A DNA stretch of 32,000 bases. Source: Staphylothermus hellenicus DSM 12710. GTDB taxonomy: Archaea; Thermoproteota; Thermoprotei_A; Sulfolobales; Desulfurococcaceae. The stretch is from the NCBI RefSeq assembly GCF_000092465.1, contig NC_014205.1:540001-572000 (forward strand), given 5' to 3'. The notes beneath the pieces are model-generated. The model saw only the letters and a list, made by a program, of their open reading frames with translations, ran no database searches and was not told where the DNA came from. Positions 1 to 32,000 of the stretch are shown here, piece by piece (positions within the stretch are counted from its first letter, which is position 1; every line of letters begins with the position of its first letter). A program made the translations under genes and the position numbers.

Positions 1-1
1 G

Positions 2-310
2 AGGGTTTCAAAAAAGGACTTCGTTGAAAGCATAGAAAACGTGAAAAAAGCTATAACTGATACACCGGCTAAAACAATAATCCTCGACCACCACATTGTC
101 AGAGATAAGAATTTCAAGGAAAAAATGAAGGAAATCTATGAATTAGCAGAGAAACACGGAAAAAAAGTATTAACAGCCGCTGAATACATGGGTCTCGAAA
201 ATTTACAGCTTGAAGCACTGAGAAAAGATATTAAGAAAGGAAAAGTCAAGCTTAACGAGCATGATATAGAGAATTACTATAAGAAACTATATTCTAAAAT
301 AAAGATCTAA
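2..310 (+). CDS. C-terminal part of a conserved archaeal protein, possibly metallo-beta-lactamase-fold hydrolase (UPF0282/COG2248-like); the 5' end lies outside the window
   Basis: The frame of the listed ORF 41..310 stays open back to nt 2 (RVSKKDFVESIENVKKAITD...), so the GTG at 41 is probably internal. The 'IILDHHIVRD' segment recalls the C-terminal His motif of MBL-like archaeal proteins. This is from memory and was not searched. Confidence 0.4.
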   Translation, partial: RVSKKDFVESIENVKKAITDTPAKTIILDHHIVRDKNFKEKMKEIYELAEKHGKKVLTAAEYMGLENLQLEALRKDIKKGKVKLNEHDIENYYKKLYSKIKI

Positions 311-962
311 CCCGCGAATGGGAAGCAAATATTTTATCTATTCTCTATTCTTCGGTGAAAAAAATAAAATATACAGTTAAAAACATAAACCCATACTTGC
401 TGCACACATATGGATACATAGAATATGCTTCCATAGATAGATATTACAAAGCACTACTTAGTTCTCTAGAGTTAAAACCATATGTGCCAAATAAAAAACC
501 TTGTCTCATCCATCCATCAATTAAACTGTAGTAAATGCCCATACAGAAACACATGCATATATGGCTTAACACGAAGCATCTTCAAGTACTCCAACGGTAT
601 TATCCAGTCAATAAGCTATATTCAAGGCAGAATACAGAAACACTTAACTAAAAGAATGAAGCATAGAAGCAAGCTCGAAGAAACAATAATGGATCTGATC
701 CTACGTGAAGATTTTAACAACATCCATAAAAGCTATACTGAACTAATAGGCTCCATAAAAAACACTGATTAATTCTAGAAAAACTAGTTAATGTAAATGC
801 TGCAGTGCTACAACCTTAATTCTTTTAAAAAGATGAAAGAATAATTATTTATAAGATTTTAATATAGCTATATGTTTGTATAGGCTATAATATTATAGTT
901 TTTGTTTTCAGCATATGTACTCTTTGGGAGTTTGGCGTTGGTGTCTAGCAGGGGTTAGAGTT

Positions 963-1313
963 CTAGTGTAGTTCTAGTTTGAGGCCCAAACTTCTTAGTC
1001 TTTCAAAATCTTTATCCTTGGTAACTAGTACATAGTTTCTTGATATAGATGTTGAGGCTATGAGTAGGTCTGCGTCTGGGATGAGTTGTCCCATATGCTT
1101 TAGTGAAGTATATAGTTCGCAGTACTTCATTATTACATCATTGTCTATGCCTATAACCTCATATATCCTTTCAAGAAGCTCCTTAACACGCTTTCTCTTA
1201 TGTTGCGGGACACCTCTTAGTACCTCAATAAGTGTAATAACCGATATTGCTCCTTCAACAAGTTCTCCCCGACGTAAATAATCTATCAACACACTTGTAT
1301 CATAGATCTTCAC
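963..1313 (-). CDS. vapC: PIN-domain ribonuclease, type II toxin VapC
   Basis: 116 aa with a GTG start. The N-terminus MKIYDTSVLIDYL carries the PIN acidic residue (D5). Later acidic positions (E30 region, 'DADLLIASTS', 'VTKDKDF') fit the PIN layout. The start overlaps the stop of an upstream small ORF in a GTGA junction, as is typical of vapBC pairs. Confidence 0.8.
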   Translation of the reverse strand: MKIYDTSVLIDYLRRGELVEGAISVITLIEVLRGVPQHKRKRVKELLERIYEVIGIDNDVIMKYCELYTSLKHMGQLIPDADLLIASTSISRNYVLVTKDKDFERLRSLGLKLELH

Positions 1314-1486
1314 CGTAGCCTAAACCCATCCCTAAAACTCTTGCTAGACCTAATAATCTCCTCATAATCCCTATCATCAAGGATTCTTCTAAGCTCCTCA
1401 AATGCCTCACGAATACTACTCCAATCACGCTCACCCTTCTCCCTCTCCAACAACTCCTTAACCTCCCTCAGCACTGAAACTTTCAA
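1310..1486 (-). CDS. vapB: small antitoxin-like protein (VapB candidate, ribbon-helix-helix-like); the start is uncertain (TTG 1486 inside the terminal CRISPR repeat, or GTG 1474)
   Basis: This ORF is not in the supplied track because it is under 60 aa. Minus-strand translation from TTG 1486 gives MKVSVLREVKELLEREKGERDWSSIREAFEELRRILDDRDYEEIIRSSKSFRDGFRLR. Its TGA (1310-1312) overlaps the vapC GTG (1311-1313). The frame is closed upstream by TGA at 1502-1504. A short strand (KVSV) followed by helices resembles small CopG/RHH-type PIN-associated antitoxins; this pattern is recalled, not searched. Confidence 0.55.
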   Translation of the reverse strand: MKVSVLREVKELLEREKGERDWSSIREAFEELRRILDDRDYEEIIRSSKSFRDGFRLR

Positions 1487-2091
1487 TTTTTCTAAATTGT
1501 TTCAATAGAAGCGGTTAAGAAGGGCTATTATCACATGGATCGCTTTCAATTTTTCTAAATTGTTTCGGTGTCTGTGTCTGGCTAGGAGTAGTTGTTTCTG
1601 ATCCACTACCTTTCAATTTTTCTAAATTGTTTCATATGTTTCCACTGCTATCAAGTGCTTTAACCCTTATTATCTTTCAATTTTTCTAAATTGTTTCTTT
1701 ACTTGGAAGCCGTGTGGGACATAGAATCTAACCGTTTGCTTTCAATTTTTCTAAATTGTTTCCAAACATTTTGAAAACACTTGATAATTCCCATAGGCTC
1801 CCTTTCAATTTTTCTAAATTGTTTCTTTATTACTAGATACCAATTGTTAAACCTTGCCTCAATTCTTTCAATTTTTCTAAATTGTTTCGCTCCATATTTG
1901 GCTTGACAAAAAGCTAAAAACGTTGATAACTCTTTCAATTTTTCTAAATTGTTTCCTCGGTCTAGCTGCTGCAAACAATGAAAGCATAAGCCCCTCTTCA
2001 CTTTCAATTTTTCTAAATTGTTTCGGGCAAGAGGGCAAGAGGGCAAAACAAACAATATATTGTTATGCTTTCAATTTTTCTAAATTGTTTC
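1480..2091 (-). CRISPR. CRISPR array with 10 identical 24-nt repeats and 9 spacers; no cas genes in the window
   Basis: The plus-strand repeat CTTTCAATTTTTCTAAATTGTTTC starts at 1480, 1543, 1610, 1674, 1739, 1802, 1865, 1932, 2001 and 2068. Spacers are 39, 43, 40, 41, 39, 39, 43, 45 and 43 nt, all different. Read on the minus strand the repeat is GAAACAATTTAGAAAAATTGAAAG, ending in ATTGAAAG, the 8-nt crRNA 5'-handle typical of crenarchaeal type I-A/III systems. The high-coordinate flank is extremely AT-rich non-coding DNA (leader-like), whereas the low-coordinate flank is coding. The array is therefore called minus, with the leader on the right. Confidence 0.95.
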
Positions 2092-2160
2092 TGTTCTTCA
2101 CTTTTTCATTGTTTATTTTAATTTTTGTTTTTGTATTTATGTTTTATCCTTGATAATTTG
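2092..2160 (-). promoter_or_regulatory. CRISPR leader-proximal region with TATA-like elements
   Basis: On the minus strand the region immediately upstream of the first repeat reads ...AAACATAAATACAAAAACAAAAATTAAAATAAACAATGAAAAAGTGAAGAACA|GAAAC.... TATA-like TTAAAATA (2114-2121) and ATAAATAC (2133-2140) lie 22 and 42 nt from the repeat. There is no coding potential. Confidence 0.45.
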
Positions 2161-2428
2161 ATGGTTTGTAATGGGTTTGATGAGGATCTAGTTGGGAAAA
2201 ACTTATATATTGAAACTTATGGTCTCCCGATCTATGCGGGGACTCTTCCATCGCATCTATTATCGATCTATTTTCTCTGTTATGATATTGCTAACTCTAT
2301 TTAGAACTCTGTTCTATTTCCCCACTATTAGGCTTTGATCGTTTTCCTCGTTTAGATCGGGATTCTTTTACACTATTGTTTTTGCTTGTTTTCTAGGATA
2401 TAGTTTGTTTTGCTCTCTACTTATCTCT

Positions 2429-2452
2429 CTTTCAATTCTTCTAGATTATTCC
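2429..2452 (-). repeat. solitary degenerate CRISPR repeat (20/24 identity) about 340 bp beyond the array, on the far side of the leader
   Basis: CTTTCAATTCTTCTAGATTATTCC compared with CTTTCAATTTTTCTAAATTGTTTC shows mismatches at repeat positions 10, 16, 20 and 23. It has the same orientation as the array. Confidence 0.6.
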
Positions 2453-2905
2453 TTGATATTCTCTCCTCCTAAAATCTTATTGAATTATGTTATCCTATAT
2501 GATGAAAACTTATGCTAATGAGGGGTTCTTAAAGGAGAAGCTGTTTAGGGCAAGCTACTCTATATGATAAAAACCAAATATATATTGTTTATTGTCTAAT
2601 GGAAAATTTTATGTATTATTGTATTTAGAATATATGTGGTTAGCAAACAAGAAGCTGTTGACTACCAGGAATGCCATTATGGTAGTAGTAATAAGGGTGA
2701 TTAGGCACATATTAGTTTATACCTTTTTATCTTTCTATATTTTTCCATATAGTATTTTTATATTGGACAAATACTGTTCGAAGGATTGGATAGGAGATTT
2801 TTTAATTTGCTTTTCTTATTCAGGATTTTAATTTTGTGAATGTGGTTAATTATTAAGAGTTATGAGATTAATAGATTAGCATAGTGGGGGAGGCTGGTGT
2901 AGTCG

Positions 2906-3424
2906 GTGAGCAGTTATATTGTTGAGAAATATGTGGTTGAGCTTGCTGATTCATTGTCTTATGTTAGGAGTATTGATGGGTTTCTTGTTAAGTTAGGGAC
3001 TATTGTTGTCTCGTTAGAGGATGATTGCCGTAATATAAGTAATTGTGACCCGGCTGTTTTATTGGAGAATATATTGATGCATGAAAAGTTGTCAAGGTAT
3101 TTATCAAGGTTTTCCTGCTACTTAGAGGATATTGTTGATGCTATAAATAGTGATCCTAGACATAAAGTGTTACGTAAATACATAGGTGTCTTACGAGGTG
3201 TCTTGGAGAGAATTAAATGTGTTGAGAGCCCCGGGATCCAGAAGACTACTCCTCCAGCTCTTTGGGTAAAAGAATATAGAGAGCAAATGAGACCGGTTAA
3301 ACCGGTACATAAGTTATCTTTGTATTTTAGATTAAAGAAAAATACAGAATCATCGTTGACAATGATATTACTATTATCTATAATACTATATGTTATATCA
3401 TTGATCATCTACTTATCCAAATAA
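2906..3424 (+). CDS. hypothetical protein with a C-terminal hydrophobic anchor
   Basis: 172-aa ORF with a GTG start, preceded by a GGGGGAGG SD-like motif (2886-2893). The C-terminus LTMILLLSIILYVISLIIYLSK looks like a single TM tail. No recognisable family motifs. Confidence 0.45.
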   Translation: MSSYIVEKYVVELADSLSYVRSIDGFLVKLGTIVVSLEDDCRNISNCDPAVLLENILMHEKLSRYLSRFSCYLEDIVDAINSDPRHKVLRKYIGVLRGVLERIKCVESPGIQKTTPPALWVKEYREQMRPVKPVHKLSLYFRLKKNTESSLTMILLLSIILYVISLIIYLSK

Positions 3425-3560
3425 TTTAGTTATCAAGCCTGGTCCGGAGTTAAAACTTTAACTATGTTATGGTCTTAACAGGTTAACTCTGTGTTATAGC
3501 CTGCGATCCACTATTGTTTCCCATATATTTTCTCATATACTAGAGGAGAATAGAAGAATA

Positions 3561-3600
3561 AGAAAGAAAAAGAAAAAGAGGTAGTATTTTATGTGAAAAA
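3561..3600 (-). terminator. oligo-T tracts downstream of the carbamoyltransferase gene
   Basis: The minus strand directly after the stop codon reads TTTTTCACATAAAATACTACCTCTTTTTCTTTTTCTTTCT. Archaeal termination typically uses T-runs. Confidence 0.4.
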
Positions 3601-4674
3601 TTACTTCTTACTACCCATTACCATTGCCATTACAGCTTTCTGTGCGTGCAGACGGTTTTCAGCTTCTTCGAAGTATAGGCTTTTCTCATAGCTGTCTAGT
3701 ACTTCATCTGTAACTTCTTGTCCACGGTCTGCTGGTCCACAGTGCATATAGTAGGGTTTGCCGGCTTTTTCTAGTCTCTCCATGGTTACTATCCAGTCCT
3801 TGAACTTTGCTTGATAAGCTTTAGCACCCTCCTTATCAACTACGTTGTTGAATGGTGGGAAGAACCCTTTCGGGCTCCAAGCCTTTGGATATACGAAGGT
3901 TGCTCCTTCGAATGCTTCATCCATATCATGTACTACTTTGAACTCGCTTCCCCAGTGCTCAGCGTATTGTTTAACCTTTGCAAGTACGTTATCTAATAAT
4001 TCAAATCCTGGTGGATGAGCAATGTATACGTCTGCTCCCAGCATAGCAGCTATTAATGCTACACTCTGTGGAACCGCTAATGGTTTTAGCCCGCCACTAT
4101 AAGCGTAGCTGACAACGAATTTCTTTCCTCTCAAATCCTTAGGCCATCCTAATGCTTCAAGAGCTGCTTGTGCATCAGCTAGTGCTTGGAATGGATGATA
4201 GATGTCGTCCTCCATGTTGAGCACTGGTATACTTGCCCACTTCGCGAATTCCTGTATAATCTTGTGTCCACGCCCAATAATCCATTTAGCAGCGTCTCCA
4301 TAGATACGTATAGCTATTCCACTACCATATCTGCTTAGAACTCGTGATACATCACGTATTGCTTCTGTCTGATATGGCACCATGTCTTCTGGGAGTGTTG
4401 GCCTATATACTTGGTCTGCGGCTATATAGATGCCTTGACCGCCTAACTGGTAGATTCCTGTTTGGAAACTGTTTCTTGTGCGGAGGCTCTTGTTGTAGAA
4501 TAGTAGATATAATGTTTTACCATCTAGCCAGTTAGCTTTCCTTATACCTTTATGATACATATCCTTTAGCTCTTTCGCTGCTTGTAGTACCTTGAATATA
4601 GTGTCTATATCGTAGTCGACATTTGTTAACCAATGTTTTCCTTCCAGGTATCCTAGGTACCAGGGTTCACTCAT
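3601..4674 (-). CDS. YgeW-type ('knotted') carbamoyltransferase family protein; substrate unknown
   Basis: Transcarbamylase motifs are present in variant form: SLRTRNSF (SxRTR), HPFQALAD (HPxQ) and YMHCGPADRGQEV (HCLP). The stretch RGKKFVVSYAYSGGLKPLAVPQS...YPKAWSP closely resembles my recollection of E. coli YgeW (KGKKIAMTWAYSPSYGKPLSVPQ...YPKSWAP). The longest ORF starts at TTG 4689, but ATG 4674 (MSEPWYLGYLEGK) is preferred: it has GGGG 9-12 nt upstream and a TATAAA box 35 nt upstream. Confidence 0.8.
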   Translation of the reverse strand: MSEPWYLGYLEGKHWLTNVDYDIDTIFKVLQAAKELKDMYHKGIRKANWLDGKTLYLLFYNKSLRTRNSFQTGIYQLGGQGIYIAADQVYRPTLPEDMVPYQTEAIRDVSRVLSRYGSGIAIRIYGDAAKWIIGRGHKIIQEFAKWASIPVLNMEDDIYHPFQALADAQAALEALGWPKDLRGKKFVVSYAYSGGLKPLAVPQSVALIAAMLGADVYIAHPPGFELLDNVLAKVKQYAEHWGSEFKVVHDMDEAFEGATFVYPKAWSPKGFFPPFNNVVDKEGAKAYQAKFKDWIVTMERLEKAGKPYYMHCGPADRGQEVTDEVLDSYEKSLYFEEAENRLHAQKAVMAMVMGSKK

Positions 4675-4709
4675 AATACTTTGCCCCAAGTCCTATTTGT
4701 CAGTATACA

Positions 4710-4715
4710 TTTATA
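4710..4715 (-). promoter_or_regulatory. TATA box candidate for the carbamoyltransferase gene
   Basis: The minus strand reads CTGTATAAATGTATAC, with TATAAA 35 nt upstream of ATG 4674. This implies a short 5' UTR. Confidence 0.35.
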
Positions 4716-4763
4716 CAGGTGGTTCAAGTATATATTATCTATGCTGATCACAGGGGAAACATA

Positions 4764-4805
4764 TAGTGTTGCTTTTGTAGTGTTTATTTGCTAGTGTTTC
4801 TGGGA
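4764..4805. repeat. three phased 14-nt direct repeats sharing a TAGTGTT core
   Basis: The three units are TAGTGTTGCTTTTG, TAGTGTTTATTTGC and TAGTGTTTCTGGGA, starting at 4764, 4778 and 4792. They lie in the divergent intergenic region. Confidence 0.5.
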
Positions 4806-4837
4806 GAGTTTATATGTGTGTTTGTCTAGATATTTTG

Positions 4838-4897
4838 TTTGATGATGAGGATTTGGATCCCGAGCCCAATATGTAGGGTTAGGCTAAGCCTGAATGG
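4838..4897 (+). ncRNA. possible box C/D sRNA (weak)
   Basis: C box AUGAUGA lies at 4842-4848, followed by an 11-nt guide, a D'-like CCGA at 4860-4863 and D box CUGA at 4890-4893. The overall spacing of about 52 nt fits archaeal C/D sRNAs. However, the C' box (AUGUAGG, 4871-4877) is poor and the D guide is self-complementary. Confidence 0.25.
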
Positions 4898-5056
4898 GCG
4901 CGGGGATTAGAAGTATCCGAAGATGTGGGGAGCAATCCGTTCCCCCCGAAAGCCCCTCAATGAAGCCTGAGAGGGGAAGGTTAGCCGTAGCATTTGTTGC
5001 ATTCGTATCTTTCGCTACGGCTAACCAGAACGGAACAGATATATCTGGACACGGTG
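4856..5056. ncRNA. G+C-rich, hairpin-dense island; candidate structured RNA of unknown class (strand undetermined)
   Basis: The island is visibly G/C-rich against AT-rich flanks. Hairpins: GGGGA(4927-4931)/TCCCC(4941-4945); CCCCTC(4953-4958)/GAGGGG(4971-4976) with the 12-nt loop AATGAAGCCTGA; and a perfect 13-bp stem GGTTAGCCGTAGC(4979-4991)/GCTACGGCTAACC(5014-5026) around a 22-nt AT-rich loop. The only ORF here (4884..5114, minus) looks spurious. Confidence 0.4.
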
Positions 5057-5142
5057 AAAAATAATTATGGATAATATGTAGCCGATAGAAATGCTGGTTT
5101 AACTGGGTAGGCATAGTAAATAGGTTTTAATGGCTGAATAAT

Positions 5143-6630
5143 ATGACCTATAAATACCCAATAATTCCTACAATAATAGATCCAGGCTCGCTTACCTATT
5201 TCGATCAATACAGAGAAGCAGCATTGATTATATATTTATACTCTGTTAAGGGAAAGAAACTCTCAAAGATGATACCCATATATTATCCCTTATTATTTAT
5301 TGAAGGATACAATAATAGAACATTCATAATAGATTATTTGAACAATAATGATTTTAAGCTCAAATATAAAATTCCTAATACCGACCATATCAAGTCTATT
5401 ACCCTAGATCCATTAAGCACTAATTCTTTAATCAGTATACGTAAGCTGCTCAAAGAATATGTTCGAGGAAAATATTCTCTAGAAGAAGAACTAGTATTGC
5501 CTAAAGTTATATCGAGCCGTTCAATTATTGATGAACTAGTAGAAATAGTGAGTAGGTGCGGATATGATACGCTTAGTGGATATGAAATAAACAATACACA
5601 TGCCAGCATAGATATAGATGAGTATATTGGTAAAGTAAACCAGTTCATATACCGCATCACTAAAACCGTCATGGATATTTTAAAGATGAACGAGGATCTC
5701 TCATATCAATTATTTATTGCCATAAACGATATTAAGGAAAAATACTCCAGAATCCATGGAAGAATAGATAGAAGCGTTAATGAAACACAAGAACTGATTA
5801 GAGAAAAAATTAATCTTCTAAGCACAGAAATGGTTTCAGAACTTAAAAGCACAGAGCATAGATACCGGAGAATGATTAGTAGTATAGAAATTCAAATTAG
5901 AACCATAGATAATGAGATCCATAGATTAATTAGTGAACAATCAATGTTTAGGGATAAAAAAAGACATGCTGAGCTCATCAAGGAGTTAGAGCATCAACAA
6001 AAAAGGCTTCGAGGAAAAATTAAGGAGTTGCAGAAGTCGCTTAGAAAAGATCTGGAATCGGTAAAAAATAAGTATACTAGGATGATCAGATCCGAGGAGA
6101 AAAGACTCGATCTAATAGAATCTGAGAAGGATAGGGTTTCTAGAAAAGCTGTTAGTTTAATAAATCATTTAACGGCTTCATTATCAGAGATCGAATCGTT
6201 ATCGCATAGTTTAATTGATAAGCTCCAATCATATATTAGGAGACTCGAAGAAATAACTATTATTACTCCCAAGATGAGGAGCGGTATATACTTTCTCAGA
6301 ACATATCTAGTGCAGGACACCGATAATAATTTCGAGATCATAACACCTTTAAAGATTGCTCCTAGCTATACAGGCAGAGATGTGCTAAGGACAAAATATT
6401 ATGTAAACACTAGAAGATATATTTTGTCTAAAAAAGTATTTAGGCAAATAATTGATCTTGCTAAGAACAATTATAGTGAACTAGTAAAACATGATCTGCT
6501 TAATAGGATTTCTTATGAAGATGTTAAGAATACTTTATATATTTTATCGAGGAATTATGAGAAACTAGCAAATATTAATCTCAAACATATAGATAGAATA
6601 GCTTCTAATAGTATGAATAAACAGAGATGA
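5143..6630 (+). CDS. hypothetical protein with a long central coiled-coil region
   Basis: 495 aa with an ATG start. The central ~200 residues are rich in heptad-like charged repeats (…ELIKELEHQQKRLRGKIKELQKSLRKDLESVKNKYTRMIRSEEKRLDLIESEKDRV…). They are flanked by globular-looking N- and C-terminal regions. The stop overlaps the next gene's ATG (ATGA at 6627-6630). Confidence 0.6.
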   Translation: MTYKYPIIPTIIDPGSLTYFDQYREAALIIYLYSVKGKKLSKMIPIYYPLLFIEGYNNRTFIIDYLNNNDFKLKYKIPNTDHIKSITLDPLSTNSLISIRKLLKEYVRGKYSLEEELVLPKVISSRSIIDELVEIVSRCGYDTLSGYEINNTHASIDIDEYIGKVNQFIYRITKTVMDILKMNEDLSYQLFIAINDIKEKYSRIHGRIDRSVNETQELIREKINLLSTEMVSELKSTEHRYRRMISSIEIQIRTIDNEIHRLISEQSMFRDKKRHAELIKELEHQQKRLRGKIKELQKSLRKDLESVKNKYTRMIRSEEKRLDLIESEKDRVSRKAVSLINHLTASLSEIESLSHSLIDKLQSYIRRLEEITIITPKMRSGIYFLRTYLVQDTDNNFEIITPLKIAPSYTGRDVLRTKYYVNTRRYILSKKVFRQIIDLAKNNYSELVKHDLLNRISYEDVKNTLYILSRNYEKLANINLKHIDRIASNSMNKQR

Positions 6631-7820
6631 CCTATGAATTGTCAGGTGAAGATAAACAGTATTTGAAGAAAAACATTTTAGCACTAGGCACGACAAGTCT
6701 CTTAACCGATATATCTAGTGAATCCGTTTACGCTGTTTTACCATTCTATATTCAAAGCCTAGGTTATGGAAAAGAAGTTGTAGGCCTCGTGGAGGGGGCT
6801 GGGGAGCTTGTTGCCAGCATATTTAAGTATTTGAGTGGATTCATTGCTAATAAAATACATAAATATAAGTTATTAGCCCTCATTGGTTACTCCTTATCTA
6901 ACTTTATCAAGCCATTCTTCTCTATTACTAAGAGCTCGTTAGGCATCTTGCTGGTTAAAATAATAGATAGAACAGGCAAGGGTGTAAGGACTTCTCCTAG
7001 AGACACATTGCTTGCAGCAAGTGCTAGTTCGAAATATAGGGGGAGAGCATTTGGTCTTCATAGAGCACTAGATACTGTTGGCGCGACTCTCGGCCCCTTA
7101 CTCGCTATATTTCTACTAATATATTTTGGATACATCGGTGTTTTCCTATTCAGCATAGTACCTGGATTAATCGCTATTCTAATATTGTTGTTTTTCGTTG
7201 AAGAAGTAGGTGAGAAGAAGATTGCTTCTAAGAAATCTGAGTCTTTGCAGACCAGTATGAGTCCGTATTTCTGGTTATTTGTTGCAACTGTTGCTGCTAG
7301 TGGCTTGGCAGGATATACTCAAGCCTACCTATTACTAAGAGCTAAGGAGATTGGTTGGAGTGAGGGGTTCTCTATATTGTTTCTAGTAATTGCTAATATT
7401 GTTTATGCATCTCTAGCTTACCCAATAGGTTTTATCAGTGATGTTAGAGGATTTGATAAATTATATCCATTAGTGTTTGTATTACAGTTTATAGGATCAA
7501 TTATAATAGTATTGTTTTCGCATAGCTATATAGCTATAGTTTTCTTCATTATATATGGTATATACATGGCTTTCCACGACACCCTGACAAGGATCATTAC
7601 GAGTTTCTATGTTAAGAAGAGTGTTAGAGCTAAAGCTTATGGATATATGCATGGTACATATGGGTTATCAGCTCTTATAGGCTACTATATTCTGGGCAGA
7701 ATATATGATTTAATGGGATACGCGTATGCCTTTACTTATTCTGCAATAGTAGCAGTTATAGGATTCACATTATCATTAATATTAATATATAAGACTAAAA
7801 ACATGGCCGGCGGGATCTAA
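6627..7820 (+). CDS. major facilitator superfamily (MFS) transporter
   Basis: 397 aa with many hydrophobic segments. The cytoplasmic loop motif IDRTGKGVRTSPRDTLLA is typical of an MFS_1 subfamily. The gene is tightly packed between its neighbours: a 4-nt overlap upstream and a 1-nt gap downstream. Confidence 0.8.
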   Translation: MTYELSGEDKQYLKKNILALGTTSLLTDISSESVYAVLPFYIQSLGYGKEVVGLVEGAGELVASIFKYLSGFIANKIHKYKLLALIGYSLSNFIKPFFSITKSSLGILLVKIIDRTGKGVRTSPRDTLLAASASSKYRGRAFGLHRALDTVGATLGPLLAIFLLIYFGYIGVFLFSIVPGLIAILILLFFVEEVGEKKIASKKSESLQTSMSPYFWLFVATVAASGLAGYTQAYLLLRAKEIGWSEGFSILFLVIANIVYASLAYPIGFISDVRGFDKLYPLVFVLQFIGSIIIVLFSHSYIAIVFFIIYGIYMAFHDTLTRIITSFYVKKSVRAKAYGYMHGTYGLSALIGYYILGRIYDLMGYAYAFTYSAIVAVIGFTLSLILIYKTKNMAGGI

Positions 7821-7821
7821 T

Positions 7822-8766
7822 ATGGTTACAAGCCTTAAAGGAAGAGACCTCTTAACACTAGCGGATTATTCCCGTGAAGAATTATTATTCATTATTGAAA
7901 CAGCTAAACAGCTCAAACAAAGATATCTAGCGGGTGAAAGAATTATTCCTCTACTTACAGGCAGGCACTTAGCAATGATTTTTGAAAAACCAAGTACGAG
8001 GACGAGGATAAGCTTTGAGACAGCTATGAGGGAGCTTGGCGGAGACGCTTTGTATCTTGGCTGGAAAGAACTCCAGCTAGGAAGAGGGGAGACTATTGAG
8101 GATACAGCTCGTGTTATATCTAGATATGTCGATGGTATTATGGCTCGAGTCTATGAGCATGAGAAACTCGAGAAACTTGCACGGTATAGCCGTGTACCCG
8201 TAATCAACGGGTTAAGTGATCTGCTGCATCCAGCTCAAGCATTAACGGATATCTATACTATAATGGAGAAGAAAGGATCTGATCTTAGGAAATTAAAGAT
8301 TGTATTCGTAGGAGATGGAGGCGACAATGTTCTCCACAGCTTAATGCTTGGAATAGGGATTCTAGGAGGCAAGATAATCATATCTTCTCCGAAAGGATAC
8401 GATCCCAATCCAAGAATCATTAAGTTATTCGAGGAAAAAGCCGTGCCAAATGGTGGAGAATACGAAATAATACGAGATCCTTATGAAGCAGTTAGAGATG
8501 CTGACGTAGTATATACTGATGTATGGGTTAGCATGGGGCAGGAGGCTGAAAAAGAGAAGAGAATAAAAGATCTGGAGCCATACCGTGTAACAGTTGAGTT
8601 AATGAAGCAAGCTAAGCCGGATGCTGTATTTATGCATTGTCTACCAGCACATAGAGGGCAAGAGGTTGTTGATGAAGTAATTGATGGTAAATGGAGTATT
8701 GTATGGGATCAAGCAGAGAACCGTAAACATGTACAAAAAGCTATTCTTGCACTCATCATTCCATAG
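7822..8766 (+). CDS. argF: ornithine carbamoyltransferase
   Basis: Canonical motifs are present: STRTRISFE, HPAQALTD, DVWVSMGQE (the OTC-specific DxxxSMG) and HCLPAHRGQEV. The length is 314 aa. Confidence 0.9.
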   Translation: MVTSLKGRDLLTLADYSREELLFIIETAKQLKQRYLAGERIIPLLTGRHLAMIFEKPSTRTRISFETAMRELGGDALYLGWKELQLGRGETIEDTARVISRYVDGIMARVYEHEKLEKLARYSRVPVINGLSDLLHPAQALTDIYTIMEKKGSDLRKLKIVFVGDGGDNVLHSLMLGIGILGGKIIISSPKGYDPNPRIIKLFEEKAVPNGGEYEIIRDPYEAVRDADVVYTDVWVSMGQEAEKEKRIKDLEPYRVTVELMKQAKPDAVFMHCLPAHRGQEVVDEVIDGKWSIVWDQAENRKHVQKAILALIIP

Positions 8767-8797
8767 AACAAGGTATACGCGTATATTAGAGAAACAA

Positions 8798-8809
8798 TTT
8801 TTATTTTTT
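8798..8809 (+). terminator. oligo-T terminator candidate after argF
   Basis: TTTTTATTTTTT lies 32 nt after the argF stop codon, and a 70-nt gap follows before the next gene. Confidence 0.45.
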
Positions 8810-8879
8810 CAAAAGATTATCTTTTTAAAAGCTGAAACATGTTTTATGAATTAGTTGTTTATTGTGATGGTGGAAAGAA

Positions 8880-11285
8880 ATGAGCCGATCATTTTATAGG
8901 ATCGTTGATAAGATTTATTTGTGGCTGGATAAAAGACCTGGTGCAGGTAAGGCATTAACATATCTTGTCTTATTATTAATTATTGTTTTCGGCATATATG
9001 TGCGTGGATTACCAGCTATAAATTATGGATTAGAGCTACATGCTAATGACCCATGGATCGAGTATTGGCAAGCGAACTATACAGTTACCCATGGCTTATT
9101 ATCATGGTATAGTCTAACAAGACAAAATCCCGATACACATATATTCTGGTATCCATGGGGCAGAGATTTTACTAGGTCAAGCTATCCAGGCCTCCCAATA
9201 TGGACTGCTTTAACTTATCCTCTTGTTAAACCATTTGGATTAACAATTAAGGATTGGATAGTTCTACAGCCATTATTGTTTGCAGTAATCGCTTTCATCA
9301 CTATATTTCTAGCAGCCAAAGAACTTACTAGGGGAAATATTTTCGCAGGCCTCTTCGCTGTCCTAATGTATGCTGTTGTTCCTGCCGCCAGTGATAGAAA
9401 TATTGTTGGTTTCGTTGAGAAGGAAGGTATAGCTTTAGGCTTCATATTCTTATTTATATATTTCTACGCTAAGCTGGCTAGGACTATAAACGATAAGGGG
9501 GCAGGGGGGACTGCTAAGATAAAATATGCTGTTCTAGCAGGTCTTTCAATGGCTGTTGTAGGATGGTTCTGGGGTGGATACAGCTATTTGCTTGGGAGCT
9601 TCATCTTATTCCTCATGCTATATCCGTTGTTTGCTCCTAAAGAGATAACTTTAGATTTTATAAAGTATAATATACTCGTAGTAGTTCTCTCACTATTATT
9701 TGTCAGTGTATCTCCTTCAATAATAGTTCATCTAGGACTATATCCATTCAGAATCCGTGGATTAGCAACATTAATGCTTGGACTATTGTTATTGCCTATA
9801 CTATTCTATCTACTCCATAACGGCTACAAGTATTTACATCTTAAGAAGCCATTGATCGGTGTATGGCATTATTTCGGAATACTAGTGATCGTAGTGATTG
9901 CTGGCCTAGCCCTTATCTCTGCGGGAGTAATCAATATTGGTGCCAGATATGCATGGGCTCTAGGTTTACACTTTGTTAAGGCTCCACCACTAGTTAGAAG
10001 TGTTGAAGAGCACCAACCAGCTATTCAATCAGCTGGAATACTGGGAGTACTTCATTCATGGGGTACAGGGGTTTACTGGTTATTCTTTGTTTCACCATTG
10101 TTCCTAGCATTTTTCGGGGCTCTATACTTACTATATAAGGGAGGAGCTGATCGAATATATGTTGCCATAGGCTTCCTACTCGCATTCTACGCATATTTCA
10201 ACGCTGCATACTTCGAAGCTTTAGCATCATCGTATGGATTATTAGTTGCAGGAATATTTTCAGGATACTTGTGGAGTAGAGTGGTTCCTACAAGACAGGA
10301 AATTAATGAGTGGAGGAGGGGGAGAGCAAGGATTAAGACTGATTCAGGATTCAGAATAATCGCTGGAGTACTGGTGGTTCTAGTATTTATTAATCTTGGA
10401 TTCAGCGGCTACAATATCTATGCACAATATGAAAACACAATATACTCGATAATGAGTGGTGGAGCACCAATCAATGCGCGCACGGATGCATGGTATCAAA
10501 CACTAGATTTCCTAAGAACAAATACTAGTAAGGATTCATTAGTTGTGGCTTGGTGGGATTATGGATACTGGATAAGCGTTGGCGCTCATAGAGCAACTGT
10601 TGCAGATGGTGCAACTCTTAACTCTACACAGATATCATTACTAGCAAAAATACTGACAGCAAAGAACTCGTCTGAAGCAGTAGAGCTTTTGAAGAAGCTG
10701 AAAGCACCAGTAAATAAGACGTACATTCTAGTTTTCGATGTTTTCCAGTTCCTGCCGCGGCAAGGTAATTCTTATATGGTATATCCTGTAAGAGCTGGGT
10801 TGATTATTGGATTAGTAGATATTCCTAAGAGTAGGTGGATGATAGAGATTGGCGGTAGGGATATGAGCGAATACTTCTACCTATACAGGGATCCAAGCGG
10901 CGGCGTGGTTCTTGCACCCAGATTTGATGAACCAGATACTCTACCATTAATATATAAGATCCTGGTAGACAGCATACTTTACCTGAACATTCAAGACAAG
11001 AACCATACATATTACTTTACATGGTATACAGGTACACCTACCACTTTAAGCTACGAGTATCTAAGTAGTCTTAGCAGGTATGGATTAAATATAAAGTATG
11101 AAATAGATGCTTATCAAACCAAGACGTTAACCTTGGCAGATAGACCTCTAGCCAATGATCCCTATATTAAGCCATATATGGTTATTGCTAAACCATTCTA
11201 TGGAATAACGCTTAGAAGCGGTGGATCACTTGTAGAAGTAATAAGTATTTATCAAGTAACGATGCCAAACACGACTGGAAGCTAA
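8880..11285 (+). CDS. aglB: archaeal oligosaccharyltransferase AglB (STT3 family)
   Basis: 801 aa. The N-terminal half is polytopic membrane, followed by a soluble C-terminal domain. The catalytic WWDYGYW motif is present (VVAWWDYGYWISVG). Confidence 0.9.
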   Translation: MSRSFYRIVDKIYLWLDKRPGAGKALTYLVLLLIIVFGIYVRGLPAINYGLELHANDPWIEYWQANYTVTHGLLSWYSLTRQNPDTHIFWYPWGRDFTRSSYPGLPIWTALTYPLVKPFGLTIKDWIVLQPLLFAVIAFITIFLAAKELTRGNIFAGLFAVLMYAVVPAASDRNIVGFVEKEGIALGFIFLFIYFYAKLARTINDKGAGGTAKIKYAVLAGLSMAVVGWFWGGYSYLLGSFILFLMLYPLFAPKEITLDFIKYNILVVVLSLLFVSVSPSIIVHLGLYPFRIRGLATLMLGLLLLPILFYLLHNGYKYLHLKKPLIGVWHYFGILVIVVIAGLALISAGVINIGARYAWALGLHFVKAPPLVRSVEEHQPAIQSAGILGVLHSWGTGVYWLFFVSPLFLAFFGALYLLYKGGADRIYVAIGFLLAFYAYFNAAYFEALASSYGLLVAGIFSGYLWSRVVPTRQEINEWRRGRARIKTDSGFRIIAGVLVVLVFINLGFSGYNIYAQYENTIYSIMSGGAPINARTDAWYQTLDFLRTNTSKDSLVVAWWDYGYWISVGAHRATVADGATLNSTQISLLAKILTAKNSSEAVELLKKLKAPVNKTYILVFDVFQFLPRQGNSYMVYPVRAGLIIGLVDIPKSRWMIEIGGRDMSEYFYLYRDPSGGVVLAPRFDEPDTLPLIYKILVDSILYLNIQDKNHTYYFTWYTGTPTTLSYEYLSSLSRYGLNIKYEIDAYQTKTLTLADRPLANDPYIKPYMVIAKPFYGITLRSGGSLVEVISIYQVTMPNTTGS

Positions 11286-11359
11286 AACATAATTAAACAT
11301 GATGTATCCATCTCCTTTTAATAAAATCTCTTATAGATAATTTAAGCGGGTGTAGCGTA

Positions 11360-11920
11360 TTGATATTTAGGCGTAAAAAGATTAATCCATACAAGGCGAC
11401 TTTATACGCTATTTACAATGTTAAGCAAGGCATGAGCCGTATAGAGGCTTTAATGGATAGAATTAAGAACCGTAGACGCCGCATGCTCGAAATAGCTGCG
11501 CAGCTTGAAATGCGTGGTGAAACATTTCTAGCCAAGAAATATGCATCTGAAATAGCAAAGCTGGACAAGATTCATTCGAGACTTGCAGATCTGAGATTGG
11601 TTCTTGAAAAAATAGTATTAAGCCTTGAATACGCTATGACCCTGCATAATTTCAAAGGTATAGCTAAGGAGGTTCTAAACTTAACTAATGAATTAAAGAA
11701 GCTTCCAGAAGCAACTATTCCAGACATAGGCTTGTTATTTGCTAATTTAGAATCAACTCTTAGAAGCCTAGAAGCGTCTAGCTATGAAATACCAGATATA
11801 AGTTATCCATCTATTATGGAGGACTATGGTGATTCTGAGAAAATACTTATGGAGGCTAGAGAAATTGTTAAGAAGAAGTTGGAGACAGAACTAGCTGTTA
11901 GTAATGATAACAATTATTAG
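11360..11920 (+). CDS. ESCRT-III / Snf7-family protein (CdvB paralog-like)
   Basis: 186 aa with a TTG start. It has a basic N-terminus (MIFRRKK) followed by a long helical hairpin pattern: ...RRRRMLEIAAQLEMRGETFLAKKYASEIAKLDKIHSRLADLRLVLEKIVLSLEYA...KEVLNLTNELKKLPE.... The tail is acidic. The layout matches Snf7/CdvB by eye, and there is no winged-helix extension. Confidence 0.55.
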   Translation: MIFRRKKINPYKATLYAIYNVKQGMSRIEALMDRIKNRRRRMLEIAAQLEMRGETFLAKKYASEIAKLDKIHSRLADLRLVLEKIVLSLEYAMTLHNFKGIAKEVLNLTNELKKLPEATIPDIGLLFANLESTLRSLEASSYEIPDISYPSIMEDYGDSEKILMEAREIVKKKLETELAVSNDNNY

Positions 11921-11924
11921 TTAG

Positions 11925-12602
11925 TCATAAGATAAGAGCATACTTCTTCTCCTCCTTCAGCAACACTATCTTAACTTTTAGCTTCTCCAATAATTCCTTA
12001 AGTTCAGGTGGAATACTTGATACTAGATCAATAGGCATAGTTATTATGTGACTATTAAACTTCTTGTTGAGAATTGCCGAGCCAAGTGCATACGCTAATG
12101 CTTTTAACTGTGTAGGCTTATCGATTGCCGGATCAATTACCCATACACCTATTCTTTCATTGTTTTCTTTAGCAATAATATCTGGTGCTAATGGTTTTCT
12201 ATGATACTGGTTCTCATAGGCTTCATATCCAATCTTCTTAAGTTCCTCAATTATTTGAGCCAATAAATGCTTTCTAGTCGGTATAAATCTATATTCTTCT
12301 AAGTACTTTTCTAAAGGTCCATGTATTTCCGGATCATAAAGTGTATATCTACCTCTAGCAATTCTGAAGAGGAAGAGCTTGTCTGGGTCACGGTAGCGGT
12401 CCTTACTATTACTATTAACTGTTACTAAGTCTATTTCAAAATCTAGACTGGTCTCGGGACGTGTTGGATCAAGTGTTTTAGCGAATTTTGTTAATTCTTT
12501 TCTGCTAAATCTTTTCTTACCCGATTTGACCAGTTGTTCTGCGGCTTCCTTAAGGATCATCCAGTTAGGTTTCTTGCTGAGATTTCCTAGATTGTTAGCC
12601 AA
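11925..12602 (-). CDS. hypothetical protein; N-terminal winged-helix-like region and C-terminal restriction-endonuclease-like (PD-(D/E)xK-like) region, both weak
   Basis: 225 aa; the start is TTG 12602 or ATG 12560. 'FRIARGRYTLYDP' resembles wHTH wing motifs of Mrr_N-type domains. 'LAPDIIAKENNERIGVWVID' resembles the PD...ExK core, but no clear ExK lysine is present. Confidence 0.5.
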   Translation of the reverse strand: MANNLGNLSKKPNWMILKEAAEQLVKSGKKRFSRKELTKFAKTLDPTRPETSLDFEIDLVTVNSNSKDRYRDPDKLFLFRIARGRYTLYDPEIHGPLEKYLEEYRFIPTRKHLLAQIIEELKKIGYEAYENQYHRKPLAPDIIAKENNERIGVWVIDPAIDKPTQLKALAYALGSAILNKKFNSHIITMPIDLVSSIPPELKELLEKLKVKIVLLKEEKKYALIL

Positions 12603-12758
12603 GGCTTTTCACCAGATAAATAAACATGGTTTAATTCCCGTAATAAATTTATTCTAGCTGGGTTGATCAGAAGAGGTTTAGTGAATGAATAAAATAATGG
12701 TTAAAAATAGGTTCAGGATATAAAAATAAAGTTACACCATATAATATTAGTTAACGAT

Positions 12759-13622
12759 TTACTCAGAAGCGTTCTCCTGGAAAGTATTTATGAGTTTTCT
12801 TGCTAACTCTTTAATTGCTTTTGCAGCTTCTGCATCAGGATATTCAATATAGTATGGAACACCCTTATCTAATGCTTCACCAATGTAGGGATCTAAAGGT
12901 ATTTTTGCTAGAAGTTCTGTATTGAATTTTTTAGCTAGTTCTTCCCCTGTGCTTTTCCCTAATACATAATATATTGAGCCGCATTTAGGGCATTTAAAGT
13001 AGCTCATATTCTCCACGATGCCTAGTAATCTAACATTGTTATTTACTACGAAATTTATCGCTTTAGCAACTATTACTTCGGACAATACACTTGGGGCTGT
13101 AACAATAATTGCTCCATCAAGATCTTTTATTGTTTGAACAATAGTAATTGCTTCATCGCCTGTTCCCGGGGGAAGATCAATTATTAAGAAATCGTTTTCT
13201 CCCCAGTTCACCTTAGCTAAAAATTCTGTTATAGCTTTAGATTTTAATGGGCCCCTCCAAATAATTGGCGTATCAGGTGAGTCAAGCATTAAGTTTGTAG
13301 CTACAACTTTTATTCCCAATGGACCCGGAGTGGGCTCTATACCGTTTGCACTAGCATATAGCCTCATACCATGCATTGCAAGAACTGTAGGTATTGAGGA
13401 ACCATGTATGTCTGCATCGAGTAAAGCTATCCTATACCCCTCAGAGGCTAGTGCTAGACTCAACATTGCAGATACAAATGTTTTCCCTACTCCTCCCTTA
13501 CCGCTTAAAACCATTATTTTATGTTTGGTTTTACTTAGTCTCTCCCTAGCATCATTCATTAACTTGTAGATGGACGTAAACGTTCTCTGTTGTGTTGGGG
13601 CTTGGCTAGTATTTTGGCTCAT
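12759..13622 (-). CDS. Mrp/NBP35 (ApbC) family P-loop ATPase, Fe-S cluster carrier
   Basis: It carries the deviant Walker A SGKGGVGKT, the DLPPGTGD motif and a CPKCG cysteine pair. The longest ORF starts at TTG 13658, but ATG 13622 (MSQNTSQ...) is preferred. Confidence 0.85.
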   Translation of the reverse strand: MSQNTSQAPTQQRTFTSIYKLMNDARERLSKTKHKIMVLSGKGGVGKTFVSAMLSLALASEGYRIALLDADIHGSSIPTVLAMHGMRLYASANGIEPTPGPLGIKVVATNLMLDSPDTPIIWRGPLKSKAITEFLAKVNWGENDFLIIDLPPGTGDEAITIVQTIKDLDGAIIVTAPSVLSEVIVAKAINFVVNNNVRLLGIVENMSYFKCPKCGSIYYVLGKSTGEELAKKFNTELLAKIPLDPYIGEALDKGVPYYIEYPDAEAAKAIKELARKLINTFQENASE

Positions 13623-13771
13623 ATTGATCAACCCATAACTAGTTAATAGCCTTGTCAAAGCTCTAATATAATGTTTAAACCCCTAATAAAACATGATAAA
13701 TGTTTACTTGTAAGGAATAATAATGTATAGGAAGATAAGCGCAACATATATCTCTAATATTTATTCAGGAA

Positions 13772-14983
13772 ATGGTGTTGATGATTTTGAGCAGTGACGA
13801 AAGATATGCTATGGTTTCAAAAAAGCTTTTAAAACAACAGTTTATTAGCTTAACAATTAATGTTTTAGGCGGATTTGCTTCAAGCATATTTTTAGGCATG
13901 TATAGGTTTTTTATAAGAGATAACCCATGGATTCTTGCAATTAATCCTCCACTAAAAGATCTCAATGGAAATATTTATTCAAGCCTATTATCCCGTTTAA
14001 ATAGCGGATTATATCTTGGATCAATTAAGCCTAGGCTCAGGGATAAAGTAGTAATAAGCAATATATTGGTTGTATTATCCACGTTGGTCATAACAAGTAC
14101 AATCATATTATTTACTACATGGATTCTTATAGGTGGAGACTCATTATTAATATTTGAAGCTGCTTTGCCCTCAATGATTTTTGTATCAATTATAATGTAT
14201 CCGTTTACATCTTATTCATCCATATATTTATATAGGCATGGATATGAGCCTGAAAGCTTAATGTTGCCCGTTGTTTTTCTGTTATCGGATATCATTACTA
14301 CACCGGTACTCATTGGTTATTCATTACTGGTATTGTCTAATAATATGATTAGACATATTGTTTTCATATTAATATTGTTGGTTACTGTGTTTTTAGCTTA
14401 TATATCATACATGTACAGGTTACGTGGGACTTTTAGAACTATAGGTGAAAGCCAATTAGTATTAATTTTCTGCTTATTCCTAGATGTTGGAGCAGGTGCT
14501 TTTCTAGCTAGAAACATTGATCTCCTAGTATCTTATCCCTTCATAATATTGACTGTGTCTGTTTTTAATGGATTAATGGGGTCTTTGACATCAATCTATG
14601 CAATTAGACAGAATGTTCTATATCATATAGGCTTAACAAGTCTTAAGCCGGATAAGAAAAAGCTGAGCTATCTCCCCTACATGTATGTTTTATCAATCTA
14701 TACATCGTTTTTAATATCAATAATAGGTTATGCTCTAACATATATCGTAACCGGCGGCTCAGTGTTGTCGATTGGTATCGCGATACTTATATCACTAGTA
14801 TCATCTATAATTATAACACCTATTCTATGGGTTTTGATACAAATATTTGCTTATCTAAGCTTTAAAATAGGTTTTGACCCCGATAATGTTATGTCACCCA
14901 TACTGACTAGCATGATAGATATTATAGGCACAATCACATATATCGTAACTGCTAACATGATTATTTCCGCAATATTGGCTTAG
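13772..14983 (+). CDS. MgtE/SLC41-type divalent cation transporter membrane protein (tandem TM domains, no cytosolic domain)
   Basis: 403 aa and polytopic. 'PLKDLNGNIYSSLLSRLNSGLYLG' and the C-terminal 'DPDNVMSPILTSMIDIIGTITYI' match MgtE TM-domain signatures (P.l.g.GN..s and DP....P..T...D..G...Y). Confidence 0.65.
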   Translation: MVLMILSSDERYAMVSKKLLKQQFISLTINVLGGFASSIFLGMYRFFIRDNPWILAINPPLKDLNGNIYSSLLSRLNSGLYLGSIKPRLRDKVVISNILVVLSTLVITSTIILFTTWILIGGDSLLIFEAALPSMIFVSIIMYPFTSYSSIYLYRHGYEPESLMLPVVFLLSDIITTPVLIGYSLLVLSNNMIRHIVFILILLVTVFLAYISYMYRLRGTFRTIGESQLVLIFCLFLDVGAGAFLARNIDLLVSYPFIILTVSVFNGLMGSLTSIYAIRQNVLYHIGLTSLKPDKKKLSYLPYMYVLSIYTSFLISIIGYALTYIVTGGSVLSIGIAILISLVSSIIITPILWVLIQIFAYLSFKIGFDPDNVMSPILTSMIDIIGTITYIVTANMIISAILA

Positions 14984-15070
14984 CATTAATATAAAACAGA
15001 TGGATAATTATTTTCTAGAATCCATTAAAAGAACACATATACATAAATAGTGAAGTCATGGTGTGAAAAA

Positions 15071-16027
15071 TTGATATGTAGTGCTGCCCCCGCCAAAGTT
15101 ATTTTATTCGGAGAACACTTCGTTGTAAAGGGTAAGCCAGCAATAGTTACAGCTGTTAATCTATATGCTAAAACATGTATTATGGAATTAGAGAGTGGAA
15201 AACACCTGCTTATCTCTAAGCAGCTCCGACAAGAAACTGATCTCGACAAAGAACATGTTCCCGAACAACTAGCGCAATTCAAACGTATATATGAAATCAT
15301 ATATGAGAAGTATGGGGTTATTAGGGGTTTTAAAGCAATTATTGATTCCGATATACCCGTATCCTCTGGCATGGGATCGTCTGCAGCAACGGCAGTATCT
15401 TTTACACATTCATTACTGAGATTTTTAGGGGTTGAATTCAAACTTGAGGATGTAAATAATATAGCTTATGAAGCAGAAAAACTAGTTCACGGAAAGCCTA
15501 GTGGTATAGATAACACTGTTTCAACGTTTGGCGGAATAATATATTATAAGCGGGGATATATGGAAAAACTAAATGTTAAATGGCCCCAAAACCTTTCATT
15601 AGTTGTTGTTGATTCAGGTATTAAGAGAAATACTGGAAAAGTTGTAATGGATGTTTTGGAAAGATATGAGAGACACGAAGAAATAATGAAGCACATATAT
15701 GTTGCAGCCGAGCAACTTGTTAATAAAGCTAAGAATTTGATCTTATCTAGTCGTTTCTATGATTTAGGCGAGTTAATAAGTATAAATCAGAGTTTACTAG
15801 AATCTATAGGTGTTTCTATATTCGAGACAGACAGGATCATATACGCTATGATTGAGAGCGGCGGATTGGGAGCTAAGATCAGCGGTGCTGGTAGAGGGGG
15901 AATAGTTTATGGATTATTTATGGAAAACAGCCTTAACAATGCAATTCATAGATTGAAAAATATTGGTTATAAACCCATCATTGTGAAGCCCGTTGAGAAG
16001 GGCGTTATAGAATTTCATAGTTCATAG
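15071..16027 (+). CDS. mvk: mevalonate kinase
   Basis: GHMP kinase motifs are present: KVILFGEHFVV, PVSSGMGSSAA and KISGAGRGG. The longest ORF starts at GTG 15050. TTG 15071 (M-ICSAAPAKVILFGEH) gives the usual short N-terminus and has GGTGTGA 6-12 nt upstream. The start is not certain. Confidence 0.85.
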   Translation: MICSAAPAKVILFGEHFVVKGKPAIVTAVNLYAKTCIMELESGKHLLISKQLRQETDLDKEHVPEQLAQFKRIYEIIYEKYGVIRGFKAIIDSDIPVSSGMGSSAATAVSFTHSLLRFLGVEFKLEDVNNIAYEAEKLVHGKPSGIDNTVSTFGGIIYYKRGYMEKLNVKWPQNLSLVVVDSGIKRNTGKVVMDVLERYERHEEIMKHIYVAAEQLVNKAKNLILSSRFYDLGELISINQSLLESIGVSIFETDRIIYAMIESGGLGAKISGAGRGGIVYGLFMENSLNNAIHRLKNIGYKPIIVKPVEKGVIEFHSS

Positions 16028-16102
16028 TTGAAGATATATCACTAATTTATGAATCCGCCTAGGATTTAGTGTGATAAAATACTTGATACAGGTGATTAGA
16101 AT

Positions 16103-16555
16103 ATGTTTAATAATGATAAGAGCAGGGTTCATAAGAGGATCAAGTATACAGATAATGTTTTCAACAGAATAAGCTTAATTATATCCGATAATCTCCGGTC
16201 AATATATGAATATAATAATATTGTTAAAAACTATGGTTACTATTTAAAACCTATACATGTAGTTGTGAAGAAGTCTGGAAGTGGAGCTGTAAAATACTAC
16301 TATTATGGGAGATACTGGTATAGGTTAGAATATACTAGAGGAAATAAGAGAAAGCTCAAATGGATCTATATAGGCAAGGAAAAACCAGATAAAAAACTAC
16401 CTGACCCCCCAACCAATCCGTTGGAAGGCACAGTCATAAAAATTAGAAGGGGAACAATAGAAATATCTGGTTCAAAAGAGGCATTATCCATATTATCGAG
16501 GGCTTTCAGATCAGGACCTCTAGATTATGAGGGTAAAAATGATAATGAGAATTAA
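16103..16555 (+). CDS. hypothetical protein (basic, Tyr-rich core)
   Basis: 150 aa with an ATG start. The distinctive segment is KYYYYGRYWYRLEYTRGNKRKLKWIYIGK. No family is assigned with confidence. Confidence 0.5.
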   Translation: MFNNDKSRVHKRIKYTDNVFNRISLIISDNLRSIYEYNNIVKNYGYYLKPIHVVVKKSGSGAVKYYYYGRYWYRLEYTRGNKRKLKWIYIGKEKPDKKLPDPPTNPLEGTVIKIRRGTIEISGSKEALSILSRAFRSGPLDYEGKNDNEN

Positions 16556-16602
16556 TTATAAGGCATCTTAGCGTTAATTCTCAATAACTCGGTGAATATA
16601 AA

Positions 16603-17898
16603 TTGGAAGACTTATTTATTAGAAATGCTAGGTTTATTTTAACCCCGAATAGCCTAGATAACACAATTGTATATGAAAATAAAGATATCGTTATTGAGAA
16701 TGGAATAATAACTTGTATCGGCGATCACTGTTCTAAGCCTAGGGGATCACTAGTTATTGATGCTTCAAAACATGTCATTACCCCCGCTTATATAAATGCA
16801 CATACTCGTGCAGGTACTGCATTCCTTAGAGGCTCCATGCCTGATCAGGAGTATTGGGATCTGATTAGAAACAAGAAAATTCTTGAGGAAAAACTAGTAT
16901 CTCCCGAGCTAGTTTTTCATTCAAGTAGATTATCATGTGCTGAAATGTTATTGAACGGTATCATGGGATTCGTAGACGCATACTACTATCCTGAAGAAAC
17001 AATTGAGGCATGCATTGATCTAGGACTACATGTTTCAACAGGGCCATCTATGCCTGTTGAGAAAGAGCTGAGAAGTTTTCTATCCAAGTATAAAAATATA
17101 GATAAAGTACATCCAATTATTAATATCCCTAATATGAATCATTCTAGGCTGGAGGAGCTTGAACAGAGTTTTAGCTTAGCTAGAAAATATGGTTTAAAAA
17201 TACATTTACAAGTATCAGAAACTAGGCGAGAGGTTTTCCTGTTCAAGAAACATATAGGGCATTGGCCGATAGAGTATTTATATAAGAAGAAATTATTAGG
17301 CGAGGATGTTTACTTAGTAAATGCTAATTGGGTTTCAAGCACTGAACTCGAGTATATTTCTGAAGAGAAAGCTGCTTTAATAATATGTCCCCACAGATCT
17401 ATGAGGCTTGCTATTGGAGGTTTTGCACCAGTATATGAGGCTATGAGGAAGCATATTCTATTAACTGTTGGTACAGATGATTTTACAGGTGATAGAATGA
17501 ATGTTTTGTCTGAGATTAGAGAACTACTGCTTCTTTACAGGCACTATTATAAGGATACTCGGCTTAGACTAGGACATACTTATTCCTATACCGTCGTGAA
17601 TGGATATAGGGTAATGGGTATAAAGGGTGGGTCCATTAAAGAGAGTTATCCAGCTAACCTGGTAGTCTACGATATAGATGCGTTGAAGAATACACCATTA
17701 CATCCCCAAAATCTTTTAAGTAGGCTTATTCTAGGCAATGGCTTTACCCCGCATTATGTAGTAGTGGATAGTCATGTTATCTATGATAGTTCTAAACACG
17801 ATGAATTAGTTAAGAAGATACAGGAAAGTATAGCATTTTTAGAGCGTATTTCTCAAAGAATCAATTATGAGACCGGTGAACCTGTTGAGCAAGCTTAG
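16603..17898 (+). CDS. amidohydrolase-superfamily protein (chlorohydrolase/MtaD/SsnA-like) with a degenerate metal site
   Basis: 431 aa. The TTG start is forced because the first internal Met lies after the beta1 motif; GGTGA lies 8 nt upstream. Family-like segments: ITPAYINAHTRAGTAFLRG (HxH replaced by H-T-R), HLQVSETRREV, CPHRSMRLAIGGFAPV and VGTDD. Confidence 0.7.
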   Translation: MEDLFIRNARFILTPNSLDNTIVYENKDIVIENGIITCIGDHCSKPRGSLVIDASKHVITPAYINAHTRAGTAFLRGSMPDQEYWDLIRNKKILEEKLVSPELVFHSSRLSCAEMLLNGIMGFVDAYYYPEETIEACIDLGLHVSTGPSMPVEKELRSFLSKYKNIDKVHPIINIPNMNHSRLEELEQSFSLARKYGLKIHLQVSETRREVFLFKKHIGHWPIEYLYKKKLLGEDVYLVNANWVSSTELEYISEEKAALIICPHRSMRLAIGGFAPVYEAMRKHILLTVGTDDFTGDRMNVLSEIRELLLLYRHYYKDTRLRLGHTYSYTVVNGYRVMGIKGGSIKESYPANLVVYDIDALKNTPLHPQNLLSRLILGNGFTPHYVVVDSHVIYDSSKHDELVKKIQESIAFLERISQRINYETGEPVEQA

Positions 17899-18088
17899 TA
17901 GGATATATTACTACCTAGGATTAGCTGCAGTAATATCAACAATTAGTGCCTCTATAGGTTCTCTCCTAATATATTTACTATATAGGCTTGAAACCTACCT
18001 CTTATACGCTTTAGTGTGGGGTTTAATAGCTGTTATAGACTATATAATATGGCGAAGCCCACCAAAGCAGGGGTCGAATAATGGGTGA
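17867..18088 (+). CDS. small two-TM membrane protein (hypothetical)
   Basis: 73 aa with an ATG start and two clear hydrophobic helices. It overlaps the upstream gene by 32 nt and the downstream gene by 8 nt. Confidence 0.35.
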   Translation: MRPVNLLSKLSRIYYYLGLAAVISTISASIGSLLIYLLYRLETYLLYALVWGLIAVIDYIIWRSPPKQGSNNG

Positions 18089-18383
18089 GAAAAAAGAATG
18101 CAGCGCTCTTAGGGAATCAGCTGAGCTAGTAGCAATTATTAATTATTTGAATAATCGTAGAGACGAATATGGTGTTGCATGGAGGCTTGACAGCTTATTA
18201 AGCAAAGTTGATTTATTATCTAGTATAATACATAATTGCTGCGGAGTAGAAACTTATGAATTATTTATGAACTACATGAGCAATCCAGAAAACGAAGATC
18301 TAGCATCAGAAATTATTAGAATGCTTCATGAATGCATGATTAAAAATGAATGTAGAAGTAATATTTCGATTGAGGAAGAATAG
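18081..18383 (+). CDS. hypothetical acidic, Cys-containing protein
   Basis: 100 aa with an ATG start that overlaps the previous stop (ATGGGTGA). It has five Cys residues, including a CC pair. No family is recognised. Confidence 0.4.
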   Translation: MGEKKECSALRESAELVAIINYLNNRRDEYGVAWRLDSLLSKVDLLSSIIHNCCGVETYELFMNYMSNPENEDLASEIIRMLHECMIKNECRSNISIEEE

Positions 18384-18429
18384 TGTTTTAAACTATAAAT
18401 CAATTTTTGAAATATTATTTTTAGACATG

Positions 18430-19251
18430 TTATTTGTTAGTTTTCAAAACAATATCCCATCGAGTTCTTGACTGTTCAATTACAGGAACAATTTTTCTCG
18501 CTTCCAAAACATCGTCCAGGTTGATCGGCCACTCAATGTATCCTCTTCTATAACCCATATCTACTTCTCTAAAACCATATGGGCTGAATACACCGCTCCT
18601 ACCAACGTATTGTTTTCCTGTCTGATCCGATAATATAATGTACATTGTGTTTTCATGGCTTCTAGCCCTAGCTAATAAATCAAGTATTTCCTCCTTCAAT
18701 GGTCCTCTAACCCATCCCGCATGAATGAATACTCCATAAGCATCTTGCCGTGCATAGCTTCGGAAAAGCTCTGGGAAGCGTAGATCATAACATATAGCTA
18801 CATAGAATTTGAGATGATCAAATACTATTGTTCGAGAAAGAGTTCTTCCAGGCAGAAAATAGTCTGATTCCCGATACCCGTATGCATCAAATAAGTGCAT
18901 TTTACTATATACTTTATCAACCCTACCACTTGGATGAATAAGTATGCTTGAACTCATTGTTTTCGGCGGGGTATCTGTTTTTTCAATGAAATGTATAAGT
19001 ATATATGCATCAAGCTTCGCCGCGAGATCGCTTATCTTAGAAATATATGTACTATCATTTATTCTCTCAGCTCTCTCATATACATCGATAGGCTTTAATC
19101 CAGCAAGAATATTTATCATTGAATATTCTGGAACAACGATAATATCGGCAACTTGATGTTTTTCTTCTAGTAACTCTTTAATTCTTCTATAGTTCTCCAT
19201 AGGATCAACTGTGAATTTATCTTGTAATATACCTATAAATACCCTACTCAA
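18430..19251 (-). CDS. carbon-nitrogen hydrolase (nitrilase superfamily) protein
   Basis: The E-K-C triad contexts are present: VVPEYS, SKMHLFD and AICYDLRFPELFR. The length is 273 aa. The TTG start preserves the N-terminal strand RVFIGILQ. Confidence 0.8.
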   Translation of the reverse strand: MSRVFIGILQDKFTVDPMENYRRIKELLEEKHQVADIIVVPEYSMINILAGLKPIDVYERAERINDSTYISKISDLAAKLDAYILIHFIEKTDTPPKTMSSSILIHPSGRVDKVYSKMHLFDAYGYRESDYFLPGRTLSRTIVFDHLKFYVAICYDLRFPELFRSYARQDAYGVFIHAGWVRGPLKEEILDLLARARSHENTMYIILSDQTGKQYVGRSGVFSPYGFREVDMGYRRGYIEWPINLDDVLEARKIVPVIEQSRTRWDIVLKTNK

Positions 19252-19306
19252 TATCTATATGACACCTTTTCAAATAATCTCTTTATAGATTCACATAAAT
19301 AATTGA

Positions 19307-19642
19307 TTATTGTAACCCAATGTTTTTCTTGATTTCGGCTGTAGCGTTTCTTGTAAGGATCTCGTTGAGATCATAGACTTCTACCTTGATATCTTTTATG
19401 ACAAATTTATTGTTTTCCACTTCATAGTTAAGAATAACATTTACAATAGCATCTTTTGGGATCTCGAACCTCTCCACTAGAACATTGAAGATTTTAGCAT
19501 TCAAATCGCTAATGATATTATTTATTTCTTTAGCATTTAGAACTTTTTGCTTATAATAGTCGCGGAGAGCGGCATTGATAACTCTTCTGAGCTTTATCGC
19601 GTAACCACTTACTCTAACTGGCCCAGTTCTTACTTCAGGCAA
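19307..19642 (-). CDS. conserved-looking archaeal hypothetical protein (possibly DUF2258-like)
   Basis: 111 aa. The TTG start is forced, since there is no internal Met codon at all. The N-terminus 'RTGPVRVSGYAIKLRRVINAAL' resembles what I recall of a small archaeal DUF; this is unverified. Confidence 0.5.
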   Translation of the reverse strand: MPEVRTGPVRVSGYAIKLRRVINAALRDYYKQKVLNAKEINNIISDLNAKIFNVLVERFEIPKDAIVNVILNYEVENNKFVIKDIKVEVYDLNEILTRNATAEIKKNIGLQ

Positions 19643-19741
19643 CCCTTATAACACCCATATTATATATTGATCCAATTGTAAAATATATCTTTTATCATTA
19701 AAAATACACTGTTAAAAGAAATAGAGGAGCTGTGAAAAAAT

Positions 19742-20170
19742 ATGTATAGAATACCTAGACTCATAGACGTTAATGCTAAATCAAGGATTTTTAGAGATAA
19801 GAAGAAACTGTTGATTATTGGAAGATGTGTTGAGCTAGAACATCCTGAAATATTGGAGAAGTTCAAGAATGACTATGCTTTATTATCTGTTTGTCTAGAA
19901 GCAGAACATGTTAATATGGTTGGGTTTAAGCTTGCAGGGATTCTTGCCCGTGGAAAATATGAGGAAGTGTCAGTTTTAACAGTTGATGGGAGTCTTCATT
20001 GTACACAGCTTCATTGGATGGTTGAAGAAGTATTTAAGATCCTTGGAGGGAATAGTATTAAACGAAGACACTTTGTTATATATCATGGGAAACTATACGA
20101 GGTATCTGTTAAAGCGGTTAAAACTAGTAGATACCTATATAAAGTTCATAAACTGGTTGCGGAGGGCTAG
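19742..20170 (+). CDS. hypothetical protein
   Basis: 142 aa with an ATG start. It contains a 'DGSLHCTQLHW' segment. No family is assigned. Confidence 0.5.
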   Translation: MYRIPRLIDVNAKSRIFRDKKKLLIIGRCVELEHPEILEKFKNDYALLSVCLEAEHVNMVGFKLAGILARGKYEEVSVLTVDGSLHCTQLHWMVEEVFKILGGNSIKRRHFVIYHGKLYEVSVKAVKTSRYLYKVHKLVAEG

Positions 20171-20178
20171 AATATATA

Positions 20179-20967
20179 ATGTCCGATCTCGAGACGAGAA
20201 TTAGTGATCTAATGAGAGCATGTGATATTATTGCTAAGAGACTGCATGGTTTTAAGAGAATGCCTGGCTTACTTATATATTCTTCTTCCCTGATCGTTGT
20301 TTATGCTTTATTGCTTATTATATCGTACTTTACTCGATTGAACGAATTAATTTATCTCATCGAGTTATTGATGGGTTTATTTGGATCAACTATTATATTT
20401 ATACTTCACATGGTTATTCTTAGAAAGCTAAATAATCATGTAGAGGTTTCTAAATATCTCCACTCACATATTGAGGATATGTTGAAGATAATAAATTTAG
20501 AGTTGAGTGTAGAATCATATAATTACCTTGCAAAATTTCTAGCTGTTGAGAAGGCTCCTTTAGAGTATATGCCTGTGCTATTAGTTATTCCATATTTATC
20601 TTTGCTTACAGTAGAAAACCCGCTTTTTTCAATACTGCTAATAATTCTTTTCCTAGTTGCTCTCCCGTCTCTTTTATTTTTCCAGATGGAATTATTTAAT
20701 AGACATGTTGTGTATGAGAATAAAATTATTCGTGAAGTATTTAGTAGGATAGGTAATAATGAATATGATCCTTATGAACCATTCATTGTTGGATTGAAAG
20801 ATGTATTATTATCTATAATTACTCTAGGAATATATCTTATAGCCTTATATGCCAAGGTGGATGCCTACCTAGATAATCACATTGTTAAGCATAGGAGGAA
20901 CTATAGATTGTTTAAAATAAACTATATTAAGAAGTCTAAAGAGCTCCTAGGCTTTACTCAGCTATGA
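20179..20967 (+). CDS. hypothetical polytopic membrane protein
   Basis: 262 aa with an ATG start and several hydrophobic helices. Its 3' end overlaps the convergent moeA 3' end by 14 nt. Confidence 0.5.
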   Translation: MSDLETRISDLMRACDIIAKRLHGFKRMPGLLIYSSSLIVVYALLLIISYFTRLNELIYLIELLMGLFGSTIIFILHMVILRKLNNHVEVSKYLHSHIEDMLKIINLELSVESYNYLAKFLAVEKAPLEYMPVLLVIPYLSLLTVENPLFSILLIILFLVALPSLLFFQMELFNRHVVYENKIIREVFSRIGNNEYDPYEPFIVGLKDVLLSIITLGIYLIALYAKVDAYLDNHIVKHRRNYRLFKINYIKKSKELLGFTQL

Positions 20968-22930
20968 TCTCTCCAATATTATTTGGTATCCTATAGCCTG
21001 GATACTTGTTCTGAACCTCATTTTTCTTTTCTCTTAAAGACTTAAGTATATCGATGAATTCTCTAACTAGTTTCTTATTCATGCGATCCCTCAATATGAG
21101 GAAGTCATATTTTTCCCAAGTTAATGGTATGAAGTCTAGATTGTACATTTTAGCAGCCATTTCAACAGCTATTCCTGCATCTGCTCTGCCCTGAGCTATG
21201 GCTGCTGCAACAGCTGTATGTGTTTTCACCTCGTATGTGTATCCATTGATTTTCTCAACTATGTCGTGGAGTGATAGGTTTTCTTTCTCAGCTAGTTTTT
21301 TCAATATATAGTCTAGATATACGCGTGTTCCAGAGCCTCTGGTTCTATTCACTATTACTATATCGTTTCTGAGGAAATCCTTGATCCCAGTTATATTCTT
21401 AGGATTACCTTTTCCAACAAGTATTCCCAGTCTTCGCTCATATCCTCTTAGCAGGACTGCTTTGCTTTTTAGACCAAATTTTTCCATGAATGGAGCATTG
21501 TATTCAAGTGTTTCCTCGTCTAGAAGATGTGTTGGTGCTATGTCTGCTTCTCCTCTTCTTATAGCTCTCCAGCCTCCCATGCTTCCTGTAGATATTATTC
21601 TTGTTTGATCAGCTAAACCATACTGTACAAGTATATGGTAGAGCAGGATATCATTGCTACCTATAATTACGAGTTTAGGAAGGCTTTCTAGGTCTCTGAA
21701 CAATACTGTTTCCACAACAGAGTCCTCTAGGAGCAGATCAGTGTTTTCTGGGAGGATAACGTATCCATCGCTATAAATAAATGGTGATATGCTACCGCTC
21801 TTAATTGAGACGGGATATGCTGTGTATCCTTGCCGGGTTTCTATGAGTGATACTGGTAATAGCCATGTTTTACCTAGGGGTTTCTTTATCCTATAAGCTA
21901 GTCTAGCACGTATTTTTCTTCTTCTAGGAGGTTTTGTACCTAATAATTTATACATTATAGGCTTTACGACTTGGTCAAATATCATGTAGCATGATAGCGG
22001 GAATCCCGGTAATCCAAATAATAGTTTCTTGCCTGCTACAGCGATAACTGTTGGTTTTCCAGGTTTAGTCTTTAATCCATGAACAATTACTCCTGGTTCT
22101 CCTAGTTTTTCAAACACCCTATAGATAACGTCTCCTAATCCAGCACTTGTTCCTCCGCTTGTAATAACTATGTCTGCCCATGTAAGGGCTTTCTTGATCT
22201 CAGAGTAAATCGTTTCCTCGTTATCTGGGAGTTTGCCAATAAATTTAGCTTCCACACCCATCTCGTTTAGAGATGAAGTAATGAGGTATCCGTTAACATC
22301 GAAAACTTTTCCCGGAACAAGTTTTTCTCCAGGCTCAACTACTTCATTACCAGTCGAGAACACTGCTACTTTTGGCTTAACATATACTTTTACTTTACTA
22401 ATACCTAGACCGGCGAGTAAGCCTATTATATTGGGTGTTATAATTGTTCCTTTTAATAATACAAGATCCCCCATGGATATGTCGCTTCCCGTAAAAGCAA
22501 TATTTTCTCCTGGAGCGGCTGCACGATATATTTCTACTTCATTTTTTTCTCCCCTAGTATATTCAACCATGACTACAGTATCTGCTCCCCTAGGGATCAT
22601 TGCTCCTGTAGCGATTTCAGCAGCGTCTCCCTTTCTAATCTCCATAGATGGTTTTTCTCCGGGCTCGATTCCCCCAATAACTCTGAGCTTAACAGGGTGT
22701 AGATCATCTGCTCCTCTAATATCTATGCTTCTAACAGCGTATCCGTCTACCTCGCTTCTATCAAATGGCGGGTGATCTATTGGTGCATAAATGTCTTCTG
22801 CTAGTACTCTGCCAGTGGAACTAATTAGGTCAACGTATTCTTCGCCGAGAGGTTTTAATGGATAATATTTTTCTACAACCTTGACAACTTCGTTTAACCC
22901 TGTTAATTGATGAAAAATTTTACGTTCCAC
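20954..22930 (-). CDS. moeA: molybdopterin molybdenumtransferase MoeA fused to a C-terminal periplasmic-binding-protein-like (PBP-like) domain
   Basis: The N-terminal ~410 aa carry PPFDRSEVDGYAV and TSGGTSAG motifs. The C-terminal ~240 aa (LVIIGSNDILL...GSGTRVYLD...AAAIAQGRADAGIAVE) look like the substrate-binding-protein fold seen in long archaeal MoeA proteins. The start is GTG with GGGGGAG upstream. Confidence 0.85.
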   Translation of the reverse strand: MERKIFHQLTGLNEVVKVVEKYYPLKPLGEEYVDLISSTGRVLAEDIYAPIDHPPFDRSEVDGYAVRSIDIRGADDLHPVKLRVIGGIEPGEKPSMEIRKGDAAEIATGAMIPRGADTVVMVEYTRGEKNEVEIYRAAAPGENIAFTGSDISMGDLVLLKGTIITPNIIGLLAGLGISKVKVYVKPKVAVFSTGNEVVEPGEKLVPGKVFDVNGYLITSSLNEMGVEAKFIGKLPDNEETIYSEIKKALTWADIVITSGGTSAGLGDVIYRVFEKLGEPGVIVHGLKTKPGKPTVIAVAGKKLLFGLPGFPLSCYMIFDQVVKPIMYKLLGTKPPRRRKIRARLAYRIKKPLGKTWLLPVSLIETRQGYTAYPVSIKSGSISPFIYSDGYVILPENTDLLLEDSVVETVLFRDLESLPKLVIIGSNDILLYHILVQYGLADQTRIISTGSMGGWRAIRRGEADIAPTHLLDEETLEYNAPFMEKFGLKSKAVLLRGYERRLGILVGKGNPKNITGIKDFLRNDIVIVNRTRGSGTRVYLDYILKKLAEKENLSLHDIVEKINGYTYEVKTHTAVAAAIAQGRADAGIAVEMAAKMYNLDFIPLTWEKYDFLILRDRMNKKLVREFIDILKSLREKKNEVQNKYPGYRIPNNIGEIIAE

Positions 22931-23009
22931 TATTTACTCCCCCAATTATAAATCAATAATTTACAAATAATATAACCGGGTTTTAAACAATTTTAGTATT
23001 ATCTGAAAC

Positions 23010-25178
23010 ATGGATGGGTGTGGTAAAGAGTTGGATGTTGAGAAGCTTTTAGAGTATGGTTTGCCGAGGACATATATTGAACTATTGAAAAATAGGGGGA
23101 TTACAAAGCTTAATCCAGTTCAGAAAAGCGCTGTTAAGAAGGGATTATTTAATAATAAAAACCTATTAGTATCAGCTCCAACAGCGAGCGGCAAGACATT
23201 AATTGGTGAAATGGCTCTTGTCCATAACACTATTAATAAGGATATGATCGGCTTATACCTTGTACCGCTAAGAGCATTAGCTTCTGAGAAATACTATGAA
23301 TTCAAAGAATTAGAAAAACTAGGTTTAAGAATCGGTATAACTACGGGAGATTACGAGTCGCCGGCAGAGTATTTGGGCAGGTACAATATAGTCGTAGCTA
23401 CTTATGAGAGGTTTGATAGTTTATTAAGGCTTAAACCTAGGTGGTTGAATAGAATAGGAGTCATAGTTGTTGATGAATTCCATATGATAGGTGATCCGGA
23501 GCGTGGGCCTATTCTAGAAATGATTATTGCTAGGATGCTGAGTTCACGGGTTCAAATTATTGGTTTATCAGCAACAATAGGTAATCCAGACGTTTTAGCT
23601 GAATGGGTTAATGCTGAGCTAGTAGATGATCCATATAGACCAGTAGAATTAGTTGAAGGAGTATATGATAAGAAAAACCACGTAATAGTTTTCGAAGATG
23701 GGAGAAGAAAGAAAATAATTCATAGAATAGGAGGAGCTGCCCTAAACATTTCTCTCCAAAGTATTTCTAGTGGTATACAAGTACTAGTATTTGTACATAA
23801 TAGGAGAAAAACTGAGGAATGGGCTTTTAAGCTCTCAGAACATATGGGCTTATTCAAGCACCTCATAGATAAAAATAAGTTATCACAGATCCTCGAGGAG
23901 TTAAAAGAGTCTCCGAGTAGGTTGGAGAGAGAAAAACTAGAATACTTGATTAGTAGAGGAGTGGCATTTCACCATGCAGGACTGAGTAGTGTTGCACGTA
24001 GAGTTGTAGAGAAGGGTTTTAGGGAGAGAATAATTAGAGCAGTATTCGCTACCCCTACATTAGCTGCTGGAGTTAATCTTCCTGCTAGAAGGGTTCTCGT
24101 CTCTATTAAGAGATATAGCCCTGTTAGGAGACGGACTGTGAATATAGCTGTTTACGAATATAAGCAGATGGCTGGCAGAGCGGGCAGGCCAACATATGAT
24201 CCATACGGTGAAGCCATAATATATGATGCTTCCAGCTTATCTGAGGGAATGAGGTTTATTCGTGGAAGACTAGAGCCTATAACTAGTAAGTTAAATAATG
24301 AGCGTAGTTTAAGAATACATGTATTAGCATTAATAGCTTCAAGACATGCTAATACTTTAGACGAGATCATTAATGTTTTCAAGAATACATTATTTGCTGC
24401 GGAATATAGGGATCTAGCATATTTGAAGTCTACATTAGACATAGTACTAGATGATCTATTGGATTGGGGCATGATAAAGTCTACTGGAAATAATGGATTC
24501 GTAGCTACAAGGCTTGGATCAATAACATCGATAACGTATCTCGACCCATTATCTGTTAATCGGTATCTGGAGAATGTCAAAGATAATGTAGGCGACCTAT
24601 ATTATCTAATGCTTATAACTCAGACACCTGATTATTTGAGAAGCAAGCCATACATAAGCAATAAACTAGTTGAACTATACGAGGAAGAAGCACTAGAGCT
24701 TAGCGATGAAGGCATTATACCAGAGCCCCCTAAAACATTTGACTACTATGACTACTATACATGGTTGCAGAGCTTTGTTCAAGCAAAAATGCTTCATGAA
24801 TGGATAAATGAGGTGGGTGAGGACGAAATCGTTGAGAAATACAGTATTGGACCAGGCGATGTATATTCTGCTAGAGATACAGCTTCATGGATAGCTGGTG
24901 CTCTTAGCCGTGTTGAAAAAGTATTGGGCAACACATTTAGAGCTAATAAGCTTGAAAAACTAAGTCTTAGACTAGAATATGGGGTCAAGGAAGACGCGTT
25001 AGAACTGGTAGAGCTGCAAGGTATAGGTAGGGTTAGAGCGAGAACACTGATTAAAAACGGTATTAAATCCCTTAAGGATCTAGTAAATACTCCGCCATCT
25101 AAAATAGAATCATTGCCTGGATTCGGCCCGAGACTCGTAAGATCACTCTATGAGCAGTTGAGAGAGAGAAGGGATTAA
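23010..25178 (+). CDS. hel308: Ski2-like DNA helicase Hel308/Hjm
   Basis: Helicase motifs are present: APTASGKT (I), DEFH (II), SAT (III), HHAGL and QMAGRAGR (VI). The 722-aa length and the C-terminal HhH-like region (LQGIGRVRARTL) also fit. Confidence 0.85.
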   Translation: MDGCGKELDVEKLLEYGLPRTYIELLKNRGITKLNPVQKSAVKKGLFNNKNLLVSAPTASGKTLIGEMALVHNTINKDMIGLYLVPLRALASEKYYEFKELEKLGLRIGITTGDYESPAEYLGRYNIVVATYERFDSLLRLKPRWLNRIGVIVVDEFHMIGDPERGPILEMIIARMLSSRVQIIGLSATIGNPDVLAEWVNAELVDDPYRPVELVEGVYDKKNHVIVFEDGRRKKIIHRIGGAALNISLQSISSGIQVLVFVHNRRKTEEWAFKLSEHMGLFKHLIDKNKLSQILEELKESPSRLEREKLEYLISRGVAFHHAGLSSVARRVVEKGFRERIIRAVFATPTLAAGVNLPARRVLVSIKRYSPVRRRTVNIAVYEYKQMAGRAGRPTYDPYGEAIIYDASSLSEGMRFIRGRLEPITSKLNNERSLRIHVLALIASRHANTLDEIINVFKNTLFAAEYRDLAYLKSTLDIVLDDLLDWGMIKSTGNNGFVATRLGSITSITYLDPLSVNRYLENVKDNVGDLYYLMLITQTPDYLRSKPYISNKLVELYEEEALELSDEGIIPEPPKTFDYYDYYTWLQSFVQAKMLHEWINEVGEDEIVEKYSIGPGDVYSARDTASWIAGALSRVEKVLGNTFRANKLEKLSLRLEYGVKEDALELVELQGIGRVRARTLIKNGIKSLKDLVNTPPSKIESLPGFGPRLVRSLYEQLRERRD

Positions 25179-25187
25179 TATAGTTGC

Positions 25188-26156
25188 TCAGTGTCCAAGA
25201 CTCCTCAATATCTCCTTTAAAGCCTCCATTTGATACCTCAGCTTATTATATCTACGATCAAACTCCTCCATACTTATCTCCCCATCTTTCAGCTTCTTAA
25301 CAAGCTCCTCCATAGCCTTTTCTACCGAGGCAAGCTTGTTCTTAATTATTTCTGCTAAATCCTCTTCTTTCCCTCTACCCTCGTGTTTTACCCCTAGATC
25401 TGATGGTTTATATTCGCCAATTATTCTTCCATCCTCAAGCCTAAATATACGAGAGGCTCTAACAGCTATTCTTGGATCATGTGTTGAAATAATAACTGTT
25501 TTACCATGCTTAATGCTTAGATCTACTAATAACTTAGTTATTTTCAATGCATTCTCGGTGTCAAGCTCTGCTGTAGGTTCATCTGCCAATATTACTGGGG
25601 GATCATTTGCTAAAGCAACGGCAATCGCTACTCTTTGCTGCTCTCCCCCACTAAGCTCTGTTGGTTTATGATGTATTCTACCACTAAGCCCTACTTCTTC
25701 CAATAACCATTTAGCCCGGTTAACCCTAATACTTCGTGGAACCCTGAAAGCAATCATTGGTAGCTCAACGTTTTCAATAGCTGATAATACGGGTATTAAG
25801 TTAAATGTTTGGAAAACATATCCAATAACTCCTAAGCGGTATTTTTCAAGCATATCCTCATCTAGTTCGTGGACAGGTATTTTTCCAGCAAAAACTGTTC
25901 CACCTGTAGGCTTATCCACACCACCAATAATATTTAAGAGAGTCGTTTTACCAGAACCGCTTGGACCCATAATAGTTACTGCTTCACCAGCTAATACATT
26001 AAAAGATACTCCTCGAAGTGCTTGAACCTCTATTCCCCTACCGATCTTATATATTTTCACCAAGTCATTTACAGATATATCTAATCCTTTAACATTATAT
26101 CCTTCTGCTTCAATTCTTCCAGGATTGATCCATTCAGTCAATAATTTGCCTAGCAT
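25188..26156 (-). CDS. ABC transporter ATP-binding protein (MacB/LolD-like) with a C-terminal coiled-coil extension
   Basis: ABC motifs are present: Walker A GPSGSGKTT, signature LSGGEQQR, Walker B ILADEPT and an H-loop STHD. About 85 extra C-terminal residues are rich in E/K heptads. GGTGGAG SD lies upstream of the ATG. Confidence 0.85.
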   Translation of the reverse strand: MLGKLLTEWINPGRIEAEGYNVKGLDISVNDLVKIYKIGRGIEVQALRGVSFNVLAGEAVTIMGPSGSGKTTLLNIIGGVDKPTGGTVFAGKIPVHELDEDMLEKYRLGVIGYVFQTFNLIPVLSAIENVELPMIAFRVPRSIRVNRAKWLLEEVGLSGRIHHKPTELSGGEQQRVAIAVALANDPPVILADEPTAELDTENALKITKLLVDLSIKHGKTVIISTHDPRIAVRASRIFRLEDGRIIGEYKPSDLGVKHEGRGKEEDLAEIIKNKLASVEKAMEELVKKLKDGEISMEEFDRRYNKLRYQMEALKEILRSLGH

Positions 26157-26174
26157 ATTTCTCCACCTTCAAAT

Positions 26175-29100
26175 CTATACATGGCTTCCAAGAAGCATTA
26201 TTGCTTCACGCACGACTCTCTTATATGTTATTTTCACTATTATGTAAGATAGAATTATTGGTAGAAGTAAAATTATCAATATACTAATCAATGAGTTAAG
26301 GCTAATACTTAATATGTATGAAACACCATAAACGTTTTCAACACCTATAGGAGCATAAAATGCATAGGATTCAAATGATACATTAAACAATGCGTATCCA
26401 AGGAATAAACCAATAATTATTCCGGGTAGTACACTAATAATTGACATAGATAATGCTTCAGATACACAAAGCCTATAAACACTACTACTGGGAACCCCGC
26501 GAGCACGCATTAAGGTGTAAGCATATAGGTTCTCAAATATTATCGTATATGTTAGAATAGATATGAATATGAGAGCAACTATGAATAGAGAAATCCCTGT
26601 AGATAGATAATTATTGAAACCGATAACCATGAATTGCTTAGCTTTATCAATGTTTTTCTGCATACCTTTAAAGTTAAGAACATTGTAGCCCTTACTAGTA
26701 AGAGTTTTATCTACAGATCCTTTAACAAATATAAACAAGTATCCTCTAAGAAATTCATTAGTTAAGTTCTTATTTTTCACGAACTTTTCAAGATTCATAA
26801 TATTCATTATTAATCCAGTACTAGTTGGATAAATGAGCTTGATCTGCGCCGACACTACGCCAATAGACATTGAGGAGAAGTAACTAGAATGGGTAATGAT
26901 CGGATTAGCTATGTAGCCAACAGCAGGTATATTTCTAGCTGTCCCAACAATATCTATATTAGCAAGCAACTGGTTATCCAGTTTTATATATGCGTTACCA
27001 GATATGGGTTCAGCTATGATTTCCTCTTCTCTCTCCTTCATAGCATTAATGTTTGCTATAAATATTGCTTTACCAGGATCATTTTCTACCTGCTTAATAG
27101 CTTCTCTAAAATCAAAACCATATCCAAGAGCACTATTAATCTCTACTATTTTTGAGAAATTACCTGGTATAAACATGATCCATACTGGTAGAACCATGGC
27201 TCCCTTTGATAACTCTATTGGTTTAATCGAACCATATATGCTTCTTATGTCGATCAAGAATAATGCATACGTATATGAGCCATTAATATATTCGCTGGCA
27301 TCTTCAACATCTTTATAGATATTGCTTGTATTTGTGAAATCTATTTGTTTAACAACAACATTATCTACTCCACCACTCATAGATATGCTGATATGATCGT
27401 ATAAGAGATTAACACTATCCATACCAACTAATCCACCTAAGACTATTCCAGTAGAAAATGTTCCTAAAACAATTAATAATGCGATGCGTGCTGGTTTTAA
27501 CATTATAAGCCTAGAAGCTAGTATGTGGTACTTTCTTGACACAGCCTTTGCTATCCAAGAGATCATGGAGCTGAGTTTATCCGGATATGAAGCTAATAGT
27601 TTAGTTATAGAATAAATCAATATTACTGGTCCAAAATAGATCATTATAGGTTCTAATATGAATAATAATATAGCACCTATGATTATTGTCGTGTTAGGCT
27701 CTCTAATAGCAAGTAATTTTGCTGGAGAAACTATTTCAGTTGCTCTGATAATATAGTATATGCTTAGAAGCAAAAGTAGTATGGATCCACGGCTTAAACC
27801 TTTCTTGATTAAGGGTAGCTCAGCAAATATGCTTGGCCTAGTAAACTCTCTAGGCTGGATCTTGGAGATATTCTTGAATGTTGAATAGAATGATGCTGTT
27901 ATAAGGATTAATACTGCTACGAAAGACGATATTATAATTAACGGATCGAATGCGCTGTTTAAAAGGTTAAAATATATTGTTTGATCAAATTTTCCAATAT
28001 AAAGTATTTCAGAAAGCAATGAACCCGTGAAAATACCAATGATGGAGCCAATGGTAATCCAAATTATCATTGTAAATAATAATTGGTTTCTTATTTTCTT
28101 TATTGAAATTCCTCTAATTCTAACCAGTGCTATAATTTTCCTCATAGTAGAGACGAGGACTGTGGGGACTCTAGTGGTTGTTAGATAAATAACAGTTAAG
28201 CTTGGAAGTATTGATAAAGCTGAAAATATTCTAATAAACTTTTCCACATCCCTTGCTTCTTGTAATCTTAGAGAAAGATAATCTTTAAATATACCAGTTA
28301 CACACTGTGATATTGAGGTAAGATCTTTTAAAACGCTTTTTATTCTATTCTCTGATGCTTCAACGCTTAGCCCGGTTATCATTTTTTGAGCGTGAAACCA
28401 AAGAATTGTTAAAAGCAGTTTTCCTGAACTAATATTTTCAGTATATGATCTAATAGAAAAAGTGTTTGATGTAAACGATATTTCTCGGCTCATAATTCTT
28501 AGAGGATATTTCTCGAAGTGCTTATCAGCATATGTAGCTAGATCGATAAATGTCTGCTTATCTCCAACTAAGATATAAAGAGTAAAAAGAGGACTAAAAC
28601 TAGTTTGAGCTTCGTAAATATATTTATAGATATCAGTGTATGGAGAGTGTTGATGACTTGGAGTGATCGATATATTTGTTGTATGAGAAAAAGCTTTATC
28701 TAAAACATCATCTACAATATCTGAACGAACAAATACTAAATCTGTAAATGATCTATTATCAATTATTATTTTAGCTCGAGAATTATAAGAACCACTTGGA
28801 AGCCCAACAATAACTCCACTTGTTGTAACATATTTCTCGTTGAGTCCGGGAAAATACATTAGTACGAGTTGAGATGAATAATTATACTTGAAATCATTAA
28901 TGCTGAATCCATTAGGTAAGGAATAGCTTTCAACATAGATATTGAGATATTGTTTAACTTCATCTCTACCTAGCTTATTAGAAACAGTCTTTTCTAGGAT
29001 CCATGGATGATCATTGTTGCTGTAAAATACTATTGCATGACATGGCAGACCACTTGTTAACTCTTTAACCATATCATTTACATATAGGTATGAAGTATTA

Positions 29101-29195
29101 AATGCGGAGATTATAAGGCTTGTAACAGCAATTCCAATAAGAAACAATACAATGAAATATTTGTTAGATAGAAAAATTTTCTGTATCAAATTCAA
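26175..29195 (-). CDS. large ABC transporter permease with two FtsX-like domains
   Basis: 1006 aa. The TTG start has GGTGAT 6 nt upstream, and the next Met lies after the first TM. FtsX-like segments are LVRIRGISIKKIRNQLLF... and LMRARGVPSSSVYRLCVSEALSMSIISVLPGIIIGL.... There are large hydrophilic loops. An 18-nt gap separates it from the downstream ATPase gene. Confidence 0.75.
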   Translation of the reverse strand: MNLIQKIFLSNKYFIVLFLIGIAVTSLIISAFNTSYLYVNDMVKELTSGLPCHAIVFYSNNDHPWILEKTVSNKLGRDEVKQYLNIYVESYSLPNGFSINDFKYNYSSQLVLMYFPGLNEKYVTTSGVIVGLPSGSYNSRAKIIIDNRSFTDLVFVRSDIVDDVLDKAFSHTTNISITPSHQHSPYTDIYKYIYEAQTSFSPLFTLYILVGDKQTFIDLATYADKHFEKYPLRIMSREISFTSNTFSIRSYTENISSGKLLLTILWFHAQKMITGLSVEASENRIKSVLKDLTSISQCVTGIFKDYLSLRLQEARDVEKFIRIFSALSILPSLTVIYLTTTRVPTVLVSTMRKIIALVRIRGISIKKIRNQLLFTMIIWITIGSIIGIFTGSLLSEILYIGKFDQTIYFNLLNSAFDPLIIISSFVAVLILITASFYSTFKNISKIQPREFTRPSIFAELPLIKKGLSRGSILLLLLSIYYIIRATEIVSPAKLLAIREPNTTIIIGAILLFILEPIMIYFGPVILIYSITKLLASYPDKLSSMISWIAKAVSRKYHILASRLIMLKPARIALLIVLGTFSTGIVLGGLVGMDSVNLLYDHISISMSGGVDNVVVKQIDFTNTSNIYKDVEDASEYINGSYTYALFLIDIRSIYGSIKPIELSKGAMVLPVWIMFIPGNFSKIVEINSALGYGFDFREAIKQVENDPGKAIFIANINAMKEREEEIIAEPISGNAYIKLDNQLLANIDIVGTARNIPAVGYIANPIITHSSYFSSMSIGVVSAQIKLIYPTSTGLIMNIMNLEKFVKNKNLTNEFLRGYLFIFVKGSVDKTLTSKGYNVLNFKGMQKNIDKAKQFMVIGFNNYLSTGISLFIVALIFISILTYTIIFENLYAYTLMRARGVPSSSVYRLCVSEALSMSIISVLPGIIIGLFLGYALFNVSFESYAFYAPIGVENVYGVSYILSISLNSLISILIILLLPIILSYIIVKITYKRVVREAIMLLGSHV

Positions 29196-29312
29196 TACAA
29201 TATCACCTATTCCTATTCTACATGATCACGTTTTTGCTTTTAAATTTTACCGAGATATTCATGGATTTAGTTATTTTTGATGATATAGATTGGAGCAATT
29301 CTTTTATTTTAT

Positions 29313-30749
29313 GTGTTGAAGTATAAACTCTTAGAAAATTTACATGATCTATGGTGGATGTTGATGGCTGATGTATTTGGAAATGTATCTTCCGCGTTTA
29401 ATGAAGTGATCGTGCAGATAATAAATTATTTGCCTAGAATTATAGGTGCAGCTATTATAGTATTGATTGGCTATGTTGTGGGTGTTCTTGTAAAGGATGC
29501 TACGAAGATTATTATAGATAAACTATTTGAGAAACCATTGGAGAAGACAAGGTCTGGAAAATCTCTTAAAGAGGCAGGTGTTGATCTAGGTCATTTAATA
29601 GGGATCTTAATGATGGCTCTTGTAATTATTATTTCTATCGTAGCTGCTATAGATGTATTATCGATAACAGGTTATACCGGTGAATTGGTGAGAGCTATAG
29701 CTATAGCTATACTTAACATAACTGCGGGCATTACAATACTGGCAATTGGTATTCCTGTATCAATAATATTTGCGGAGTATATTGCAAGCTTTTTCGGAGG
29801 CTCTTTCAGGGATAAACATGGTTTAGCTGTTTCACTGATTTATGATGTTACAGCACTGGTATTATCTGTGTTTGTCATAGCATTAGCGGTTAAGGTAATG
29901 TTTCAGTATGATCTGCTCCTCAACTACATAGTGTCGGCGGCGCCAGGCTTTATTACAGCTTCAATAATATTATTTGTAGGTTATGTGCTAGGAGATGCTA
30001 TTGGCAAAGTTGTTGACAAGATCATTGATGCAATTGTGGAGAAGCCTCTTGAAGCAACAGATATTGGTAAAAGCATTAAGTCTGTAAATATTGATTTGTC
30101 AGGTCTAATCGGTGGCTTAACAAAAGCATTTGTGATTGTTGTATCAATTGTTGCAGCAGTTGAGATTATAAATCTTGGAGGATTAACGGGTGAGCTAGTA
30201 TACCAGATAGCATTGTATCTGCCCAAGCTAATAGGGGGAATAACACTTTTAACATTGGGCTTAATACTTAGCGTTGCTTTAGCGAGATATGTTGGAAAGT
30301 TCCTGCATGCAATGTTTAAGGAGAAATATGCTGGACTAGCTAGTTTAGCGGAGAACCTTATATTGCTCGGCTTAATAACAGTTATATTAACTATATCGTT
30401 GAACATTATGTTGCTGGAAGGATCCCTTATTTATCCATTAATACTTGGTATAATAATAATAGTTACTGGAGTATATGTAGCGGGAACAGTTGGATCAGTA
30501 CTGGCTGAAACATATCCAACATATAAGAGACTAGCACCCTTCATAGAGTCACTGATAATATTGATATTTGTAGTGATCGGTGCAAGCGGTATATTCTCAC
30601 AGTTCGTTGGAGCAACAAATGTGATAAACACAATAGCTTGGGGTCTAAGCATAGCATTTGCATTAGTACTAGTACCTGTCACATTCTACTATACTAGGCT
30701 AGCATGGAGAGAAGCTATAAAATCAACGGAGGAAGCTAAAGAAGAGTAA
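29313..30749 (+). CDS. membrane protein with duplicated 'conserved TM helix' modules (mechanosensitive-channel-N-terminal-like)
   Basis: 478 aa. There is an internal duplication: ...IIGAAIIVLIGYVVGVLVKDATKIIIDKLFEKPLEKTRSGKSLKEAGVDLGHLIG... matches ...ITASIILFVGYVLGDAIGKVVDKIIDAIVEKPLEATDIGKSIKSVNIDLSGLIG.... The start is either GTG 29313 or ATG 29358. Confidence 0.65.
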   Translation: MLKYKLLENLHDLWWMLMADVFGNVSSAFNEVIVQIINYLPRIIGAAIIVLIGYVVGVLVKDATKIIIDKLFEKPLEKTRSGKSLKEAGVDLGHLIGILMMALVIIISIVAAIDVLSITGYTGELVRAIAIAILNITAGITILAIGIPVSIIFAEYIASFFGGSFRDKHGLAVSLIYDVTALVLSVFVIALAVKVMFQYDLLLNYIVSAAPGFITASIILFVGYVLGDAIGKVVDKIIDAIVEKPLEATDIGKSIKSVNIDLSGLIGGLTKAFVIVVSIVAAVEIINLGGLTGELVYQIALYLPKLIGGITLLTLGLILSVALARYVGKFLHAMFKEKYAGLASLAENLILLGLITVILTISLNIMLLEGSLIYPLILGIIIIVTGVYVAGTVGSVLAETYPTYKRLAPFIESLIILIFVVIGASGIFSQFVGATNVINTIAWGLSIAFALVLVPVTFYYTRLAWREAIKSTEEAKEE

Positions 30750-30796
30750 TAGGCAATGAAACATGTACTTATTGACTAGTAAAGGCTAACTATAAC

Positions 30797-30802
30797 TTTT
30801 TT
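30797..30802 (+). terminator. T6 tract downstream of the TM-helix-repeat gene
   Basis: TTTTTT lies 48 nt after the stop, in an intergenic region. Confidence 0.3.
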
Positions 30803-30884
30803 GTAAATAGCCTTATTCTGAACATTGTAAATAATAAGTATTTATGGAATTATTATTTTCTTAACTATAGAGTGGGAGGGTAAT

Positions 30885-32000
30885 GTGTATAGAAGAATAG
30901 TGATTGTTGATGGATATAATGATGAGCCGGCAGGATTAGGTGTTCCTCCATATATTGATGTTTATCCTAGGCTTGTTGCTGGAGCGGTTTGGCTTGCTAA
31001 TAAAGATGTTGATATAATTTATTGGACTATCGACGAGGTTAGAAATAATATTGGATTATTCATTGATCAAGCTAGGAAATCCGATCTTGTAGTATTTATT
31101 GCGGGTCCAGAAGTTCCAGGGAAATATATTGGTGGAAAACCACTGAGTTATAAGGATGCTGAAAAACTATCTTTTCTCTTAAAAGATACTTTTAAAATAC
31201 TCGTCGGCCCCGCTGCGAGATACGGTTTTGGAGTAGGAGGAGGCTCCGTTGCTGTTGAGAGAAAAATACTATATAGGATATTCGATGAACTCGTATACGG
31301 TGATCCAGAAATATACTTTTATAACTTAGTCAAATATGGTGTTGAAAAAGCTGAGCCGTGGAAGCTTAGGGAAGACTATGAATTAGCTAATAAAGCATTG
31401 ATTCATGGAGCAAAAATAATTAAGCAGCATCCAAACCATGGTTGGAACTTAATAGTTGAAATAGAGACATTCCGTGGATGTCCTAGATGGATAGTTGGCG
31501 GGTGTAGTTTCTGTATAGAACCAAGATATGGTAGGCCATTGATGAGGAAGCCTGAAGACATTGTTAAAGAGGTAGAGCAACTATATAGGTTTGGAGCACG
31601 TCATTTTAGAATTGGTCGTCAACCAGATATACTAGCATATATGGGTAAAGGTGTTGGAGAAAGAGAATATCCTGAACCCAATGTTGAAGCTTTAAAGAAA
31701 CTATTTCATGGAATAAGAAATGTAGCATCAGGGTTAAGGGTTCTACATATTGACAATGTAAATCCTGGAACAATCATACATAATCCCGAAAAATCAATTA
31801 AAGCACTTAAGACAATTGTAAAATACCATACACCAGGCGATGTAGCCGCTCTCGGAATAGAATCTTTCGATGAAAAAGTTGTTAGGATGAATAATTTAAA
31901 AGTTTATCCTGATGAAGCATTAGTGGTTATTAGGATAATAAATGAGATCGGTAAGCATAGGGGTTGGAATGGTTTACCCCATCTGCTTCCAGGTATAAAT
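30885..32000 (+). CDS. radical SAM-type Fe-S oxidoreductase (COG1031-like), 5' part; it continues past the window end
   Basis: This ORF is not in the ORF track because no stop codon falls within the window. The GTG start at 30885 has GGGAGGG 5-11 nt upstream. The frame is open for 372 codons to nt 32000. It contains IVEIETFRGCPRWIVGGCSFCIEPRYG (a Cys cluster) and a downstream TIM-barrel-like segment ...LHIDNVNPGT...AALGIESFDE.... Confidence 0.7.
   Translation, partial: MYRRIVIVDGYNDEPAGLGVPPYIDVYPRLVAGAVWLANKDVDIIYWTIDEVRNNIGLFIDQARKSDLVVFIAGPEVPGKYIGGKPLSYKDAEKLSFLLKDTFKILVGPAARYGFGVGGGSVAVERKILYRIFDELVYGDPEIYFYNLVKYGVEKAEPWKLREDYELANKALIHGAKIIKQHPNHGWNLIVEIETFRGCPRWIVGGCSFCIEPRYGRPLMRKPEDIVKEVEQLYRFGARHFRIGRQPDILAYMGKGVGEREYPEPNVEALKKLFHGIRNVASGLRVLHIDNVNPGTIIHNPEKSIKALKTIVKYHTPGDVAALGIESFDEKVVRMNNLKVYPDEALVVIRIINEIGKHRGWNGLPHLLPGIN

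Follow-up and report, generated by a model that had tools for sequence, protein, structure and literature searches.

The terminal repeat of a small CRISPR array abuts a vapBC pair in Staphylothermus hellenicus, and the junction between the array and vapB is most likely a one-off rearrangement scar rather than an arrangement meant to couple the toxin to CRISPR processing. As an explanation of the locus as a whole, a rearrangement that joined the array end to a truncated vapB is the probable one. Judged from its sequence, the repeat-vapB coupling appears to be a by-product of that event, with no sign of selected design, and nothing points to a conserved CRISPR-vapBC system: the fusion is known from one locus in one genome. 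Within the window, i.e., the 32,000-nt stretch of DNA that was analysed, vapC (963-1313, minus strand) encodes an intact PIN-domain toxin of 116 residues, as established by Pfam search and alignment, and vapB is present as a remnant whose longest ORF (1310-1486, minus strand) starts with TTG and encodes 58 residues, according to the ORF listing and the homologue alignment.

The array itself is far beyond chance. Exact matching places ten identical 24-nt repeats and nine spacers of 39-45 nt at 1480-2091 of the minus strand, with a start-to-start spacing of 63-69 nt, and CTTTCAATTTTTCTAAATTGTTTC occurs on the plus strand in ten exact copies within these limits versus none expected in shuffles. 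A CRISPR array is recognised by three or more direct repeats of 24-37 nt that are nearly identical and alternate with unique spacers of about equal length, and both features are found here. Read on the minus strand, the repeat is GAAACAATTTAGAAAAATTGAAAG, which begins with GAAAC and ends in the 8-nt ATTGAAAG. The first-pass annotation had the array run on the minus strand, like vapBC, and this orientation is well supported. The far side of the array (2092-2428, minus strand) is non-coding by ORF listing and motif scan and holds a TATA-like TTAAAATA at 2121-2114, with a predicted start at about 2095-2092, just ahead of the first repeat, whereas the near side is coding sequence. The direction of transcription of an array is defined by its leader, an A/T-rich non-coding region at one end that contains a promoter, and the far side has this organization, the promoter being called by consensus match only. 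An Rfam scan of 900-3000 at E <= 1 returned no family and no CRISPR-DR match, and therefore gives no independent call on repeat orientation; exact search for the repeat in metagenome contigs gave 0 matches.

This is a small orphan array: cas domains are absent from the ten ORFs scanned for protein families, which cover 1-11285. In Staphylothermus, it is normal for small arrays to be dispersed and to lack cas genes (PMC2678158). Upstream of the leader, repeat search and direct reading revealed a degenerate relic repeat on the minus strand (2429-2452, 20/24 identical), from which it follows that terminal repeats decay in this lineage. The present terminal, leader-distal repeat (1480-1503, read 1503->1480) is a perfect copy, which would fit a recent loss of the true array end.

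The last repeat (1503->1480) is followed by GTG 1474 after exactly 5 nt, as first described. These 5 nt form the junction TTTCA (1479-1475), directly followed by GTG (1474-1472), and homology to native vapB (ATA TCN GTN) begins here, 0-5 nt from the repeat edge. The vapB frame is indeed open into the repeat: after a TGA (1504-1502), it reads AAC AAT TTA GAA AAA, the in-frame TTG (1486-1484), AAA GTT TCA and GTG, which accounts for the 58-residue ORF. Taken alone, the in-frame TTG is unremarkable (p about 1/3), because every repeat has a TTG and one in three junction phases frames it. No convincing microhomology was found at the junction; the repeat TTGAAAG loosely resembles the native TTG-AGA-AAG start, although a simple microhomology join would not yield the observed product. 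In RNA folding, the junction formed no more structure than its shuffles (z = 0.63).

The extent of the truncation emerges from a comparison set of more than 100 homologous vapBC cassettes, of which L001 is the closest. They belong to a PF02697 (VAPB_antitox)/PIN VapBC family of Thermoproteota and Bathyarchaeia, with a 75-residue VapB and a 116-residue VapC. At 102 related loci, native VapB has 74-78 residues (exactly 75 at 93 of these), with Tyr at position 4 in 99 and a TTG start in 82, and its N-terminus follows the pattern M-x-K-Y-x-T-I-S-V. All 15 aligned upstream regions hold a TTTATAG-type TATA box, a TAGTTA..TAACTA palindrome, a GGTGAT Shine-Dalgarno (SD) motif, and the start codon. At the same place, the window holds repeat and spacer, and the TATA box, the operator-like palindrome, the SD motif, the TTG start, and the first six codons are all absent. 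The promoter with an operator for autoregulation that characterizes VapBC systems, present in 15/15 homologous upstream regions, is therefore missing from the window. Homology to L001, which is ~80% identical in DNA across the whole alignment, extends from the vapC stop as far as TCAGTG at the edge of the repeat, beyond which it is lost.

The remaining part of the cassette is clearly related to this family. Window VapB shares with it the motifs ISVLREVKELLE.EKG.RDWS and AFEELRR.L...D.EEI.RSS..FR..F.L., and the overlap between the stop of vapB and the start of vapC is also common to both; here, the vapB TGA overlaps the vapC GTG (GTGA at 1313-1310), as expected for a small upstream antitoxin gene that is translationally coupled to its toxin. 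An N-terminus reaching into the repeat would be contradicted by homologues that align only from the GTG-encoded Val or later, and homology begins two residues upstream of it, with I-S-V in the family and V-S-V in the window.

Besides the signals and start codon listed above, the window copy lacks family residues 2-5 and 13 core residues. With the substitutions T6K and I7V, the near-invariant Y4, T6, and I7 are lost. The internal loss corresponds in the alignment to a 39-nt in-frame deletion, marked by an Ile codon (1412-1414, minus strand) in place of F-L-L-E-L-Y/L-R-E-A-K-x-x-R-A, and the deleted residues map to the high-confidence helix 30-56, the long second helix of the AF2 model. Whereas 45/45 aligned family members match PF02697, the antitoxin family expected across the full length, window VapB has no Pfam match even at E <= 10; compared by BLASTP with the PF02697 member P0002, it shows clear homology (E = 2e-27), interrupted by a gap of 13 residues and lacking the N-terminus.

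These losses also bear on the proposal that a start at the repeat TTG restores the N-terminal strand of a ribbon-helix-helix (RHH) antitoxin, which now appears weak, given that Y4, T6, and I7 are lost and 13 residues of the long second helix are deleted. The AF2 monomer model has helices at 11-25, 30-56, and 59-77 and no strand. The best Foldseek match of this model in the PDB, VapB12, is not significant (E = 4.2), hhalign against a CopG sequence gave a probability of 7%, and a PDB sequence search with the VapB family profile returned no match. Some family members carry the JGI label 'CopG family antitoxin'.

Losses on this scale suggest another, rather unlikely reading, in which the cassette is not meaningfully expressed, or VapB is non-functional and VapC tolerated or untranslated, and the open frame is an accident. 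Every native expression signal is gone, the core deletion has cost the PF02697 match, the in-frame TTG is expected by chance in one case out of three, and S. hellenicus has 69 annotated pseudogenes (PMC3236042). However, VapC is fully intact: it matches PF01850 (E = 2.6e-10), as expected for a PIN toxin, keeps all residues conserved at >= 90% except for L3I, which is also found in L001, and has 50-72% protein identity to genome and metagenome homologues. Also at odds with a relic, vapB is free of frameshifts and stop codons, the deletion preserves the reading frame, and the 33 C-terminal residues of VapB are well conserved. The Nei-Gojobori omega against L001 is 0.11 for vapB (0.056 for its C-terminal 33 residues) and 0.19 for vapC; being pairwise, these values cannot date the truncation, and continued function of vapB is thus unproven. 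Neither genome nor metagenome collections returned a vapC relative above 72% protein identity, and neither S. hellenicus nor S. marinus was among the matches, which leaves no close strain by which to date or polarise the truncation.

Complete silence is also made unlikely by the transcriptional context. The claim that there is no room for a vapB promoter next to the array holds, since the native TATA box, operator-like palindrome, SD motif, and start are replaced by repeat and spacer. As the native promoter is absent, transcription must come from within or through the array, and a vapBC without its own promoter, transcribed from the array side, is well supported by the homologous cassettes. 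The precise source of the transcript and its start codon can be suggested from the sequence only. One candidate source is the TATA-like TTTAGAAA, which follows AAACAA in every repeat and, by consensus match only, has one mismatch to TTTAWAWA; its last copy (1489-1496, minus strand) predicts a start at about 1470-1467. The G within the core of this element may render it inactive, and Cbp2, which is encoded by S. hellenicus (PMC3597662), may also suppress it. Cryptic promoters inside crenarchaeal arrays are real (PMC10883916); like the present one, these arrays have AT-rich repeats and spacers with TATA-like motifs, and their cryptic promoters are suppressed by Cbp1/Cbp2 (PMC10883916, PMC3315313, PMC3597662). 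In the literature, cryptic array transcripts are regarded as spurious, whereas the predicted start in the window, if active, would be the only promoter of a protein-coding operon.

The other candidate source is read-through of the pre-crRNA. Two T5 runs on the sense strand in the third spacer from the leader (1908-1920, minus strand) are possible partial terminators, and in a silent relic they could stop read-through. From 1908 to the vapC stop, the sequence scan found no further T5 run, so no terminator separates the last six repeats from vapB; the next run, the first past vapC (827-831, minus strand), is likely an archaeal terminator. A scan for sigma-70 promoters and hairpin terminators was set aside as irrelevant to an archaeon.

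Three starts can be considered for the antitoxin. Both TTG 1486 (1484-1486, minus strand; 58 residues, MKVSVLREV...) and GTG 1474 (1472-1474; 54 residues) are possible, and neither is preceded by an SD motif, with duplex energies of -0.7 and -0.9 kcal/mol, respectively. In contrast, TTG 1453 (1451-1453, minus strand), the annotated start of Shell_0589 (47 residues), lies 8 nt past an SD-like AGGGAGG-T (1462-1468, minus strand), and the GGGAGGT ahead of it and of TTG 1450 gives a predicted anti-SD pairing of -9.3 kcal/mol. Values at or below -6 kcal/mol are found in 15/24 window genes, the anti-SD sequence having been inferred from window motifs and not read from the 16S gene. GGGAGGT did not arise for an SD role, since homologues also have it within their coding sequence. 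Leaderless translation does not fit the upstream starts either: in the probable leaderless genes of the window, the TATA box begins 26-29 nt upstream of the start codon, whereas the repeat TTTAGAAA begins only 22 nt upstream of GTG 1474, and by direct reading the minus-strand 1515-1508, the place required of a TATA box for TTG 1486, is ACCGCTTC, which is not TATA-like. The deposited 47-residue annotation should be taken with caution, as it cannot be distinguished by sequence from the 54- and 58-residue forms.

Cas6-type endonucleases cut crenarchaeal repeats 8 nt from their 3' end, leaving AUUGAAAG. The putative cut in the terminal repeat would fall between 1488 and 1487, just ahead of its ATTGAAAG (1487-1480). 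It was originally proposed that vapBC is a 3' extension of the pre-crRNA and that this cut frees an RNA beginning A-UUG-AAA-G..., whose UUG at position 2 starts the 58-residue VapB, tying toxin-antitoxin expression to CRISPR transcription and processing. In accordance with this model, which is here considered quite improbable, the frame is open with TTG 1486 in phase, vapB has no promoter of its own and no T-run lies between the distal array and the gene, and the window V-S-V aligns with the family I-S-V. TTG is, moreover, the native start codon of the VapB family, some probably leaderless genes of the window seem to start at TTG, and UUG starts 33% of S. marinus genes (PMC2678158). However, TTG 1486 lacks the SD motif found at most window genes, and a near-leaderless UUG mRNA made by Cas6 has found no support, given that fully leaderless S. 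solfataricus mRNAs avoid UUG and leaderless mRNAs normally have a 5' triphosphate (PMC7531240). The two T5 runs in spacer 3 may also curtail the read-through that the model needs, and the fusion occurs only in this genome. The product of Cas6 has a 5' OH, at variance with the triphosphate of leaderless mRNAs. Further difficulties are that the 8-nt handle bearing the UUG is bound by Cas effector complexes, which would be expected to compete with ribosomes, and that the restored strand belongs to a domain deprived of 13 core residues and of its operator.

The comparison among relatives also bears on a selected arrangement. The fusion is a single occurrence among 141 related loci, found only in this genome, and no conservation argues for selected coupling. 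An exhaustive HMMER search of 1.84 billion representatives detected no other form with the truncation and deletion of the window copy; one other 47-residue match, P0172, is fragmentary but retains the N-terminus of native VapB. It is therefore hardly credible that cell survival depends on array transcription through an addiction-type coupling, in which VapB and VapC would fall out of balance once the array is lost or silenced, as a protein-based analogue of CreTA. Both proteins would rely on array-side transcription, a stabilising role of toxin-antitoxin pairs at the CRISPR-cas loci of Sulfolobales has been proposed (PMC4390879), and CreTA is an existing example of CRISPR-toxin-antitoxin coupling (PMC9458426, PMC8501985). 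However, toxin and antitoxin lie on one transcript, so a loss of transcription removes both and would produce at most classical post-segregational killing. In addition, cas genes are absent from the scanned 1-11285, which makes the array an orphan, and a 2025 review of toxin-antitoxin-CRISPR coupling mentions neither vapBC nor co-transcription.

The likeness to these known systems is limited. vapBC pairs are common in CRISPR-cas regions, and those of Sulfolobales (Garrett et al. 2015, PMC4390879) are likewise type II systems beside CRISPR components in a variable region; they are, however, complete, self-promoted, and located among cas genes, whereas in the window the pair and the terminal repeat of an orphan array are fused, and cas genes are absent from the vicinity (1-11285 scanned). 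CreTA (PMC9458426, PMC8501985) is alike in concept, in that control of the toxin involves CRISPR repeats and processing by Cas6. Nevertheless, its toxin is an RNA, and its crRNA-like antitoxin directs Cascade to repress the promoter of the toxin, whereas the partners in the window are two proteins, homologues of VapB and VapC, with no guide-target relationship and no toxin promoter of their own to be targeted. An improbable further reading would be a type II operon without signals of its own that forms the 3' tail of a CRISPR transcript, with its 5' end, and possibly its start codon, set by the Cas6 cut. The balance between VapB and VapC would then rely on array transcription, Cbp2 occupancy, and crRNA processing, in a protein-based counterpart of CreTA, accidental in origin and subsequently retained.

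The rearrangement scar can be accommodated in the following course of events. The region 311-3584 of the window has no counterpart in a related Staphylothermus-like contig, where its flanks are inverted relative to each other. A tRNA scan and a PHROGs scan of the ORFs of this island returned no match, and there is therefore no evidence of an integrated element. Within this 3.3-kb variable island, a deletion or illegitimate recombination would have joined the leader-distal end of the small orphan array to codon 7 of a PF02697/PIN-type vapB, removing the TATA box, operator-like palindrome, SD motif, TTG start, and first six codons of the cassette. A simple insertion of the array into vapB was rejected in favour of deletion or rearrangement: a search of the rest of the window for the displaced native promoter and 5' codons gave no nhmmer match better than E = 0.086. 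The 39-nt in-frame deletion would be a separate event that shortened the long second helix, in its first half, by 13 residues. After these events, vapBC would be transcribed only from the array side, by pre-crRNA read-through, the cryptic TATA-like element of the last repeat, or both. Translation would most likely start at the SD-preceded TTG 1453, and VapC would be translated by stop-start coupling. In characterised VapBs, the C-terminal part is the toxin-binding region. The resulting 47-residue antitoxin stub is thus predicted to neutralise VapC still, with no DNA binding.

If vapBC is expressed from the array, the locus would represent a natural case in which pre-crRNA read-through or a cryptic promoter borne by a repeat drives a protein-coding operon. 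It bears, in this respect, on the extent to which transcription continues past the distal end of CRISPR arrays, and on whether 3' fragments cut by Cas6 can act as mRNAs. Expression from the array would also make this locus a natural test of whether the C-terminal segment of VapB suffices to restrain a PIN toxin.

In Staphylothermus hellenicus DSM 12710, the reading frame of the vapB antitoxin (Shell_0589) runs open into a CRISPR repeat on the minus strand, where the sequence is as the first-pass annotation gave it: TGA (1504–1502) AAC AAT TTA GAA AAA TTG (1486–1484) AAA GTT TCA GTG (1474–1472). The longest ORF (1310–1486) encodes 58 residues and overlaps by GTGA, which includes the GTG start of the following gene, with that of a 116-residue PIN protein (963–1313) matching PF01850 (E = 2.6e-10); the 58-residue product had no Pfam match at a threshold as loose as E ≤ 10. 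As deposited, Shell_0589 (1310–1453) starts at TTG 1453 and encodes 47 residues, the gene caller having halted short of the repeat. An 11-nt palindrome (TGAAA-G-TTTCA, 1475–1485) spans the junction, with the final repeat base at its centre, and may reflect chance or be a trace of junction formation; RNA folding around it was no better than that of shuffles.

The array (1480–2091) comprises ten identical repeats of 24 nt with a start-to-start spacing of 63–69 nt, for which the chance expectation is 0. The minus-strand repeat is GAAACAATTTAGAAAAATTGAAAG, with the 3′ end ATTGAAAG, the 8-nt tag of crenarchaeal crRNAs. Beyond the first repeat lie about 340 nt of non-coding DNA with a TATA-like box (TTAAAATA, 2121–2114) that, by consensus match, predicts a start at about 2095–2092, while the opposite end adjoins coding sequence. 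These two ends indicate that the array is read on the minus strand, as vapBC is and as had been proposed, and hence that the repeat at 1503–1480 is the last one. No cas genes were detected in the ten ORFs scanned for domains (first 11 kb of the window). In S. marinus, most of the twelve small arrays are distant from its cas genes (PMC2678158).

Comparison with homologous cassettes defines what is missing at the junction. Scans with VapC, the toxin, yielded 141 related loci, 102 of which encode a VapB of this type. These proteins are all 74–78 residues long (exactly 75 in 93 loci), start with TTG in 82 loci, and share the N-terminus M-x-K-Y-x-T-I-S-V-L-R-E-V, with tyrosine at position 4 in 99. 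The nearest relative of the 58-residue product is P0002, a PF02697 VapB encoded upstream of a 116-residue VapC on contig L001, whose DNA aligns unbroken with the window from the vapC stop to TCAGTG at about 80% identity overall, stopping at the repeat edge. All 15 aligned vapB upstream regions hold the same four elements: a TATA box of the TTTATAG type some 40 nt upstream of the start codon, a TAGTTA..TAACTA palindrome, the motif GGTGAT 5 nt ahead of the start codon, and that codon itself. By analogy with autoregulated type II toxin–antitoxin systems, the palindrome appears operator-like, and the block is likely an autoregulatory operator, of which we know of no characterisation. The block, which ends in a TTG start at 82 of the 102 loci, is strongly conserved across L001–L014 and L036–L038 (for example, L004 5690–5770). 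In the window, the last repeat and spacer stand in place of all four elements and codons 1–6, and the missing 5′ segment was not found elsewhere in the window.

The loss of the native TATA box bears out the earlier claim that vapBC has no promoter of its own, so that transcription must come from the array side, a dependence that is well supported. One potential source is the array itself: every repeat contains AAACAA-TTTAGAAA, one mismatch away from TTTAWAWA, and by consensus match this element in the last repeat predicts a start at 1470–1467. Internal cryptic promoters of crenarchaeal arrays and their suppression by Cbp1 have been documented (PMC10883916), and S. hellenicus has a related protein, Cbp2 (PMC3597662). 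Leader-driven read-through to the distal spacers and vapBC may be limited by two sense-strand T5 runs (1920–1916 and 1912–1908, minus strand) in the third spacer from the leader, which are potential archaeal terminators. From 1908 to the vapC stop the sense strand holds no T5 run, and the next one (831–827) is a plausible terminator.

The first-pass annotation had further proposed that Cas6 cleavage of the last repeat yields a nearly leaderless mRNA translated from the in-repeat UUG. While array-side transcription stands, this mode of translation fares poorly. The predicted Shine-Dalgarno (SD) duplex energy is −0.7 kcal/mol for TTG 1486 (58 residues) and −0.9 kcal/mol for GTG 1474 (54 residues), against −9.3 kcal/mol for TTG 1453 (annotated, 47 residues) or TTG 1450, which follow GGGAGGT (1468–1462). 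Among the window's own genes, 15 of 24 reach −6 kcal/mol or better, versus 7% of all NTG triplets, and the native TTG start of the family is likewise SD-led. GGGAGGT would be presented to ribosomes alike by a transcript starting near 1467–1470, by read-through RNA and by Cas6-cut RNA. The spacing of TATA-like elements does not support TTG 1486 or GTG 1474 as leaderless starts of a primary transcript. Three features would count against TTG 1486 after Cas6 cleavage: its UUG codon, the 5′-OH end of the RNA, and a position within the 8-nt crRNA handle, which is bound by Cas effector complexes. In S. solfataricus, fully leaderless mRNAs avoid UUG, and a 5′ triphosphate is normal on leaderless mRNAs (PMC7531240). 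Some probably leaderless genes of the window appear to start with TTG, and such starts are common in the genus (PMC2678158). Products of 47, 54 and 58 residues are all candidates, with Cas6-made leaderless translation a possible but the least favoured option.

The structural argument for TTG 1486, namely that it restores the N-terminal β-strand of a ribbon-helix-helix (RHH) antitoxin, is weakened by a core deletion: the window's VapB lacks 13 residues present in every homologue (F-L-L-E-L-Y-R-E-A-K-x-x-R-A being reduced to I), corresponding to the first half of helix 30–56 in the AF2 model of P0002 (mean pLDDT 80.5). Neither structure search nor profile alignment confirmed an RHH fold. The N-terminal DNA-binding part is short of residues, and its target DNA is also gone. 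Nevertheless, vapB has no frameshifts or stop codons, its deletion being in frame, and VapC retains all residues conserved in at least 90% of 23 aligned sequences, except for L3I, common to L001. In characterised VapB proteins, the toxin is bound by the C-terminal part. For vapB, omega against L001 is 0.11, falling to 0.056 over the 33 codons at its C-terminal end; for vapC it is 0.19. These values do not date the truncation but, together with the intact frames, fit continued function.

The surroundings suggest how the fusion could have arisen. In a related contig (L062, 4237–6380, compared with 1–310 and 3585–4689 of the window), a carbamoyltransferase-like and an MBL-fold gene are co-directional and 128 nt apart, whereas in the window they are mutually inverted and 3.3 kb apart, flanking an island with no counterpart in L062; this puts an inversion breakpoint at the array/vapBC island. 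A possible cause is recombination between dispersed arrays that share one repeat. The window also holds two carbamoyltransferase paralogues (3601–4689, nearest N-acetylornithine carbamoyltransferase models, and 7822–8766, a clear ornithine carbamoyltransferase), separated by a 495-residue coiled-coil protein of unknown function and an MFS transporter, an arrangement kept in L062. Upstream of the leader, 337 nt past the leader-proximal repeat, is a relic repeat (2429–2452, CTTTCAATTCTTCTAGATTATTCC) that matches the array repeat at 20 of 24 positions; it probably marks the end of an earlier, otherwise lost array whose terminal repeat has decayed. This degeneration shows that terminal repeats decay in this lineage, and yet the one beside vapB is perfect, which points to loss of the array's true distal end together with the vapB 5′ end, in one event. 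We read the fusion as most likely the scar of a deletion or rearrangement within a variable island.

The fusion shows no conservation across the related loci, none of the 141 having vapBC joined to a CRISPR array. In an exhaustive search with HMMER across 1.84 billion representatives, no second protein combined the same truncation and deletion. The only other locus with an array in its fetched flank is L013 (Candidatus Terraquivivens), where a 68-repeat CRISPR-like array (7698–11779) follows the vapBC homologue at a distance of 1.35 kb downstream, on the far side of vapC. A 2025 review of coupling between toxin–antitoxin systems and CRISPR makes no mention of this arrangement, which differs from the CRISPR-regulated toxin–antitoxin RNA pairs (CreTA) and, being truncated and array-fused, from the complete vapBC cassettes among cas genes of Sulfolobales. 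We rate this single occurrence as the accidental joining of an ordinary toxin–antitoxin cassette to an ordinary array, of modest value as a natural experiment.
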